A stretch of 64,000 nucleotides of DNA from Promethearchaeota archaeon (GTDB taxonomy: Archaea; Asgardarchaeota; Lokiarchaeia; Sigyniarchaeales; SOKP01). The position numbers were made by a program, and so were the translations under genes. How positions within the stretch are numbered: the stretch's first letter is position 1; each line of letters starts with the position of its first letter. Shown in pieces: positions 1 through 64,000 of the stretch. Location of the stretch: contig JBHLNT010000006.1 in NCBI GenBank assembly GCA_048941265.1, positions 6,987 through 70,986 on the forward strand. Direction: 5' to 3'. Under the pieces are notes generated by a model. That model ran no database searches, was not told the DNA's origin, and saw only the letters and a list, made by a program, of their open reading frames with translations.

Positions 1-197
1 CGCATCTTCATCGCATCGTTACCAACATACACTGATCGAGCTCCTACATCAACCATAACGGACTTATATTTTTCAGTACCGGTTATGCATGGAAATACAA
101 AACGCGGGGACGGTTCACCAGCAAAACCAACTTTGATATAAGCACTTCCGATATCAATTATTATTGGTGTTCCTGGAAGCGGTATTGCATACATCAT
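1..197 (-). CDS. Actin-family protein, N-terminal 65 aa (gene continues past the left edge)
   Basis: Reverse complement of 1-197 translates to MMYAIPLPGTPIIIDIGSAYIKVGFAGEPSPRFVFPCITGTEKYKSVMVDVGARSVYVGNDAMKMR. This matches the actin N-terminal pattern (xxDxGSxxxKxGFAGxxxPRxVFPsxxG ... YVGdeA). It is absent from the ORF track because it is truncated. Confidence 0.85.
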   Translation of the reverse strand, partial: MMYAIPLPGTPIIIDIGSAYIKVGFAGEPSPRFVFPCITGTEKYKSVMVDVGARSVYVGNDAMKM

Positions 198-315
198 CGA
201 TTCTTTCTTTTATAGTTTTGTTCTTAATTATCAAAAATAATATGGTTTTTTTTAATTTTATTTATTTTTTTATTCTTTTCTTTATTAATTAAAATTTATT
301 AATTAAAATTTATAC

Positions 316-738
316 TTACTTTAAATATTCAAGGAGTTTTTTTAAAATTATTTTTTCCAAAACTAAACCAATTAATTCGTTACTAGTATCTTTAACTACA
401 GGTAATCGTTCTATATTATTTTCGAACATAATTTCTAAAGCTTTTTTTATCGTATCATTTTGCTTCACTACAAATGGTTCTGGCGTCATTAAATTTTTAA
501 CTATAGTTTTTGATGACTCTAAACTTATGGCAAATCTAGCCAATCTTATATCTCTTTGTGTGATAATTCCGATAACTTTCATATTATTATCGACGACAGG
601 AAGCCCATTAATATTCTTTCTTAACATTAATAATTCCGTCTTTGAAATCTTTTCATCGAGGGTTGTATAAAGGGGGTTTTTGATCATTATTTCAGATACT
701 TTTAAATCTCCGAAGGTTTTTAAACGGTCTTCTCCCAT
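316..738 (-). CDS. CBS-domain pair protein
   Basis: 140 aa with two CBS-like units (VSEIMIKNPLYTT...GLPVVD and VKNLMTPEPFVV...RLPVV). Confidence 0.8.
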   Translation of the reverse strand: MGEDRLKTFGDLKVSEIMIKNPLYTTLDEKISKTELLMLRKNINGLPVVDNNMKVIGIITQRDIRLARFAISLESSKTIVKNLMTPEPFVVKQNDTIKKALEIMFENNIERLPVVKDTSNELIGLVLEKIILKKLLEYLK

Positions 739-830
739 GTTGACACATCTAATACAATTTTATGTGACGTTAAATATCTAAATGATAATGATTAAAGAAA
801 ATAATCAATATTAGAATTAAAATCTAGTTA

Positions 831-1211
831 TCAATTCATTTTTAAGCTATCTTTGAGTTTTCTCTCGATTTTACCGACTTCTAATAGCAATTCAGTATAT
901 GCTTTTAGAAGATATTTCCCAAATTCATTAAGTCGAACCCATCCTCCTCCTCCACGACCACCTTTACCCGTTTCAACTGGAGAAATACCCGTTCGTTTTT
1001 CAATCCTTTTTAAAATGTTCCAAGCATATTTATAAGAATAATTACACTCTTTCGCAGCTTGTGTGAGAGAACCACTCTCATGTTCATCAATACTTTTTAA
1101 TAAATTTGCCCACCCAGAACCTAAAATACTCTTATTCTCGAATTCCAACCAAATTTTTATACCAAAACCCATTTTTTTTTTAAATTTTTCAAGATCGGGT
1201 TCTCCTTCCAT
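831..1211 (-). CDS. ModE-N-terminal-like winged-helix regulator (molybdate/tungstate-responsive family)
   Basis: GSLTQAAKECNYSYKYAWNILKRIEKRTGISPVETGKGGRGGGGWVRLNEFGKYLL resembles the ModE N-terminal HTH, including the GGxGGGG loop. Confidence 0.65.
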   Translation of the reverse strand: MEGEPDLEKFKKKMGFGIKIWLEFENKSILGSGWANLLKSIDEHESGSLTQAAKECNYSYKYAWNILKRIEKRTGISPVETGKGGRGGGGWVRLNEFGKYLLKAYTELLLEVGKIERKLKDSLKMN

Positions 1212-1309
1212 AAATAAAGATTGTTTTTGGAATATATTAACTTTTATAAAGATAAAACATTAAAATAAAGCAAATTTTATCTCTTTAAATAAAAAAAGGA
1301 AAAATAGGC

Positions 1310-2059
1310 ATGTTCTTATCGGGAGGAAGTTCAGCAAAAAAGGGTAAAGAGGTTATTAAAAACGTCTATTACTTCTCTGAAGATGCTATGCTGGATTGTA
1401 ATCAATATTGCATTCTAGATCAAGAATCTGGTGAAATTACTCTTTTTGATGCTGGTAATGGAGTATCCTTAAAAGCTCTTTTAGCTGGCATGAAAAATTT
1501 GGGCTTAGAATTTGAAAACATAACTAAAGTATTTCTTACCCATGAGCATGTGGATCATGTTTTGGGACTCTATCCTTTAATGAAGTTAATGAATAAAGAT
1601 CCCCCTCAAATATTTGCTTATGGAAAGACAGCAGAAATCTTAAACAATGGAGAAGAATCAAAAATTTTTCCTACAGCATTAGGCATCACCCCCAAAATGT
1701 TTGGACTTGAAATTATCCCTCTTAAAGTATTTGATTTAAAACAACAGTCAGAAATTAAAATTAATACTGAATTTATATTTCAAATACATTATACTCCCGG
1801 TCATTCATTAGGGTCTGTTAGTTATTATGAACCATCAAAAAAAATATTAATACCTGGAGATTTAGTCTTTTGTGGCGGCTCATTTGGACGTTATGATTTT
1901 CCAGGGGGCTCATTAACTACTCTCCAAAATTCAATCAAATATGTTAATAATTTAGATGTTAAATATCTTTTACCCGGTCACATGGGAATTAGTGAAAGTG
2001 GAAATCAGCAAATTGAATTTTCCTGCAGAATGGTTATGTCAATTAGAGATTTTTTTTAA
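1310..2059 (+). CDS. MBL-fold metallo-hydrolase
   Basis: Contains the HxHxDH motif (THEHVDHV), a later HTPGHS, and a C-terminal PGH. Confidence 0.8.
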   Translation: MFLSGGSSAKKGKEVIKNVYYFSEDAMLDCNQYCILDQESGEITLFDAGNGVSLKALLAGMKNLGLEFENITKVFLTHEHVDHVLGLYPLMKLMNKDPPQIFAYGKTAEILNNGEESKIFPTALGITPKMFGLEIIPLKVFDLKQQSEIKINTEFIFQIHYTPGHSLGSVSYYEPSKKILIPGDLVFCGGSFGRYDFPGGSLTTLQNSIKYVNNLDVKYLLPGHMGISESGNQQIEFSCRMVMSIRDFF

Positions 2060-2273
2060 TTTTCTTAATATTAAAATTTTTTAAAATTATTAGAACTTAG
2101 TATATATGTGTTAAAAGTCTATTTTGCTTTATTTTTAGACCTTATTTTTAATATTTTTACGCTTTATATTTTCAAGCGTTTAATTTTTAAAAGCATTATT
2201 AATTTATATATGAAAGCACAATATGATATTTTAACTAAGTTAATGATTTATCTAAAAATCAAAATTAAAAGTC

Positions 2274-2951
2274 GTGATTTTAATGGCAGATGAAAAAAAG
2301 AAAACCCAGCCAGTGAAAATGGTTATTTTGAGAAGTTACCCTAAGGTGATATTCTTTTATCCCTTATTCTTTACTTCTTTGATATTATGGCCAATTCAAT
2401 TCGTATTAAATACTCCTGCTCAATGGCTGGGAGCATTCTGGATGATAATTTTTTTTTGCAATTTGTTCGTAATCGCATTTGACTTTTCCTCTTCTAAATT
2501 TTTCATATTAATCTTGGCTATCGTAATTTTTATACTTCTAGGAATATTCTTTATTTATCCTATATTTCCATGGCCCAGTATTTCTGAAATTGAATTCAAC
2601 CTCGGAATTACGTATCAGTTTTACATGACGATGACAATTATCTTAGGTATCGTTTTATTTTTTGTTATATTGAATACTTATTTTGATTATTGGAAAGTGG
2701 AAAGAAACGAAATTTATCATAAGAAGGGTATATTTAGTGCCGCTGACAGATATCCGGTAACAAACTTAAGGATTAAAAAATCAATACCTGACGTATTTGA
2801 ATTTTTCATCTTGAGAGCTGGAACAATTGTGTTAATGCCTGGAAGATCTGATGAATTAATTGTATTACACACTGTTCTAAATATAAATAAGAAATCAGAA
2901 CAAATTGATTATCTACTTAGCGAGATATCTGTGGAGGATGCAGAAAAATAA
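2274..2951 (+). CDS. Polytopic membrane protein with C-terminal bacterial-PH (bPH)-like domain
   Basis: Several hydrophobic helices are followed by YWKVERNEIYHKKGIFSAADRYPVTNLRIKK...ILRAGTIVL, a YdbS/YdbT-like pattern. The assignment is tentative. Confidence 0.35.
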   Translation: MILMADEKKKTQPVKMVILRSYPKVIFFYPLFFTSLILWPIQFVLNTPAQWLGAFWMIIFFCNLFVIAFDFSSSKFFILILAIVIFILLGIFFIYPIFPWPSISEIEFNLGITYQFYMTMTIILGIVLFFVILNTYFDYWKVERNEIYHKKGIFSAADRYPVTNLRIKKSIPDVFEFFILRAGTIVLMPGRSDELIVLHTVLNINKKSEQIDYLLSEISVEDAEK

Positions 2952-3121
2952 AATTCAAGTCTAATTTATTTTTTTCTCTTTTATTATTATTTACAACAAA
3001 GTGTTAATAATCTTGGCATTTGCTCAACTTTTAATATTAGATAATCTAATTATATTCTTTTTTATATTTCAATTAAAATCGTTAGATTTAAGTGTAAAAT
3101 CATATTTTATAAATACATTTT

Positions 3122-3853
3122 ATGGCAATACCAATTATAGTGTTATTTGACTTAGATGGTGTTGTTTTAACTCAAAAAGCACTTGAATATACTGCTTTAA
3201 TGCATCTTAGGAAAAAGTTTTATAATTGGCAAAATATCGAAAATTTCCGACTGATTGACTTTGCAAGAATTTTTGAAGAATCAGATTCTAAGAATAGACT
3301 AAAAGCACTCAAAAAGGCAAATTTTTCATATAAATCGATTATTCCTAATAAAATTAAGAGATTAATCTTTTTTATGAGTTTTCGACTTACTTATAAGAAA
3401 TATGAGAAAATGTACGAGAAGGTAAATCCCCAATTACACTCAATTTTAATTAAATTTAAAAATTTTGGGATTATTTCCGGTATTGTATCAAATACCAGTA
3501 GAAAAAGATTAATATACTATAAATCAAATTTTGATTTGGATGAGTATATCTCTATTTTTATTTCACGAGATAATATCTCGGTAAGAAAACCCCATCCTTA
3601 CCCTATAATATTCGCATTAAAAGAAATAAAGGAAATGTTTAAACTTCCAATTATTAATAAAAAAAAAGTTTATTACGTTGGTGATCTCTCATCAGATATT
3701 ATATGTGCTAAGGCTGCAAAAGTTAATAGTATTGCATTACTCTCTGGACATGGTACGGAAAAACAATTAAGGAATTCAAAACCAGATTATATTATTAAAG
3801 AAATTAAAGATATGCTGAAGATTGAACCGTTCAAAAAATTATTATCCGATTAA
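3122..3853 (+). CDS. HAD-superfamily hydrolase
   Basis: Motif I is LFDLDGVV, the motif III Lys region is RKPHP, and motif IV is VGDLSSDI. Confidence 0.75.
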   Translation: MAIPIIVLFDLDGVVLTQKALEYTALMHLRKKFYNWQNIENFRLIDFARIFEESDSKNRLKALKKANFSYKSIIPNKIKRLIFFMSFRLTYKKYEKMYEKVNPQLHSILIKFKNFGIISGIVSNTSRKRLIYYKSNFDLDEYISIFISRDNISVRKPHPYPIIFALKEIKEMFKLPIINKKKVYYVGDLSSDIICAKAAKVNSIALLSGHGTEKQLRNSKPDYIIKEIKDMLKIEPFKKLLSD

Positions 3854-3871
3854 ACTTTAGATTATATAGAT

Positions 3872-6592
3872 ATGTTTAATTTGGAAGATTTTTATGATTA
3901 TAAGGAAATCGAACCGCTAATTATAAGGTTAAATAAGTTTATATCTAAAGAAAAAATTGTAAAGATCCAAAAAACCATCAAACAACTTGAAAATTTATTA
4001 GAAGAAAGCGATTTCCGTATTCCAATAACTTATATTTTAAGTATATTAGCTGAAAATTATATTGAATTAATTTCTTCAGATTTAATTAACAAACTTGAAC
4101 CATTTCTTAAAGCTAAAAATGAGAAACTAAAAGTGAATTCGATAATTATTTTGGGATTTTATATTCTTGGAAATGCTAATTTAATAAAAAAATACTTTTC
4201 AATTTTTATTCAGTTATTAATTAATGATTCTGAAGATGTTAAAGATAATGCTCATTATTTTTTACATGAATTCGTAAAGGAGTCACCCACCTCAATTTAT
4301 TCTCATGTTAATATACTTCTAGACGCCTTGAAATTAGAAAAAAAGAAAGAGAACATCATTTCTCTATTACACTTTCTTCAATATATCAACGAATTAGATT
4401 TCAAGCAACTTTATAGGTTTAGAGAGAGCGCAAAAGAATTAATGCAGAGTGATGTTAGCGCTGAATCACCTGAAATTTTAAAATATTTGGAAATTTTATT
4501 TAAAAGATTTTTTCCCTCCTTAAAAGAAATTGATTTTAGGAATTTAAAAACAGAGGATTCATTAAAGCTATTAGATGGCCAATTTTTAATGAAGAAACTT
4601 AATATTTCAGAGATAGCCCAAGAAAAAAATATGAATATTAAGAATCTTTTAGAAAAAATTAAAAAATCACGACTAAAAGACGTAGAAATATATTTTTATA
4701 TAAAGGATAAAAAAAAGAATGAAATATATTTTTATGAACTAGAAAAAAATAAGCTTTATAACATTTTTAACACTGATAATAAGATATCATATCAAAAATT
4801 AAAAGAAACTTTTTCTCAAATAATAGAAAATGATTCAGAGTTAGAATTATTTATAGCTACTTTACTCAATTTAAATCTTATTAAAGGATATATTTCAAAA
4901 TTTAACTTCTATCCTTATGAATACCTTAAATCTGATATTAACAATCAATTTCTTAAAAAGGGGCATATAAATATAAAAAAACAATATGATTTTTTACCTG
5001 CTAGCTTTGTTCACGATATTATTGCTGATTTGAATCAAGAATTTTTAATGGGAACAAATTTGCAAGTATACTATTCATTAAAAAAAATTATTCAGCAAAT
5101 AAATAGAGTGGCAGCTAATAATAGCGTCATAGATCTTAAATCTTATCGACAAAAATTATTAGAACAGGATTTTATTAAATTAATCAAAAACTTACCACGA
5201 GATTATCTAACTAATTTTCATAAAGGAACATCTTGGTTAACCAACATTGGAAGAATTCGAGTTGAAGATGAGATTAATAATTCAAAATTAATAGGATTTA
5301 TAGATATGATAAAAATTTCAGAAAAATTAAAAATTAATAAATTATTGCTAATGGATATCTTAACCTCAAATATTGACCCAAGAAGCGGGATTTGGGATAA
5401 GAATAAAGAGATTTTCTACTTTTCGAAATATTTAAATAGTCGAATTGAAGAAATTAACCGAAATTCTGATGAAACTAGTAAAAAAGAACAAATTAATAAA
5501 GTTGCTGAAGAGCTTAATATAGATATTGATCATATCCTTTCAAAAATTGATGAAAATCTCAAATCAATAGGGGAAGAAATAAAAAGAAAAGATGAGATTA
5601 ATATCCTAGAATATACTGAAAAAACAGGAATGAATTATGATGTTTTTTTCAGTTTTATTAATGAGTTAGGGTTAAATTACTTTATCAAAGGAGATCAGCT
5701 GATTTTAAGTCCAAAAAAGATTGAAGAAGCAAAAAATAATATTAAATATAACTTAATTGATAGAGCAAAATCTGCTAAGCTAATTTCATTAGGGAATTTT
5801 GGAATAAATTCAGATTTAATTAAAGAACTTATTAGTGAATTAAAAAAAGATGGCAAGTTACAAGGAATTTTTCATGAAGAAGCGGGAGAAATTGTTTTTT
5901 ATACATTAAAGGGAATTCGCGATTTAATGTTAGAAAATAGTTTCCTCTTTTCATTCGAAGATCTTTTTTACGGAAAAGAATTAAATGAGGATGAAATAAG
6001 TTTATTGAAAGAATTATTAGAAAATCTAATAAAGGAGAGGAAATTAAAAGGTACTTTTGATATTAAAACAAATACATTTTCAAGCGAAGAACTATTGTTT
6101 GAATTTGATTATAATACTGTAATAGATGATTTTAGAAAAGTCGTGAATAAACACATAAAAAAATTTACCATAGAATTTCAGAAAATTAAGCAAATATTGT
6201 CTAAACAAGATGAGACAATATTCCCTCAAGAAATAAAAATCATTCAAGATACAATTGATAGAATTAACTTAAATTATGTAAAATGGAGGGCTCAACTAAA
6301 TGCTTATGTAATTGAAGCTAATAAAAAATTGCTCCAAAACCAAGGATTTAGTTTTAAGAGATATCAAAACCTACCAGCTGAAAAAAAAAATGACGTGAAG
6401 ATCTTTAAAGAGGATCCAGATGTTTATGAGTTATTAGATAAATTTGAACAATGGGTAAAAGTATTTAACGAAATTGAACAAAATTATGGAAAAATAATTT
6501 TTCTTCAAAAACGATTGATAAATAACCCAGAAGATAAAGAAGCTAAAAATAACCTTAATGAGCTGCTGGTAAATTTAAGTTTAAATTCTTAA
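3872..6592 (+). CDS. Large (906 aa) Lys/Glu/Asn-rich hypothetical protein with a helical-repeat N-terminus and repeated winged-helix-like modules
   Basis: Long uninterrupted ORF with no family motif that I recognise. See findings. Confidence 0.5.
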   Translation: MFNLEDFYDYKEIEPLIIRLNKFISKEKIVKIQKTIKQLENLLEESDFRIPITYILSILAENYIELISSDLINKLEPFLKAKNEKLKVNSIIILGFYILGNANLIKKYFSIFIQLLINDSEDVKDNAHYFLHEFVKESPTSIYSHVNILLDALKLEKKKENIISLLHFLQYINELDFKQLYRFRESAKELMQSDVSAESPEILKYLEILFKRFFPSLKEIDFRNLKTEDSLKLLDGQFLMKKLNISEIAQEKNMNIKNLLEKIKKSRLKDVEIYFYIKDKKKNEIYFYELEKNKLYNIFNTDNKISYQKLKETFSQIIENDSELELFIATLLNLNLIKGYISKFNFYPYEYLKSDINNQFLKKGHINIKKQYDFLPASFVHDIIADLNQEFLMGTNLQVYYSLKKIIQQINRVAANNSVIDLKSYRQKLLEQDFIKLIKNLPRDYLTNFHKGTSWLTNIGRIRVEDEINNSKLIGFIDMIKISEKLKINKLLLMDILTSNIDPRSGIWDKNKEIFYFSKYLNSRIEEINRNSDETSKKEQINKVAEELNIDIDHILSKIDENLKSIGEEIKRKDEINILEYTEKTGMNYDVFFSFINELGLNYFIKGDQLILSPKKIEEAKNNIKYNLIDRAKSAKLISLGNFGINSDLIKELISELKKDGKLQGIFHEEAGEIVFYTLKGIRDLMLENSFLFSFEDLFYGKELNEDEISLLKELLENLIKERKLKGTFDIKTNTFSSEELLFEFDYNTVIDDFRKVVNKHIKKFTIEFQKIKQILSKQDETIFPQEIKIIQDTIDRINLNYVKWRAQLNAYVIEANKKLLQNQGFSFKRYQNLPAEKKNDVKIFKEDPDVYELLDKFEQWVKVFNEIEQNYGKIIFLQKRLINNPEDKEAKNNLNELLVNLSLNS

Positions 6593-6604
6593 ACGTTTTT
6601 TTGT

Positions 6605-6889
6605 CTATTTTTTATCTTTATCAATTTGATTGATAAACTTATCGACATCAATTTTATTTTCTACTTTAATTTTATACGTTTTTGGCTTCAATATACCATT
6701 TTCTTCAAGAATACCTTCCTTAGCAAGAAAATCAAGCGAACGCCAAATAAAATTAATTTTAGACCGGTTCGAAGATTTAATATTATAACATCTTCTAATC
6801 CTTTTAGTATTAACAATACAAACATTATTATCCATTAATTTATTAATAGCCTCAAGCGTCTCTTTAACGTTTTTCAAAAAAAAATCCAT
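6605..6889 (-). CDS. Small hypothetical protein (possible winged-helix)
   Basis: 94-aa ORF with ATG start. The opposite-strand ORF 6626-6838 is low-complexity. No recognisable motif. Confidence 0.4.
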   Translation of the reverse strand: MDFFLKNVKETLEAINKLMDNNVCIVNTKRIRRCYNIKSSNRSKINFIWRSLDFLAKEGILEENGILKPKTYKIKVENKIDVDKFINQIDKDKK

Positions 6890-7198
6890 TTAAGCTGAGT
6901 ACCTCGTAAAAGCTCTAAATTGAGATGTATAATAATTTTAATTAGTTAAATTATTCAAGTAAAAAATTGGGTTTAAAAGTGTGATTGATTATTATAGTAT
7001 ATAAATTTATATTTTTAGGAGTTTATATAGTTTTTTTCTTTAAAAAGGATTCTTTTTAATTAATGAAGCTTATTAAGATTTTAATTTTAATAACATAAAT
7101 CATGGAAAATCTGGAAGAATTCTAGATAAATGGCTCTGCATTTTGAAGATAATTTCTTTTTATAAAGGGAATTATGATATAAAAAACTAAAATATTAT

Positions 7199-8803
7199 TT
7201 AATGGCGAAATACTCTCTTTCCACAAAAGATTAGGGCACAACCTAGCTCATCAGCTCGTTTAATAATCATATCATCTCTTATAGAACCTCCGGGATTAAT
7301 TATTGCTTTTGCCCCTGCTTCTATTGCTGCTTCTAGACCATCCGGGAAGGGGAAAAACGAATCTGTTCCCATTAAGGAATTTTTAAGCTCTTCTTTATGC
7401 CCAAATTCTATGGCTTTTTGTATAGCTAATTTCACAACATGGACACGACTTTGCTGACCGGCACCAATTCCAATGGAATAAACTCCTGTATCATAAACTT
7501 GAGCAAAACAGGCGGAATTTGATTTGGCCCACTTAGATACTTTATACGCAAAAATTAAGGCTTCTTTTTCATTTTCATCAACCTGTTTTTTACTGACTAC
7601 ATTCCATTCTTTAATGACAGGTTTAAAGTCATATTCTTGAACTAGAACACCTCCCAAGGTGGAACGAATTTCAAAATTTTTATAAATCTCTTCCCTTTTA
7701 TCAAGTAGATCTCCGTACTCTAAAATTCTCATATTTTCTCTCGTTTTTAATATATCTAGAGCCTCAGGATCAAATGAGGGAGCAATAAGAACTTCTACAA
7801 ATATTTTTTCTTTATTTACAATAAAATCAGCAATTTCTCTGGTTAATTTTTGATTTACACCCCAAATTCCTCCAAATGCGGATAAGGGGTCGCAACTAAA
7901 AGCCATTTGAACGGATTTTAATTGGTCTTTTCTATCAATTGCTATCCCATTTGGAGAAGTATGCTTTAAAATAGCTGTTACGTAATGTTCCTTCCCAAAA
8001 TCTAGAAGCATCTGTAAACAAGCGTCAATATCCAAGTAATTATTAAAAGAAATTTCTTTTCCACTTAATTGCTTTAAATTATGAAGCCCATATTTAGCAG
8101 ATAAATCTCTATAATATGCTGCTGCTTGATCCCAATTTTCTCCGTATCTACAATCTTGGACTTTTTCATAAATTTTATATAATCTGGCTCCCATTTTCAC
8201 TTCGGGATTATAATAGTGCTGTAGATAATTAGCTATCGTAAAATTATAATCAGCCATAATCGCAAACACTTCTTGAGCTAAAGCAGCTCGAGTTTTTTCT
8301 GTTATTGCCCCTCTATTTTTTCTCATCTCGTTAATTATTTCATCATAATATTCGGGACTTGGAACCACAATAACATCCGGAAAATTCTTTGCAGCAGATC
8401 TAATCATCGTCGGACCTCCTATGTCAATCATCTCTAATGCTTCTTCTAAAGTGATATCTGGTTTCTCAATAGCTTCTTTAAACTGATATAAATTGCACAC
8501 CACCATATCAATTGGGCGGATATGAAATCTTTCTGCTTCATCTATATCTTTTTGAATATCTCGACGAAGTAAGATTCCTCCTTCTATCTTTGGGTGTAAA
8601 GTCTTAACTCTGCCATCAAACATTTCAGGAGACTGAGTATAATCCGAAATTTTTATATATTTTATTCCATTTTGTTCTAATAGTTTACCAGTGCCTCCAG
8701 TTGATAAAATTTCAACTTTAAATTCATTAATCAATACTTTTACAAATTCTAATAATTTGTTTTTATCAAATACACTTATAATTGCGCGTTCAATTTTTTT
8801 CAT
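7199..8803 (-). CDS. purH: Bifunctional AICAR transformylase / IMP cyclohydrolase
   Basis: The N-terminus MKKIERAIISVFDKNKL...STGGT...GRVKTLHPKIEGGIL is the MGS-like IMPCH domain, followed by a long AICARFT domain. I chose the ATG at 8803 over the TTG at 8827 used by the track. Confidence 0.9.
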   Translation of the reverse strand: MKKIERAIISVFDKNKLLEFVKVLINEFKVEILSTGGTGKLLEQNGIKYIKISDYTQSPEMFDGRVKTLHPKIEGGILLRRDIQKDIDEAERFHIRPIDMVVCNLYQFKEAIEKPDITLEEALEMIDIGGPTMIRSAAKNFPDVIVVPSPEYYDEIINEMRKNRGAITEKTRAALAQEVFAIMADYNFTIANYLQHYYNPEVKMGARLYKIYEKVQDCRYGENWDQAAAYYRDLSAKYGLHNLKQLSGKEISFNNYLDIDACLQMLLDFGKEHYVTAILKHTSPNGIAIDRKDQLKSVQMAFSCDPLSAFGGIWGVNQKLTREIADFIVNKEKIFVEVLIAPSFDPEALDILKTRENMRILEYGDLLDKREEIYKNFEIRSTLGGVLVQEYDFKPVIKEWNVVSKKQVDENEKEALIFAYKVSKWAKSNSACFAQVYDTGVYSIGIGAGQQSRVHVVKLAIQKAIEFGHKEELKNSLMGTDSFFPFPDGLEAAIEAGAKAIINPGGSIRDDMIIKRADELGCALIFCGKRVFRH

Positions 8804-8952
8804 GGAAACCAAACCTAATATAATCAATTGAAATTATAATAACATTTTAGATTAATATTCGATGGGGTTAAAACTTAATTAATTAGAGGTAAATAAAAAA
8901 AATGCTTAGAGCTTTGAATTTTAGAATGTTTTTATTAATTAAAATCTCTATT

Positions 8953-10008
8953 TTATTTTAGGTTGGGTAAATCTCTAATCACATCTTTTCCATGCTCGAC
9001 CAATTCCGGATTTTTGAGCAAATTTACACCACATTCTGTTAATATTGCTTTTTTCTCTTCTTCATTAAATATATTTGCTTCAAATCTTTGAAATTTGATA
9101 TATTCTATGGCCAAATTTGCTTTTAATAATTCATGAAAAATTAATCGTATATCCATATTACACCCTGCAATTAATAATTCATCAGTTTTGCGTTTAATGG
9201 CATTTTTGATAATCGATCCGATTGTAGCGCTGATCCGAGGGATTACATATTGCATAATTGAGGTTGTAGCTACTATAGCGACTTTTTGTAAAATATTTAT
9301 CCACCGATTATTATCAACATTATAAATAACCCAATCCACCTCAAATCCAAATTTTTTATCTGCTTCAATAAATTCTAGGTATTCAATTTCTTCAATTTCA
9401 TTATTAGCCTTGAATGCGAGACTAATTTCCCTTAATTCATCTATATATAGAATTTCTCCGTCTTGATTGGTATACTCTTTAATATTTTCTTTTGAAATTT
9501 GAAAAAGTTCAAAACACATAAGTATAGCAGTTTTGACTATACTTGAAGGATTTTTTATAGTTGATTTGAGGGTCTCAAGGGATTTTCTAGCCATTCTCAT
9601 GTATTCTAAGAGTTCATCTTGATTTTTAATATTAATTTTTGCCGCAAGTGCTTTAGGATCTTTATCGATAAATTCTAAAAATAAGCCTAAATTTTGTACT
9701 TGAGTCTGCTCGATTATATGATTTACATCCTTTTCTGATAAGCCTTTTTTAACTAAAAAGATTTTCAAAGGCCCTTCTCTTTCAGCTAATTTTACCTTCT
9801 TTTCTTCAACTTTTTCACGCAATTTTTTAACTGCTTTTATAACTCTTCTGTCTTTTTGATTATCAAGCTCATCAATATTAATTAATTTTTCTTCTTGAAA
9901 ACCTGGAAAAAATCTATCATCTAATTTTAAATTTTTAGGATCAAATTCTTCATTGGGGCTGAAAATTGTAGAAAATGCGAAACGCAAACTGCCTCTTACG
10001 TCAACCAT
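8953..10008 (-). CDS. Hypothetical protein
   Basis: Long ORF with no recognisable motif. The start is ambiguous: ATG at 10008 or TTG at 10050. Confidence 0.45.
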   Translation of the reverse strand: MVDVRGSLRFAFSTIFSPNEEFDPKNLKLDDRFFPGFQEEKLINIDELDNQKDRRVIKAVKKLREKVEEKKVKLAEREGPLKIFLVKKGLSEKDVNHIIEQTQVQNLGLFLEFIDKDPKALAAKINIKNQDELLEYMRMARKSLETLKSTIKNPSSIVKTAILMCFELFQISKENIKEYTNQDGEILYIDELREISLAFKANNEIEEIEYLEFIEADKKFGFEVDWVIYNVDNNRWINILQKVAIVATTSIMQYVIPRISATIGSIIKNAIKRKTDELLIAGCNMDIRLIFHELLKANLAIEYIKFQRFEANIFNEEEKKAILTECGVNLLKNPELVEHGKDVIRDLPNLK

Positions 10009-10150
10009 ACTTAATTCCCATTCATGTAGAAAATTTAATAAATAATACAAGAATTTGCTTATAATATTTTGTAAAATCTTTCTATTAAGTTTTAATTTAA
10101 AATAAAAGTCAACTTTAACTGAGAATTAGTATAAATAAGGATTTGATAAG

Positions 10151-11617
10151 TTAATATTTACCTAATAAATCATGTGGTCTTGCCTCTGTTTGTCCTATGG
10201 CAGAAATTACTCCCATTTTAGCATTTCTCATTTTTCGGAGATTTTGAGCTCCTGCATATATCATTCCATTAGCTAAACCTTCTTTTAGTGTTTCTAACAT
10301 GCTTTCCAAAGGTCCCGTAAAGGGTACATGATCAGAAACACCCTCAGGAAGCATTTTTGCTTCTATGCTATATCTATCTAATACATAATTAGTAGTTCGC
10401 GCTTCTTTCGAACCCATACCTCTATAAATCTTTACTTTTCTTCCTTGTATTGTGTCTAAGTACCCAGGGCTTTCAGTCGTACCTGCAAAGAAATGTCCTG
10501 ACATAATCATATCGGCTCCAACTGCGAAAGCTTTTGGTAGATCTCCTGGATTTTTGAAGCCTCCATCTGCAATTAAACCCATCTCTGGGTTATAATCGGC
10601 TATAGCATCTGCAACTTCAGCAGTAGCAAATAATGTAGGAGCTCCTACACCAGTTTGGATAGAAGTTGTACATATAGATCCAGAGCCCATTCCAGCTTTC
10701 AATGCGATAACCTTATCAGGATAATCACATTTAGTTAAAATATATTCGGCCGCTTCATAGGTTCCAATATTACCGATCACGAAATCAGCTTCCAATAAAT
10801 CCATTAATTTTCTTGTTCCTTCAATATCATCTTTTTTATAAAAATCTGCTACATCTATAAAAAATAGATCCGTAAATTGGTCAATTTCCTTAAGTTTTGA
10901 GATAGCCTCATGAGTGGTGGGACATTTAGGGCTAATTGCCAACGCACATAACAAACGTCCCTCTTCGTCGATTGAAGCTAAAGGAAATTCTGGTTTTAAA
11001 TCCTTTTTAGTAATTAATCCTTTTAAACTCCCATTATCTATAATTGGTAATTTTTCAATTCTATGCCTAAAGAGCATTTCTAAAGCCTCTTCACGGGACG
11101 CTCCCGGTTTGATTGAAACCACATCTTTAGTCATAAAATCTTTTACGAGTCCCTTTTTGATTTCATCTTCTGAAAAAGGGATATCTCTTTTTGTAAAAAT
11201 TCCACATACTTTATTTCCGTCATCAACCACTACAAGCCCATTTATACTGTAAGTTTCCATAAAATTTTTTGCTTTATAGACAGATTCTTCAGGTGAAATC
11301 GTCGCAACATCTTCTATAACAAAAGATCGTGCTCTTTTTACATGGCGCACCATTTTTAATTGCTTTTCATAAGAACAGTTTCGATGTAAAACGCCTAGAC
11401 CTCCAAACAAGGCCATTTTAATTGCCATTTCTTCTTCTGTGACGGTGTCCATTGCTGCTGACATTATAGGTAAATTAAATTTATATTTATCTCCCAAAAT
11501 TGTGGAAATATCAACTTGGTTTGGCTCAAAGTTTGTATATCCCGGGAGGATAAGAACATCATCAAAAGTCGTTATTAACTCGTTTGTATGGGCTTTTTTA
11601 CGAAAGTGATCTGTCAT
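10151..11617 (-). CDS. guaB: IMP dehydrogenase
   Basis: TIM-barrel IMPDH with an inserted CBS pair, the catalytic loop GMGSGSICTT, and the C-terminal GGxxxxGDxxKA-like segment (DGGFKNPGDLPKAFA). Confidence 0.9.
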   Translation of the reverse strand: MTDHFRKKAHTNELITTFDDVLILPGYTNFEPNQVDISTILGDKYKFNLPIMSAAMDTVTEEEMAIKMALFGGLGVLHRNCSYEKQLKMVRHVKRARSFVIEDVATISPEESVYKAKNFMETYSINGLVVVDDGNKVCGIFTKRDIPFSEDEIKKGLVKDFMTKDVVSIKPGASREEALEMLFRHRIEKLPIIDNGSLKGLITKKDLKPEFPLASIDEEGRLLCALAISPKCPTTHEAISKLKEIDQFTDLFFIDVADFYKKDDIEGTRKLMDLLEADFVIGNIGTYEAAEYILTKCDYPDKVIALKAGMGSGSICTTSIQTGVGAPTLFATAEVADAIADYNPEMGLIADGGFKNPGDLPKAFAVGADMIMSGHFFAGTTESPGYLDTIQGRKVKIYRGMGSKEARTTNYVLDRYSIEAKMLPEGVSDHVPFTGPLESMLETLKEGLANGMIYAGAQNLRKMRNAKMGVISAIGQTEARPHDLLGKY

Positions 11618-11805
11618 TTTTAATTCACTAATTTGTAATATAATCTTGAGTATTAATTATAAAGATAATGCTAGGTTATAAATCTTTATCACTAAATAGA
11701 ATATAAAAAGGAGAACTCTCATCATAATTTTCTCATTTTTATTAATATTTTGATAAAATTTAATTAGAGAAAATGAGAGCTTAATCTTCTTAGTCGATCA
11801 AAAGT

Positions 11806-12969
11806 CTACATAATTCTTGTAGTGATTTCAATCCCTCTTTTTGCTAATTCCTCAATAAAGTAATCTCCAGGTATGGCTAATTCTACTGGGATAGCTCCCT
11901 TTTGGATTTTTCCTTGAGCCATCATAATTGCAACAATTGAGGCATCCCAGCCAGTAGTTCTTTCCATGGCAGTAAATCCTGTGCTCTCATCGTAATAATC
12001 AATTAATTCTAAAAGTACTTCTGCATCCTTTCCATCTTTTTTTCCTAAGCATTTTATTCTAATAACTACTAAATCTTTATTTCCAGGCACTACGACTTTA
12101 GGTTCTAAGAGAGTATGGAGTATCTTTCGGGGTATAACCTCTTGATCATCAATTAATAGAGGATTTAAATCAAATAAACCTAGATCATACCAGGCTCTTA
12201 ATTGTGCAAAATGCCCCGGATATCGAACTGTCTTATTTTGGTATGTGATAAGCTTTCCCTCAAATGTCCAGGGTGCTGTTGAAGTGCCTCCTCCTGTTGT
12301 AAAAGCTTCTAAGCGACCTATAGGAGGAGTAAAATCTATTGTTTCTAATTCTTCTAATGGTTGAATCTCAATAAGCTTGCCATCTCTTAAAAATATTGTG
12401 GGTTCTGCATACTCATTTGTCAAGCCCTCGATATTAAATGTCAAAAGATAATTAAAAGGAGGACGAGGATTCTGAGGTAAGCCTCCATCCCATATAAAAA
12501 CCTCTCGTGGTTTATCTAATAGACTCATCGCATACACACATAATGTAGTTCCCATACCAGGTACTTGTCCACAGTCAGGAACAATGCTTATACCAACTTC
12601 TTTAGCATAAGTATTGAGTTTTAATTGTTCTTTAACCAAGTCTGTATTGCCTCCAAGGTCACACATATTTGCTTTTGCTTCTATTGCTGCTTTCGCAATA
12701 TCCAAATTATAATAGTAAGGGACAGAACTTAGAAATGAATCTACTCCAGTTAAAAAATCGACTAAAGAGGAATGATCTTTTACATCAATTTGCTTGGCTT
12801 TCGCTATTTTTTTATTGAGAATGCTATTAACTCTATTAGCGGCTTTTTCCGAATTTACAATAGAAATATCACCAATTAGAACCTTTTCCGCATTTCCCCG
12901 TTTCGCCATATCGTAAGCGGCAGCCGTTCCTTGCCTGCCAGCACCAATAACTGCATAAATATAACCCAT
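11806..12969 (-). CDS. Saccharopine dehydrogenase-family NAD(P) oxidoreductase
   Basis: N-terminal Rossmann motif VIGAGRQG. Length and C-terminal pattern are typical of Sacchrp_dh proteins. Confidence 0.6.
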   Translation of the reverse strand: MGYIYAVIGAGRQGTAAAYDMAKRGNAEKVLIGDISIVNSEKAANRVNSILNKKIAKAKQIDVKDHSSLVDFLTGVDSFLSSVPYYYNLDIAKAAIEAKANMCDLGGNTDLVKEQLKLNTYAKEVGISIVPDCGQVPGMGTTLCVYAMSLLDKPREVFIWDGGLPQNPRPPFNYLLTFNIEGLTNEYAEPTIFLRDGKLIEIQPLEELETIDFTPPIGRLEAFTTGGGTSTAPWTFEGKLITYQNKTVRYPGHFAQLRAWYDLGLFDLNPLLIDDQEVIPRKILHTLLEPKVVVPGNKDLVVIRIKCLGKKDGKDAEVLLELIDYYDESTGFTAMERTTGWDASIVAIMMAQGKIQKGAIPVELAIPGDYFIEELAKRGIEITTRIM

Positions 12970-13042
12970 ATCTTATCCCAACTTAATAAATTTAATTAAT
13001 ATATGTTATTTAAATTATGCTTTAATTTTAAGGAATTAAAAA

Positions 13043-13954
13043 TCACATTCGGGTTAAATTTTTTCTTGACATGTTCTGAATTCTTGGATTATTAATGAAT
13101 GCATCCAAGGTTTTAATGAATTTCTCTCTATCTTCTTTAATATTAGATGATTCTATAGCACAATAGTTAGACACGTGATCGTTAAAAACCTGCGAAGTGA
13201 CATTATTTCCTAACTTTGCAATAATCTCTCTTTCTTCTTTTAGATTATCCACTGGTCTTAATAATTCAAATTCACCAGCCTTCCATTCTTTCCATAAAGG
13301 TGTATTAGGCATAATATTTAGAGTTCGGAATCGAAAGATAGTTGGATTAATCTCCGTCAGGACTCTTGCCGTCTCTTTGACATGCTCTTCAGAAAATTTG
13401 TAACTACCAAGACCGAGAATAATATATAAACTTAATTTAATTCCAGCATTTAGTATTTTTTTGCCTGCTTTTATCATGGATTCCGCATTTGTACCTTTTT
13501 TCATAATTCTTAAAATTTTACTAGAACCGCTTTCTAAACCCATGTAAACTATATCTAAACCAGCGTCGGCTAAGTTTTTTAATTCTTCCTTTGTTTTTCT
13601 TAAAATATCTAAAGCTTTAGCATAACAACTAATTCGAGGTACATTTCTAAGTTTAATCCTCACATATTTAATAATTTGAATTAAATAATCTGTCGGTGCT
13701 GATGTCGGGTTTCCTCCCGCTAAAAAAACCGGAAATCCATGATAATTCATGTCAGCATATCTATCAATATCACTCAATACATCTTCTAAAGGTCTTATAG
13801 CATAATCTTGGCCTCCACCATAAATACCCTTATAAGTTCCGCAAAATCTACATTGGTTCCATGAACAGCCACCTGTAACCGCAATTAAAACTGAATAGGC
13901 TTCGACCGGTGGTCGAATAATTATTTGTTCTGGAGGGAGTTTATTGCTTATCAA
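13043..13954 (-). CDS. Radical SAM domain protein (paralog of 22209-23126)
   Basis: RPPVEAYSVLIAVTGGCSWNQCRFCGTY contains the Cys triad, here with Cx4Cx2C spacing. GGNP and later TIM-barrel-like segments are also present. Confidence 0.7.
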   Translation of the reverse strand: MISNKLPPEQIIIRPPVEAYSVLIAVTGGCSWNQCRFCGTYKGIYGGGQDYAIRPLEDVLSDIDRYADMNYHGFPVFLAGGNPTSAPTDYLIQIIKYVRIKLRNVPRISCYAKALDILRKTKEELKNLADAGLDIVYMGLESGSSKILRIMKKGTNAESMIKAGKKILNAGIKLSLYIILGLGSYKFSEEHVKETARVLTEINPTIFRFRTLNIMPNTPLWKEWKAGEFELLRPVDNLKEEREIIAKLGNNVTSQVFNDHVSNYCAIESSNIKEDREKFIKTLDAFINNPRIQNMSRKNLTRM

Positions 13955-14150
13955 TTTCTACTCAAACTTTTATTATTAATAAAATAAAATCAAAAAAAGT
14001 GCTTTTATCTATAATATTTAATATAATTCCCTAATTTAGATTTTTACCTTATAAAATAATATCGTTTTCGATTATTTTTTTTGTCAAGCACAATTTATAT
14101 TTTTATAAAAAAAATTTTTACCTCGAGTATTATTTAGGTCTTATGTAAGT

Positions 14151-14744
14151 ATGATTATTCCGGAAGAAAATATTAGTTATGCTTTTAAGATTGTGTTAAT
14201 AGGCGCTCCGGGAGTAGGAAAAACTTGTTTATTTAACAGGTATTGTTTTAATTCATTTGATCTGAATACTAAAATGACTTTGGGAATAAGTTTTCATTCT
14301 ACCTACTTAAGGATCAAGTTTCTAAAAATTCAAAGTAAAAATGAATTATATGCAGTTAATTCTATTTTCGACTTTGGAGGTCAAGAACGTTTTAGACCCA
14401 TGATACCAAAATTTTTAGAGGGTGCGAACGGGGCATTACTTGTTTTTGATTTAGTTAATTTTTCGTCATTTCAGCAATTAGAATATTGGTATAATATGCT
14501 AATTAGCCATACTGGAAGCTTAAATATACCAATTTTATTAATTGGGAGTAAAAGTGATTTATTGGATAAAACACCTGAAGCAGAATTAATTAGTGATGAA
14601 CATATAATGGATTTTGTCAAATCGAAAGAATTGGATGGATATTACAAAACAAGTGCGTTAGAGAATTATAATATTTTAGAAGTATTTAAAACCTTAACTA
14701 ATTTAATGTTAAAAATTCATAATTCTGGGGCAGTTGTAATATAA
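14151..14744 (+). CDS. Ras/Rab-like small GTPase
   Basis: G1 is GAPGVGKT, G3 is DFGGQERF, G4 is GSKSDL (an NKxD variant), and G5 is TSAL. Confidence 0.85.
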   Translation: MIIPEENISYAFKIVLIGAPGVGKTCLFNRYCFNSFDLNTKMTLGISFHSTYLRIKFLKIQSKNELYAVNSIFDFGGQERFRPMIPKFLEGANGALLVFDLVNFSSFQQLEYWYNMLISHTGSLNIPILLIGSKSDLLDKTPEAELISDEHIMDFVKSKELDGYYKTSALENYNILEVFKTLTNLMLKIHNSGAVVI

Positions 14745-14765
14745 AAAGATTAAGAGGTCTTTTCC

Positions 14766-15845
14766 TCAAACCCCACGTAAATAGATGAAATCGCTGAATT
14801 CATTAAAAAATTCCTTTTGCTCTCTATTAAGGTCGGGATAAATATCTCGTAAAAATTCTTTGGCTTCCTGTACTAAATTTTTACTAAAATGCTCTGCTAT
14901 TATAATAGCATTGGTTTCAGCAAAAATTTTCATAACTTCATTAAGATCGCTTTTGGTTAGTTCCGGTTTTCTATATATTTCATTTAAGATTCTTGATTGG
15001 TCCTCATCTGTATTTTGTACAGCTAAAATATAGATAAATTTTTTCTTTCTGTCTTTTATATCATTCTCTATATCGAGAATATCATCACGTATAGCATGAG
15101 CCTGACCTATTCTTAACATGGCTTCAGATAAAGGTTTTATCTGGTAATGTATATTTCCTCTTGCTAAAATAGCTCCAATTTTAGTAGATTTTTCTAAAAC
15201 TCTTGCCCTTTGCATTTCAGCAATGGACAGATATTGTTCTAAAGTCATTGTAATATTATGATATTCCATATATTCTTCAATAATCATACCTTTCATTAAA
15301 TAATCCATTGCTTCAGAATACTCATTTATTGCTAATAGTTTTTGTTGATCCGGGAATTTAGAAGATCGAATTATGTCCAATCCAGTAATATAACCAAGAG
15401 AGCCTCCAAGAATACTTAAATCCCGTCCATATAGTTTAGTTAGTTTTTCCTTATCAGACATATCAAATGCTTTATAGACTTTATTAATTTCATTCTGCAA
15501 TTGTTTATGGAAAGCTGGTTCTCCCCTTCTCATATCATCATTATCTATTAAATCATCATGAATTAAATGCCCGCTGTGAAGAAACTCTACTGCTATAGCC
15601 ACTTTTCTTATTTCCCTTACATTTTCTTCTAAATACATTGGATTAATAATGCCATTAAACGCAGCAACTAAAAGAATAGGATGGATACGTTTAGCTTTGC
15701 TTTTTTCTGGTATAATGAAATTTTTCATTTGATTATTGAAATCGGCAAAAAGGAGCTCTTTTTCTTTTTTATTAAGTTTATCAAAAAATTTTTCTAATTC
15801 TAAATTAATCGCTTCTCTTTCAGAGTTAAAGAATTCTTCAATCAT
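14766..15845 (-). CDS. Polyprenyl (geranylgeranyl-type) diphosphate synthase
   Basis: The first Asp-rich motif is HDDLIDNDDMRRG and the second is RDDILD. Confidence 0.8.
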   Translation of the reverse strand: MIEEFFNSEREAINLELEKFFDKLNKKEKELLFADFNNQMKNFIIPEKSKAKRIHPILLVAAFNGIINPMYLEENVREIRKVAIAVEFLHSGHLIHDDLIDNDDMRRGEPAFHKQLQNEINKVYKAFDMSDKEKLTKLYGRDLSILGGSLGYITGLDIIRSSKFPDQQKLLAINEYSEAMDYLMKGMIIEEYMEYHNITMTLEQYLSIAEMQRARVLEKSTKIGAILARGNIHYQIKPLSEAMLRIGQAHAIRDDILDIENDIKDRKKKFIYILAVQNTDEDQSRILNEIYRKPELTKSDLNEVMKIFAETNAIIIAEHFSKNLVQEAKEFLRDIYPDLNREQKEFFNEFSDFIYLRGV

Positions 15846-15973
15846 CTAAAACCATCCAGTTTTGTTAAAACCAATAATTTAATTAAATAAATATTATAAT
15901 TATTTATCTTTTTTTTGTAAAAGTAAATTTTAATTATTGAACCATCTTAATCTAATTCATTAAAATAAAAATA

Positions 15974-16492
15974 ATGATTAAAAAAATGAAGTTAGCAGTT
16001 ATTTCAGACACACACGATCATAAGGACAATATTTTAAAAGCAGTTTCCATAATGAACGAAAGAAATGTTGATGCTTTAATACACTGTGGCGATTATGTAG
16101 CCCCTTTTGTAAAGAGATGGTTTGATGGATTAAAAACCAACATAAAAAAGAATTTTTATGGAGTTTGGGGCAATAATGATGGAGAAAGAGTGTTTTTAAT
16201 GCAAAATCTTGGACAGATCTGCAATATAGTAGGGATGGAAATTAATAATGATTTTGATGGCAGAAGAGTTTTTGCAGCTCATATGCCAACACAGGAAACT
16301 ATAGACGCTTTAGCAAATTCCAAGAAATATGACATAATATTATCAGGTCATACCCATGCTGTAGTAAATAAAAAGTATGAAAACGGAGTTTTAGTCATAA
16401 ATCCCGGAGAAGCATGTGGATATTTATCTGGAAAGGCAACTTTTGCTATTATCGATACAGATAAAATGATAGCTGAAATAATAGAACTATAA
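15974..16492 (+). CDS. MJ0936/YfcE-family metallophosphoesterase
   Basis: ISDTHD, HCGDYV, GNNDGE and SGHTH match the MJ0936 layout closely. Confidence 0.85.
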   Translation: MIKKMKLAVISDTHDHKDNILKAVSIMNERNVDALIHCGDYVAPFVKRWFDGLKTNIKKNFYGVWGNNDGERVFLMQNLGQICNIVGMEINNDFDGRRVFAAHMPTQETIDALANSKKYDIILSGHTHAVVNKKYENGVLVINPGEACGYLSGKATFAIIDTDKMIAEIIEL

Positions 16493-16763
16493 GAATTTTT
16501 TTTATAACATCTTTTTTTTATTTTTTTAAATTTATAAAAATTCTTTAGACCACTGTTAGGTAACATCAGTGATTATTCAAGTGGTAAAATATTTTGTGAA
16601 AAAACATAAGCATTGGCAATGAAATTGAAATTGGAAGAAGATATTCAAGTCCAACAAGAAAATCTAGAATATATCAATCGAAAATTAGACAAACAGGCTT
16701 AGTTTATTGAATTAAAAACATATAAATAAAAATCTTTATTTTTAGCATTTTATTCTAATTATT

Positions 16764-17981
16764 ATGAGTTTACCATTAGAGAATATTACAGTTTTAGATC
16801 TAACAAGAATGCTACCAGGACCTTATTGTACAATGATTTTAGGAGATTTAGGAGCAAATATCATCCGCGTAGAAGATCCTAAATATCCATATGCAAATCC
16901 TCCTCCTTTCTTTCAAAAAGGAAGATATCGCGAGAGCGCATTCAATTCTATCATTATGAGAAACAAAAAATCTATAACTCTTAATCTAAAAAAAGAGAAA
17001 GCTAGAGAAATTTTCTACGAATTGGTAAAACAAGCGGATGTAGTTTTAGATACATTTCGTCCAAAAGTTACAAATAAATTAAAAATAGATTATGATACTC
17101 TTTCTTCAATAAATCCATCAATTATTTGTTGTTCTTTGACCGGATATGGTCAAAATGGCCCCTATGAACAAATAGCGGGACATGATTTAAATTATATTGG
17201 AATTTGTGGAATTCTGGATTTAAATAGAGAAAGAACCAAATTTGGTATGGAAAATCAAGAAAGACCACCAATAGTTCCAGGCATTCAAGCGGCAGATATT
17301 GGAGGAGGATTAGTTACAACAATTGGTATTCTTGGTGCGCTTATGGAAAGGGAGAAAAATCCCGAAAAAAGAGGGCAATATTTAGACATTTCAATGACAG
17401 ATTGTGTTTTTTCTTTTATGCCAATGGCAGCAGCATTTCATATTAGTAAAAATTTAAATGATGGAGATATAAAACCTTTAAACCCCTTACATGGTGAGCT
17501 TCCACTATATTCCGTTTTTAAAACAAAAGATAATAAATATTTATCTGTCGGAGCAATAGAATTAAAGTTTCGGCGTGAAGTATTTAAGGGTATAGGGCGC
17601 GATGATTTAATTCCTAAAGGAAATCCTATAGATGAGGAGAAGGAGTATGTATATCAGGAAATGCAGAAAGAATTTCTAAAGAAAACTCAAGAAGAATGGA
17701 TGAAGATTTTCATAAATTTAGATGCATGTGTTATGCCAATTCATTCTTTTGAAAAGGCATGTGAAGATCCTCAAATTAAGGCACGTAACATGGTTGTTAA
17801 AATAAAACATCCAAAATTCGGTGAAGTTCAAAATATAGCTTCTCCTATTAAAATGTCGAGAACACCACTTACAATTAGAACTTTAGCTCCAAAAGTAGGA
17901 CAACACACTAAGGAAATTTTAGCAAATCTCAACTATTCTGCAGAAGATTACAGAGATTTTAGAAGAAAGGGGATAATTTAA
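16764..17981 (+). CDS. Family III CoA-transferase (CaiB/BaiF; racemase-like)
   Basis: The N-terminus LENITVLDLTRMLPGPYCTMILGDLGANIIRVEDP is the family signature. Confidence 0.85.
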   Translation: MSLPLENITVLDLTRMLPGPYCTMILGDLGANIIRVEDPKYPYANPPPFFQKGRYRESAFNSIIMRNKKSITLNLKKEKAREIFYELVKQADVVLDTFRPKVTNKLKIDYDTLSSINPSIICCSLTGYGQNGPYEQIAGHDLNYIGICGILDLNRERTKFGMENQERPPIVPGIQAADIGGGLVTTIGILGALMEREKNPEKRGQYLDISMTDCVFSFMPMAAAFHISKNLNDGDIKPLNPLHGELPLYSVFKTKDNKYLSVGAIELKFRREVFKGIGRDDLIPKGNPIDEEKEYVYQEMQKEFLKKTQEEWMKIFINLDACVMPIHSFEKACEDPQIKARNMVVKIKHPKFGEVQNIASPIKMSRTPLTIRTLAPKVGQHTKEILANLNYSAEDYRDFRRKGII

Positions 17982-18009
17982 AATAAAGATACATCTTAGC
18001 AAATAAAAA

Positions 18010-19158
18010 ATGAATAATATAGTAGGAATAATAAAATCAACTATTGAAGAATGTTCTTTTATAAAAATAAAGGAACTTCTTGAAATAATCAATTATAAAC
18101 CTAAAAAGAATAAATTATTTTTAAAGCCAAATCTTGTAACAGATGAATCTGGTGAATCCGGTGTAATTACTCATCCAAAAGTTATTGAGTCAGTTTGCGA
18201 TTATTTTTTAAATTTAGGTTATGATAATATCGTTATAGGAGAAGGTTCGGCGTTTTTTTATAAACCTCATCATTGGGAATATATACTAAAATCATGCAAT
18301 TATGAGTATTTAAAAAAAAAGCCAGAAATAAAAATATTAAACTTAGAAGAAAAAAATATCGAAAGAGAAAATTATCATTGGAAATATGGAAAATTAAAAC
18401 TTCCAAAAATTATCAAGACGCATGAATATATAAACATCCCAACAATGAAAACTCATTATCAAACCCAGGTTTCACTAGGATGTAAAAATCAAAAGGGATT
18501 ATTATTAATAAAAGATAAAAGAATGTTCCATAAAAAAAATCTAAATGATTATATTTTAGAACTAAATAAAATATTGAGACCTGACTTAACAATTATGGAT
18601 GCTATATATTGTATTGAAGGTAATGGACCAGCAAAAAATCCTATGAGTTATAGTTTAGAACTGAACTTATTATTAGCATCCACGAATACTATTGCACTAG
18701 ATAATGCTTGCTGTGAAATAATGGGTTTTGATATTGAAAAAATTCCTTATATTCCAAAAGTTAAGTTTCGATCCAAAGGAGTTGCAATTGAAAAGGTTAA
18801 AAGAAGTTTTAAGCAACCTACTTGGATAACTTATTTTGATAATATCGGCCGATATATGGCAGAAAAAGCATGTTCTGGTTGTCAGATTGCACATTCTCAG
18901 ATGATGCGAAAAATTAATTTTAACGAAGAATTAAATAAGAAATTGGATAATTTAAAGAATAGGTATCAAAATATTTATTTAGTTTATGGCGAAAATCCAG
19001 ATCTGAACGAAATCTCTCTAGTTGATGATATTAAAATCATGTGTCTTGGAAATTGCGTTAAAAAATTTGCAAAAAAGAATAATTTTCCGTGGATAGCAGG
19101 ATGTCCACCAGATTATCATAAAATGATAGCATTTCTTTTAGAAGAAGTAATGCAATAA
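18010..19158 (+). CDS. DUF362-like protein
   Basis: FLKPNLV...HP.V pattern with a Cys-rich C-terminal part (CSGCQ...CLGNC...GCPP). Tentative. Confidence 0.45.
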   Translation: MNNIVGIIKSTIEECSFIKIKELLEIINYKPKKNKLFLKPNLVTDESGESGVITHPKVIESVCDYFLNLGYDNIVIGEGSAFFYKPHHWEYILKSCNYEYLKKKPEIKILNLEEKNIERENYHWKYGKLKLPKIIKTHEYINIPTMKTHYQTQVSLGCKNQKGLLLIKDKRMFHKKNLNDYILELNKILRPDLTIMDAIYCIEGNGPAKNPMSYSLELNLLLASTNTIALDNACCEIMGFDIEKIPYIPKVKFRSKGVAIEKVKRSFKQPTWITYFDNIGRYMAEKACSGCQIAHSQMMRKINFNEELNKKLDNLKNRYQNIYLVYGENPDLNEISLVDDIKIMCLGNCVKKFAKKNNFPWIAGCPPDYHKMIAFLLEEVMQ

Positions 19159-19183
19159 CAAATTAATTTTATTTTTAGGGATA

Positions 19184-19720
19184 ATGGGAGTGATATTATT
19201 TTCAATGGAGAATGAAATCAAAAAATTAAAGGAAATAGTCGAATCTAATCCAAATAATATTAATGCTTGGATTAATCTGGCTCAAGTCTATTATAATAAT
19301 GGTGATATAGATAAATCTATAGATTCTTTTAAAGTAGCTCTTGAAATTGAACCTAAAAATGCTCTTATAATGCAAAATCTTGGTTATCTATACAACGAAA
19401 AAGGTGAATATGTTGAAGCGATATTAATTTTGAAAAAAGCTTTGGAAATTGACCCAAATTTATCTATTGCATCAACAGAACTTAGTTTCTCTTATCTTGA
19501 AATAGGTGATTTTGAAAACACTATAAAAACTTGTAAAAATGCTTTGAAAATTAATCCTAAAGATGAAGTGGCATGGACAAATTTAGGATCTGCTTACTAT
19601 AATCAGAAAAATTATGATAAAGCAATCGAAGCATTGAAAAAAGCTTTAAATATTATTCCTAATTTAGAGTTTGCACAAAAGGTTTTAGACTTAGCAGAAA
19701 AAGCTAAAAAAGAAAATTAG
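19184..19720 (+). CDS. TPR-repeat protein
   Basis: Five consecutive 34-aa TPR-like units (AWINLAQVYYNNGDIDKSIDSFKVALEIEPKN and others). Confidence 0.85.
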   Translation: MGVILFSMENEIKKLKEIVESNPNNINAWINLAQVYYNNGDIDKSIDSFKVALEIEPKNALIMQNLGYLYNEKGEYVEAILILKKALEIDPNLSIASTELSFSYLEIGDFENTIKTCKNALKINPKDEVAWTNLGSAYYNQKNYDKAIEALKKALNIIPNLEFAQKVLDLAEKAKKEN

Positions 19721-19817
19721 AGATTGTAAGTTTAAAAACATTTATTTAAGAATTCTATTATATAATTCTAAATAACACTAAATTTTCTAATTAAAAATAT
19801 TATTCCATTTTTTTAAG

Positions 19818-21371
19818 ATGTCAGAAGAATTTAAAAATAAGAATATTAATGAGAGAAATGATGATAATAATCAAGAATCGCAGAACTTAGAGAACCATGC
19901 CAAACAAATTAATAAAGAAGAAATAACAGATAAATCCGTTATAGTTAAAGCCGAAGCTTATAAAACTATAATTTTATATGCAAGTCGATATGCTAATAAA
20001 GTAATTCCCCCTAAAGATTGGAGAGAAATATATGGAATCTTAATTGGGTATGCTGACGACAATTTTGTATATGTAGAAAAAGCTGAAGCTTTAACATATG
20101 GTCATTCCACAGATGTTCAATTAGATGAAAAGCATTATGGTTTTATTGAACAAATTCAAGAAAAATTAGAAAGAAATGAGGCAACAAAAGGATACTATAT
20201 GATTGGATGGTTTCATTCACATCCGGGTTTAGGACTCTTTTTCTCATATATTGATCTTATTAATCAACTAGGTTTTCAAGCGAGGAATGATGATTTTTGT
20301 GGATTAGTCTTTGATCACACTCTTTTAGGAAAAAAAAAGGAAGAAATCTTAGAAGGTACTAAACATAAAATTACGAAATATGATACCGGATTTGAAATTT
20401 ATAGAATAACTGATGTAAATATGGATATCAATGAATCTCAATTTGATAATAATTATCATAAAGTAGAATATATTGTAGATGGATTGAATAAATTCTTTTT
20501 TGCTAATGTTTTATCAGAACTTTCAGCGTTAGTTTCTGCTGGAAAACCATTACAATCTGCTTACGGTGAACATTATGAGCTTAACTCTTACGATGAGAAA
20601 GTTGAAATCAAAAAAGAAGATTTAGTTAAGATACCCATTTCAGATGATATTGAGTTTGATGTTGATGATTTTTTTTATGGTGAAATTAGTAAAAAAGGTA
20701 AGAAGATAACTCAAATAAAGGAGGAAGCTGAACAATTTATTTTTGAAGGAAATCAAGCTTTTGAAGAAAAAAATACGTTTATGGGTGTGGAAAAATACCA
20801 ACAAGGAATAAAAATATTTAAAGAAATTAAAGATTTTGATCGTGTTTTCGCATTACTAAGGAATTTATCAGAGTATTGCATATCCTCTTATCATCACGTT
20901 TTAGCTAAGAATTTTGCAACAGAATTATATAGTTTATCCGAGAAATTTAATAACTTATTTTATCGAGCAGAAGCAAATTATTTAATCGGATATATTGCTC
21001 TGAAAGAAGGAGAAGCTGAAAATTTGGAATCAGCATTAAAAAAAATCCAAAAAGCCTCAATTGATTATGAAAAAGCGGGTGATTTTGCAGGTGCAGGAAA
21101 ATGTTATCATAGAATTGGTACAATTTATCATACTCGCTTAAATAAACTTTTTAATGCTTCTCTTTTTTATGAACAAGCAATTAGAAGCTTTAATGAAGCT
21201 TTACTTAAAGCTCATCCTTTGCGTACTTCAATATGGAGCAAATCAGAACTACTTTCTGAGAAAATAATAGAATTAAGAGATATCGTTGAAGAATTAATAC
21301 CTAAAATCGAAGATCCGAAAGAGAGAAGGAAAATAAAAGAGGATCTAAGTTCAATTCGTTTGAATTTCTAG
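19818..21371 (+). CDS. JAB1/MPN/JAMM metalloprotease domain protein with a C-terminal TPR-like helical domain
   Basis: Intact JAMM motif GWFHSHPGLGLFFSYIDL (HxHx7Sx2D) with an upstream Glu (REIYGILIGY). The C-terminal half has TPR-like repeats. Confidence 0.8.
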   Translation: MSEEFKNKNINERNDDNNQESQNLENHAKQINKEEITDKSVIVKAEAYKTIILYASRYANKVIPPKDWREIYGILIGYADDNFVYVEKAEALTYGHSTDVQLDEKHYGFIEQIQEKLERNEATKGYYMIGWFHSHPGLGLFFSYIDLINQLGFQARNDDFCGLVFDHTLLGKKKEEILEGTKHKITKYDTGFEIYRITDVNMDINESQFDNNYHKVEYIVDGLNKFFFANVLSELSALVSAGKPLQSAYGEHYELNSYDEKVEIKKEDLVKIPISDDIEFDVDDFFYGEISKKGKKITQIKEEAEQFIFEGNQAFEEKNTFMGVEKYQQGIKIFKEIKDFDRVFALLRNLSEYCISSYHHVLAKNFATELYSLSEKFNNLFYRAEANYLIGYIALKEGEAENLESALKKIQKASIDYEKAGDFAGAGKCYHRIGTIYHTRLNKLFNASLFYEQAIRSFNEALLKAHPLRTSIWSKSELLSEKIIELRDIVEELIPKIEDPKERRKIKEDLSSIRLNF

Positions 21372-21455
21372 ATCTTTCTTGGACTAATCTTAAATCGTAA
21401 AAAATAAATGTTAAGGGAAATTATATAACTTACTCTTTTTAGTGGTGAGTATACA

Positions 21456-22181
21456 ATACCTAGACGAAAACAAAAAGTTAAGTATTCTCGTAAACTTGCG
21501 TGTCAACATCTTAAACCTAAAGGTGATATCTCTAACAGTTTACAACCTTTATGTTATTGCCCTGAGAGGGATTTGGTACTTGGAACCAGAGCATATGTTT
21601 GCCAAGTGTGTTTTCTATATAATCCTCGATCAAATGTTTCGATATCAGAAATTTATGCTGAAAGCAAAAAAACTGCGGAAAAACAAATTAAAGAGAAAAA
21701 ATTGGAATTAGCAGAAATTGAAGATATAGAATTAGAAGAAGACGTAGATTTATCAATCGATGAATTCGAGGAAGAAGAAGAAATTCAAGAAAAATTCGAA
21801 AAAAGAAAGGCCGGGAAAGCTGATGTAGAAGATGGTGAAGATGAATTTGCTGAAGTTGAATGTCCTTTCTGTGGTGAATTATTTGATGATCTCGCATCAC
21901 ATCTTCGGGAATGTGAATTCGCACCAGAAGATGTTAGTATAGATGAATATTTACCTTCGAAACCAAAAAAACGAAAAAAGAAAAAAGGCAGTGGTACAGA
22001 AAAAAGTGAAAAACCGGAAAAAGTAAGTGAGAAAGAATCTAAAGATAAGAAAATTTGTCCATACTGCGGAAAAGAATTTGTTAGGCTTGGTCGTCACTTG
22101 AAAGCTTGTTCAAAAAGACCAGATGATGCTGATGATGAGAAAGAAGCAAAATTCTTGAGTGGAGAACTTGATTCTATTTAA
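21456..22181 (+). CDS. Acidic/Lys-rich protein with two C2HC zinc fingers (UBZ4/TRAF-like); start uncertain
   Basis: CPFCGELFDDLASHLRECEF and CPYCGKEFVRLGRHLKACS both follow Cx2Cx9Hx3C. The frame is open from 21429 and encodes further Cys pairs (CYC...CQVC) upstream of the TTG at 21573 used by the track. ATA at 21456 lies 7 nt after GGTGA. Confidence 0.55.
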   Translation: MPRRKQKVKYSRKLACQHLKPKGDISNSLQPLCYCPERDLVLGTRAYVCQVCFLYNPRSNVSISEIYAESKKTAEKQIKEKKLELAEIEDIELEEDVDLSIDEFEEEEEIQEKFEKRKAGKADVEDGEDEFAEVECPFCGELFDDLASHLRECEFAPEDVSIDEYLPSKPKKRKKKKGSGTEKSEKPEKVSEKESKDKKICPYCGKEFVRLGRHLKACSKRPDDADDEKEAKFLSGELDSI

Positions 22182-22208
22182 AACTCATTTATTCTTTAAA
22201 TATAGGTT

Positions 22209-23126
22209 ATGAGAGAAAAAATATATTATTGTGAGCCAGTATTTAGACCACCCTCAGAAGCCTATTCATTACTTATCCAACTAACTGAAGGATGCACTTT
22301 TAAATGTGATTTTTGCATGTCAAATCTTCGAAAACGATTTCTCGTTAGAGAAGTTGAAGAAGTTAAAATAGATCTTAATATTGCTAAAAAAATATATGGT
22401 CATAGAGTAAAAAAGATTTTCTTTCTTGATGGCAATGCAATGGTAACTCCTGCAGAAAAATTACTTGAAGTCACAAAATACGCTAAAAAGTTATTTCCTA
22501 ATCTTGAAAGATGTGCTGTTTATGCTCATGCCAAAGATATTCTTAAAAAATCAGATGAGCAGTTAAGAGAATTATCTGATGCGGGACTAAAAATGGCTTA
22601 TGTAGGATTTGAATCAGGATATAATAAGCTTTTAAAAGCTGTAAATAAGCATGCAACCAAAGAGGATTATATAGATGCTTCTAAAAAGCTCTTCAACGCA
22701 GATATTACCCTTTCTGCAACATTAATTAACGGGCTTGGAGGTGCTGAAAATCCAATACTATCAGAAATGCATGCGAAAGAATCTGCTGATCTAATCAATA
22801 CGATATGCCCTTCTGACGATAGAAAATGGTATATAGCCTTTCTTACATTAATGATACCTCAAGGAACCGAAATTTACAGGAAAAAAGCGAAGGGATCGTT
22901 CAAAGAAATGAACCAATTTGATATATTGTTGGAATTAAAAATATTCATGCAAAATATCGGATTTGAAAATAAAACTGCAAACTGTATTTTTCGCTCGAAT
23001 CATGCTTCAAATTATTTACCTATTAAAGGAATTTTAGATAGAGATAAAGATAAAATTATATCTACCCTCAATTATGGATTAACTCATCCCGAAGTAATGA
23101 GGCCAGAATTTTATAGAGGATTATAG
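22209..23126 (+). CDS. Radical SAM domain protein (paralog of 13043-13954)
   Basis: RPPSEAYSLLIQLTEGCTFKCDFC carries the canonical Cx3Cx2C. Confidence 0.75.
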   Translation: MREKIYYCEPVFRPPSEAYSLLIQLTEGCTFKCDFCMSNLRKRFLVREVEEVKIDLNIAKKIYGHRVKKIFFLDGNAMVTPAEKLLEVTKYAKKLFPNLERCAVYAHAKDILKKSDEQLRELSDAGLKMAYVGFESGYNKLLKAVNKHATKEDYIDASKKLFNADITLSATLINGLGGAENPILSEMHAKESADLINTICPSDDRKWYIAFLTLMIPQGTEIYRKKAKGSFKEMNQFDILLELKIFMQNIGFENKTANCIFRSNHASNYLPIKGILDRDKDKIISTLNYGLTHPEVMRPEFYRGL

Positions 23127-23211
23127 GAAAATTATTATTAAATGTTTCAAGGTTGAGTATCTTATTTTAAAACTTAGAAAATTTTAATATATTTAAATAT
23201 TAATATTGATC

Positions 23212-23838
23212 ATGAGCTCTATAATAACCTTAATTGTTGGCTCTCCAAGAAAAAATAGGAGTTGCAATTATTTAATTGACAAAGCAATTGAAGGGATAAA
23301 GTCAATAAGCGGGGAATTTGAAATAAAAAAGGTCCAAATTGCGGATTATCATATATCTCCTTGTAATGGTTGCGATCAATGTTTAAGACCTCCTAACGAT
23401 TGTCCTTTGTCAGAATACGACGATACAAAAAAATTAGAAGAACAAATATTAGGATCGTCAGCTCTGTTAATAGCTGCCCCAAATTACTTTGGTTCAGTTA
23501 GTTCCCAAATAAAAGTACTGATTGATCGTTCAAGACCATGGAAAATGAAAAATTATTTATTAAAAGATATGATTTTTGCACCAATGGCTTCTACAGGTCT
23601 TAGAAATGGGGGAGAAGGAGTGATTTCTGATTTAATCAATTTTGCTCTTATTCAAGGGATGATAATTGTAGGAAATGCACTCGGAAGCCCAGTTCTTGAA
23701 GGTAATATCCCGATTACTAGTCTTCAGAAATATAATATAAAAGAGTTTATAGGAAAAGGAGAAGTAGACGAATTAGCGGGAAAAATTGCTTTTGACCTAG
23801 GTAAAAGAATTGCTGAGCTACTAAAAAAAATGAAATAG
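23212..23838 (+). CDS. Iron-sulfur flavoprotein / NADPH-dependent FMN reductase family
   Basis: Flavodoxin-like N-terminus (LIVGSPRKNRS) plus the compact Cys motif CNGCDQCLRPPNDC (Cx2Cx2Cx6C), as in archaeal Isf proteins. Confidence 0.7.
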   Translation: MSSIITLIVGSPRKNRSCNYLIDKAIEGIKSISGEFEIKKVQIADYHISPCNGCDQCLRPPNDCPLSEYDDTKKLEEQILGSSALLIAAPNYFGSVSSQIKVLIDRSRPWKMKNYLLKDMIFAPMASTGLRNGGEGVISDLINFALIQGMIIVGNALGSPVLEGNIPITSLQKYNIKEFIGKGEVDELAGKIAFDLGKRIAELLKKMK

Positions 23839-23893
23839 TGAAAATTAAAAAGAAAAAATATTTTTAAATAAATTTTTTAATTTTATTTATCCT

Positions 23894-24211
23894 TTACTCA
23901 TTATCATGGAAATCTATGCTACTCTTTGATTCTTCAGTATCTCTCTCTGATCCTTCTTTGGTGTATACCCCAATATATTTCTCTCCGGGCCATTTTGTAT
24001 TTACAATAATGCCAGATATAACTAAAATAGCAAAGATCACAAAATATGGAATTAAACTACCAGTAGGAAAAAATGACAAAAGAACGTCGACCCAAGATAC
24101 CATCCAAGCACCAATAGGTGTAACAAAAGGTTGTAATACTCTTAATATTAATCCAATAATATCTGCTATAATTTGTAAAAATTCAATCCTCTCATATTCT
24201 TGGAACCACAT
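23894..24211 (-). CDS. Small membrane protein
   Basis: 105 aa with 2-3 hydrophobic helices and an acidic C-terminal tail. Confidence 0.5.
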   Translation of the reverse strand: MWFQEYERIEFLQIIADIIGLILRVLQPFVTPIGAWMVSWVDVLLSFFPTGSLIPYFVIFAILVISGIIVNTKWPGEKYIGVYTKEGSERDTEESKSSIDFHDNE

Positions 24212-24226
24212 TTAAATACCCTCCTT

Positions 24227-24745
24227 TTATTTTTTCCCTCTCTCATATTTAATTTTTTCTCGATTTACAACAAAATCAACAAGATCATATGCTTTTAAAA
24301 TCACCGTTAAAAAGTAAATCCCCATATAAAGTAATATCATTTGCTGCAGATTTACTGTGATAATACCTAAATCCACTAATTCGAATTCTATTTCTAACGC
24401 TCCAGAAAATTTATAACTCCAAAGATATAAACAGTTTAAGATAATCTGGATTAATGCAAATACGCCCCGTCTTACGGATTGTTTGGGGGCAGAATATGCA
24501 AAAAACGCCGTCCCAGAGATGATAAGCCCAAAAGCCCAAACATAAAACAATATTAGATTGACTTGATGTTTATAAGCCTGTAATTCAACCCCCTCAACAT
24601 GAATCGTTTTTATCCAAGAAAAAGTCCAAAAAGGGATAAGTACAGTACTAGTGAAATATATCGCAGCTATTAAGGTTCCTCTAATAATATTTTTAATTTT
24701 AGCATTCTCTAATTGCTTAATAACTCTATCCTTAGTAAAACTCAT
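24227..24745 (-). CDS. Membrane protein (4-5 TM)
   Basis: 172 aa and hydrophobic throughout. Tightly spaced with its neighbours on the same strand. Confidence 0.55.
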   Translation of the reverse strand: MSFTKDRVIKQLENAKIKNIIRGTLIAAIYFTSTVLIPFWTFSWIKTIHVEGVELQAYKHQVNLILFYVWAFGLIISGTAFFAYSAPKQSVRRGVFALIQIILNCLYLWSYKFSGALEIEFELVDLGIITVNLQQMILLYMGIYFLTVILKAYDLVDFVVNREKIKYERGKK

Positions 24746-24748
24746 CTT

Positions 24749-25315
24749 TTATGTCACCTTCTCCTCAAATCCTCCTAAATCCATATCCTCTATATGTGCT
24801 TCAAATGAAATTAATCCCATGGAGTATTTAGCTGAGATATTTAATTCTTTTGCTTCAAAATCAAAAACGGGATCCCTTGTCAGATCTGCATTCAGAGCAA
24901 TATCGGTAAAATTTATATATTCTATATCATCTTTATCGATGGAAATTTTAAATTTTTTGCTCTCTCCAGCGGGGATGGTTGCAAACGACTTCTTATCTTC
25001 ATAGAGTTTCACTCCGGTTGAAACATTTCCGCTAGCTGTAACTCGATCATACACCAAATTTAATATTAACTCGACTTTTAGATCTTCCAAGTCAAAATAC
25101 CCCAAATTATTAATTTCAAATTCAACGTTAATCTCAAACGTATTAGGATCAAGAAATGGATTTCCCTCGTAATCCACATCAACATTAATATTTTTTTCAT
25201 TGGTTAATATGAGTGCCGCAGAATAGCCTCCTAAAAATGATACAAATGACATTGATGAAGCTAATATAAAGAGGAAGATTCGAACAATTAATCGAAAGAT
25301 TCTTTCTGGTCTCAT
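24749..25315 (-). CDS. N-terminally anchored beta-rich protein (LEA_2/WHy-like, tentative)
   Basis: An N-terminal TM helix is followed by alternating beta-strand patterns (NVDVDYEGNPFLDPNTFEINVEFEINNLGYFDLEDLKVELILNLVY). Confidence 0.4.
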   Translation of the reverse strand: MRPERIFRLIVRIFLFILASSMSFVSFLGGYSAALILTNEKNINVDVDYEGNPFLDPNTFEINVEFEINNLGYFDLEDLKVELILNLVYDRVTASGNVSTGVKLYEDKKSFATIPAGESKKFKISIDKDDIEYINFTDIALNADLTRDPVFDFEAKELNISAKYSMGLISFEAHIEDMDLGGFEEKVT

Positions 25316-25521
25316 AATTGTTCTCCTAAATTCTTTTTATAATTTTCATTTATTTTTATAAAATTTTATAGGTAAATATGATTAACACAATTATAGACTT
25401 TCATCTATTAAAATTTATATTTTTTCTAATTATTATAGAATGAATATTTTGATGTTTATACCCAAATGATTTCGGTTAAAATATAATAGTAAATAATAAA
25501 AAAAATGGTGTTAAATAAAAA

Positions 25522-25556
25522 GAAAACGGACGCAACCGCAAATCACTAATCTTCTA
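25522..25556 (-). promoter_or_regulatory. Candidate SECIS-like 3'-UTR hairpin downstream of 25593-25961
   Basis: RNA sense is UAGAAGAUUAGUGAUUUGCGGUUGCGUCCGUUUUC, a GC-rich island in AT-rich spacer 36 nt after the stop. It shares UAGAAGA...GAUUUGCGG..GCG.CCGUUU with the element at 26477-26510. Confidence 0.5.
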
Positions 25557-25592
25557 AAATTTATCAAGAATAGTTCATTTTTTTAAAAAAAT

Positions 25593-25961
25593 TTATGATT
25601 TTTCTATTTCCAATAAAAATGAGCCTTTATATTTGCCAAATAGTTTCCACGTTCTCGCGTTGATTTTAATATTGTTTGAATTGATTTCTAATTCATTTTT
25701 CAGATTTTTATCAATATACACTTCAAAACTATTAGTTCCAACATCGATTTGTTTCCACTTTTCAAAATGCGAATTCTTAGCAATTTTAGGTTTCTCAATT
25801 AATTGAACGATATCACTGCAGAAAGTTCCAGATCAAGATCTCGTAAAATACCTATAAATAACAAGTACTAACTCATCTAATCCATCTTTTTTAAGATATT
25901 TATTTTGTTTTTCCTGCAGTAAATTAAAGGCTTCTTCTGAAATTTCTAAATTTATAAATAA
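25593..25961 (-). CDS. HesB/IscA-like small protein with in-frame TGA (candidate Sec); no canonical start, so it may initiate at ATA 25955 or be a pseudogene
   Basis: One frame reads (L)FINLEISEEAFNLLQEKQNKYLKKDGLDELVLVIYRYFTRS[TGA 25833-25835]SGTFCSDIVQLIEKPKIAKNSHFEKWKQIDVGTNSFEVYIDKNLKNELEINSNNIKINARTWKLFGKYKGSFLLEIEKS. It is colinear with 26535-26915 and 26078-26422. TTA occupies the position of the paralog's TTG start. Confidence 0.5.
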
Positions 25962-26077
25962 TCACCCGTTCTTTATTCTATTATTGATTTGAATTGTTTT
26001 TTATATATAAATAAAGGAGAGTACTAAAAAAAATATGGTTTATATTTTAAAATTTCGAAAAAAAATTTATTTATAAT

Positions 26078-26422
26078 TTATCTTTTTTGCTCCTTTAAAA
26101 TAAGAGAAACATATTCCTCATGAAATTTCTTAGTTATTTGTATATCTATCAAAATTTCTGCTTTTTCTGGAAAATCACTTAATATTCTCTTTTCAATATA
26201 AATAGGAACAATAATACCATAACCATCATCGACTTCTCCATATTTTTCATAGGATGATGGGTCAATTTTTTCTTCTTTAAAATTCAACTCAAGAAAATAA
26301 TCTGAATATGAACCCGCACAAGCTTGTTTGCTAATTTGGTAAATAATGATCACAGGTTTTTCATTCTTAACCTTAATATTTTCACGAAGATAATCAATTG
26401 CTTCTTTTGTTAAAGAAAACAT
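26078..26422 (-). CDS. HesB/IscA-like small protein, Cys-containing paralog
   Basis: MFSLTKEAIDYLRENI...VIIIYQISKQACAGSYSDYFLELNF resembles the IscA/HesB N-terminal half (xITxxAxxxI ... GCSGxxY). It lacks the C-terminal CGCG motif. Confidence 0.6.
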   Translation of the reverse strand: MFSLTKEAIDYLRENIKVKNEKPVIIIYQISKQACAGSYSDYFLELNFKEEKIDPSSYEKYGEVDDGYGIIVPIYIEKRILSDFPEKAEILIDIQITKKFHEEYVSLILKEQKR

Positions 26423-26476
26423 CTTAAAATTCTTTTATTTAAATTTATTATATCTTTTTTTTTTTTGTTAATATAT

Positions 26477-26510
26477 GAAACGGTCGCTTCCGCAAATCGT
26501 TTTTCTTCTA
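26477..26510 (-). promoter_or_regulatory. Candidate SECIS-like 3'-UTR hairpin downstream of 26535-26915
   Basis: RNA sense is UAGAAGAAAAACGAUUUGCGGAAGCGACCGUUUC, 24 nt after the stop. It can fold as AAACG/CGUUU lower stem, asymmetric internal loop, UGC/GCG upper stem, and GGAA loop. Confidence 0.5.
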
Positions 26511-26534
26511 CCATTTTAAAGAAAAACTCATATT

Positions 26535-26915
26535 TTAACCATATACATCTTTTTGTTTCTTTATAAATAATAAACCAATTTGTTCACCGTTCAATTCCCC
26601 AATTGCAATATCGATAAATACTACTTTTTTTTCCTTGAATTCTGAGATCAAATCGTTTTCTATGTAAATTTCAATATCAGGGTTATCTTCAATCTCTTTC
26701 CATTGAAAAAAATTTTCCTTCTCATCAAGAACTTTATGCTTTTCCACCAATTCGATGACATTACCACAGAATGCCATCGTTCAATTTCCTCCAGAATAGT
26801 AAAAAATTGCTAGGACAAATTTATCTACCTGGTTCAATAACTCATTCTCTTCAAATGGTTTATTTTTATTGTTTATATAATCCAATGCTTTTTTTGAGAT
26901 TTGTATCTTAAACAA
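26535..26915 (-). CDS. HesB/IscA-like small protein with in-frame TGA (candidate selenocysteine at codon 45)
   Basis: TTG start at 26915 preceded by AGGTGG. It reads MFKIQISKKALDYINNKNKPFEENELLNQVDKFVLAIFYYSGGN[TGA 26781-26783]TMAFCGNVIELVEKHK... and continues into track ORF 26535-26777 in the same frame. The TGA aligns with Cys35 of the paralog 26078-26422. Confidence 0.65.
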
Positions 26916-27149
26916 AAACCACCTATTATAATACTTGAATAATTTATACTAGTGAAATTAATAGATAAATTTTTTCAAAAAGCTTTGGAATTCTCAATCT
27001 TTAAACATTAACTTCAAAAGCCAGAAGGATTTTTTTATGATCAATAATTACCAATACCATTAAGTAGAAATATCATTAGTTCTACATTTTTTTTAAAGAT
27101 TTAACAATAAACTGTTAAGTAAAAATTTAATTAAATTAGAGTGGAAATA

Positions 27150-30008
27150 ATGGATATAAACGCATATTCATTGGAAGTTCAAGATGTAGTTAACAAAATG
27201 GATACTTCATTGGAAACAGGATTATCGGAAAAAGAAGTAAATAGAAGAATTGAAGAATATGGTTTTAATGAGTTAAGAGAAACTAAAAAAATTTCAGCAT
27301 GGGAAATCTTTTTGAGTCAGTTTAAAGATTTTCTGGTTTACTTATTATTGTTTGCAATTGCTATATCCCTTATTGTTGGATTTTATGCACTCTCTGTTGG
27401 GGACGAACCTACTGAGTTCTTAGATGCTTTAGTAATTTTCATAATATTAATTGTCAATGCGGTTTTAGGATTTTATCAAGAGTATAAAGCTGAAAAAGCA
27501 TTAGAAAGCTTAAAAAGGATGGCCCCCCATAATGCTAAAGTTAAAAGAAATGGGATCATAAAAGAAATCGAGGTAAAAAATGTAGTGCCCGGAGATATCT
27601 TGCAATTGGATGAGGGCGATAAATTACCTGCTGATGCAAGGTTGACAAAAGCATATTCGTTATATATTGACGAAGCGATTCTTACTGGTGAATCTCAACC
27701 TGTTGGAAAAAATCTTAAATTAATTGAAGAAAAAACAATTCTCGCAGAACGTAAGAATATGGTATATAGTAATACAATAATTACTCGAGGTAACGGAGAA
27801 GCAATTGCTGTAGCAACCGGAATGCAGACAGAGATTGGAAAAATTGCTGAAAAAATTCAAGCAGAAGAACCTCAACCAAGCCCATTTCAAATTGAAGTTG
27901 ACCGTTTTGGAAAAACATTAGGAAAATTTATAATGATCATATGTTTTTTGGTTTTTTTAATAGAATTCTTTATAATCATATTAACTGAGGGTTTAGAATT
28001 TGGAAGGGAAGAAATTGATCATATAGTTGCCGCTTTAACGATAGCAATAAGTCTTGCAGTTTCTGCTGTACCAGAAGGATTAGTAGTTGTAATAACAGTA
28101 GTTATGAGTATTGGAATGAGAAAGATGGCAGATAGAAATGCATTGGTGAAGACTCTTACTGCTGTTGAAACTTTAGGACGGGTAAATATAATATGCTCAG
28201 ATAAAACAGGTACACTCACTAAAAATGAGATGACTATCGTAAAACTATTTCTCGGAGGAAATGAATATAATGTAGAGGGCGTGGGTTATAATATTGAGGG
28301 AAAAATTTTAAATGAATCTGGAAATACTGTGTCATTGGACTTACCCTATTTAAAGAGATTTTTAGAAGTAGGGAATTTTTGTAATAATTCAAATGTAATT
28401 GTTAATGAGGATGGAGTAAATACAGATGTTGTGGGAGACCCGACTGAGATCTGCTTTAAAATTTTAGCATTGAAAATGGGTCTTGATACAAAAGCTGAGA
28501 AGCTTAATGAAATCCCCTTTAGCTCTGATAGAAAAATGATGTCTGTTGCAATAAAAATCGATAATAAAATATATTCTTTTCTTAAAGGAGCACCCGATGT
28601 TTTATTAAAAAATGCAACAAAAGGACTTTATAATGGTGAAGAAAAACCAATTAAAGAGCTTATTGACACATTTCTTAAAAAAAATGAAGAGTATGGTAAG
28701 AATGCTTTAAGAGTATTAGGATTGGCATATAAACCGCTTAATGAAGTTTTTAATGAAGAAGATATGGAAAAAGATTATATATATCTCGGACTTGTAGGCA
28801 TTATTGATCCCGCTCGAGATGAGGTTAAAAAATCAATAGTTCAAGCAAGAATGGCAGGAATTCGAACTATTATGATCACAGGAGATCATAAAATTACCGC
28901 AATTGCGATTGCTAAAGAGATTGGTTTAACTGATTCCGATGATGCTATAACAGGTGCGGAGTTAGAGGAGATGTCGGATGAAAATTTAGCAAATCAGCTT
29001 CAAAATGTTGATGTATTTGCAAGAGTAACATCGGAGCATAAATTACGTATCCTTAAAGTCTTAAAGACTCAAGAAAATGTAGTTTCGATGACAGGTGATG
29101 GAGTTAACGATGCCCCCGCGGTAAAAGGAGCAAACGTTGGAGTTGCAATGGGCTTAAAGGGAACCGAAGTCACCCAAGAAGCGTCGGATATGATCCTTAT
29201 TGATGATAATTATGCTACCATTGTAAATGCGATCGAAGAAGGAAGGGGTATTTTTGAAACTACTAAAAGTTTCTTTAGATATATGTTAAGCGCGAATTTT
29301 GATGAAATAATCCTAATCTTAACAGCATGGATTCTTATGAAGCTTTTTGTTAATATTTATCTCGCGATACCCCTTGAACCTATACAAATATTATGGTTAA
29401 ATATTGCCACTGATGGTATTCCCGCGATGGTCTTGGGTTTAACTCCTACTGATCCTGATGTAATGAATTTTAAACCACGTAAAGGTTTTAATATGATTGC
29501 TGATATCAAGAAAGCTATTATATTTGTGGCTGTTTTTGCAGCTATTACTGATGTGGTATTATATGTTGTTTGTTGGTCAATTTTAATTCCTGCTTGGAGT
29601 GATCCAAATTCACCGTGGTATGATCCTCGTTTAGTCAATGGAACTACGATTTGGGGCGTGAAATATACAGCAGAGGAGTATCAAATTGGTGTAGTACAAA
29701 CGATTGTTTTTACTAATGTAGTCTTTTTCGAATTATTTTTTGTATTTTCATGTACTTCTGAATATAAACCAATGTGGGATTTCCCAAACAAACATTTATT
29801 CTGGGCCACAGCAATATCATTTGGATTACAAATTGCAATTTTATTTACACCACTTTGCATCGCATTCCACGCAGTACCGATGGATCGATGGTTTCACTGG
29901 TTAGCAATTTTTTTAGGTTCAATTTTTATTCTACCTGCGGAAGAAACAAGAAAATACTTTAAGAGAAGAAATCTTCAGAAAAGTCCACAAAATTTTGAGA
30001 TCTCATAA
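27150..30008 (+). CDS. P2-type (SERCA-like) cation-transporting P-type ATPase, copy 1
   Basis: TGES, PEGL, DKTGTLT, MITGDHKITA and GDGVNDAPA motifs plus 10 predicted TM segments. ATG at 27150 (the track uses GTG at 27141). Confidence 0.9.
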   Translation: MDINAYSLEVQDVVNKMDTSLETGLSEKEVNRRIEEYGFNELRETKKISAWEIFLSQFKDFLVYLLLFAIAISLIVGFYALSVGDEPTEFLDALVIFIILIVNAVLGFYQEYKAEKALESLKRMAPHNAKVKRNGIIKEIEVKNVVPGDILQLDEGDKLPADARLTKAYSLYIDEAILTGESQPVGKNLKLIEEKTILAERKNMVYSNTIITRGNGEAIAVATGMQTEIGKIAEKIQAEEPQPSPFQIEVDRFGKTLGKFIMIICFLVFLIEFFIIILTEGLEFGREEIDHIVAALTIAISLAVSAVPEGLVVVITVVMSIGMRKMADRNALVKTLTAVETLGRVNIICSDKTGTLTKNEMTIVKLFLGGNEYNVEGVGYNIEGKILNESGNTVSLDLPYLKRFLEVGNFCNNSNVIVNEDGVNTDVVGDPTEICFKILALKMGLDTKAEKLNEIPFSSDRKMMSVAIKIDNKIYSFLKGAPDVLLKNATKGLYNGEEKPIKELIDTFLKKNEEYGKNALRVLGLAYKPLNEVFNEEDMEKDYIYLGLVGIIDPARDEVKKSIVQARMAGIRTIMITGDHKITAIAIAKEIGLTDSDDAITGAELEEMSDENLANQLQNVDVFARVTSEHKLRILKVLKTQENVVSMTGDGVNDAPAVKGANVGVAMGLKGTEVTQEASDMILIDDNYATIVNAIEEGRGIFETTKSFFRYMLSANFDEIILILTAWILMKLFVNIYLAIPLEPIQILWLNIATDGIPAMVLGLTPTDPDVMNFKPRKGFNMIADIKKAIIFVAVFAAITDVVLYVVCWSILIPAWSDPNSPWYDPRLVNGTTIWGVKYTAEEYQIGVVQTIVFTNVVFFELFFVFSCTSEYKPMWDFPNKHLFWATAISFGLQIAILFTPLCIAFHAVPMDRWFHWLAIFLGSIFILPAEETRKYFKRRNLQKSPQNFEIS

Positions 30009-30223
30009 AAAGCGATCAGATTAAACAAGTTTAAACCTTTTTTTTTATGTTCTGTATACATCTAAGTATTTTAAAAATTTAAACTAAATATTTTAAAAAT
30101 TTAAAAATCCAAATTTATGACTATGACACTTTATTCCTTTAGGTTATCTTTTTAAATCTTATTTATTTTTTAATTTCATGTCATCTTTATTTTTTAATTA
30201 TTTATTGAAATTGCGGATCAATT

Positions 30224-33082
30224 ATGACGATTAAAGAAGTATATCCTCATGCGATGGATATTAATGAAGTCGCAAAATCATTGGACACATTATTAAGCAC
30301 GGGAATATCAGACCAAGAAGCTGAGAAACGATTAGATGAATATGGTTTAAATGAATTAATCCAAAGAAAAAAAATCTCTCCGCTTGCTATTTTTATTGAG
30401 CAGTTTAAAGATTTTCTCGTTTATTTGCTATTTTTTGCAATCGGCATTTCGATAATTGTGGGCTTTTATGAACTTTCCAAGGGTGGATTTCCCTCAGAAT
30501 TCTTAGATGCCTTAGTTATTTTCATTATTTTAATTTTAAATGCAATTTTGGGATTTTATCAGGAATTTAAGGCGGAAAAATCCTTAGAAAGCTTGAAAAA
30601 ATTAGCCCCTCATTACGCTAAGGTCAAGAGAGGGGGAAAAATTAAACAAATCAGTGTTAAAGAAGTGGTGCCCGGAGATGTCATTCAACTAGACGAGGGT
30701 GAAAAAATACCTGCCGACGCTCGATTAACAAAGGCTTTCTCGTTATATGTAGATGAAGCTATTCTTACTGGAGAGTCAAAACCAGTTCATAAAAATTTAG
30801 ATTTAGTGGACAAAAAAACGATATTGGCAGATAGAAAGAATAGTATCTACAGCAACACTATAATAACAAGGGGAAACGGAGAGGCAATTGTTATCGCTAC
30901 AGGGATGCAAACTGAAGTTGGAAAAATTGCCGAAAAAATTCAAGAAGAAGAGCCAGAACCAAGTCCTTTTCAGCAAGAAGTTGATCGATTCGGAAGATTT
31001 CTTGGAAAAATGATTATGCTTGTATGTTTTCTCGTATTTGCTATAGAATTAGTAATTATTATAACCTTTGAGGGACTTAGATTTCAGGCAGAAGAAATAG
31101 AAGAGATTATAAATGCGTTAACAGTTGCGATAAGCCTTGCAGTTTCTGCCGTACCAGAAGGGTTGGTAGTAGTTATTACGGTTGTAATGAGTTTAGGAAT
31201 GAGACGAATGGCCGATAAAAATGCATTAGTAAAAACTCTTACTGCTGTTGAGACGTTAGGACGTGTAAACGTCATATGCTCAGATAAAACAGGAACATTG
31301 ACTAAAAACGAAATGACGGTCGTACGGATTTTTATCAATGATGAGGTCTATAAAGTTGATGGAGTAGGATATAATATAATTGGGAAAATCCTTGATGAAA
31401 ATAATAATGTAATACAAATGAATCTTAATCTGATGCGTTTTTTAGAAGTTAGTATGTTTTGCAATAATTCTAGTGTAAATATCATGAATGATGATGGTGA
31501 TACGGAAGTTGTGGGCGATCCTACAGAAATTTCGTTAAAAGTTTTGGCAATGAAAATGAATATAGCAACGAAAATAGAAAAAATCGATGAGATACCTTTT
31601 AACTCAGATAGAAAAATGATGACTGTTATCGCAAGAATTAATGGGGAATTATTTGCACTAATTAAAGGAGCACCAGATGTCTTATTGAAAAAAGCAAGTA
31701 AAATTTTATACCAGGATCAGGATGTACCAATAGAGAAAGCTGAAAAAATGATTTTGGAGCAAAATGAATATTTTGCAAAAGAAGCTTTACGAGTATTAGG
31801 AATAGCTTATAAACCTCTAATTGAAGGATATAATGAAGAAGAGGTTGAAAAAGATTTTATTTTCTTAGGTTTAGTTGGGATCATCGATCCTGCTAGAGAT
31901 GAAGTAAAAGGGTCTATAGAAGAAGCAAGAAATGCGGGCATCAGAACTATAATGATTACAGGAGATCATAAAATTACTGCAATTGCGATAGCTAGACAAA
32001 TTGGATTAACAGATAATGATGAGGCGATTACTGGGGCTGAATTGGAAGAAATGTCCGATGCTGAATTAGCGCATAGAGTTAAAAATACCGATGTTTTTGC
32101 AAGAGTAACTTCCGAACATAAACTTCGCATTTTAAACGCACTAAAAGCTGAACAAGATATTGTTTCCATGACAGGAGATGGAGTAAATGATGCCCCCGCC
32201 GTAAAAGGTGCAAATGTTGGAGTCGCGATGGGGCTTAAAGGAACAGAAGTTACCCAAGAAGCGGCAGATATGATCCTAATTGATGATAATTACACTACGA
32301 TCGTTAATGCTATTGAGGAAGGGAGAGGAATATTCGAAACTACTAAGAGTTTTTTTAGATACATGCTAAGTTGTAATTTTGACGAAATCATAATGATTTT
32401 AGTAGCATGGATTTTGATGAAAATTTATGTTAATGTTTATCTAGCTCAACCACTAGAAGCTATACAAATTTTATGGTTAAATGTTGCAACAGATGGAATT
32501 CCAGCAATGGTATTAGGATTAACTCCAACAGAACCTAATGTTATGGAACATAAGCCACGTAAAGGCTTTAATATGATTTCAGATATAAAAAAGGCAATCA
32601 TCTTTGCTGCAGTCTTTGCTGCAATAACAGATGTAGGATTATATGTAATAGTATGGTGGTTAATTAGAGGTCCTACAGGAGATGGGGGGATTTGGATGAA
32701 TATGGACCCCCGGCTAGTAAATGGAGCGACTTTCTGGGGAATTAAATATTCTGCAGAAGAATATCAAATAGCAGTGGCACAATCTATTGTTTTTACAAAT
32801 GTCGTATTTTTTGAATTATTTTTTGTATTTTCATGCACCTCTGAAAGTAGACCTGTATGGGAATTTCGAAATAAGCACTTATTTTGGGCCACTGGAATTT
32901 CATTCGCCTTACACTTATGTATTCTATTTACACCATTAGCTATTGCTTTCCATACAGTCCCAATGGATAGATGGTATCACTGGGCAGCTATCTTTTTAGG
33001 CTCAGTCTTTATAATTCCAGCTGAAGAAATGAGAAAATACTTAGTTAGACGAAAAAAAAAAGCAATGGAAATAATTTATTGA
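30224..33082 (+). CDS. P2-type (SERCA-like) cation-transporting P-type ATPase, copy 2
   Basis: Same motif set as copy 1 and colinear with it over the full length. Confidence 0.9.
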   Translation: MTIKEVYPHAMDINEVAKSLDTLLSTGISDQEAEKRLDEYGLNELIQRKKISPLAIFIEQFKDFLVYLLFFAIGISIIVGFYELSKGGFPSEFLDALVIFIILILNAILGFYQEFKAEKSLESLKKLAPHYAKVKRGGKIKQISVKEVVPGDVIQLDEGEKIPADARLTKAFSLYVDEAILTGESKPVHKNLDLVDKKTILADRKNSIYSNTIITRGNGEAIVIATGMQTEVGKIAEKIQEEEPEPSPFQQEVDRFGRFLGKMIMLVCFLVFAIELVIIITFEGLRFQAEEIEEIINALTVAISLAVSAVPEGLVVVITVVMSLGMRRMADKNALVKTLTAVETLGRVNVICSDKTGTLTKNEMTVVRIFINDEVYKVDGVGYNIIGKILDENNNVIQMNLNLMRFLEVSMFCNNSSVNIMNDDGDTEVVGDPTEISLKVLAMKMNIATKIEKIDEIPFNSDRKMMTVIARINGELFALIKGAPDVLLKKASKILYQDQDVPIEKAEKMILEQNEYFAKEALRVLGIAYKPLIEGYNEEEVEKDFIFLGLVGIIDPARDEVKGSIEEARNAGIRTIMITGDHKITAIAIARQIGLTDNDEAITGAELEEMSDAELAHRVKNTDVFARVTSEHKLRILNALKAEQDIVSMTGDGVNDAPAVKGANVGVAMGLKGTEVTQEAADMILIDDNYTTIVNAIEEGRGIFETTKSFFRYMLSCNFDEIIMILVAWILMKIYVNVYLAQPLEAIQILWLNVATDGIPAMVLGLTPTEPNVMEHKPRKGFNMISDIKKAIIFAAVFAAITDVGLYVIVWWLIRGPTGDGGIWMNMDPRLVNGATFWGIKYSAEEYQIAVAQSIVFTNVVFFELFFVFSCTSESRPVWEFRNKHLFWATGISFALHLCILFTPLAIAFHTVPMDRWYHWAAIFLGSVFIIPAEEMRKYLVRRKKKAMEIIY

Positions 33083-33351
33083 TTTCCTTTTTTTCTTTCA
33101 TTTTTAAAGTTGTTTTTTTCTTAGAAAGTAAAATTATATTTAGTTAAATTTCAATATTCTATATTTTGAATCTTCGGTGAAAATTCATTATTTTATTAAA
33201 GTGTATTAAGCTGATACATTTTCTCTCAAGTCTAAAATCTTAGTTATAATTATATTTATCATTATTTTTAGGGCTATTTTTTATTAAAATAATTCTTGGA
33301 TTATTCATATTTGGAAATTGATGATAATTTAACTAAAGTTTTTTAGCAAAA

Positions 33352-34425
33352 GTGACTTCACTAAATTTAATAAATAATTATTCAAAATTAAAAATAAGAG
33401 TTGAAATCATATTGAGTGTAGATATAACCGAAGGTATTGGAAGTGGGAAAGTTACAATTAAAGTTATTACAACAAACACAGTAAGCATTACGGTATTGAC
33501 TGAAAAAAAATTTGGGGGAAAAGTCATACAACCTGAAGCTAAAGCTAATAGAGCAGTAGGAGAACATGGATTATCAATGAGTATTGAAATAGAAGGAGAG
33601 GGAAGTTCTCATCTTTTCTTATTCGATACAGGAGGACTCTCACAAGCGATAATTGAGAATGGTAAACAACTAGGATTAAAACTGAATGATGTTGAAAAAC
33701 TAATTATTAGTCATGGACATTTTGATCATTGGGGAGGTTTAACTGCTGTTATCCCATTGCTTAAAGAGGGAACAGAAATTATTTTAAATCCTAAATGTTT
33801 TGAGCAAAATTATGCAGCAATCAGTAAAACTGGCGAAGAGATTCCTGCTGAAGAATTAAGTGCAAATCTTAAACAATTGGAAAAAGAAGGAAAACTTAGA
33901 ATGAGCAGAAAATTACCTCTATTTAATAAGAATATGGTAAATGATTTAGCAGATAAACATAACCTAAAACTTATAGAAACTAACACACCTACTAAACTAT
34001 ATAATGGAATAACTACAAGTGGCGAAATAGAACTATTTGATGATGATGAGGTGACAAAGAATTTATATATTCAAAAAAGTAGAAAAGAATTTGAAAAGCA
34101 TCTATTCAGAGATGAAACTTCTATTTATATAAATATAAAAGATAAAGGTTTAGTTGTTTTAACTGGTTGTGGGCACTGTGGTATATTAAATACAATTAAG
34201 CATGCTCAAAAATTAACTGGCATTGACAAAATTTATGCTGTTATAGGAGGTTTCCATGAAGAATGGAACCCAATTGAGAAAATAGAGAAGAAAGTGAAAT
34301 ATTTTGAAGAACTTAATCCGGAAATAATCTGTGGCATGCATTGTACCGGTTTTGAATTTAATAAATTAATGTCCCGACACCCCTCCCACACACTTGGAGT
34401 TTCAGGAACTGAGTTTCATCTCTAA
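33352..34425 (+). CDS. MBL-fold protein of the MJ0301-like family; start uncertain
   Basis: EHGLSMSIEIEG...LFLFDTGG and SHGHFDHWGG are typical of the archaeal MJ0301-type metallo-beta-lactamase-fold family. The N-terminal approx 30 aa of the track ORF (GTG start) may not be translated. Confidence 0.6.
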   Translation: MTSLNLINNYSKLKIRVEIILSVDITEGIGSGKVTIKVITTNTVSITVLTEKKFGGKVIQPEAKANRAVGEHGLSMSIEIEGEGSSHLFLFDTGGLSQAIIENGKQLGLKLNDVEKLIISHGHFDHWGGLTAVIPLLKEGTEIILNPKCFEQNYAAISKTGEEIPAEELSANLKQLEKEGKLRMSRKLPLFNKNMVNDLADKHNLKLIETNTPTKLYNGITTSGEIELFDDDEVTKNLYIQKSRKEFEKHLFRDETSIYINIKDKGLVVLTGCGHCGILNTIKHAQKLTGIDKIYAVIGGFHEEWNPIEKIEKKVKYFEELNPEIICGMHCTGFEFNKLMSRHPSHTLGVSGTEFHL

Positions 34426-34454
34426 TCTAAAACTTATTTTTTTTATTTTTCTTC

Positions 34455-35534
34455 TTAAATCTCTTCAAATGTTTTAAAAAATAAGCCAATTCCTATAATT
34501 TTAAAAGTATCTTGTATATTTATATTATTTAAGGCAGAGGTTTCTATGAAAAAACAGCCTAATTCTTCGGATTTTTTCAGACCCTCTTCTTTAGAAACTT
34601 GTCTTTGGTCTTCTAAATCTATTTTATTTCCTATAAGAACAAAAGGTACGTTTCCTAATTCTTTACGAGCATCTTTATACCAGATATCTATAGCCTCCTC
34701 AAATGTCTTTCTTCGAGTGATATCATAAACCAAAAAAACACATTTCGCTCCAATATAATATTTATGCCTAATTAACTTAAAATATTCTTGACCTGCAATA
34801 TCATATATCAAGAATTTAATAAGTTCATTCTCAAAACCTTGAATATAATATTGTTGACTGGAAATTGAGATTCCTAAAGTGGGTCTATAATCTGAACTTT
34901 GCTTTTTCTGAAGAAAATTATTAACTAAGGTTGTTTTTCCAACCGCAGCAGAACCTAATACGATTAGTTTAAAAGCATGCCTTCTTGGTTTTTCGCTACT
35001 TATGCGATGTGTTAATTTAGCACTCATATTTAATGATTTTGACGGATCGACAGCATGACGATTCAATTCTAGGGAAAATTCACCGCTAATGTTTAAATCT
35101 GGAATTTTTAAACTATTATATTTAGGATCAAAACTATTTTCTAAAATTTGAGCAATTTTCTCCACGACTAGATATGCAATTGGAAAAAATTTATTTAAAT
35201 CTATATCAAGATTACAAACACATAATAAAATAGCTTCAGGACCAGACTCAAGATAAACAATTCGATTATTAGGAGTTTCAAATGAACCTGTGCCAAATTG
35301 ACCAATTTGATATTCTAATGATATCTTATTTAATAATTCTTCAATGGTTGCTGAAATTGGAGAATGAATCTCTTTTGATTTGATATCATTAATTTTATTA
35401 TTTAGTTTCAATTCGCCATATTTTGCGATTAATAGCCCTTGTCGTGAATAGAGAAAGACAATCTCGATATCGTTTCGTGCATCAATAAAATTCTTTAATA
35501 ATTGAGAAATTCTTTCTTGCTTTATAATTACCAT
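34455..35534 (-). CDS. Roadblock/longin-like domain fused to a Ras/Rab-like small GTPase
   Basis: The C-terminal G domain has GSAAVGKTT (G1), DIAGQE (G3), GNKIDL (G4) and ETSAL (G5). The N-terminal approx 140 aa show a Roadblock-like pattern (IEIVFLYSRQGLLIAKYG ... NRIVYLESGPEAILLCVCNLDIDLNK). Confidence 0.8.
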   Translation of the reverse strand: MVIIKQERISQLLKNFIDARNDIEIVFLYSRQGLLIAKYGELKLNNKINDIKSKEIHSPISATIEELLNKISLEYQIGQFGTGSFETPNNRIVYLESGPEAILLCVCNLDIDLNKFFPIAYLVVEKIAQILENSFDPKYNSLKIPDLNISGEFSLELNRHAVDPSKSLNMSAKLTHRISSEKPRRHAFKLIVLGSAAVGKTTLVNNFLQKKQSSDYRPTLGISISSQQYYIQGFENELIKFLIYDIAGQEYFKLIRHKYYIGAKCVFLVYDITRRKTFEEAIDIWYKDARKELGNVPFVLIGNKIDLEDQRQVSKEEGLKKSEELGCFFIETSALNNINIQDTFKIIGIGLFFKTFEEI

Positions 35535-35698
35535 TTATCTTTCTAATACTGGATTAGTTTATAGATATAAATTCTACTATCGTATTTCAGTCTGAAAATT
35601 AAATGTTTTCAATAATTTTAAATCTTTTTTAAAATTTACTTTATTAATAATTTAGACATATTAAAAGATAATTCTATATAATTAACGAGAGAATAAGA

Positions 35699-36388
35699 AT
35701 GAATATTGTTGAAGTTTTAAAGAAAAAAATCGAAAACGGTCAAAATGTTCTTACTGAATTCGAATCCAAAGAGCTTCTTAAGGAAATTGGCATTCCAATC
35801 CCTGCTCAGAATCTTACTAAAACTAAAGATGAAACTTTAGCTGCTGCTGAAAAGATAGGATTTCCAGTAGTTATGAAGCTTATGGCAGAAGATGTCGTCC
35901 ATAAATCGGATACTGGAGCAGTAAAGCTAAATATTAAAAATAAGGAAGAAGTAGGAAACGCTTACGATGAATTAATGAAAATACCATCACAATCAGAAAA
36001 GCAAATATCAGTTCAAAAAATGGCTGATGAACCCATAACTGAGCTTATAATTGGTATGACTACAGATGCCCAATTCGGCCCAGCTTTAATGTTTGGAATA
36101 GGGGGTATTTTAGTTGAACTTCTGGAAGATGTAAGTTTTAGAATTGCCCCCATTACGGAATACGATGCGAAAGAGATGATCCATGAAATTAAGGGATTTC
36201 CCATTCTAGATGGGTATAGAGGCAAACCTAAAGCGGATATTGATGCTATCGTTGATGCTTTACTAAAAATATCTGATCTCGTCGTAAAAAACGAGGAGAT
36301 TTATGAAATGGATTTAAATCCCGTTTTTATTTACGGAAAAGGATTAATCTGCGTTGATGCCAGGATTATCCTAAAAATGAAAGAATAA
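35699..36388 (+). CDS. ADP-forming acetyl-CoA synthetase beta-type ATP-grasp domain protein
   Basis: LTEFESKELLKEIGIPIP...GFPVVMKL...HKSDTGAVKLNI matches the ATP-grasp_5 pattern of ACD beta subunits. Confidence 0.75.
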   Translation: MNIVEVLKKKIENGQNVLTEFESKELLKEIGIPIPAQNLTKTKDETLAAAEKIGFPVVMKLMAEDVVHKSDTGAVKLNIKNKEEVGNAYDELMKIPSQSEKQISVQKMADEPITELIIGMTTDAQFGPALMFGIGGILVELLEDVSFRIAPITEYDAKEMIHEIKGFPILDGYRGKPKADIDAIVDALLKISDLVVKNEEIYEMDLNPVFIYGKGLICVDARIILKMKE

Positions 36389-36393
36389 ACCAA

Positions 36394-37299
36394 TTATATT
36401 TTTCTTCTATTTTTTAAAAATAATAAATCTAAAATCTCTTTATAGCGTTTACATAACGAAATATTCGTAATTTGTGCTACTTTGGCAACCTCTTTTTGGC
36501 TAATGGTTATATTTATCATTTTACAAACCAAATATAGTGCACTTGCTGCAATAACTCTTGGATCCTTGCCTGTTGAGCAAGATCTTGAGGTAAATGATCT
36601 AATTATTTTTATTGTAGGAGATTCCACCTTAAAATCTAATTTCAATTCCGAAATAAATCTTGGAACGAATAAAATGGGATCTGGAGGAGGAGTTTTTAAA
36701 TTTAATTCTTTTATTAGCGTCTTGTAGCAATTATATATTTCTTTTGAATTTTCATGCTTTAAATTTGCTTTATTTGAAATTTCTTTTAATGATCTTGAGA
36801 TTTGTTTGACTCTACAAACGTAAAATATACAAGCAGCTACCATTCCATTAATACTTCTCCCGCTTAGCATATTATCTTTAAGATATCTTTTGTATAATGT
36901 CATTGCCATGTCTTTAACATAGCGGGGCAATCTCAAACTTGCCGTAATTCGTTTTATTTCATTACCAGAAATAAGAAGATTTTTTTCGTTCCATTCAATT
37001 AATTTGTCCTTTTTTGCAGCTCTTTTTAAATCTGGATTTCTAATATGATTAATTTTTATAATTGTACTTTGATTAAGATTGGAAAAGATAGTTTGAGGGG
37101 GACCTGTTGTAAGTTTTTTTTCTATTTCTTCTGAAGTAAAAAATCTTAGACCAATGTTGAAATTATCAATATTTCTTTCACTTATTATTAATCCACAATT
37201 ATTACAGATAATTTCCCCTTTTTCTTGTATAAATGTGTCTTTGCCACCACATTCGAGGCATGTCATTTTCTCAATTGACGGAGAAGAGTCTGCTTCCAT
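36394..37299 (-). CDS. tfb: Transcription initiation factor B (TFIIB homolog)
   Basis: N-terminal Zn ribbon CLECGGKDTFIQEKGEIICNNCG followed by two cyclin-fold repeats. Length is typical. Confidence 0.9.
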   Translation of the reverse strand: MEADSSPSIEKMTCLECGGKDTFIQEKGEIICNNCGLIISERNIDNFNIGLRFFTSEEIEKKLTTGPPQTIFSNLNQSTIIKINHIRNPDLKRAAKKDKLIEWNEKNLLISGNEIKRITASLRLPRYVKDMAMTLYKRYLKDNMLSGRSINGMVAACIFYVCRVKQISRSLKEISNKANLKHENSKEIYNCYKTLIKELNLKTPPPDPILFVPRFISELKLDFKVESPTIKIIRSFTSRSCSTGKDPRVIAASALYLVCKMINITISQKEVAKVAQITNISLCKRYKEILDLLFLKNRRKI

Positions 37300-37625
37300 A
37301 CAAAATGCCTTTTTTTATGATTTTATAAAAAGAATTGCAGTAAATTAATAAGATATGTCTATAATGTATATGAAAAATGTTATATTTAAACTCACTTTAG
37401 TAATTAATAAAAAATATTTCTGTTAAATCCATAATACAAAATATTTTATTATTATCACAAATAATTATTGATAATTTTATTTAGGGGAATTAAACATTTA
37501 AATAGACAAATTTTAAAATAATATTTATACCTATAGTTTGTAATAAACATTTAATCTTTAAAAAAAGATAAAAACAAATAGGTAATCTTAATAAAAAATA
37601 AATTTAAAATTAGAAACCTTCGGGG

Positions 37626-40600
37626 ATTAAAATTTATATATACAATACAAAAAAAAATAAAAGAAGACTGATAATCTTATTTTTACTCCTCGGATTAGCT
37701 AATGCAAACTTTTCTGCGATTAATTTTATTTCTTTCACAGGTGTACCAACAACTAAAAACGGTTCAAATGAGAATAATCCTCCATTAAATGATAACACTC
37801 TCGAACTTGCAGCATATTCAGACACAACCGAACAAACTGGAAACAATATTGCGATTACTCAGCATCAATCAATTAATAATACAGGTAATCCTTTATATGA
37901 AATTACCGATTTTAACAGCCTTGAGAACCGTACATTTGAAATTGATTGCCCTACTGATACTGATTTTAAATCTTCATACACCGAAATAAAAGTCAATGAT
38001 ATTTATGCTCCAAATATAACACTCGTAGTTGATAATGATATTTCAAATACAGCACCAATTGGTTACAATTATACTGTATCGGGCAGCGTTTATGCATCAT
38101 TTCGAACTAACGGAGGTGTGGGTTATTTAGATAATTTTACTTTTTATGCTGCAAAAGGAGGAGCTACTGGTTGTACGTTCAATATTTATCTATACACTGC
38201 AAAATTGCTATCAGGATTTCCTGCTCCTGACACTATGATAACTGGTAGTAGTATAGGTTCAGGTTCTCTTACATCAGAAATACAAAATTGGGTCACAATC
38301 ACAGGTTTACATACTTTATTTAATTCTTCCTCCTTAGAAACTTATGACAATACATTCTTTATAAGAATACAGATTACTGGTGCAGAGAATATAATTTGGA
38401 ATGGTAATTATGATCGATCTGCTCTTTTTGATGGAAAAGACGAAACACAAGTATATGATAATCCTACAACAAGAACTTATATCCCACCATTTATTGATAG
38501 TTATGTAGATCTAAACTTTAAAGTCGGCCTAGGTTTCCCTGATAATACACCTGCACCAAAAGATTTAGCGATGACAATAAATAATACGGAAGTGAGCAAT
38601 GGAGTTGACAATTCTGGAACATGGACAAATAATACTGTCTTACCCAGATCAAATAATCAATTAAATTTTACTATTGATTCTGATTGGTGGAACGTGACCT
38701 GCACCATAACCAAAATACAGGTCAACTATACCAAGACCAGTGTATACGGAATTGCTAACTTTACAGCATCGACAATTGATGATACAATATATTGGAATGT
38801 TACAATGAGTGATTTAATCAATGACTTTGAAGGAAAATTCGAAAATCCCTATATAAATTTCACAGTACCGTCTCACTGGCAAAATGTTAAAGTTTGGAAT
38901 GGAGGTACGCAAATGGCGATAAGTACAACAAGGCTGTTGGGGACTGGATATAACGAATTACAAATCCTTAATGCTAATAATGGAAACTTCTGGTTCTTGA
39001 ACGCTACGACTACAAATATGATAGAAGGAACAGATGGTATAAAGACTTATGATGATTTGGGTGTCAATGTGAATCAGATTAATTATACAAATACGATGGA
39101 AATTAATGCAACTTTAATACAAGACATAGCTTCGAATAATGGATATCTGAATTTAACGATATATAATGGGATTCCGCCATATTATGTGAATTATTCAAGC
39201 AATCCGACGACATTTGAGGGAATTCGAGAAATTACCGTCGATGACTGGGATATGACTACTGTAGATGAGTATGGAAACTATAGAATACAAGTATTGTGGC
39301 AAAATGGTACTGATGTTGGATTTCGAGAAAAGATGATTAGAGTAGTAGGTGAAACAGATATGATTCTGACTACTCCCGCAGTGAACACGTTCAATGCTGA
39401 TCAGGTCTTTAACATTACTGTGTTTAATAATGATACGGGAAAAGATAAAGGATATATACCAACATTATTTACATATACGCTTGATAATGGTGCACATTGG
39501 AGGTCTGGAACTGATAATATCACTGCAACCTCAACTCCAGGTGAATATAACATCACTATTCATTGTAATGACACTCAATTTAACGGATACGGCCCGAAAA
39601 CTATACGAATCAATGCTAATAGGGAATCCTACTATAATCAATCCAAAACATTCGATATAAATATTTTAGCAGTGACATCTTACTCATTAATAGGAAGTGG
39701 TGGAAAATCTGATTTTAATTCAAATGAAGTTTTTAATATTACAATTGAATATTGGGATGATGAATTAGATGAGGGAATTGATACCAATGAGATAGAGTAT
39801 AGACTAAATAATACAGCAGATTTTCAATCAAGTAATATTCAAAACATAGGGAATGGTCAATATAATATTACAGTTTATTGTAATGATATTTCTTTTGGGG
39901 CATATGGTCCACAGTCCATCCTAATTAATATTAATAAGACATACTATCATAACCATACTCGAACTGTTGGTTTTAATATTACAGGAGTAACTAATATAAA
40001 TATCGATTATCCTAATCCAAATACTCAATTCCTAACATCAAAGATATTTAATATTACAGTAAATTTCCAAGATACTTCAAGAACTCAAGGGGATATAGCA
40101 GATGCATACATTTATTATAAGCTTAATGATACTGAAAATTATAGAGATATTCCAAGTGATTGGAAATATATTGGCAATGGACAATATAATATAACCATTG
40201 ACGGGAGTGATATAGCATTTAATGGAAATCCATATGGTTTATACACAATAACAGTAAATGCGAGTAAACAATATTATGAAAACAAAAGTAGATCAATTAA
40301 TATAATAATCATAGGAGATACTTCATTAGCAGCAATAAGTCCGTCTCAAGGGGGATATTATAGTCCAGGCGGGGATCCTTTCAATATCACAGTAGAATAT
40401 AAAGATGCCATAAGATCCCAGGACATAATTGGCGCAAATATCGTATGTAGGCTTAATGATACTGGTGCTCTCTTCCGTTCGGATATTGTCAAGTATATCG
40501 GCAATGATCAATATAATATTACAATAAATCCAGACGATGTAGATATAAGAAATATATATGGACCTATTAATGTTGTGATAAACGCCTCTAATACATTCTA

Positions 40601-42794
40601 TAGAAATAGATCAATCACTTTTAATTTCAATAGAGTGATTACTACGCAGATTACATCTCCTGATAATCCTCCAAATCCTAACAATGTTAATCTCGGTTGG
40701 ATTTTCAGAGAACAAAATGTTTCATATGTGTTTTATTATAATACTACACTTGGAGATCCAATAAATAGTGCTGATAGGGAAGTTTTAGAAAATGATGGAG
40801 GCTTTATTTATTCTATTCTTGATTTAGGAAATGGTAAATACAACGTCAGTTTGGATTCGACTGGTATGAAAGCCCAAGTAATTCCGTATACATTTAAGTT
40901 TAGAATTTCAGCAACAGGAAATCAATCTCAGGAAATTACCTTGACAATACAAGTCTTACTACCAAATACAAAGATTGATATGAAAACTGATATTTCCGAT
41001 TTTCAAGTTCCAGTTGGATTCAATATAACTTTGGAATTTAACTTTACAGACGACTATCATGGGGGAAGAATAGAGTCCATTACATCTGAGAATGTGACTG
41101 TTGAATATTATGATGGTATTGGTTGGGTTGATTACAATATTACTTATGGAGGTAATCCTAATTTTCCTAATGGAGCATGGGAATTATACAATCTCACTAA
41201 AGGACAATATCGCTTAAATATTACAACGTGGAAATTAGGTAATGGTAATAGATATACCATACGGATAAAAATTTCGTATATTTCTTCGAATCCTGGACGA
41301 TATAATGATAGTATAATCGAAATTAACAACTTTTTATATGGTACCTCTTCAATTATTCCACCTGATGGTGGAGGTGGTGGAGGTGGCGGTGGAGGTGGGG
41401 GCACAACTGTAACAGGAATTGCTCCTGAAACACTTATGCTCTACATTATAATCATAGCTGCCGTAGTTGGGCTTGTAGCTGCTATTGTAGGTGTACAAAA
41501 AGGTGTAATAGCGCCTAAAAAGCGAGAAAAAGAGAGAGTACTAAGAGAAGTAACAACGGTCTTTGATGATGCCATAAATTTAGAGCATTTACTCGTCATT
41601 TTTAAGGGTACTGGAACGTGTATATTCTTTAAATCGTATGGAATGGAGGAAATTGACCCTGAATTAATTAGTGGATTTTTAACTGCTGTATCTTCTTTCG
41701 GAAGAGAAATGGATTCCCAAGAAGCACTAAATGAAATCAAATACGGTGATAAAATGCTTTTGTTAGCCGATGGGGAATATATTAGAGTTGCTTTAGTCTT
41801 AGAAAAAAGTGCTTCAATCATATTACGTCAACACTTAAAAGATTTCATTGATGCTTTTGAAGTAGCATATGCTAATGCCTTACCAAAGTGGAGGGGACAA
41901 ATAAATGTCTTCAAAGATGCGGGAGATTTAGTTGATGAGAAGTTACATACGTCGATTATTTTGCCTCATGAAATTAAATATGATTTAGGAAAAGTTAAAG
42001 CTCTGAAAAATCCTCACTCTAAGGATGTTTTGAAAATCGCAAACGGTTTAGTGGCAGAATCAGATCGTAAATTCTTCTTTATAGCAACTCTATTAATTGA
42101 AGCTGTCGATAAAACAGGAAAAGATAAGGCAGAGATCTTTATGGGTATTAAGGAACTAAGAGATTCCGGTTTATTATCACCAATTCAAATAACAACCATT
42201 GAAGAGCAACCAATTTCTCAACAAGAAATGAATCTTATAAGACAAAAACTTCAATCAATACCAGGACTAACAGATCAAGAACGCCAAAAGTTGGTAACCG
42301 ATGTTGCAAAAATGAGCCCTGCAGAGAGAGAAGCTTATATTACAAGTTTGGCTGAGAAAAAGGAAATCGTATCTGCTCCTATTATATCGAAAGCTGGAGC
42401 TGTAGTAATAGATAATATCAAATCTGCAAAGAGGGAAGTTTCAAATCTCAGAAAGAAAGCCAAATCAGAAGTTAAAAGGAAAAATATTGAAAAAGGCATT
42501 GGAATTTATCGAGAAGCCGCGGTTATCGCAACGAATTGGGATTTAACAAAAGAATTTGAAGTTATTGAAGATGAAATTAGAATAATCACAATCAGCGATT
42601 TAAAATCAAAAATGAAAGTCTTAGAAGCGGAAGCTAAATTAGCAGCCAAAGCAGGTGATTATGCCGAAGCTGCTGAAAAATATAGTATTGCATCGGAGGC
42701 TGCATCAGAGATTTTCAAGCTAGGAATTACAGAAATGACTAAAGAAGTAAAACGACTAACAAATAAATCTAAAGAATTTGAAAGACTAAGTTAA
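37626..42794 (+). CDS. Giant type-I surface protein: signal peptide, Ig-like repeat ectodomain rich in N-x-S/T, poly-Gly stalk, single TM, approx 430-aa cytoplasmic tail; start codon non-canonical or uncertain
   Basis: The frame is open from 37614 (after TAG at 37611-37613) to 42794. Upstream of the track's GTG at 38118 it encodes ...IKIYIYNTKKNKRRLIILFLLLGLANANFSA..., a classic signal peptide, but there is no ATG/GTG/TTG in this stretch (only ATT, ATA and CTG). TM helix is LMLYIIIIAAVVGLVAAIVGV. Confidence 0.75.
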   Translation: MKIYIYNTKKNKRRLIILFLLLGLANANFSAINFISFTGVPTTKNGSNENNPPLNDNTLELAAYSDTTEQTGNNIAITQHQSINNTGNPLYEITDFNSLENRTFEIDCPTDTDFKSSYTEIKVNDIYAPNITLVVDNDISNTAPIGYNYTVSGSVYASFRTNGGVGYLDNFTFYAAKGGATGCTFNIYLYTAKLLSGFPAPDTMITGSSIGSGSLTSEIQNWVTITGLHTLFNSSSLETYDNTFFIRIQITGAENIIWNGNYDRSALFDGKDETQVYDNPTTRTYIPPFIDSYVDLNFKVGLGFPDNTPAPKDLAMTINNTEVSNGVDNSGTWTNNTVLPRSNNQLNFTIDSDWWNVTCTITKIQVNYTKTSVYGIANFTASTIDDTIYWNVTMSDLINDFEGKFENPYINFTVPSHWQNVKVWNGGTQMAISTTRLLGTGYNELQILNANNGNFWFLNATTTNMIEGTDGIKTYDDLGVNVNQINYTNTMEINATLIQDIASNNGYLNLTIYNGIPPYYVNYSSNPTTFEGIREITVDDWDMTTVDEYGNYRIQVLWQNGTDVGFREKMIRVVGETDMILTTPAVNTFNADQVFNITVFNNDTGKDKGYIPTLFTYTLDNGAHWRSGTDNITATSTPGEYNITIHCNDTQFNGYGPKTIRINANRESYYNQSKTFDINILAVTSYSLIGSGGKSDFNSNEVFNITIEYWDDELDEGIDTNEIEYRLNNTADFQSSNIQNIGNGQYNITVYCNDISFGAYGPQSILININKTYYHNHTRTVGFNITGVTNINIDYPNPNTQFLTSKIFNITVNFQDTSRTQGDIADAYIYYKLNDTENYRDIPSDWKYIGNGQYNITIDGSDIAFNGNPYGLYTITVNASKQYYENKSRSINIIIIGDTSLAAISPSQGGYYSPGGDPFNITVEYKDAIRSQDIIGANIVCRLNDTGALFRSDIVKYIGNDQYNITINPDDVDIRNIYGPINVVINASNTFYRNRSITFNFNRVITTQITSPDNPPNPNNVNLGWIFREQNVSYVFYYNTTLGDPINSADREVLENDGGFIYSILDLGNGKYNVSLDSTGMKAQVIPYTFKFRISATGNQSQEITLTIQVLLPNTKIDMKTDISDFQVPVGFNITLEFNFTDDYHGGRIESITSENVTVEYYDGIGWVDYNITYGGNPNFPNGAWELYNLTKGQYRLNITTWKLGNGNRYTIRIKISYISSNPGRYNDSIIEINNFLYGTSSIIPPDGGGGGGGGGGGGTTVTGIAPETLMLYIIIIAAVVGLVAAIVGVQKGVIAPKKREKERVLREVTTVFDDAINLEHLLVIFKGTGTCIFFKSYGMEEIDPELISGFLTAVSSFGREMDSQEALNEIKYGDKMLLLADGEYIRVALVLEKSASIILRQHLKDFIDAFEVAYANALPKWRGQINVFKDAGDLVDEKLHTSIILPHEIKYDLGKVKALKNPHSKDVLKIANGLVAESDRKFFFIATLLIEAVDKTGKDKAEIFMGIKELRDSGLLSPIQITTIEEQPISQQEMNLIRQKLQSIPGLTDQERQKLVTDVAKMSPAEREAYITSLAEKKEIVSAPIISKAGAVVIDNIKSAKREVSNLRKKAKSEVKRKNIEKGIGIYREAAVIATNWDLTKEFEVIEDEIRIITISDLKSKMKVLEAEAKLAAKAGDYAEAAEKYSIASEAASEIFKLGITEMTKEVKRLTNKSKEFERLS
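39372..40646 (+). repeat. Four tandem approx 105-aa Ig-like modules inside the giant surface protein gene
   Basis: Each unit contains (V/I/P)FNIT(V/I)..., ...GNGQYNIT(V/I)..., ...YGP..I.IN(A)(S/N)..YY.N.S. Two more diverged units follow, up to about 41340. Confidence 0.8.
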
Positions 42795-42850
42795 TTTTTT
42801 TTTAAAATTATTTTTTTTTATTTTCTTTTTACTTATTTTTTTTATTATCC
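42795..42850 (+). terminator. Oligo-T tracts downstream of the giant gene (putative archaeal terminator)
   Basis: Several T5-T10 runs follow the stop codon immediately. Caveat: the background is AT-rich. Confidence 0.3.
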
Positions 42851-42985
42851 AGTCTAACTCGTTTTAGGTTTTTATTGATATCTGATTTCTATGTAAATTC
42901 TTTTTAATTTTAATTTATATTGTAATTTTAAATACTATAATTGATTATGAGAACGTAATAAAATCTTTTTTTTAAGGGAGAAAAA

Positions 42986-43219
42986 TTGGAAATTCCAGCT
43001 GATGCTGTTGAAAACATTGAACGAATTGTGTTGAGAATTCTTTATGATGAAAAAGCGGTAAAATCAACGAATTTATTAGTTGAACGAGTGTTAGCGATAA
43101 CTTTTGAAGAAAAAATTGCCATATCAGAAAAAAATATAAAATTAATAATTAATAAAATGGACCAAGAGGACAAAATACAATTTAGCCAATCTAAAGGAGG
43201 TTGGAAAATTAAAATTTAA
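42986..43219 (+). CDS. Small hypothetical protein (possible winged-helix)
   Basis: 77-aa ORF with a TTG start 5 nt after GGGAG. No recognisable motif. Confidence 0.4.
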   Translation: MEIPADAVENIERIVLRILYDEKAVKSTNLLVERVLAITFEEKIAISEKNIKLIINKMDQEDKIQFSQSKGGWKIKI

Positions 43220-43242
43220 TTTTTTTTTATGGAGAAATCAGA

Positions 43243-44544
43243 TTAAGGTTCCCCAATTCCCCCTTCAGTAATAGTAAACACTGCTTCACTTTCGGGTAAA
43301 TGTGGAGCATCAACAATTTTAGCTATTCTCTGTTCTCCTTTCCCTTTTCTCAAGTAAATCCTAATTGTAGTTCCATGAGCAACAACATGGCCTCCTGTAT
43401 GAGTAGTAGGATTTCCATAGAAAACATCTGGTTTAGAAGATACTTGATTTGAAACAACTACTGCAAGGTCATTATGAATATCACATAATCTGAGAAGATC
43501 ATGAATGTGCTGATTAATAAGTTGTTGTCGGTTGGCTAATGTGCCTCTTCCAACATATTCCGATCTAAAATGTCCGATGAGAGAATCAACAATAATTAAT
43601 TTAATATTCTTTTCTTTGATAAGATTAGCGCTATCCTTAACCAAGAGTATCTGATGATCACTATTATAAGCACGACCAAAGACAATATTTTTTAAAATTT
43701 TCTTATAATCTAAATCTAAAGTTTCTGCCATCTGAATTATTCTTTCGGGTCTAAATGTCCCTTCAGTATCAATATAAAGCGCGTTTCCTTCTAATCCTCC
43801 TTGGTCTTTTGGCAATTGTACATTAACACAAAGCTGATGCATAATCTGAGTCTTTCCTGTCCTAAATTCACCAAAAAATTCAGTAATACTGCCTGTTTCT
43901 ATACCACCACCTAATAGATCGTCAAATTCTTTATTATTTGTTGTGATTCGTGCTATGTTTTTCCTATGCTCCCAAATTTCTTCTCCTGATTTGAATCCAA
44001 TCCCTAACTTTTCCATGCTTGCTTTAATTAACTTAGCCGTAGACTTTTCACCAAGACCACTATCCTCTTGAATTATTCTTGGGGGTGTATATGCTATTGA
44101 TTCCAAGGAGTTGAAACCAGCTTTTATCAGTTTATTTAATGTGGCCTCCCCTACACCAGGTAAAGATTTCACAGCTTTTATGCAATCATCAAGACCATTT
44201 ACTGATGAATCTTCAATACTTTCATCTTCTAAATCTTCACTTTCGGAATCATCCTCATTATCCTCATCAACAAAAACATCCTCAAAATCAGAATCTTCAA
44301 TGTTATCTTCATATTCTAATTCATTAAATGCTTCAATTAATTCTTTTTCATCATCATAATCTTCAACTTCAGAATCTGAATTTGCTTTAGGGGCTTCAGT
44401 TTCGGAATTCCCATTCTCTTTTAGCAATTTTATGATATCTTTTTTGCGAGTCTTCGAAGGAACATCAATATCCCTCTCAACAGCATAATTTTTTAAATCT
44501 TTAATAGTCATAGAATCAAAATCTATAGTTTCTGCTTTAGCCAT
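43243..44544 (-). CDS. radA: RadA recombinase with N-terminal SAP-like motif and acidic extension
   Basis: HhH region LPGVGEATLNKLIKAGF, Walker A GEFRTGKTQ, Walker B IKLIIVDS. An N-terminal approx 125-aa extension precedes them (see findings). ATG at 44544 (the track uses GTG at 44553). Confidence 0.9.
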   Translation of the reverse strand: MAKAETIDFDSMTIKDLKNYAVERDIDVPSKTRKKDIIKLLKENGNSETEAPKANSDSEVEDYDDEKELIEAFNELEYEDNIEDSDFEDVFVDEDNEDDSESEDLEDESIEDSSVNGLDDCIKAVKSLPGVGEATLNKLIKAGFNSLESIAYTPPRIIQEDSGLGEKSTAKLIKASMEKLGIGFKSGEEIWEHRKNIARITTNNKEFDDLLGGGIETGSITEFFGEFRTGKTQIMHQLCVNVQLPKDQGGLEGNALYIDTEGTFRPERIIQMAETLDLDYKKILKNIVFGRAYNSDHQILLVKDSANLIKEKNIKLIIVDSLIGHFRSEYVGRGTLANRQQLINQHIHDLLRLCDIHNDLAVVVSNQVSSKPDVFYGNPTTHTGGHVVAHGTTIRIYLRKGKGEQRIAKIVDAPHLPESEAVFTITEGGIGEP

Positions 44545-44737
44545 AATTATCACATTTTAAAAATATTTTTAAGTAGTTTTTATACTTGTTCTTAATTATG
44601 ATATATCTATAAACATGGATATTTTAAAGAGAGAAGACCATTAATTTTCAAATTTTTATTGAAAATATATAATCTTAAAAAAGTCTTAAAAAATGATCTG
44701 ATAAATATTGCGTTTTTGTTAAGTGGAAAAAGAATTT

Positions 44738-45100
44738 CTATGTGATATTTTTAATAGCTTCTGCTGTTTTTCTAAGCTCTATAAATGCTGTATCCATGCG
44801 TGCATCGACATCTAAACAAACAGCAACTATTAGCTCTTCATTACAGGCCATAACAATGAAATTCCCCTGATTTCCTTGAAGTATACATAAATCCAGAACT
44901 CCAGATCTTAATTCAAGGAGAACCCGCTCTGCAACACTCAATATAGTAGCTGTCATTGCTGCTAATTTGATATCGGATATTCCCTCTTCTAAAATTGACT
45001 GAACGATGAGTCCTTCAGCAGAAACTACTGCAGAAGATTTAATACCATCGATATTTTCATGTAAGGTCTGAAGCAAGAAAAGGAGTTGTTCGTCACTCAT
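44738..45100 (-). CDS. Roadblock/LC7 (MglB-like) domain protein
   Basis: 120 aa. IDGIKSSAVVSAEGLIVQS...LAAMTATILSVAERV...GNFIVMACNEELIVAVCLDVDARMD is a typical Roadblock pattern. Confidence 0.8.
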   Translation of the reverse strand: MSDEQLLFLLQTLHENIDGIKSSAVVSAEGLIVQSILEEGISDIKLAAMTATILSVAERVLLELRSGVLDLCILQGNQGNFIVMACNEELIVAVCLDVDARMDTAFIELRKTAEAIKNIT

Positions 45101-45281
45101 CTGTTGAAATAAGTTTGTAAATTAAGTTAATTAATTATTTATAAAATTATAATATTATTCTAATTTTAATGTTTTTATTTGGAAATTTTCATATCTTAAC
45201 ATTTATATTAATAATAAAAAGAAACATTATAAAAATATAGCTAAATCGAAAAAAAAGATATCTTCTAATTGTGAGATTCGT

Positions 45282-46526
45282 ATGAGTTTAGAAATAAAAT
45301 GTGAATATTATCCAAGGATTCCTCATGAAATTCTTGAAAATGGGTTACAATTAGTTAAAAAAAATAAAGAAAAATGGGATGAACCCTTTTTTACTGATCT
45401 AAATGCTTACTTGAATTTAGAGCAGATAAAGCGAGTTTCAGATCAATTTTTAACCAAAAAATTGAAAAATATTATTGTTTTAGGAACAGGGGGATCAATA
45501 CAAACATTATTGGCACTGAGGCATTTATCCCAGAGAATTATTCATCCAATTACAAATTCACGGGCGGTAGAACTAAAAAAATGTTTAGATAATACAAATG
45601 TAGAAGATTCTATAGTTATCCCAATATCAAGAGAGGGCGAAACTTTAGATGTTAACTCTATTATCGGAACATTTGTAAAAAAAGGTTATAAATTTTTGGG
45701 ATTATCTTCTAAAGGAACCATGAATGAGATTTTAAAAAAATTGGATTGCATAATTATGGATGTTCCTGATCTTTCTGGACGATTCGCGGGTTCCATGTCA
45801 AATGTTGGAATGGTTCCAGCATATTTATCTGGAATTAAAATAGAAGAGTTTTTAAATGGATTGGACCAAGGTTATAAGATTTTTATGAATTTTGATATTA
45901 ATCCCGCATTGGAATTTTCGATTTTTCTTTATGAACTATATAAACAAGGATATAAAATAGTTTTTTCTATGCCTTACTCTTTAAATCTTGAGGGTAGCGT
46001 TGGATTATTTGTACAAGAAATTTCAGAAAGTTCTGGGAAGGAAGGAAAAGGTTTAATGGGAGCTTATCAATCCGCACCGATATGTCAGCATTCTGTTTTG
46101 GAATACTTGTTGGGAGGAACTAAAGGTGCAGTTATACCTTTTCTATGGACTCTCGAAAATGAAAATCCAGACTTAAGACTTGAGTCATCAATTGAATATA
46201 TAAATGGACAATATGCTCAAAACATCATAAATTATCAAGCAGAAGCTACTTTTCAGGCATTACTTGAGCAAGGAGTTCCATCTGCGAAAATTTTGATCAA
46301 TAATCCGAGAGAGACAAATATTGGACAATTAATCTCATTTATTCAGTCAACAATCTATTACCTATGTTTGTTATTAGATGTGAATTGGTCTTCTAATCCA
46401 AAAGTTGTCATTGGAAAGGAGATTTGTAATGAGGCTTTAAAGAATAAAGCTTCAGTGGAACAAAGAATTAGAACACGAGAAAAAGTAGCAGATTGGGAGT
46501 TTAAAGATTTTTTTAATAAAAAATAA
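45282..46526 (+). CDS. pgi: Glucose-6-phosphate isomerase (archaeal SIS-type)
   Basis: VLGTGGS and DLSGRFAGSMSNVG approximate the PGI signatures. Confidence 0.65.
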   Translation: MSLEIKCEYYPRIPHEILENGLQLVKKNKEKWDEPFFTDLNAYLNLEQIKRVSDQFLTKKLKNIIVLGTGGSIQTLLALRHLSQRIIHPITNSRAVELKKCLDNTNVEDSIVIPISREGETLDVNSIIGTFVKKGYKFLGLSSKGTMNEILKKLDCIIMDVPDLSGRFAGSMSNVGMVPAYLSGIKIEEFLNGLDQGYKIFMNFDINPALEFSIFLYELYKQGYKIVFSMPYSLNLEGSVGLFVQEISESSGKEGKGLMGAYQSAPICQHSVLEYLLGGTKGAVIPFLWTLENENPDLRLESSIEYINGQYAQNIINYQAEATFQALLEQGVPSAKILINNPRETNIGQLISFIQSTIYYLCLLLDVNWSSNPKVVIGKEICNEALKNKASVEQRIRTREKVADWEFKDFFNKK

Positions 46527-47972
46527 CTAATCTTGATTTATGAACGCGTCATATAAAACATTGACTGCATTCATACAATCCTTTCTTTCAATAATAATGG
46601 TTATATTTAACTCAGAAGATCCTTGAGCGATAGCTCTTACATTAATATTATTGTTACCAAGAGTAGTAAATACTTTTCCCGCGATACCTGGTGTGTGAAG
46701 CATACCAGCTCCAATTACAGCAATCAAGGAAATTTCATGGTCAATTTTTATGTTAAACCATTGTTTTCCGAATAAATCTGAATTTCTCAATAAAAAACTT
46801 ACATTCATAGCATCTTCGATATCGATTCCAAAAGTTATATTATTTTCTGAAGAACTCTGAGATATAAATCTGATTGTAATGTTATTATCACCTAGTAATG
46901 AAAATAATTTAGAAACTGTCCCAGGAAGGGATATCATCGTGCCACTTTCGATGGTTACCATAGAAAGTCTTTCTATTGATGTTATAGCTTTAATTATTTT
47001 TTCATCTTTAATTACTTCTTTTGTAATAGTTGTAAATTCCTCCGATTCAGGATTTTTGAAAGGTCTAATTTCCGATGGAATACTTCCTTTTTCATTTACA
47101 TCGAGACAAACTGGATGAAGTACTTTAGAGCCAAAAAAAGCAAGTTCTTTGGCTTCTACATATGAAATATTTTTTAATAAAGCTGTTTTTTTTGATATTC
47201 TAGGGTCAGCATTTAAAAATCCATTGACATCTTTCCAATATATCACTTTGGTATTAAATTTGGGCTTTAAACAATATGCTACAATTGCAGCAGTTAAATC
47301 TGTCCCACCTCTCCCTAGTGTAGTAATTTTTTTATCCTTCGTTGAACCATAAAATCCAGTTATACAGATTAAATCCACCTTTTCGGATTGTAGAATAGGA
47401 ATTACATTTGTATTAAATGATTCTTCAGTCTCATCTAATAAAGGAAGTGCTCTTCCAAAATTATCATCTGTTATAATTACTTCATCAGAGGAGATAAATT
47501 GAGATTGTATACCTATATCTTGAGAATTTATATATTGGGAAATGATAAAAGTGCTTAATTTTTCTCCATAAGATACAATAATATCTTGAATATCCATACT
47601 TGGCCTAAGTAATCTCACAATTCTCCCTAATTGGCTCAATTCTTCAATATTTTCATCTAAAAAATTCAAAGTATCATTATATTCGGGTTTATTTTCATTA
47701 AAGATCTCATCTATTAGGTTCTTATGAATATTGTAAATATTTTCAATTATATAATCACATTCAGAAGCTTCTTCACAGGATTTTTTATAGAAATCTATAA
47801 GTTTATCGGTTATACCTTTTAGAGCAGAGGTAACAACTACGAGCTTATAATTTTTGTTAGAATTTTTAATTATATTAGTTAATTGATTGAATGACTCAGC
47901 ATTCTGGAGGCATGAGCCCCCAAATTTCATTACAATTAAATTTTCCTTATTTTTAATCAAGTTCATCATCAA
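46527..47972 (-). CDS. Aspartate kinase
   Basis: N-terminus VMKFGGSCL, TTLGRGGTD, and two C-terminal ACT-like repeats. Confidence 0.85.
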   Translation of the reverse strand: MMMNLIKNKENLIVMKFGGSCLQNAESFNQLTNIIKNSNKNYKLVVVTSALKGITDKLIDFYKKSCEEASECDYIIENIYNIHKNLIDEIFNENKPEYNDTLNFLDENIEELSQLGRIVRLLRPSMDIQDIIVSYGEKLSTFIISQYINSQDIGIQSQFISSDEVIITDDNFGRALPLLDETEESFNTNVIPILQSEKVDLICITGFYGSTKDKKITTLGRGGTDLTAAIVAYCLKPKFNTKVIYWKDVNGFLNADPRISKKTALLKNISYVEAKELAFFGSKVLHPVCLDVNEKGSIPSEIRPFKNPESEEFTTITKEVIKDEKIIKAITSIERLSMVTIESGTMISLPGTVSKLFSLLGDNNITIRFISQSSSENNITFGIDIEDAMNVSFLLRNSDLFGKQWFNIKIDHEISLIAVIGAGMLHTPGIAGKVFTTLGNNNINVRAIAQGSSELNITIIIERKDCMNAVNVLYDAFINQD

Positions 47973-48262
47973 ATTAATTTTTCTAACATTCTCTAAAAAT
48001 TATTATTCATTAAAATTAATAGATTTTATCCTATGTATTTATTAGATTTATAAATGCCTATTCTCTTTGCTTTTTTTATAATAATAAAATGTTTTTTTAA
48101 AAAATCGAGCGAAACTTAAACTTAAATGTATAATTAGAATATTATATTATTCGATATATTATTAAATATAAAATAAAAATTGAATTATTGTTTGGATTTT
48201 AAACGATAAAACAATTTTGATTCTACTGATAGTATTTCACCTTTAAAAAGGAGTTTTTTATT

Positions 48263-48982
48263 TTGTTTGATGGAAATCGGATAATCTGCATAGCTCCCTG
48301 CTATAACGAATTGAATAAGATTGATAAAGTAGTGGCAAAAATTGATAAATCCGTTGTTGATGAAATTCTTGTAGTAGACGATGGATCGACGGATGGGTCG
48401 CCAGAAACGGCAAAAAAAAAGGGGGCAAGGGTGATTAGTCTTAATAAAAGAAATGGAGTAGGGTTTACGATCCGTGAGGGTATTGAATATGCAATAAAAA
48501 AAAAGTTCGATATAATCGTAATTATCGCCGGTAATAATAAGGACGATCCAAATGAGATTGTGAGACTATTAAAACCAATTACAAAAAATGGATATGATTT
48601 TGTTCAAGGTTCACGGTTTAAAAAAGGTGGATACTATGGAAATATGCCATTATATAGATTATTAGCCACAAAAATTCATCCTTTACTCTTTTCACTTATC
48701 TCCAGAAAGTATGTAACTGAAAGCACTAATGGTTTTCGGGCGTTTAAAACTTCAATTTTTTTAAATAGAAATCTTAATATTTGGCAAAAATGGCTCGATA
48801 AATATGAATTGGAACCTTACTTATACTATAAAGTAATTAAGCTAGGATATAAAACAAAGGAAGTACCTGTTACTAAAATATATCCCACTAAAGAATTAGG
48901 TTATACGAAAATGAACGCTTTCTCTGGTTGGTGGAGCATTTTTCGACCTTTATTCTTACTTGCGTTTAAAATACGAAAATAG
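48263..48982 (+). CDS. Family 2 glycosyltransferase (dolichyl-phosphate sugar synthase-like)
   Basis: ICIAPCYNE...VVDDGSTDGS...NGFRAF motif series. Confidence 0.8.
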   Translation: MFDGNRIICIAPCYNELNKIDKVVAKIDKSVVDEILVVDDGSTDGSPETAKKKGARVISLNKRNGVGFTIREGIEYAIKKKFDIIVIIAGNNKDDPNEIVRLLKPITKNGYDFVQGSRFKKGGYYGNMPLYRLLATKIHPLLFSLISRKYVTESTNGFRAFKTSIFLNRNLNIWQKWLDKYELEPYLYYKVIKLGYKTKEVPVTKIYPTKELGYTKMNAFSGWWSIFRPLFLLAFKIRK

Positions 48983-48998
48983 CGCTCAAAAAAAACTA

Positions 48999-50039
48999 TT
49001 AATGAACAAATAGAATAAAGATGTATGCTAAAAAGACTCCGAATATTGATAAAATATACGTTAATACGTGATTGTCTACTATAAATTCTTTTTTTTTATT
49101 AAATATATTTAAATTAAAAGTATAAATTTCTTTTTCTTTTAAAATACCATAATAAATTAAGGTTTGAAACCATCTCAAAAAAGGGTAACTAAAAATCATG
49201 AATGAAGCAGTAGCCATAATAGAAATAATCGAAATTTCGAAAGAATCTGCATTTTTCAGTCTTAAAAAGGTATATACTAAAAATATGCTGCAAATGGGGA
49301 TTAATCTTAAATATAATGGTAAAGAATTAATAGAAGACCACCGAAATATCTCCCGATAAAACCATTCAAAGTATAGTAATGGAAAAACTAAAAAAACTAT
49401 TAATAGAGGGATTATACAGATTAAAAAAATTTTCAATTCTCTCCAATTCTTTTCATATATATATTTTACAAAAAAAAATCCAGAAGCAGGTAAGGTATAG
49501 TATTTTATACACATTGATAAACCCAAGAATATATAAAACAAGTATTTCGCATACAATTCCTTTTTGGGATAGAAAATAAATGCCATTAATAAAAAGAATA
49601 AAAAAAAAGCATCTGTAATATGGTAACCGCAATTTTCTAGGCTAAATGAATTGGTTAAAAAATAGAAAGGATTGATTAAAAATAGACCAAAAACATAATT
49701 TTTATTTTTAATTTGAAAATTTTTTAAAACAAAGTAAATCATCAAAGATGTTATCAAATCCCAAAAAAAGCCCCAGAATATAAAAATTTCAATTTTCCCA
49801 AAGGAAAGGAACCTAAAAATCTCTAATAAAATAATTGTCAATGGTGGACTTGTTAAATTAGCTTTATAATAATTCCCAATATCGCCCCATGACTTTTGAG
49901 GATCCACTGAATGAGTATAATAATAATAAATTAGCATGAATATTCTGGCTGTTATCCCAGCCATGATAAAAAGATTAGCTTTAATTTTCAAGGTATTATA
50001 AGTTTTATTTTTTTTTTCAATACTATTTTCGTTGTTCAT
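48999..50039 (-). CDS. Polytopic membrane protein, possible GT-C-type glycosyltransferase
   Basis: About 10 hydrophobic helices in a glycosylation-gene context. No firm motif. Confidence 0.3.
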   Translation of the reverse strand: MNNENSIEKKNKTYNTLKIKANLFIMAGITARIFMLIYYYYTHSVDPQKSWGDIGNYYKANLTSPPLTIILLEIFRFLSFGKIEIFIFWGFFWDLITSLMIYFVLKNFQIKNKNYVFGLFLINPFYFLTNSFSLENCGYHITDAFFLFFLLMAFIFYPKKELYAKYLFYIFLGLSMCIKYYTLPASGFFFVKYIYEKNWRELKIFLICIIPLLIVFLVFPLLYFEWFYREIFRWSSINSLPLYLRLIPICSIFLVYTFLRLKNADSFEISIISIMATASFMIFSYPFLRWFQTLIYYGILKEKEIYTFNLNIFNKKKEFIVDNHVLTYILSIFGVFLAYIFILFVH

Positions 50040-50095
50040 TCCAATTTCCTAATTAATTTAATAAATTATTTATGAGTTAGAATTTATTTAGATAA

Positions 50096-51142
50096 TTATA
50101 ATTTTATATCCCGTGTTTCTTTTAATTTGAAATTGTAGTGAAAAATTGAATATCCCCCATAAAACAGAATATATGCGCTCCTAAATAAATGATCAATAAT
50201 AAATATAGCTAATATTTCTATAAATGGAATTTGAGGATAAAAAACAAATATAAACAGAGCTCCAATGTTTTCTGAAATTCCCCACCCTCCAGGAGTTATC
50301 GGAAAAGTTTTGCTAAAAAAAACGAGTATCACTGCTAAAAGCAAAACAATTATATTTATTTTATAACCTAAATAATAAAAAAAAATAACAATTATAAGTG
50401 CATCAATTAGCCACGTAATAAATCCCAATAATAAAACATATATAAGTTCTTTTTGATTTTTTTTGAATGTTTTCATACCATCTTTAAAATTATAAATAAA
50501 TTTACCTAATAGATCAGCTAATTTAATCCAGAACTTTCCAATGATTTTTAATAATACATCTGTTTTAGAAATTAATAAAAATAAGACCATTAAAATTGTT
50601 GTAATAATAATTGCTCCTAATGCCAGATATAGTTGTAAATTCTGACCTAATATAATCATAGCTGAATTCTCATTGTATGAATTAATGTATAAGTAAAAAA
50701 ATGCTAAGCAGCTTATAATAAACAATAATACTAAATCCAAAACTCTTTCAATTGTAATTCCGCATACAGATTCACTTAAATGTAATTTTTCTTGATCTCT
50801 TATAACTACTATTTTTGCTAATTCACCAAATTTTCCAGGAGTTATATCATTTACAATGAAGCAAATCCCAGTAGTAAAATACGCAGTTTGAAACATAATC
50901 TTGTGTTTCAAACCTTTAAAAATTAATTTTAATTTGGCAGATCTAAATAAAAATGCTGACGTGTATGCTATAATAAATAATAAAGTTCCATTAATCCCAA
51001 TTAGGCTAATTTTTAAAAGTAAACTACGAAAGTCCACAATCAAAATCATAAATACTATTACGATAATTGTAAAAAAAAAAACAAGAATTCTATTTCTTTT
51101 TTCCAACCAAAGTTTCAATTTATTATTTTTTATCATATTCAT
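50096..51142 (-). CDS. Flippase-like / LPG-synthase-TM (UPF0104) family membrane protein
   Basis: Polytopic, with TPGKFGELAKIVV and TPGGWGISE segments typical of the family. Confidence 0.55.
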   Translation of the reverse strand: MNMIKNNKLKLWLEKRNRILVFFFTIIVIVFMILIVDFRSLLLKISLIGINGTLLFIIAYTSAFLFRSAKLKLIFKGLKHKIMFQTAYFTTGICFIVNDITPGKFGELAKIVVIRDQEKLHLSESVCGITIERVLDLVLLFIISCLAFFYLYINSYNENSAMIILGQNLQLYLALGAIIITTILMVLFLLISKTDVLLKIIGKFWIKLADLLGKFIYNFKDGMKTFKKNQKELIYVLLLGFITWLIDALIIVIFFYYLGYKINIIVLLLAVILVFFSKTFPITPGGWGISENIGALFIFVFYPQIPFIEILAIFIIDHLFRSAYILFYGGYSIFHYNFKLKETRDIKL

Positions 51143-51437
51143 GATTTAAAGTTCAAAATTTTTGCTATATCTTAAATTTTTTTTAGAATTTTTTAATTTA
51201 AAAAAAATCTATATTTATACTTTCATATTATAACGGAGATAACCCTAAATATTTAATTTAAGGTAAATTTAATATTAAAATATTTAATAGAAAAAAAAAA
51301 AAATCTTAATATCGATTGCAGAATTTGCCAGAGTATTTTTTAAATATATTTTATAACGTTAACCATAATATTTATACTATTAAACATTGAGTTATTTATT
51401 AAGGGTATAGAAAAAATTTTCAGAATTGGGTTAATTA

Positions 51438-51875
51438 TTGACAGTTAAAGATTGTATACTTGGCGAGAATGTAAATATTATTGAACCAGTCAATTTATAT
51501 GGCTGTGTTTTAGGAGATAATTGTTTCATAGGTCCATTCGTAGAAATTCAAAAAAATGTTATAATTGGGAATAACACTCGAATACAGAGTCATTCTTTTG
51601 TATGCGAAGGGGTAGAAATTGGAAATAAGTGTTTTATTAGTCACGGAACAATTTTCACGAATGATAAATTTGATTCCCCAAAAATTAAAACATGGATAAT
51701 GAGAAAGACAATAATAGGTGATAATGTCCGGATCGGTTCAAATACTACTATATTACCTGTCAAAATTGGAGATAACTCAATTATAGGAGCCGGCGCAGTT
51801 GTTACAAAAGATATTCCCGCTAATTGTATTGTAGCTGGTAATCCAGCAAGGATATTAAGAAAATTAGATCTATAA
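51438..51875 (+). CDS. Left-handed beta-helix (hexapeptide) sugar N/O-acetyltransferase, WbpD-like
   Basis: Hexapeptide repeats throughout, with a C-terminal VAGNPARIL. Confidence 0.8.
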   Translation: MTVKDCILGENVNIIEPVNLYGCVLGDNCFIGPFVEIQKNVIIGNNTRIQSHSFVCEGVEIGNKCFISHGTIFTNDKFDSPKIKTWIMRKTIIGDNVRIGSNTTILPVKIGDNSIIGAGAVVTKDIPANCIVAGNPARILRKLDL

Positions 51876-51876
51876 A

Positions 51877-52767
51877 ATGAGAGTTGCAATAATAGGATTG
51901 GGCTATTGGGGTAATATTATCCTAAGAAATTTAGAGAATTTAGGAATCGAGGATATTATAATCTGTGATAGCTCTATTAAAAATACGAGAGAATATCAGA
52001 GATATCCCACAGTTAACAAATATCAGGATTTAGATTGCGATTCTGTATTCATAATAACCCCAACATCAACTCATTATGAAATAAGCAAGCATTTTCTTGA
52101 GAGAGAAGTCAATACTTTCTGTGAAAAACCTCTAACTACCTCATCTTTGGAGGCAGAAAAGTTATATAAAATCGCTTTTGAAAAAAGAGTGATTTTGTTT
52201 ACAAATTGGATTTTTACGTTCAATTCACATATTGAAACAATAAAAAGAGATTATGAAAGTAGAAAATTAGGAAAAATTAATAGTATTTTCATGAACAGAC
52301 TAAATTTAGGGCCAGAAAGACACGATGTTAATGCACGATGGGACTTAGCTTCTCATGATGTTTCAATAATTCAATATCTTTTCTCAGAAATACCAAAAAA
52401 CGTAAGATGGACTGATTATAAAAGGGACAATAATTCAGATCAAGAAGATAGCTCTTTAGGACTATTAGAGTACAATGATTTTGTAGCCAGTATTAATGTT
52501 AGTTGGCATTACAGAAAAAAAGTTAGAGAATGTGTTTTTGAATTTGATAAATTTTTCGTAGTTTGGGATGATTATAAAAGAGTATTAGAATATGAGAATT
52601 CTCAAAATTTAAGTTATCCTATTTATTCAGGTAATCTGAGTTATCCCTGTGCTTATTATCAAGAACCATTAAAAAATGCTATAAAATCATTTTTCTCTTT
52701 TTCTATTGAAGATATGAAGCTACAAAAAAAATTGACGATAGATACCATAAATATTTTGGAGAAATAA
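51877..52767 (+). CDS. Gfo/Idh/MocA-family NAD-dependent oxidoreductase, WbpB-like
   Basis: MRVAIIGLGYWG Rossmann start and the EKP motif (FCEKPL). Confidence 0.75.
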   Translation: MRVAIIGLGYWGNIILRNLENLGIEDIIICDSSIKNTREYQRYPTVNKYQDLDCDSVFIITPTSTHYEISKHFLEREVNTFCEKPLTTSSLEAEKLYKIAFEKRVILFTNWIFTFNSHIETIKRDYESRKLGKINSIFMNRLNLGPERHDVNARWDLASHDVSIIQYLFSEIPKNVRWTDYKRDNNSDQEDSSLGLLEYNDFVASINVSWHYRKKVRECVFEFDKFFVVWDDYKRVLEYENSQNLSYPIYSGNLSYPCAYYQEPLKNAIKSFFSFSIEDMKLQKKLTIDTINILEK

Positions 52768-52771
52768 TATA

Positions 52772-53902
52772 ATGAAAATAATGTTTAATGATTTATCAAA
52801 GCAATGGAGCATCATAAAGGAAAATACTATGCCAAAACTACAATCTCTTTTCGAAAATTCTAATTACATTGGTGGTAGAGCCATTAAAGAATTCGAAGAT
52901 AATTTTGCAGCTTATTGTGGCACTGAATATGCAATAGGTGTTTCCAACGGAACAGATGCATTAAAATTATGCTTAGCAGCATTTCAATTAGAATCTCCTT
53001 GCGGCATTTTAATTCCTGCTAATACCTTTATTGCCACTGCATTAGCTGTTACTTACGTACCTGACTTGAATTATGAAATGATATTAGTGGATTGCGATAA
53101 TTATTATCAAATTGATGTAAAGTTATTAGAGTCATATTTAACAAAAAATAGGAAAAATTGGAAGACATGTGTTATAATTCCAGTTCATTTGTACGGTCAT
53201 CCATCAGATATGAAAAGTATACTTCAAATTGCAGAGAAATTCAATTGTTACATTTTAGAAGATTCGTCACAGGCCCATGGAGCAATGGTAATAAATAATA
53301 AAGTGGGAAGTCTAGGAGATATTTCAGCATTTTCCCTATATCCAGGTAAAAATTTAGGAGCTGCTGGAGATGCTGGTATTATAACAACAAATAGTGAAGT
53401 CTTAAATAATCGATTATTATCTTTAAGAAATTATGGTTCTAGTAAAAAATATTATTATGATATGAAAGGTTGGAATAATAGGTTAGATACGATCCAAGCA
53501 ATTATTTTAAACGAAAAATTAAAACATTTAGATAAATGGAATGATATGAGGATTAAAGTTGCGAAAAGATATGATGAATTATTCGAAAATAATGAGCAAG
53601 TTATTACCCCCAAGACGGCGCCTTACATTAATAAACAAGTTTATCACATTTATGCTATTCGAATAAAACAAAGAGAAGATTTTCAAAAATATTTACTTAA
53701 AAACAATATACCCACAATAATTCATTATCCTATTCCTATTCAAAAAACTAATCCATTTAAACATCTTGATATTTTTGATAATGAAAAAACCTTAAAATTT
53801 TCTAATGAATTAATTAGTCTACCAATGCATCCTTTCTTAAGGGAAGAAGAAATTAATTACATCACTCAAAAAATAAACGATTATTTTAAAAGGCAATTGT
53901 GA
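52772..53902 (+). CDS. DegT/DnrJ/EryC1-family PLP sugar aminotransferase, WbpE-like
   Basis: GGRAIKEFEDNFAAYCG, DSSQAHGA and SLYPGKNLGA (PLP Lys) motifs. Confidence 0.9.
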   Translation: MKIMFNDLSKQWSIIKENTMPKLQSLFENSNYIGGRAIKEFEDNFAAYCGTEYAIGVSNGTDALKLCLAAFQLESPCGILIPANTFIATALAVTYVPDLNYEMILVDCDNYYQIDVKLLESYLTKNRKNWKTCVIIPVHLYGHPSDMKSILQIAEKFNCYILEDSSQAHGAMVINNKVGSLGDISAFSLYPGKNLGAAGDAGIITTNSEVLNNRLLSLRNYGSSKKYYYDMKGWNNRLDTIQAIILNEKLKHLDKWNDMRIKVAKRYDELFENNEQVITPKTAPYINKQVYHIYAIRIKQREDFQKYLLKNNIPTIIHYPIPIQKTNPFKHLDIFDNEKTLKFSNELISLPMHPFLREEEINYITQKINDYFKRQL

Positions 53903-53963
53903 TGTTATCATCTCAACTTTAAATTTAAAAGTTTAGAAAAAGTTAATAAAAAAAAATAATATA

Positions 53964-54289
53964 TTGAAGAGAGTAGAATTATTAGCACCTGCAAGAAATT
54001 TTAAAGCAATTAAAGGGGCATCAAATTACGCAGATTCTATCTATTTCAGAATAAAAAAATTTAATATGAGATCTTATACAGAAAATTTTAATTTAGGAGA
54101 ACTCATAAAAGTTGTATATTATTGCAAAAAAAAGAATTAAAGACTTATTTAACAACAAACATCTTATGATACGACAATGAACTTACTGAGAATCGTACGA
54201 TTATTGAGGAGGCAAAAAATTCAGGGATTGATGCTAAAATCCTTCATGATCTAGCATCTCGGGGAACAAAACTAATAGTATTATTATAG
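53964..54289 (+). pseudogene. Peptidase U32-family gene remnant (frameshift, internal stop, truncation)
   Basis: RVELLAPARNFKAIKGASNYADSIYFRIKKFNMRSYTENFNLGELIKVVYYCKKK matches the U32 N-terminus. The frame shifts in the A8 run at 54126-54133, then reads ELKTYLTTNIL[TGA 54167-54169]YDNELTENRTIIEEAKNSGIDAKILHDLASRG. Only about 110 of more than 400 expected aa remain. Confidence 0.7.
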
Positions 54290-54421
54290 AATTGGAGATT
54301 GAAGATTTTGTTATTGGTGATGGAAAGGATAAATTATATATCTTCACAGATAAAACTTACAAGAAAAACTCTTATTCATTATAAAAATCAATTAATTAAA
54401 TTCAAATAAGAAAAAAAAATA

Positions 54422-56257
54422 TTAGAGTTTAACTAGACCTAAATTTTTCAATTTTTCTTGACTAGGTAAACCAGTTTCGGGATCAAATGTTCTGTATTTA
54501 TAATAAGCGTCTTTTAATTTCTGAAAATTGGGTGTTTTTCCAGCTGAACCACCCTCATTAAGTGGCTTTAGTAATATTTGAGGTAATCTATCGTCAGCAG
54601 GCGTAATTCCCATTTTTAGATTAAACAATCTCTTCATCATATAAATTCTTTCAGCTAAAACTTTTAATTTTTCAACATCACATTCTATTCCTAATGCCCC
54701 TTGGATTAATTCCGCGGTCATCGAAGGAGGGGGATTACAAAATCCACATAATATTAAAGAATTATTTAATGCTCGATAATCTTGAGCAAGAGCACTTATG
54801 ATTGCCATATCTTCACCATCTGAGTACCAATCAATCAGTTCAATTCCAAGCTCTTCAAATGGTAGTCCTAATAAAATTAGAAAGACATCACACGAACAAT
54901 GACATGGACCACGGGGGGTAGCTACTCCGTAACCGATAGCCATTCCAAAACAACGTCTTAAATCATGATAGGGTACTTCCATTCCATAGACTGTTGCGAT
55001 TTCATCCTGAGGAATCTTAAATTTTTTCCCTAATGCATCGGATCCTTCCGCCATAATATCGCCAATTCCTTCTCTTAGCGAAATTTTTTTTATTAATTCC
55101 AAAGCCGGTTTTACATCACCCCACACTGGTGTTAAACCATCAATGTCCTGGGATTTTATTTTACCATTATTGAATAAGTAATATACAAATGCAATTGTAC
55201 TGCTACCGCTAATAGTATCTATTCCGTAATCATTGCACAACTCATTTGCTCTAACTATTGCTTCAAGATTATCATTTAAAATTAATGATCCAAATCCAAC
55301 AACAGCTTCATATTCAGGTGCTTCTACTTGGCCTTCGGTTTTATATTCTCCCTCGGTTACTTCTGCCTTTTTGGCACATCCAATTGAACAAGCAAAACAA
55401 GGATAATTCGCTTTAAAAATTTTTTCTGAAGCTGTTGCTCCTGAAATATTAAAAGCACCATCCCAACTACCTAAAGTCCAATATTTTATTGGTAATTCTC
55501 CTTCAGAATTGTATTTATCAAGAGCCCCCGAAGTACCGAGAATACTAAGCATTTGAGATGCGAATGAAGATGATACGTTTTCTCTGATTTTTTCTGCAGC
55601 AATTTTAAAGCTATCAGGATCAGCAGGTTCATATGCTCTTTTTTTGCCTCTTACTGTAATAGCTTTTAACTTTTTAGATCCCATAACTGCTCCCATTCCT
55701 GTTCTTCCTGCTGCTTTCTCTTCCGATGCAACAGTTGCAAATCTTACTAAATTTTCTCCGGCTTGACCTATACACGCGATTCTAGTAAGGTCTGAACCCG
55801 ATAGTTCTTTAAGAATTTTTGAAGTCTCAAATATACCTTTACCCCATAATGAAGATGCATCTTTTAATTCGGCACTGTTCTCCGTAATTGCTAGATACAC
55901 AGGATTATCCGATGCTCCTTTAATAATTATTCCATCATATCCAGTCTTTTTTAATTCAGGTCCAAAAAATCCACCACAAATAGCCTCTCCCCAAATACCG
56001 GTTAATGGTGATTTAGCGCACACTGCAAATCTACCACTTGTGAGTGTATTTGAACCACATAAGAATCCAGGCATAAACATTAATATGTTATCTGAAGATA
56101 ATGGATCTGTATCTTTATCTATATGATCATATAAATAACGACAAGCATAACCGGTACCACCAAGAAAATTGTTTGCGATCTCCTCATTAATTGGTTCTTC
56201 AATTATTTCTTTGGTACTTAGATCAACTTTTAAGAGTTTTCCAATAAAACCATTCAT
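54422..56257 (-). CDS. aor: Tungsten-type aldehyde:ferredoxin oxidoreductase
   Basis: The N-terminus GKLLKVDLSTKEI is AOR-typical. It also has the Cys-rich cluster-binding region and a typical length. Confidence 0.9.
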   Translation of the reverse strand: MNGFIGKLLKVDLSTKEIIEEPINEEIANNFLGGTGYACRYLYDHIDKDTDPLSSDNILMFMPGFLCGSNTLTSGRFAVCAKSPLTGIWGEAICGGFFGPELKKTGYDGIIIKGASDNPVYLAITENSAELKDASSLWGKGIFETSKILKELSGSDLTRIACIGQAGENLVRFATVASEEKAAGRTGMGAVMGSKKLKAITVRGKKRAYEPADPDSFKIAAEKIRENVSSSFASQMLSILGTSGALDKYNSEGELPIKYWTLGSWDGAFNISGATASEKIFKANYPCFACSIGCAKKAEVTEGEYKTEGQVEAPEYEAVVGFGSLILNDNLEAIVRANELCNDYGIDTISGSSTIAFVYYLFNNGKIKSQDIDGLTPVWGDVKPALELIKKISLREGIGDIMAEGSDALGKKFKIPQDEIATVYGMEVPYHDLRRCFGMAIGYGVATPRGPCHCSCDVFLILLGLPFEELGIELIDWYSDGEDMAIISALAQDYRALNNSLILCGFCNPPPSMTAELIQGALGIECDVEKLKVLAERIYMMKRLFNLKMGITPADDRLPQILLKPLNEGGSAGKTPNFQKLKDAYYKYRTFDPETGLPSQEKLKNLGLVKL

Positions 56258-56411
56258 TTTTTTCGCTCCTTATTTTCTTTTTTTGTAACATTAATTTTTT
56301 ACATATAATTATTTTTATTTCAATTTAAAATATATTTTCTTTTTGATTTTAAAACGGAATTTTAGAAAAATACTGGAGAGAATAAAAAATATATTAGGAA
56401 AATTAGACCGA

Positions 56412-58151
56412 TTATTTGTAGATCTTCACACCACGCTTTTCTAAATCTGTCAAAGAATCCGAAAATTCCTTGAATTTATTTTTTTCTAAATTCAAATATT
56501 TAAGTTTTTTAATTAACTTGAGTGTGTAAATTGGTTCTATGTTAGTCAATTGATTGCTTCTTAGAAATAAATATTTAAGTGATTTTAGCTTTCCAACGGA
56601 TTTAGGAATATTCTTTATTTTATTATTTCCTAAATATAAGTATTTTAAAGATGAAAGCTTACCAATAGATTCCGGAATATCTTTAAGTTCATTATAATAT
56701 AAATATAAGTATTTCAACGATTTTAAAGAACCTATTGAATCAGGAATCTCTATTAAAATATTTTTACCTAAATCTAGTACTTCTAATTTAGAAAGTAAAC
56801 CGATGGATTGAGGTATTGTTTTTAATCTATTAAATCCTAAAATCAAATTTTGTATCAATAATATATTTCCAATAGTTTCAGGCAGAGATGTTAATTTGTT
56901 ATTTGATAAATCCAATTCTTTAAGTGAAGACAATTTACCCAATGACTTTGGTAAAATTTTAATATTGTTTTTACTCAAGTCTAATATTTCAAGTGAAGTC
57001 AGAAAACCTATTGAATCAGGTAAATTCTCTAACATATTATCATACAAATCTAATTCTTTTAATGATGTTAAAGACCTAATTGTCTCTGGTAAAGATTGCA
57101 ATTTATTGCGAGAAATTTTTAAACTTTCCAGTTTTTTTAATTTTCCAATTGATTCAGGAAGATCAGTCAAAAAATTTCGGTCTAGACGTAAAATCCTTAG
57201 ATTTGAGAGCTCACCAAATGATTCTGGAAGATTTTTTAATTTATTATCACGAATAGTAAGTCTCATGAGTGATTTTAAAGAACTTAATGAAATAGGGAGT
57301 TTTTTTAAATTATTAGAGGATATACTTAGATTTTCTAAGGATAAAAGTGAACCTATATTCTCGGGCAGAGAATTTAAATTGTTTTCTTTTAATCCTAAAT
57401 ATCTAAGATTTTTGAGATTTTCAATAGAATCAGGCAAAAACTCTAACGTATTTCCTTTTAAAAATAGGGAATTTAAGGCTCTTAATTCTCCTATTGAATC
57501 TGCTAATGATAATAATTTGTTATTTCTCAAATTTAATCTTTTAAGAGATGAAAATGAACCAATCGATTCGGGCAAAGTTGTTAGATTATTATTTCCTAAA
57601 TATAAGATTTCTAAAGATGAGAGTGAATTTAATTTCTCATTGAAAGAACTCAGTTGATTTCCACTTAAATCAAGGGTTTTTAAGTTTTTCAAATTATTTA
57701 AGGAATCAGGTAATTCTTTTAAATTATTTTCACTTAAGTCGAGGAATTCTAAATTTTTAAAAGAGCCGATTGATTCTGGTAAAATTTCTAAATTATTTGA
57801 TTCTAAATACAATTCTTTGAGTGAATTGAGACGATTAATTGAATCAGGCAGGTTTTTTAATTTATTTTCACTTAGATCTAATATTTCAATATTGGAAAGG
57901 GTGCAAAACTGATCTGAAATTTTATTTAAACGATTACCTCTTAAATAGATTCTTTTAAGATTTTTTAATGATGTTATAAAATCTGGAATAGAGGTTAAAC
58001 CACATGAAAATAGACCTAATCCAGTTATATGTTCGTTTTTCACCATATAACCGAACACATAATATTCAAGTTCTTTAACTTCTGGTATTGGACCACCAAT
58101 TTCTCTTTCAAGGTTTTCTAAAACCCTCAGTTCTTCTTTTAGAATTCCCAT
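56412..58151 (-). CDS. Leucine-rich repeat protein (about 22 x 23-aa LRRs, LxxLxxLxLxxNxLxxLPxSIGx)
   Basis: The repeats are directly readable in the translation. There is a short approx 60-aa N-terminal cap and no other domain. Confidence 0.95.
   Translation of the reverse strand: MGILKEELRVLENLEREIGGPIPEVKELEYYVFGYMVKNEHITGLGLFSCGLTSIPDFITSLKNLKRIYLRGNRLNKISDQFCTLSNIEILDLSENKLKNLPDSINRLNSLKELYLESNNLEILPESIGSFKNLEFLDLSENNLKELPDSLNNLKNLKTLDLSGNQLSSFNEKLNSLSSLEILYLGNNNLTTLPESIGSFSSLKRLNLRNNKLLSLADSIGELRALNSLFLKGNTLEFLPDSIENLKNLRYLGLKENNLNSLPENIGSLLSLENLSISSNNLKKLPISLSSLKSLMRLTIRDNKLKNLPESFGELSNLRILRLDRNFLTDLPESIGKLKKLESLKISRNKLQSLPETIRSLTSLKELDLYDNMLENLPDSIGFLTSLEILDLSKNNIKILPKSLGKLSSLKELDLSNNKLTSLPETIGNILLIQNLILGFNRLKTIPQSIGLLSKLEVLDLGKNILIEIPDSIGSLKSLKYLYLYYNELKDIPESIGKLSSLKYLYLGNNKIKNIPKSVGKLKSLKYLFLRSNQLTNIEPIYTLKLIKKLKYLNLEKNKFKEFSDSLTDLEKRGVKIYK
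56471..57968 (-). repeat. 69-bp-period coding repeat array (LRR units)
   Basis: The 23-codon periodicity of the LRR gene also produces the antisense shadow ORF 56896-57657. Confidence 0.85.
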
Positions 58152-58315
58152 CAGATCAATTTCGATGTATTATATTATTTACCAAATAATTTCATAACAC
58201 TATTAAAAAATAATAAAATAGGGTAATATTTATTTTTAACATAAAAAAACGCAGAAATTGAAATAAAATTCTATATTATGAAATTAAAAAAAAAGGAAGA
58301 GAAAAAGAATTAATA

Positions 58316-59515
58316 TTAAAAGTCAATATCTTTCCCTTCATAAGCGTAAGTAAAAATTTTATTATAGGCCTCTGCATTTGGAGACCTTGGACTCATCACA
58401 CTGCTAGAGCTTTGAAAACAGAGATTCACTAACATCTTCAAATTATTATCAAAATCTTCTCGAGAAATTCCTAATTCTTTAAGACTAAATGGGAAATCAA
58501 CTTCTTTCATTAAATTTTTAAGTTTATCGATAATGATATATGCTGCTTTACGATTATCATCAGACCAGTCCGCCCATCCTAATTTTTTTGCACTTCTGCC
58601 TAAAATTTCAGTGGATACATCATTTTCATCTGGATTATTAAGACAATATTGTGTTACATACGGAAGAAACAGACCAACAGCCCTTCCATGAGGAGTATGA
58701 AAAACCGCGCCCCAACTATGACCCATGGAATGACCCAAATGAGCTTGTCCATTACCAAATCCTAATCCTGCGATAGTTGCAGCTTGATGTAAGAAATCTC
58801 TCGCCTCCATATTATTACCATCTTTATAAGCAACAGGTAAATATTTAAATACGAGTTCGATGGCTTTTATACATAAAGCATCGCTAAATTCATTTCTCCA
58901 AACAGAAACTAGCCCTTCAACAGAATGGGCAAGTGTATCGAATGCGGTATCTCGAGTTAATTCGGGAGGCATTCCTGATGGAAAAATTGGATCCACAATC
59001 GCATATGTAGGGATTAATCCTTTATGTGCTTGTTCTAACTTTTTCCACACATCCTCTTCATATCTAGAAATAACTACTGCCCAAGTTGTTTCTGCACCCG
59101 TCCCTGACGTTGTTGGTATAGCAACCATCTTTGCTTTCTTCCCTAAATTATACAATTCCATGTTAAAAGGATGTAAATCATCGACACCAAATTCAGGATA
59201 TTCATATAATGCCCAACCTGCTTTAGCTGTATCCATTACTGAACCACCTCCCAATGCAATTATTATCTCTGGTCCATAAGAGATTAAAAGTTCTTTAGCC
59301 TTAAGAACACCTTCTTCAGTTGGATCAGGTCTTACATCTGTAAAGACTTGATAAGATTTTCCATAACTTTCTAATTTATCAGTAAGGATTTTTAAATAGC
59401 CAAGCTCTTCCAAAACTTTGTCAGTAATAATAAAACATTTCTGCCCGGTTATATTTTGCAAAAAATCAATTGCATCTTCTCCATAGATTATACCAGGGCT
59501 AAAAAAATACCACAT
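58316..59515 (-). CDS. Iron-containing alcohol dehydrogenase
   Basis: The GGGSVMDTAK motif and His-rich metal site (HSVEG...HLGHSMGH) mark the Fe-ADH family. Confidence 0.9.
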   Translation of the reverse strand: MWYFFSPGIIYGEDAIDFLQNITGQKCFIITDKVLEELGYLKILTDKLESYGKSYQVFTDVRPDPTEEGVLKAKELLISYGPEIIIALGGGSVMDTAKAGWALYEYPEFGVDDLHPFNMELYNLGKKAKMVAIPTTSGTGAETTWAVVISRYEEDVWKKLEQAHKGLIPTYAIVDPIFPSGMPPELTRDTAFDTLAHSVEGLVSVWRNEFSDALCIKAIELVFKYLPVAYKDGNNMEARDFLHQAATIAGLGFGNGQAHLGHSMGHSWGAVFHTPHGRAVGLFLPYVTQYCLNNPDENDVSTEILGRSAKKLGWADWSDDNRKAAYIIIDKLKNLMKEVDFPFSLKELGISREDFDNNLKMLVNLCFQSSSSVMSPRSPNAEAYNKIFTYAYEGKDIDF

Positions 59516-59674
59516 ATATGGTTTTCACCTAAGTTTTTTTTAAGGATTTATTTTTTAAATATTTTAAATTTAAACTTTAAAGCTTACATTCTAAATTACA
59601 TTGATTTATAATTAAAATTTTCGGTAACATATTTCATGGTAATCTTTAAATAAATTTAATTCGAGGAATGATTT

Positions 59675-60100
59675 ATGAAAAAGTCTGAAAAAGAGAATTT
59701 GTATTTAACATTCAAAGGAGCCATTGCAAGTATAATCGAAGATAAATTAAGAAATCCCAAAAATGTGAAACTAATTAATAAATTTAAAGTAAGATTTAAT
59801 TTAGGATTACAAATCGAAAAAGATTATTATTTCTGGTTAAATATAATTGCTGAAGATGGAAATTATAAGTTAGAAAAGTGAAAATTAGAAGAACATGATT
59901 TAGGTGTATTAGTAGAACCTGTAGATTTATTATATTGGCTTAATCGACAAAATTCAACAATTCATATGGTAACTTAAAAAAACAAGTTTGGATATAAAAA
60001 ATTTCGGTTTGAAAAGAGTAGTAATGGAAAGCGTAATGTAGGACTTCTATTAAAACTCCCGAAAGTTCTTGTTTTGGACAAGATTAAAACAACAAAATAA
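59675..60100 (+). pseudogene. SCP2-like small protein gene interrupted by two in-frame stops
   Basis: One frame reads ...YYFWLNIIAEDGNYKLEK[TGA 59879-59881]KLEEHDLGVLVEPVDLLYWLNRQNSTIHMVT[TAA 59975-59977]KNKFGYKKFRFEKSS...KLPKVLVLDKIKTTK. The overall pattern is reminiscent of SCP2 sterol-carrier folds. Tentative. Confidence 0.4.
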
Positions 60101-60148
60101 ATTTTAATTATTTAGCTAAATTAAAACAAAAGGAGATTAAATCCAGAA

Positions 60149-61279
60149 TTATTTCTCAAGTTTTTTTAATCTTAATTCTGAAATAATATCTGTTAAAACT
60201 TCTAGCATACCTTCAAGATCTTTGACCGTTATTTCACCCATATGACCAATTCTAAAAGTTTTATTTATTAAATTTCCATATCCATTCACGATGCGATAAC
60301 TTTTCATTAACATTAGTTCAATCATTTCAGAATAATCAATATTAAACGTATTTTTTATTGTAGAAACCGTATCTGACTCATAACCCTTTTTCGAAAACAT
60401 TTCTAAGTTTGCATCGCGTGCCCAAATTCTAGTTCGTATTCCTAGTTGTTTATGTCTCTGAAATCTTTTTTCTAATCCTTCTTCATTTAAAATATAATCC
60501 AATTGAGCCACCAAAGCCCTAATTTGTGGAATAGGGGGAGTGTTTGGAGTTTGATGTGATTTATTTTTCTTTACTAAACCAATAAAATCAAGATAAATTC
60601 CTCTATTTTTAACTTCAGATGATTTTTTAATAGCATCATCTGATATTGAACAGACAGCTAAACCAGGGGGTAAAGCGAAGCATTTTTGAACTGACGCTAA
60701 ACACACATCTATACCTAATCTGTCAACCTCTAATTTAACACCAGCCATTGATGAAGTTGCATCAATGCACACTAAAGCTCCCGAATCTTTAATAATTGGA
60801 ACGATCTCATCAATTGGATTATAAACTCCCGTTGAAGTCTCATTTGATTGGAGGCAAACAACGGAGTATTTTTCCTTAGAAAGTACTTCTTCTGCAAATT
60901 CAGGCGTTATTGCGTCCCCCCATTCTACTACTTCTTTTACTACATCTTTTCCATTAGTTAAAGCAGTTTCATACCATCGATCACCAAAAGCTCCTATTGA
61001 TAAGACTAATGCTTTCTCATCTTGCTTAATAAGATTTCTCATACAAGCCTCCATAATTCCAGTGGCTGATGTTGAAAAAATTAAGCATTCATTTTTTGTG
61101 TATAAGACCTTTTTAAGACCCTCTATCGCAAATTGATGCATCTCTGAATAGGGCGTAGATCGATGAGTATCATTTGGTTTTGCTAACTCTTTCAATATTC
61201 TTTCCGGGACATACACAGGTCCGGGAGTAAACAACTTGAGTTTTGAGCCTTCTTTCTTGTCAAAATGAACATCGAACAT
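60149..61279 (-). CDS. Class V PLP aminotransferase (serine-pyruvate / phosphoserine aminotransferase-like)
   Basis: LFTPGPV N-terminus, PLP lysine context SVQKCF, and a C-terminal RIGHMG. Confidence 0.8.
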   Translation of the reverse strand: MFDVHFDKKEGSKLKLFTPGPVYVPERILKELAKPNDTHRSTPYSEMHQFAIEGLKKVLYTKNECLIFSTSATGIMEACMRNLIKQDEKALVLSIGAFGDRWYETALTNGKDVVKEVVEWGDAITPEFAEEVLSKEKYSVVCLQSNETSTGVYNPIDEIVPIIKDSGALVCIDATSSMAGVKLEVDRLGIDVCLASVQKCFALPPGLAVCSISDDAIKKSSEVKNRGIYLDFIGLVKKNKSHQTPNTPPIPQIRALVAQLDYILNEEGLEKRFQRHKQLGIRTRIWARDANLEMFSKKGYESDTVSTIKNTFNIDYSEMIELMLMKSYRIVNGYGNLINKTFRIGHMGEITVKDLEGMLEVLTDIISELRLKKLEK

Positions 61280-61424
61280 AATATCTCAGAACCTTAAAAG
61301 TATTAAAAATTTAAAAGCAACAAATAATAAATAGTTTTTCGATATCCCATGATTATTTAATATTAAGAAAATTGAAATAAATCAAGAAATTTTCCCTAGT
61401 CTATTTCTTTTTTAAAATTAGGAT

Positions 61425-61802
61425 CTATTTAAAATAAACATCTCCAACACCCTCAAATAATTTAGAGATTGTATCCAATACTAAAGGTGAAGTTTCATGA
61501 TGGAGTGCCCATTTCAAAGGTTTTACACCCTTTTTTGGGAACGATAATGCGATAATTTTAGCTGCTGTAACACGTACAAATTCATTATCATCTGAAATTA
61601 AACAATTTTCAATTAATTTAAAAATTTTATTATTAGTAATATTTAGTTTCTTAATAAATTCCAAACTTTTAATTCTAATTTTAGCATCAGAGCTCTCTTC
61701 CACTAATGAAATTAATTGCGCTAAAGCTTCATTTTTATTAATATTTTCATTAATTAGATTAGAATAGATCTTCTCAGGTTCTATTATTGGAACACTGCCC
61801 AT
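61425..61802 (-). CDS. HEAT-repeat protein
   Basis: PBS-lyase-type HEAT units (SSDAKIRIKSLEFIKKL..., DDNEFVRVTAAKIIAL...). Confidence 0.65.
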   Translation of the reverse strand: MGSVPIIEPEKIYSNLINENINKNEALAQLISLVEESSDAKIRIKSLEFIKKLNITNNKIFKLIENCLISDDNEFVRVTAAKIIALSFPKKGVKPLKWALHHETSPLVLDTISKLFEGVGDVYFK

Positions 61803-61829
61803 TATTCTCTCTTTTTTTGTAATATTGAT

Positions 61830-62462
61830 TTAATATCTATAATGAATAGTGTTTTTTTCAAATATAAAATATGATGTTAATTCATCGAAGTTATTAGATC
61901 TTTTTTCTAATTGGAATAAAGTGACGTCAATATTCTTATTTTCCTCATTAATCTGAATAGTGATAAATGAGGGAATACCACTAGCGATAAAGGACCATGC
62001 TCCAGTAACACTTCCAGGATTTATTAATAAAATTCCATTTTTAGTAAGAAATACTTCCTCTTTATGGGTATGTCCAGAAATTAAGATATTGAAATTTTTT
62101 TCATTTGTTGCTATATATTCTAATTGCGAATGATCACCTCTTGGCTCAATTTGATGACCATGTGTAAGTCCTATCGATAAAATCTCATTGTCTTTAAGAC
62201 TTATATTTAAGTTTTGATAAAGTGGTGCATTCCTATTTCCACCATAATAATCCATATTTCCAATAACAATAAAGACCTTATTTTTTGTTTTTAATTTTAA
62301 AAAATCGATAAAATCAAAAGCAGTTATTAAATCCCCAGTAAAAAACGTGTAGTCGAAGACTCTATTATTAGTTAATTCATTCAATTTTTTTATAATTTCA
62401 TTGGGCACGCTTTTTGCTCTTCTTGGAATATGAGCATCTCCAATTATTAAACATCTAACCAT
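61830..62462 (-). CDS. Vps29/YfcE-type metallophosphoesterase
   Basis: LIIGDAHIPRRAKSVPNEI (compare the Vps29 GDxHIPxR...P pattern), FTGDL, GNMD, THGH and SGHTH. Confidence 0.75.
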   Translation of the reverse strand: MVRCLIIGDAHIPRRAKSVPNEIIKKLNELTNNRVFDYTFFTGDLITAFDFIDFLKLKTKNKVFIVIGNMDYYGGNRNAPLYQNLNISLKDNEILSIGLTHGHQIEPRGDHSQLEYIATNEKNFNILISGHTHKEEVFLTKNGILLINPGSVTGAWSFIASGIPSFITIQINEENKNIDVTLFQLEKRSNNFDELTSYFIFEKNTIHYRY

Positions 62463-62479
62463 AATAAAATTAAGTATTT

Positions 62480-63583
62480 TTACTTTGATTTCATTTTTTT
62501 ATATTGCTTTTGAACAAATAATGCCAATTCCTTAGCTGTTTTATTCTTTTCAAAATGTTCTCTTATGGGTTCAAGGAATTGATTTAAACACTTTATAACC
62601 GCGGGTTTTAAATCTGGAGGATTCAATTTACCAGCGGCATAGTCTCTTTCAAGATCTTCGTAAGAGGAATATTCTACATTTCCGCCATATTTTTCAGGTC
62701 TTTCAACAGAAAATTTATCGATTCGTTCAAATATGATGTATTTACAATATTCTAATATTGGATTTTCCTCAATTTGTCTCGGTGGACAATAAGCTTTAGT
62801 TATTTTGCGTTTTATATCTGCAAAAGAGTCTAACATAAATACGGCAGTATCTGGGTCTGATTTAGACATTTTAAGTTGAATTGACCTTTCTATCCCGTTT
62901 AAATCGCTATCAGGCGGTTTTGTTAAGCCCATTAACATATGATGATGAACTGCTACCGGTTTTGGTCTATTTATCTTTTTAGCAATTTCTCTTGCCAACA
63001 TGTTTACCTTTCTTTGATCTAATCCTAATTGACAAATATCCGCAGGTAAATAAAAAATATCGGCTGCCTGCATCAATGGATACAAAATTTGAGAAGCTGA
63101 TAACTTATCAGATTCACTTCTTCCCATAATCTGAGTACAACGCTTCACTCTTTTTAAAGAGCTATTTATTGCTATATTTAAAACAAGTTCCCAATAAGAA
63201 GGGTCTCTTACAATATCAGAAGCATAGATAAATTCAACATTATCTAAATCCATTCCGCAGACTTTCCAAACTTCGATAAAGAAATCTCCAACCTTTTTAA
63301 TAATGTTTAAATCTCCACCAAATTTATGATTAGCTGCAGCATGCCAGTCAGCAACGAGAAATTTGAAAGTAATTCCTGCCTTAGTTAATTTATTTACGTT
63401 TGTTGCTCGTAAAAGTCCTTGAGCTATATGAATATTACCAGAAGGTTCAAATCCATCATAAGCATAAATTTTTTGTTTATGTTCTAGTTTCCAAAGTATC
63501 ATATCTCGTAATTCATCTACATCTATGATTTCTTCGCCAACTTGTTTTATTAAATCAATTTTTTCATCTATAGATAATGTCAT
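62480..63583 (-). CDS. tyrS: Tyrosyl-tRNA synthetase (archaeal/eukaryotic type)
   Basis: YDGFEPSGNIHIAQG (HIGH region) and KMSKS. Confidence 0.85.
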   Translation of the reverse strand: MTLSIDEKIDLIKQVGEEIIDVDELRDMILWKLEHKQKIYAYDGFEPSGNIHIAQGLLRATNVNKLTKAGITFKFLVADWHAAANHKFGGDLNIIKKVGDFFIEVWKVCGMDLDNVEFIYASDIVRDPSYWELVLNIAINSSLKRVKRCTQIMGRSESDKLSASQILYPLMQAADIFYLPADICQLGLDQRKVNMLAREIAKKINRPKPVAVHHHMLMGLTKPPDSDLNGIERSIQLKMSKSDPDTAVFMLDSFADIKRKITKAYCPPRQIEENPILEYCKYIIFERIDKFSVERPEKYGGNVEYSSYEDLERDYAAGKLNPPDLKPAVIKCLNQFLEPIREHFEKNKTAKELALFVQKQYKKMKSK

Positions 63584-63734
63584 CTAAGCATTCACTCTAT
63601 TAATTTTAAATAAGTAAATATACTAATTGATAAAATCTTTATGGATTTTAAAGACTCTGAATTAGTATTAAGCTTAAAATATGAGTTTGTAATTTTTAAA
63701 ATTCATATGGGATTTTTTTAGAGGTTTAAGTAGT

Positions 63735-64000
63735 TTATTCAGTATTGTTTTCCATAATTGCTGCTTGAGCCGCTGCCAATCTGGCAATGGGAATTCTGAA
63801 TGGAGAACATGACACATAATCTAATCCAATAGAATGAGCAAATCCAATAGATTTTGGTTCTCCTCCATGTTCTCCACAAATACCACATTTCAAATCAGAT
63901 CGAGTTTTTCTACCTAATTCTATGCCCATTTTCATAAGTGTCCCAACGCCTTTTTGATCTATTGTTTCAAAGGGATTTTCAACTAATATCTCTTTATTTA
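63735..64000 (-). CDS. ppdK: Pyruvate,phosphate dikinase-type PEP-utilizing enzyme, C-terminal end (partial, continues past the right edge)
   Basis: [41 protein letters not shown] is the conserved PPDK/PEP-utilizer C-terminus. The frame remains open to position 64000. Confidence 0.8.

Follow-up and report, generated by a model that had tools for sequence, protein, structure and literature searches.

Probable Lokiarchaeota-type SECIS elements with a GC-rich third helix follow two TGA-containing genes of a predicted IscA/HesB-like family in an Asgard archaeon

Introduction

Two types of archaeal SECIS element frame the present analysis. The SECIS elements of Lokiarchaeota (lokiSECIS) are defined by an AUGA motif, a 9-bp stem, an 11-nt loop and a GA (rarely AA); the first five loop positions favor A, and the last is an ultraconserved G, usually with an A before it (Mariotti 2016, PMC4989117). 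Euryarchaeal SECIS elements instead carry an invariant GAA_A asymmetric bulge between a GC-rich lower stem of ~10 bp and a 3-bp GC upper stem (PMC4989117). No SBP2 is known in Lokiarchaeota (PMC4989117). The main texts of PMC4989117 and PMC11227280 make no mention of a minihairpin on the 3' side of the element. The most complete surveys of Asgard genomes list seven selenoprotein families (PMC11227280, PMC13188914). A further point of reference, outside selenocysteine (Sec) insertion, is the k-junction: a k-turn whose non-bulged strand accommodates an additional, third helix. The TPP riboswitch contains one (Wang et al. 2014, PMC4005666).

Here, we analyze a 64-kb stretch (the window) of a Promethearchaeota (Asgard) contig, in which three paralogous genes lie side by side. 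The outer two, A and C, contain an in-frame TGA, and the middle one, B, has Cys at the aligned position. An initial annotation of this DNA had noted a GC-rich block downstream of A and of C, and had proposed the pair as SECIS candidates. We find that each block very probably belongs, as its 3' part, to a kink-turn SECIS of the Lokiarchaeota (eukaryote-like) type located in a selenoprotein 3' UTR: an element of known type, in a gene family missing from published Asgard selenoproteomes.

Results

The GC-rich blocks are the 3' part of a longer conserved element

The coordinates and sequences first given for the two GC-rich blocks are exact: block A (26510-26477, UAGAAGAAAAACGAUUUGCGGAAGCGACCGUUUC) begins 24 nt past the TAA at 26537-26535, and block C (25556-25522, UAGAAGAUUAGUGAUUUGCGGUUGCGUCCGUUUUC) begins 36 nt past the TAA at 25595-25593 (Table 1). 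The claim that they share a sequence confined to these two places also holds up, as the common motif GATTTGCGGNNGCGNCCGTTT has 2 sites in the 64-kb window with 3 mismatches allowed (0 expected by chance) and was matched in 0/100 shuffles. The extent of the element needs revision: the GC blocks lie where they were placed, but in both UTRs the conserved block continues ~20-35 nt further 5'. Since AUGA begins 3 nt (A) or 14 nt (C) past the stop codon, most of the core lies 5' of the coordinates initially given. The UAGAAGA that had been listed as a shared block corresponds to the loop end and 3' stem strand of the SECIS, and GAUUUGCGG contributes the GA of the kink-turn. Both window elements fit the lokiSECIS definition point by point, with a loop of 12 nt, one longer, in copy C; the stem of this copy has one U.U mismatch without counterpart in orthologs.

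Table 1. Coordinates of the three paralogs and of the probable SECIS elements of paralogs A and C
Feature	Position	Strand	Details
Paralog A, predicted IscA/HesB-like selenoprotein gene	26535..26915	(-)	TTG start 26915-26913; stop TAA 26537-26535
Paralog A, in-frame putative Sec codon TGA	26783-26781	(-)	motif GGN-U-TMAFC
Paralog B, Cys form (KQA-C-AGSY)	26078..26422	(-)	identical to ACFFHV_02235
Paralog C, second predicted selenoprotein gene	25593..25961	(-)	stop TAA 25595-25593
Paralog C, in-frame putative Sec codon TGA	25835-25833	(-)	motif TRS-U-SGTFC
Complete SECIS of paralog A, three-helix	26471..26546	(-)	helix I 26546-26539 / 26478-26471
SECIS A, helix I	26546-26539 / 26478-26471	(-)	GUAUAUGG (last ORF codons) pairs with UCAUAUAU
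SECIS A, core hairpin	26497..26531	(-)	AUGA 26531-26528; GA 26498-26497
SECIS A, stem	26527-26519 / 26507-26499	(-)	5' strand GUUUUUCUU; 3' strand AAGAAAAAC
SECIS A, loop	26518-26508	(-)	11 nt, UAAAAUGGUAG
SECIS A, linker UUUG, invariant	26496-26493	(-)	just 5' of minihairpin
SECIS A, third helix, GC minihairpin	26481..26492	(-)	CGG-AAGCGA-CCG; center of the first element initially annotated
SECIS C, core hairpin	25543..25578	(-)	AUGA 25578-25575; GA 25544-25543
SECIS C, stem	25574-25566 / 25553-25545	(-)	5' strand ACUAUUCUU; 3' strand AAGAUUAGU
SECIS C, loop	25565-25554	(-)	12 nt, GAUAAAUUUUAG
SECIS C, linker UUUG	25542-25539	(-)	just 5' of minihairpin
SECIS C, third helix, GC minihairpin	25527..25538	(-)	CGG-UUGCGU-CCG

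The core hairpin covaries and, within the window, is exclusive to the TGA-containing genes

Our ortholog set comprises 18 distinct elements, which come from 12 loci in addition to the window. Across this set the main stem is 93.8% paired, with four pairs changing on both sides, and its covariation score of 0.208, compared with 0.090 in shuffles, was reached by 0/500 of them; sliding the stem partner lowers pairing to 45-62%. When five FrhD/VhuD SECIS elements are added to the family, all nine stem pairs covary, and the pair adjoining the G.A core is often non-Watson-Crick. AUGA before the stem and GA after it are found in both window copies and in 17/18 family elements (one ortholog has AGGA), and the loop-terminal G is invariant in a joint alignment of 23 elements (family plus VhuD).

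Covariance model R1, built from the IscA/HesB-like family alone, and model R2 both find only two SECIS sites in the 64-kb window, at 78-83 bits with E about 1e-17; their next-best match there scores 12-14 bits, with E above 0.6. Neither model finds a SECIS in the 3' spacer of the Cys paralog B, in agreement with the earlier statement that this spacer has no such element. Elements of the lokiSECIS type also occur downstream of FrhD/VhuD in related metagenomic contigs: in five such control loci, the top match of R1 is each time the known SECIS just downstream of the gene (E 0.0016-0.047). At one Sec-PrxL locus, a canonical element was not recognized in the 128-nt spacer, and R2 gave only a weak match inside the gene. 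No Rfam family reaches its gathering score in the window, and a search of 25300-27100 at E up to 10 returned no SECIS family, only chance-level snoRNA and miRNA matches; the curated Rfam model SECIS_1 does not match the window elements. The regular expression TTTGCGG..GCG..CCG has no match outside the window among the other loci; the minihairpin loop and its flanks vary across orthologs, and only CGG/CCG is fixed.

A GC-rich minihairpin probably forms an accessory third helix

Downstream of the GA, each element continues into a short hairpin of three G+C pairs, which had been mentioned initially as an alternative CGG/CCG stem; this stem survives, as an accessory third helix on the 3' side. Its consensus is CGG-N6-8-CCG after a UUUN linker. 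Since the CGG/CCG pairs never vary within the IscA/HesB-like family, the case for their pairing rests on comparison with the FrhD/VhuD elements, where the corresponding site is taken by a GC minihairpin (ACC-UUGCGA-UGGU, ACCAU-UAGCU-AUGGU, ACCC-UGCAA-GGGU) and an enclosing lower stem, CCGA/UCGG, is present. Once the five are added, the minihairpin is 92% paired and 3/4 pairs change on both sides, a covariation carried by five elements from four lineages, two of them in an imperfect MAFFT register. RNAalifold applied to group C alone returns the main stem and the CGG/CCG hairpin.

A lower helix is best defined in group A, where helix I is 98.9% paired, with one mismatch and with changes that are one-sided and wobble-compatible. 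Because the final strand of the paralog A element pairs with the end of the ORF, the whole forms a three-way junction, and the order of its parts (helix II, GA, UUUN, minihairpin, UU, 3' strand of helix I) gives the secondary-structure topology of a k-junction. The minimum-free-energy fold of window copy A takes another lower-stem register, AUAUGA/UCAUAU, which pairs the AUG of AUGA and which a compensatory change in one ortholog fits; at 80% pairing versus 98.9% for the ORF-end register, we set it aside as a general solution, while for window copy A it may still form. For group C, RNAalifold gives no consensus lower stem, only A-run/U-run options, and in the window a conceivable pairing is that of the U-rich tract at 25526-25513, downstream of the SECIS C minihairpin, with the A-run at 25585-25579. 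A short AAA/UUU helix beside the kink-turn was also considered and rejected: its three pairs are invariant and uninformative, and the FrhD/VhuD elements have no equivalent.

Oligo-U tracts are used in archaeal transcription termination, and the minihairpin, which is the most distal part of the conserved block, is in group C followed by a U-rich tract (CCGUUUUCUUUUU). The main hairpin might on these grounds be the SECIS, and the minihairpin an unrelated adjoining 3'-end signal: a terminator, or an mRNA stability or processing element. We consider this improbable. In group A elements the minihairpin is followed by UUCCAUAUAC, not by a U-run, and 25300-27200 contains no terminator-like site, which speaks against an intrinsic terminator; nor does the motif recur in the rest of the gene-dense 64-kb window. 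The minihairpin moreover always starts 4 nt after the GA, with an invariant UUU in between; in group A it is enclosed by the lower stem, and in the FrhD/VhuD SECIS elements a GC minihairpin sits at the same internal position.

A euryarchaeal-style SECIS fold of the GC-rich block alone is not supported

The initial annotation had folded both GC-rich blocks, taken alone, into a common structure reminiscent of euryarchaeal SECIS elements: a lower stem (AAACG/CGUUU), an asymmetric internal loop, an upper UGC/GCG helix and a tetraloop. This fold is the minimum-free-energy structure of copy 1 alone (-6.4 kcal/mol, z -1.4), and its 3-bp G+C apical helix does recall the euryarchaeal type; copy 3, however, forms only the CGG/CCG hairpin (z -0.1), and neither copy folds better than shuffles. 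Across the 18 orthologs, 79.9% of its cells are pairable, a level that 500/500 column shuffles reach, with no excess covariation. Its UGC/GCG helix is broken in group C orthologs, which have UAC or UUC instead. Its lower stem, which is A/U-rich, competes with the supported stem, as it takes the 3' strand that covaries strongly with the upstream strand as well as the G of the invariant kink-turn GA. Finally, the elements show neither the GAA_A bulge nor the 10-bp GC-rich lower stem that define the euryarchaeal type, and the initial annotation had itself pointed out a mismatch with the Methanococcus GAA/A consensus. The SECIS assignment thus stands in its Lokiarchaeota-type form, whereas a Methanococcus-like two-helix SECIS built from the GC hairpin is very improbable.

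The TGA codons are conserved and align with Cys

The TGA of paralogs A and C aligns with the Cys of paralog B and lies 252 nt (A) or 257 nt (C) upstream of the SECIS. All orthologs in groups A and C retain it, among them representatives of separate 50%-identity clusters, with the protein conserved on both sides, and the codon was confirmed in the orthologous loci whose DNA was examined. Some public gene calls print W at the Sec position, presumably through reading TGA as Trp; elsewhere, public annotation of A and C calls only an 80-aa C-terminal ORF or leaves the paralog unannotated. Window copy C has TTT at 25958-25956 where its orthologs have a TTG start codon. An ordinary TGA stop ends 6/50 long ORFs of the window, so TGA is not globally reassigned. 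That A and C are pseudogenes or split genes, or that their TGA is reassigned, with the UTR block either a regulatory RNA specific to these paralogs or a remnant of the duplication, is scarcely credible: the 80-aa ORF calls, and the missing start codon and U.U mismatch of copy C, would fit such a view, but the TGA at the same codon within conserved protein in all orthologs of both groups, its alignment with the Cys of B, its use as terminator of other long ORFs and the resemblance of the UTR element to the SECIS of bona fide selenoprotein genes all speak against it.

From these sequence comparisons, A and C would encode full-length selenoproteins, with Sec inserted at the TGA. Neither Sec machinery nor tRNA-Sec was found within the 64-kb window; by analogy with its relatives the organism probably uses Sec, and a Lokiarchaeon related to it (genome GCA_004524515) is listed as using Sec, with the selenoproteins SelD, FrhA, FrhD and HdrA.

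The trio belongs to a small family with a predicted IscA/HesB-like fold

The top Foldseek matches in the PDB to an AlphaFold model of paralog B (pLDDT 83) are IscA (1r94/1s98), SufA (2d2a) and 2p2e, with probability 0.94-1.00 and a TMq of 0.42-0.56 over the IscA/SufA chains. The Sec/Cys position falls in a low-confidence loop in the N-terminal half (residues 33-39 of the model), which we take to be the loop carrying Cys35 in IscA. HMM matches to SufA, IscA_HesB_Se and the CC/Se family are weak, and the family profile reaches a W-C-G-P protein with E 7e-4. No Pfam domain is significant in any of the 3 paralogs, TIGR01911 has no match among 22 members at E up to 0.1, and a profile search of solved-structure sequences gave nothing significant. 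The IscA/HesB-like fold is a prediction of the structural model, with weak sequence-level support. The family is small, its members falling into 49 clusters (50% identity) in a set of 1.84 billion representatives, and is marked by the motif U-[TS]-x-x-F-C, or C-A-G-S-Y in its Cys form. It is absent from published Asgard selenoprotein lists: GCA_004524515 carries the trio cluster and was surveyed in published work, and the family is not listed there.

Discussion

We propose that the two elements act as follows. The core is a 9-bp helix with AUGA on its 5' side, GA on its 3' side and, at its tip, an A-rich loop of 11-12 nt that ends in AG; AUGA and GA would be expected to interact through tandem sheared G.A pairs, as in a kink-turn. 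The invariant UUUN linker after GA would lead into the 3-bp G+C hairpin, which may stack coaxially, and in paralog A the final strand would pair with eight nucleotides at the end of the ORF, just ahead of the stop codon. The SECIS would bind a factor and bring in the Sec-specific elongation machinery, allowing the UGA ~250 nt upstream to be decoded as selenocysteine, and the Sec of these small, predicted IscA/HesB-fold proteins would sit where the middle paralog has Cys.

If this model is correct, public annotation should be corrected to show A and C as full-length selenoproteins rather than an 80-aa fragment, and the IscA/HesB-like family should be added to the Asgard selenoprotein list. Sec, Cys and Sec paralogs side by side, with the RNA signal on the Sec genes only, constitute a natural experiment. 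The invariant linker and minihairpin, positioned as in FrhD/VhuD, suggest that the third helix belongs in the Loki SECIS model, where its inclusion would improve genome scans for selenoproteins. The minihairpin would also offer a concrete RNA surface on which to look for an archaeal SECIS-binding protein, which bears on the origin of the eukaryotic system. More speculatively, the Lokiarchaeal SECIS could be a k-junction, not a simple kink-turn hairpin, and Sec insertion could depend on its minihairpin, which has a recurrent central GC in its loop: the minihairpin might clamp the weak A/U lower helix by coaxial stacking, or a SECIS-binding factor might dock on it. The minihairpin would then be a possible counterpart of the euryarchaeal 3-bp all-GC apical helix, linking the two archaeal SECIS types, and the IscA-like trio would be an eighth Asgard selenoprotein family, overlooked so far. 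We put this larger scheme forward tentatively and consider it less likely than not.

At the protein level, the trio shares its predicted fold with the IscA/SufA A-type Fe-S carriers. The HesB-like selenoprotein (TIGR01911) has a UxGP motif, whereas the trio family has U[TS]xxFC; the family further differs from HesB-like, IscA and SufA proteins in having no C-terminal CGC motif and in its arrangement as a Sec/Cys/Sec tandem.

At the RNA level, the closest described system is the lokiSECIS (PMC4989117), which has a type I eSECIS-like structure (Huang et al. 2024, PMC11227280). The window elements share with it their location in Asgard selenoprotein 3' UTRs, their position just past the stop codon and the AUGA/stem/loop/GA core, and share their three-helix layout with the lokiSECIS of FrhD/VhuD. 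They differ in the 12-nt loop of copy C and its orthologs, in the GA-UUUN-CGG..CCG arrangement that is invariant in the IscA/HesB-like family, and in serving a gene family outside the published lists. The three-helix, k-junction-like layout is possibly the one feature under-described so far. With eukaryotic SECIS elements (kink-turn, SBP2-bound; Rfam SECIS_1), they have in common the AUGA...AA...GA core logic, the 3' UTR location and the action on a distant upstream UGA, but their upper helix is shorter and an extra helix is added on the 3' strand. The euryarchaeal SECIS elements of Methanococcus and Methanopyrus are likewise found in 3' UTRs, and their apical helix resembles the 3-bp all-G/C helix with variable loop seen here, whereas the GAA_A bulge and 10-bp GC-rich lower stem have no counterpart. 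Finally, the window elements have the topology of the k-junction (PMC4005666), in which one helix follows on from the tandem G.A pairs, the bulged strand carries a loop, and a third helix in the non-bulged strand separates these pairs from the canonical helix; their linkers are longer (4 nt and 2 nt, with 9 nt on the bulged strand) and their function is different, and the likeness is one of strand topology in a predicted secondary structure.

Loki-type SECIS elements in a new gene family

The 3' UTR elements of A and C, two of three small paralogous genes ordered head to tail on the minus strand (Table), are SECIS elements of a known kind, the Loki type, in a new gene family. The initial annotation had pointed to conserved GC-rich blocks after these genes, and the observation is real: the blocks occupy 26477-26510 and 25522-25556, exactly 24 and 36 nt past the respective stop codons, as it had placed them. 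Their common motif GATTTGCGGNNGCGNCCGTTT is found nowhere else in the window when up to three mismatches are tolerated, and it matches 0 of 100 shuffles. Aligning the whole 3' UTRs of A and C reveals that conservation extends 5' until only a few bases separate it from the stop codons, and includes 9-nt segments that are mutually complementary within each copy and carry compensatory changes between copies. The Lokiarchaeota-type SECIS is defined by AUGA, a 9-bp stem, an 11-nt loop and GA, with A favoured at the first five loop positions and an ultraconserved final G, usually after A (PMC4989117), and both elements match this definition. The previously noted UAGAAGA is the loop end plus the beginning of the 3' stem strand, the GA within GAUUUGCGG is the kink-turn GA, and the GC hairpin is located beyond the SECIS core. 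The same element follows every A and every C ortholog and, in agreement with the reported absence after the Cys paralog, no B ortholog in the related loci.

Genes around the trio and composition of the 3' UTR elements
Feature	Position	Strand	Remarks
Gene A	26915-26535	minus	in-frame TGA 26783-26781
Gene B	26422-26078	minus	Cys where A and C have TGA (alignment)
Gene C	about 25961-25593	minus	in-frame TGA 25835-25833
UTR A, RNA sense			AUGA, GUUUUUCUU, UAAAAUGGUAG, AAGAAAAAC, GA, UUUG, CGG AAGCGA CCG
UTR C, RNA sense			AUGA, ACUAUUCUU, GAUAAAUUUUAG, AAGAUUAGU, GA, UUUG, CGG UUGCGU CCG
Type-II P-type cation ATPase, tandem	27141-30008	plus	divergent from trio
Type-II P-type cation ATPase, tandem	30224-33082	plus	divergent from trio
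Small protein	24749-25315	minus	membrane-like by hydrophobic sequence; no Pfam match
Small protein	24227-24745	minus	membrane-like by hydrophobic sequence; no Pfam match
Small protein	23894-24211	minus	membrane-like by hydrophobic sequence; no Pfam match
NADPH-dependent FMN reductase	23206-23838	plus	convergent

TGA codons and protein family

One in-frame TGA is present in A and one in C, both aligned with a Cys of B. Since TGA ends 6 of the 50 long ORFs in the window, the genetic code is standard there. The ORFs are conserved both 5' and 3' of the TGA in all A and C orthologs, and its contexts in the family include GG[NS]-U-TMAFCG, TRS-U-SGTFC and MRS-U-SGSFCQ. At this codon, which is TGA in the related loci retrieved (n=13), many public gene calls show W, and we infer that these calls read TGA as Trp; others begin just past it, giving truncated products of 65-90 aa. 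Because the calls either show W there or start just after, TGA has been kept over wide divergence. The window itself contains no tRNA and no Sec machinery; a related genome, GCA_004524515 (locus L011), is classified as that of a Sec-using Lokiarchaeon with the selenoproteins SelD, FrhA, FrhD (two copies) and HdrA (two copies) (PMC11227280 supplement).

The family is small: it forms 39 clusters at 90% identity, and a set of 1.84 billion proteins holds 49 of its representatives at 50% identity. B is identical to ACFFHV_02235, from a 76.9-kb Promethearchaeota MAG contig, and the C-terminal ORF of A to ACFFHV_02240 on the same contig. Pfam gives nothing significant for the three proteins, and NCBIfam only weak matches (SufA, IscA_HesB_Se and 'CC/Se motif family (seleno)protein'). 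Modelled by AlphaFold from 22 aligned sequences (pLDDT 83), B is closest among PDB folds to IscA (1r94, 1s98), SufA (2d2a) and 2p2e, with a probability of 0.94-1.00 and a query-normalised TM-score of 0.42-0.56 against the IscA and SufA chains. The Cys/Sec position falls in a low-confidence loop (residues 33-39), which we take to be the loop bearing Cys35 of IscA. The family does not match TIGR01911, the model of the known HesB-like selenoprotein (UxGP), its profile just reaches a W-C-G-P protein, and it is not among the seven Asgard selenoprotein families of a 2024 survey (PMC11227280) and a 2026 review (PMC13188914).

Related loci keep the order P-type ATPase, A, B, C, small membrane proteins and FMN reductase. 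The trio is flanked by the ATPases on one side and by the small proteins and reductase on the other in L011, L009 and L008 as well, a setting that could point to a metal- or redox-related function of the IscA-like proteins. In the B-to-C spacer (about 26052-26038, minus strand), a conserved block UUUUAAAAUAUAAAC, with UUUUUAGUA about 10 nt further on, occupies the same position in L001-L014 and looks like an archaeal TATA/BRE promoter of C; in that case the three paralogs would be transcribed as separate units, each with a 3' UTR to itself.

Individual copies depart from the common pattern. C in the window lacks a canonical start codon (25961-25944, minus strand): its orthologs have AGGTGA-TAA-TTG here (a Shine-Dalgarno-like GGTGA, then a TTG start), and the window copy reads GGGTGA-TTA-TTT-ATA. 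Its SECIS stem also has a U.U mismatch unique to this copy (25570/25549 region), and the two changes are hints of decay, a non-canonical start (ATA) or assembly errors. A C ortholog (L010:459-821) has a second in-frame TGA near the N-terminus (ISE-U-ASNLL), at a position filled by K, S, E or R in other orthologs; it may encode another Sec or reflect a mutation or sequencing error. One A ortholog (L014:466-490) ends in UGA (GGA UGA AAA AUGA), 3 nt 5' of the SECIS AUGA, the others with a called stop in UAA; presumably the UGA 3 nt from the SECIS is read as stop and that about 250 nt upstream as Sec. L007:596-683 combines an A-type protein (SSRS-U-TSIFCGNV) with a C-type SECIS stem (ACUAAUCUU/AAGAUUGGU), a 5' core of AGGA, not AUGA, and a shifted lower stem (GGAUAAAA/UUUUAUCU) across the stop codon, a mix that suggests SECIS exchange among paralogs.

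Structure and specificity of the element

Across 18 distinct elements (alignment A4, used for the structure tests), the main stem is 93.8% paired, with both sides changed at four pairs, and its covariation score is 0.208 versus 0.090 in shuffles, 0 of 500 of which reach it; shifting the 3' partner by 1-3 columns reduces pairing to 45-62%. Where the stem adjoins the G.A core, non-canonical pairs (G.G, C.C, A.C or U.U) are frequent, as expected of a neighbour of tandem sheared G.A pairs. The common fold of the initial annotation, which needs the 3' strand of this covariation-supported stem, is rejected: it is 79.9% paired in A4, not above shuffles, and lacks excess covariation. Isolated GC-rich blocks fold unremarkably, copy 1 into that proposed fold (z -1.4) and copy 3 only into the CGG/CCG hairpin (z -0.1).

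In the window, covariance models built on the family alone (R1) or with VhuD elements added (R2) recover the two sites with 78-83 bits and give no other hit above 14 bits (E >0.6; filters off for R2). As a positive control, homologues of a Lokiarchaeial FrhD/VhuD selenoprotein sequence (PMC11227280 supplement) yielded eight loci. R1, trained without FrhD/VhuD, ranked the SECIS site first in all five such loci searched (E 0.0016-0.047). The SECIS call of the initial annotation is right, and the suggested affinity to the Methanococcus type wrong. In a control locus with a Sec-containing Prx-like gene (L023:755-905; RDIS-U-PFCRWH, stop UGA), a perfect 9-bp long-range helix (GAUUUGGUA...UACCAAAUC) lies 3' of the gene; no canonical AUGA/9-bp/GA element was recognised within the approximately 50 nt that it encloses, and this gene may use a different kind of SECIS.

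The third helix and comparison with known elements

CGG/CCG is invariant within the family (A4) and thus uninformative on pairing; for group C by itself, RNAalifold predicts just the main stem and this hairpin. FrhD/VhuD 3' UTRs show UAA-ACCGA-N4-5-AUGA, followed by a 9-bp stem and 11-nt loop (..UAG or ..GAG), then GA, N2-3, a GC minihairpin (ACC-UUGCGA-UGGU, ACCAU-UAGCU-AUGGU or ACCC-UGCAA-GGGU) and UCGG. When both gene families are aligned jointly, all nine stem pairs covary, and pairing in the minihairpin stem reaches 92%, both sides changing at three of four pairs. A central GC is frequent in the minihairpin loop of both families, and UUGCGA occurs in both. Three of four distinct VhuD elements have the same three-way junction as their minimum-free-energy fold. 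Since the two sets of elements share these three-helix features, the GC hairpin makes up one module of the known Loki-type architecture. The main texts of PMC4989117 and PMC11227280, as distinct from their figures and SECIS alignments, do not mention a 3'-side hairpin.

In group A, a lower stem (helix I) pairs the 8 nt before the stop, GUAUAUGG, which span the Val and Tyr codons plus positions 1 and 2 of the Gly codon, with YCAURUAY, 3' of the minihairpin beyond a 2-nt spacer. It is paired in 98.9% of cells, and its variation is one-sided and wobble-compatible except for one mismatch; the rival register, in which the AUG of AUGA is engaged, reaches 80%. Single-sequence folding gives the three-way junction directly for the L002 ortholog (z -3.4) and via the other register for the window copy (z -3.5). 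Relative to its closest relatives, L011:2791-2869 changes AAA-AUGA to AAC-AUGA and CCAUAUAC to CCAUGUAC, turning an A.A mismatch into C-G in the alternative register (AUG of AUGA with a downstream CAU); this could be chance, or a second conformation hiding the SECIS core.

The third helix is a structural feature that merits proper testing. The topology is that of a k-junction, which is defined as a k-turn whose non-bulged strand carries an inserted third helix (PMC4005666).

Follow-up and report, generated by a model that had tools for sequence, protein, structure and literature searches.

Tandem genes in a Lokiarchaeia genome very probably encode two selenocysteine proteins with an IscA/HesB-like fold

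Three small genes lie in tandem within a 64-kb stretch of Lokiarchaeia DNA, the whole of which was analysed (hereafter the window). Two of them, A and C, very probably encode selenocysteine (Sec) proteins with an IscA/HesB-like fold. We estimate a probability of roughly 0.9 that A and C are genuine selenoprotein genes, that B is their cysteine paralog, and that expression follows the scheme known for the SECIS elements of Lokiarchaeota (lokiSECIS). An earlier note on this DNA had proposed the selenoprotein reading, which is now strongly supported by the conservation of the TGA codons, by coding continuity across them and by SECIS elements behind the two genes.

Gene layout

The genes are colinear paralogs on the minus strand (A, 26915-26535; B, 26422-26078; C, approximately 25955-25593). 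The positions reported previously for the three frames and the two TGA codons were all correct. The locus contains the following features:

26535..26915, minus strand: gene A, putative selenoprotein coding sequence; 126 codons, TTG start after AGGTGG, Sec at codon 45, TAA stop
26781..26783, minus strand: in-frame TGA of gene A, proposed Sec codon; aligned with Cys35 of B, U-T-M-A-F-C, Cys at +5
26078..26422, minus strand: gene B, Cys paralog of 114 aa; uninterrupted, Cys35 encoded by TGT 26320-26318
26038..26053, minus strand: AUUUUAAAAUAUAAAC motif in the spacer between B and C; conserved in all loci, at a varying distance from the stop of B
25593..25955, minus strand: gene C, putative selenoprotein coding sequence; about 120 codons, unannotated at NCBI, TAA stop 25595-25593
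25833..25835, minus strand: in-frame TGA of gene C, proposed Sec codon; aligned with Cys35 of B, U-S-G-T-F-C, Cys at +5

The frame of gene A runs through 44 open codons from TTG 26915 to TGA 26783-26781 and continues in the listed open reading frame 26777-26535. Its NCBI annotation covers only the 80-aa tail (ACFFHV_02240), and gene B is annotated as a "hypothetical protein" (ACFFHV_02235). Around its TGA, gene C reads ...YRYFTRS-TGA(25835-25833)-SGTFCSD.... MAFFT alignment of A, B and C placed both TGAs in the column of Cys35 of B. This confirmed the alignment suggested earlier, together with the Cys five residues after the TGA in both A and C; gene B has no Cys at +5.

Gene C required a correction. 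The earlier note had described it as a third copy interrupted by TGA, and both the frame and the TGA stood; the start is unusual. The frame is open from 25961, where an upstream in-frame TGA is followed by TTA TTT ATA AAT, and no ATG, GTG or TTG occurs anywhere ahead of the Sec codon in the window copy. Weak initiation is possible at ATA and ATT. ATA 25955-25953, which has a Shine-Dalgarno-like GGGTGA 6 nt upstream, is the likely start of gene C. Its orthologs start with ATG (locus L001) or TTG. The AUUUUAAAAUAUAAAC motif is probably the TATA/BRE promoter of gene C. The neighboring genes were uninformative on function: two P-type ATPases, an FMN reductase, a radical SAM enzyme and three small proteins without a Pfam match.

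Conservation of the TGA codons and coding continuity

Related loci from independent assemblies with 66-84% DNA identity (16-34% divergence) were compared. The TGA was kept at one column in all ten A-type and all nine C-type copies (C-type frames were displayed for L008, L011 and L012), and TGT was kept at the Cys35 column in 9/9 B-type copies. We judge this pattern to be far beyond chance. In none of the 19 A- and C-type copies was the TGA replaced by TAA or TAG, the codons that serve as the real terminal stops of these genes across the loci. The earlier note had held that separate half-genes or randomly positioned stops among orthologs would speak against its reading; the halves were never separate genes, and the TGA was fixed at one column.

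Both sides of the TGA evolve as coding sequence. No additional stops or frameshifts were found in the A and C frames across the copies examined. For the A-type genes, nucleotide differences at the three codon positions amounted to 520/318/712 upstream and 835/366/1504 downstream of the TGA, with amino-acid identities of 0.59 and 0.68, respectively. The C-type copies showed the same two-sided pattern, so that identities for A and C together ranged over 0.57-0.59 upstream and 0.65-0.68 downstream. The collapse of conservation past the TGA, named previously as a possible refutation, did not occur: amino-acid conservation and third-position bias both persisted.

The TGAs recurred in more than 12 independent assemblies and therefore are not assembly errors, a possibility also raised before. 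Of the 39 open frames in the window with 200 codons or more, TGA closes 5, including one ending at 53900-53902, as the earlier note had pointed out. TGA thus terminates ordinary genes here, and the code is not reassigned.

Among 26 diverse family members, Cys/Sec was the sole invariant column. In the A and C clades, Sec co-occurs with a Cys four to six residues further on (+4 to +6); the Cys-type B clade has no Cys in this range. Homologs that appear as "full-length" in public protein collections carry W at the Sec column. The underlying DNA was TGA in all three cases fetched, translated by table-4 gene callers; the W is a database artefact.

SECIS elements behind genes A and C

By its published definition, the SECIS of Lokiarchaeota lies near the end of the coding sequence and has a 9-bp stem with AUGA directly ahead of it and GA directly behind it; the apical loop of 11 nt has an A-rich beginning and ends in G, as a rule in AG (PMC4989117). 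This lokiSECIS of Lokiarchaeota and other Asgard archaea resembles the type I eukaryotic element (Mariotti et al. 2016, PMC4989117; Huang et al. 2024, PMC11227280). We found such elements in the 3'UTRs of A and C:

26476..26535, minus strand: SECIS of gene A, Lokiarchaeota type; AUGA 26531-26528, GUUUUUCUU, UAAAAUGGUAG, AAGAAAAAC, GA
25522..25582, minus strand: SECIS of gene C; AUGA 25578-25575, ACUAUUCUU, GAUAAAUUUUAG, AAGAUUAGU, GA

These elements were not part of the earlier note. The first base of the gene A element is the last one of the stop codon, approximately 250 nt past the UGA; the AUGA of A starts 4 nt past the stop codon, that of C 15 nt. The 9-bp upper stem has no mismatch in A and one in C, and carries an apical loop of 11 nt in A (UAAAAUGGUAG) and of 12 nt in C (GAUAAAUUUUAG). 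On the 3' side, UUU is followed by a small hairpin, GCGG-AAGCGA-CCGU in A and GCGG-UUGCGU-CCGU in C. The lower stem is formed by AUAU/AUAU in A and by an A-run paired with a U-run in C.

A strict descriptor of this layout matched exactly two sites, those of A and C, in 128 kb (both strands of the window), where 0.02 were expected. A covariance model built from 14 orthologous elements, with the window sequences left out, scored 80.1 bits (E = 1e-17) at A and 74.4 bits (E = 2.5e-16) at C, compared with 16.8 bits for the next best site in the window. The score of the C element is on par with those of the orthologs. In the stem, approximately 93-94% of the cells were paired, versus 42-61% when the partners were shifted along. 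In four pairs of the upper stem, both partners have changed in a compensatory manner, and none of 500 shuffles attained the observed covariation score, although much of this covariation separates A-type from C-type elements and therefore reflects few independent events. All 16 loops finish in G (AG in 15, UG in the A-type element of L010). Of the 14 orthologous elements, 12 have an AUGA core, one GUGA (L003) and one AGGA (L009); the GA is invariant.

The A and C elements thus share the 3'UTR location, the AUGA, the 9-bp stem, the A-rich loop ending in AG and the GA with the published lokiSECIS. They depart from its definition in the 12-nt loop of the C-type elements, in the variant cores of L003 and L009, and in the A-type elements, where the AU of AUGA is apparently absorbed into the lower stem. 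The descriptor also placed a SECIS directly after known peroxiredoxin-like (PrxL) selenoprotein genes, one of them in the metagenome-assembled genome (MAG) of the orthologous locus L001. One PrxL group gave a clear match, whereas the "U_2" group kept its TGA but had a differing conserved 3'UTR structure. The PrxL SECIS of a sister MAG shares the overall layout of the A and C elements, in which a lower and an upper stem are joined by a small hairpin on the 3' side. The covariance model misses the PrxL elements; the sequence of the A/C element is family-specific.

The small 3' hairpin contains three G:C pairs and has GAUUU(N) on one side and (N)UU on the other. Two other interpretations of GCGG...CCGU were considered. 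In euryarchaeal SECIS elements, a GAA_A bulge separates a long lower stem from an upper stem of three G:C pairs (PMC4989117). This bulge of the Methanococcales type was not found in the A and C elements, and the hairpin was rejected as a euryarchaeal-type SECIS. A novel "composite" SECIS was rejected as well; since the PrxL SECIS of the sister MAG carry an equivalent hairpin, it belongs to the normal layout. Rfam gave no SECIS match over the whole window at the gathering score, nor within 25300-27100 with the threshold relaxed to E = 10; Rfam may lack Asgard SECIS.

Neither the descriptor nor the covariance model detected a SECIS behind gene B in any locus. A decayed SECIS at this place was considered and rejected: the 3'UTR of B aligned only loosely with the SECIS regions, and its conserved block, AUUUUAAAAUAUAAAC, lies at a variable distance from the stop and was missed by both tools. 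A third descriptor match with an AA core (15538, minus strand) lies inside a long open reading frame and has a G-rich loop; with 0.09 such matches expected, it was taken as chance.

The sister MAG, GCA_019058445, is syntenic with the window over 14 kb, at 84% DNA identity. The supplement of PMC11227280 lists SelD, FrhA and Prx-like genes with Sec for this genome, and we confirmed the TGA in two of its PrxL genes. The 64-kb window itself contains no tRNA.

Predicted fold and relation to the HesB/IscA family

AlphaFold predicted single domains for gene B (pLDDT 86.6) and for an A-type homolog (pLDDT 86.1), and in both models a central hairpin spans the Sec column. In Foldseek searches with both models, IscA, SufA and a HesB-like protein were the only matches with a probability near 1, IscA being the top match for B. 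The matches were modest (TM 0.45-0.60, E about 1e-3). These two predicted models thus have an IscA-like structure, resembling IscA/SufA in PDB entries 1R94, 1S98 and 2D2A. The earlier note's suggestion of a HesB/IscA relationship therefore held at the level of the fold (IscA, SufA and HesB-like matches); it failed at the level of the Pfam profile and of the curated HesB-like cut-offs.

The sequence searches gave little. Pfam PF01521 (Fe-S_biosyn, the HesB/IscA domain) did not match the window proteins at E up to 10, and PDB profile searches recovered no IscA by sequence. None of the window proteins A, B and C matched TIGR01911 (HesB-like selenoprotein); the highest score within the family, from the distant member P0043, was 22.1 bits (E = 1.8e-4) versus a cut-off of 66.35 bits. 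NF041239 (CC/Se motif) gave weak matches in 5 of the 26 family members (best 2.6e-8), below its cut-off of 40 bits, and NF038090 (IscA_HesB_Se) in 3 of 26 (best 0.0095), below its cut-off of 85 bits. Of the window proteins, A reached 13.3 bits with NF041239, and B reached 12.7 bits with NF038090. NF041239 and NF038090 describe small (seleno)proteins of the same superfamily, and the profile matches to them are convergent, though weak and sub-threshold. Because Pfam was blank and the curated cut-offs were not reached, the window family is a distant relative of the Methanococcales/bacterial HesB-like family and not a member of it.

With the TIGR01911 family, the window proteins share the small single domain (approximately 90-120 aa) of IscA/HesB type and a single Sec at the position of the conserved HesB-domain Cys, and Cys-containing homologs exist. 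HesB-like selenoproteins have a UxGP motif around Sec (PMC13188914, Table 1). Unlike these proteins of bacteria and Methanococcales, the window proteins have U-x4-C in A and C and C-A-G-S in B. UxGP is absent: the corresponding residues are U-T-M-A in A, U-S-G-T in C and C-A-G-S in B, with no Pro and with Gly at +2 only in B and C. The SECIS also differs, being eukaryote-like rather than euryarchaeal or bacterial.

The invariant Sec/Cys of the family aligned with Cys35 of E. coli IscA (sequence identical to 1S98) in hhalign, in a match that was local and non-significant. Of the three Cys ligands of E. coli IscA (Cys35 and the C-terminal Cys-x-Cys), only the first is present, as Sec/Cys. In contrast to IscA/SufA, the window proteins have Cys-free C-termini (…LILKEQKR, …KKQKDVYG and …LEIEKS), and so lack the Cys-x-Cys ligands that define A-type carriers. 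Because these ligands are absent, the window proteins are presumably not classical A-type Fe-S carriers.

Alternative explanations

With the above results in hand, we considered whether A and C could be decayed or split genes, in which the TGAs are inactivating nonsense mutations and only an 80-aa tail, or nothing, is made. The NCBI annotation, with just the tail of A and nothing for C, and the missing canonical start of the window copy of C would agree with decay. We nevertheless give it almost no credence: TGA, and never TAA or TAG, occupies the same column in 19/19 copies despite 16-34% DNA divergence, the upstream segment evolves as coding sequence free of other stops and frameshifts, the predicted single-domain fold requires both halves, and a conserved SECIS follows each gene. 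A narrower version concerns C only, with gene A functional and the window copy of C an unexpressed, recent pseudogene whose start codon mutated to a non-canonical one. We consider this unlikely, if worth keeping in mind: after the upstream TGA, TTA TTT ATA AAT offers no ATG, GTG or TTG before the Sec codon, at a place where orthologs have ATG or TTG, but the remaining frame, the Sec TGA and the SECIS (74.4 bits) are intact, and the Shine-Dalgarno-like GGGTGA precedes ATA by 6 nt.

The UGA could also be read as a standard amino acid (for example Trp, Cys or Gly), through local or global reassignment or near-cognate suppression, with the 3'UTR structure serving another end, for example mRNA stability or termination. 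Several public gene calls do give W at these TGAs, and Rfam gave no SECIS match. This explanation is very improbable, however, as TGA terminates ordinary genes of the window and all B-type paralogs have Cys at this column, a classic Sec/Cys pair. Moreover, the 3'UTR element matches the published Lokiarchaeota SECIS and its pattern recurs behind the PrxL genes of the sister MAG, and the sister genome is a documented Sec user.

Proposed mechanism

In the selenoprotein reading that we prefer, A and C would each be transcribed with their own 3'UTR, which would fold, approximately 250 nt past the UGA, into an eukaryote-like SECIS of the Lokiarchaeota type. A lower stem would be followed by the AUGA...GA core, for which a kink-turn is expected, and by the 9-bp upper stem with its 11-12-nt loop; a small G:C hairpin would lie 3' of these parts. 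Judging from other Asgard selenoprotein genes, the SECIS would direct the archaeal Sec-specific elongation factor with Sec-tRNASec to the single in-frame UGA. We infer that this genome has the Sec machinery and that Sec is actually inserted into the products of A and C. The UGA would be read as Sec at codon 45 of A and at about codon 41 of C, and translation would then run to the UAA.

The products would be proteins of approximately 120 aa with one IscA/SufA (HesB)-like domain, in which the Sec/Cys would sit, at the invariant position of the family, in the turn of the β-hairpin that spans the UGA. There, Sec may be the nucleophile in a site for redox chemistry or for handling chalcogens or metals, with the +5 Cys resolving it through a selenenylsulfide; the motif and the fold suggest this redox role. 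It is also conceivable, but in our estimate rather improbable, that the Sec-Cys-Sec tandem proteins form a hetero-oligomer, as IscA and SufA assemble, in which the selenols and the thiol at the hairpin tips of different subunits would cooperate in binding a metal, a chalcogen or an Fe-S(e) cluster. An Asgard-restricted selenoprotein family beyond those listed up to 2026 is much more likely than this hetero-oligomer.

Significance

Methanococcus encodes pairs of Sec and Cys isoforms, such as Fru/Frc and Vhu/Vhc. The present locus similarly combines Sec and Cys paralogs in one genome. It differs in that the three genes are kept in tandem across diverged genomes, and in that B, the Cys paralog, shares just 25-32% identity with A and C and lacks the +5 Cys. 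The low identity and the missing Cys indicate that B does not simply stand in for the Sec forms to spare selenium.

Seven or eight selenoprotein families have been listed for Asgard archaea (SelD, FrhA/VhuU, HdrA, FrhD/VhuD, Prx-like, AhpF-N-like and DsbA-like), and eleven for archaea overall (PMC11227280; PMC13188914). The window family, which appears to be restricted to Lokiarchaeia/Promethearchaeota metagenomes, is missing from the Asgard surveys. It escaped both the survey of Huang et al. (2024), a homology search with known families (PMC11227280), and that of Mariotti et al. (2016), a SECIS-based search of only two metagenomes (PMC4989117).

Public annotation cuts these genes to 80-aa fragments, omits them or reads the UGA as Trp (code 4). 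Owing to this faulty annotation of A- and C-type genes, Asgard selenoproteomes are undercounted and artefactual W residues stand at Sec positions in protein databases. The selenoprotein reading of A and C would add two selenoproteins per genome in one Lokiarchaeia clade and would extend the selenoproteins of HesB/IscA fold to the Asgard lineage, with an eukaryote-like SECIS. The locus would also provide a natural Sec/Cys/Sec triplet of paralogs for asking why Sec persists.

Three tandem paralogs, two with an in-frame TGA

The minus-strand reading and translation of 25300–27200 agreed throughout with the earlier note's description of three tandem paralogs, including both in-frame TGA codons:

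Gene A, minus strand: TTG start at 26915, 44 codons to TGA 26783–26781, then, with no change of frame, along the 80-codon ORF of the annotation to TAA 26537–26535
Gene B, minus strand: 26422–26078, 114 aa, without interruption
Gene C, minus strand: ...LVLVIYRYFTRS-TGA(25835–25833)-SGTFCSDIVQLIEK..., ending at TAA 25595–25593

The TTG of gene A is preceded by AGGTGG. The three products are colinear over their full length, and MAFFT alignment with C in place of U put both TGAs on Cys35 of B (the Sec column), as had been claimed; the Cys described five residues past the TGA is present in both A and C. TGA was also rightly regarded as a normal stop elsewhere: of the 39 frames in the window that stay open for 200 codons or more, it ends 5, among them those of the second P-type ATPase and of the gene with its end at 53900–53902. 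In the NCBI annotation, B is identical to MFX1442208.1 ('hypothetical protein ACFFHV_02235 [Promethearchaeota archaeon]'), MFX1442209.1 is the 80-aa tail of A, and nothing is annotated at C.

No ATG, GTG, or TTG lies ahead of the TGA in the window copy of C (TGA TTA TTT ATA AAT..., 25953–25964, minus strand). Its start is likely ATA 25955–25953, six bases past GGGTGA; the equivalent place holds ATG in one related locus (L001) and TTG in three (L002, L004, L005). Either this ATA may be the start, possibly a poorly initiating one, or the copy may be weakly expressed or not expressed.

Conservation of the TGA codons

The family has few members, all from Promethearchaeota/Lokiarchaeia MAGs and sediment metagenomes. 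A word-indexed search yielded 42 clusters, and searching 1.84 billion representative proteins exhaustively with HMMER gave only 49 at E values up to 0.001. About half of these 49 are fragments beginning right past the Sec column (MAFCGN...), and the 'full-length' A- and C-type entries of protein collections carry W in this column; one or the other applies to entries P0002–P0008, P0017, P0023, and P0044–P0059. The codon behind the W was TGA in all three entries compared with DNA (P0003, P0007, P0023). The W residues come from reading TGA under genetic code 4, to which the gene callers used for metagenomes had changed on these AT-rich contigs.

We compared the DNA of related loci (L001–L012), which are 66–84% identical to the window. 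L001, from the sister MAG LW40_45 (GCA_019058445), carries the A-B-C array in the same neighborhood, with 84% identity over 14 kb. The Sec column held TGA in all ten A-type and all nine C-type copies (L008, L011, and L012 included), and TGT in all nine B-type copies. The copies terminate in TAA or TAG only, and extra stops or frameshifts were absent from every compared locus. Conservation continues past the TGA, the point on which the earlier note had proposed an ortholog check. Pairwise nucleotide differences among A-type copies, by codon position, were 520/318/712 upstream and 835/366/1504 downstream of the TGA, with amino-acid identities of 0.59 and 0.68, respectively; the C-type copies showed the same pattern on both sides. 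The part of the frame that precedes the TGA evolves like a coding sequence.

Together, these observations exclude three other origins of the split frames: misassembly, a pseudogene state with stops at random, and a pair of independent small genes in place of one.

SECIS elements downstream of A and C

The window contains exactly two copies of a 21-nt motif, GATTTGCGGnnGCGnCCGTTT; they lie 40–50 nt past the stop codons of genes A and C, and B is followed by none. In Lokiarchaeota, a SECIS is defined by AUGA directly before a 9-bp stem, GA directly after it, and a location near the CDS end; the 11-nt apical loop has an A-rich start and a conserved final G preceded by A (PMC4989117). The 3'UTRs of both A and C fit this definition (order: AUGA, 5' stem, apical loop, 3' stem, GA):

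SECIS of A, minus strand: AUGA-GUUUUUCUU-UAAAAUGGUAG-AAGAAAAAC-GA
SECIS of C, minus strand: AUGA-ACUAUUCUU-GAUAAAUUUUAG-AAGAUUAGU-GA

A strict descriptor retrieved just these two sites from both strands of the 64-kb window, where 0.02 were expected from second-order Markov randomizations. A covariance model built from 14 orthologous elements of other loci, with the window sequences left out, scored 80.1 bits (E = 1e-17) at A and 74.4 bits (E = 2.5e-16) at C; the third-best match in the window reached 16.8 bits. In the other loci, it matched only behind A- and C-type genes. Paired cells amounted to 93%, as compared with 42–61% when the 3' partners were slid, and none of 500 shuffles reached the observed covariation score. 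Double-sided changes occurred at four upper-stem pairs (C-G/U-A, A-U/U-A twice, A-U/G-C/G-U), mostly between A-type and C-type elements, and thus represent few independent events. The lower stem covaries too, e.g., AUAU/AUAU to ACAU/AUGU in L008. Rfam gave no match to the two elements, which, in contrast to euryarchaeal SECIS, have no GAA_A bulge. The selenoprotein reading of A and C is also backed by these elements behind the two TGA genes, which had gone unseen in the earlier note.

A descriptor match with AA in place of the GA core, AUGA-UAUGAGAAG-GGGAGAACCAG-CUUUCCAUA-AA at 15490–15541 (minus strand), is most likely due to chance: it lies inside a long ORF (14766–15845), its loop is G-rich, not A-rich, and 0.09 such matches are expected per window.

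Prx-like selenoprotein genes of the lineage

A published list gives SelD, FrhA, and Prx-like proteins with Sec for the sister MAG GCA_019058445 (PMC11227280 supplement). One Prx-like group (GGW-U-VY-U, GAW-U-KPC) was represented by L035 from this MAG and by six metagenome contigs, and descriptor matches lay directly 3' of each gene. In L035, the element reads AUGA-GGCAAAUGU-AAAAACUUUAG-ACAUUUGCU-GA-C-[AUCCU-AGCCA-AGGAU]-UAAGG, with UAAGG pairing with CCUUA upstream. The A and C elements share its layout of lower stem, AUGA, upper stem, GA, small 3' hairpin, and lower stem. Their GCGG...CCGU hairpin therefore belongs to the normal design, and we rejected it as a novel feature.

The metagenome contigs (L036–L041, e.g., L036:1000–2240) carry tandem Prx-like selenoprotein genes, one with two Sec codons (GGW-U-IH-U) and the other with U-KP-C. 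Each gene has its own SECIS and is split into 53-aa and 86–104-aa pieces in the public annotation. Another canonical Lokiarchaeota SECIS, AUGA-GGCAGACGU-AUAAAAUAUAG-ACGUAUGCU-GA, lies at L035:848–890 (plus strand), preceding the Prx-like gene of LW40_45 by about 150 nt, and implies another selenoprotein gene ending just ahead of it.

The 'U_2' Prx-like genes (motif S/N-U-P-Y/F-C) were compared at 21 loci (L013–L033) of Promethearchaeota and other Asgard MAGs. They keep the TGA and share a conserved 3'UTR fold unlike the canonical Lokiarchaeota SECIS (e.g., L032:1984–2068, L014:1975–2059), which neither the descriptor nor the A/C covariance model matched. Its lower stem, UGAUUUGG/CCAAAUCA, begins within the stop codon; an 11-bp hairpin with a long A-rich loop ending in ...AUGAG and a second small hairpin follow, and the AUGA/GA pair around the stem is absent.

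Protein family and fold

The earlier note had seen a HesB/IscA resemblance, which held at the level of the predicted fold and not of the sequence. A Pfam search of the A, B, and C proteins gave no match, and profile searches of PDB sequences returned nothing relevant. NCBIfam matches were all below threshold, though they all point to one superfamily: NF041239, 'CC/Se motif family (seleno)protein', in 5 of 26 family members (best E = 2.6e-8); NF038090, 'IscA_HesB_Se', in three; the 'HesB-like' selenoprotein TIGR01911 in one (E = 1.8e-4, 22 bits against a cut-off of 66); and faint matches to SufA and TIGR00049.

AlphaFold models of B (pLDDT 86.6, pTM 0.79) and of an A-type homolog (pLDDT 86.1, pTM 0.79) each form a single alpha/beta domain. 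The Sec/Cys position is predicted in the turn between two long strands (24–34/37–47 in B, 29–39/44–54 in the A-type protein), so the domain would require both halves of the split ORF. Foldseek against the PDB matched B to IscA (1R94, 1S98) and HesB-like 2P2E, and the A-type model to SufA (2D2A), with probabilities of 0.97–1.0 and TM scores of 0.45–0.60; all other matches had probabilities of at most 0.33. The models thus suggest a modest likeness to the IscA/SufA fold. The Sec/Cys column is the sole invariant one among 26 diverse members. In all of the A and C clades, Sec is joined by a Cys at +4 to +6, which the Cys-type B clade lacks. Family members do not have the Cys-x-Cys at the C-terminus by which A-type Fe-S carriers are defined, and this argues against a classical carrier of this type.

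Gene neighborhood

The neighbors of the array (two P-type ATPases, three small genes, a radical SAM enzyme, and an FMN reductase) give no functional clue; the list below also includes a GTPase-domain protein from elsewhere in the window:

23894–25315, minus strand: three small genes (188, 172, and 105 aa) without Pfam match, directly downstream of A-B-C
27141–30008 and 30224–33082, plus strand: two tandem P-type cation ATPases (955 and 952 aa), divergent from the array
34455–35534, minus strand: 359-aa protein with a C-terminal Ras/Roc/Arf-type small GTPase domain

The small genes, of which the 188-aa product has a hydrophobic N-terminus, hold the same position in L001, L002, L008, and L010; this may reflect functional linkage or an operon neighborhood. 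The ATPases, whose genes share about 73% DNA identity, are kept beside the array in L001, L008, L010, and L012. The GTPase-domain protein is typical of Asgard genomes and has an ortholog at the same place in L001.

Discussion

Expression of A and C through SECIS elements in their own 3'UTRs is strongly supported, and we infer the insertion of Sec itself. The UGA-to-SECIS distance of about 250 nt in both genes falls inside the 30–500 nt range of Asgard genes (PMC9723677). On the model of other selenoprotein genes in Asgard archaea, the SECIS would recruit the Sec-specific elongation factor with Sec-tRNASec, whereby the UGA would be decoded as Sec; SBP2 was not found in Asgard archaea (PMC4989117). 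Motif and fold tentatively point to the invariant Sec/Cys at the hairpin tip as the residue that reacts. The clade-specific Cys at +5 might, with similarly low confidence, form a selenenylsulfide redox couple with it or a two-ligand chalcogen/metal site, and an IscA-like fold in three diverged tandem paralogs could conceivably allow a hetero-oligomeric site.

Five selenoprotein families were reported from Lokiarchaeota, and a SECIS-based search of two metagenomes in that study added none (Mariotti et al., PMC4989117). More than 400 Asgard genomes were searched by homology to known families, with seven listed (Huang et al. 2024, PMC11227280). In a 2026 review, which counts eleven families for archaea, HesB-like is not listed for Asgard within its discussion of archaeal lineages (PMC13188914). 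Our full-text literature search found no mention of an A/B/C-type family in Asgard or Promethearchaeota. The mechanism, and HesB-fold selenoproteins as a kind, are already known; what is new is a family that misses the curated thresholds and the motif of every known family and uses a eukaryote-like SECIS. The A/B/C family is relevant to both selenium biology and Asgard genomics.
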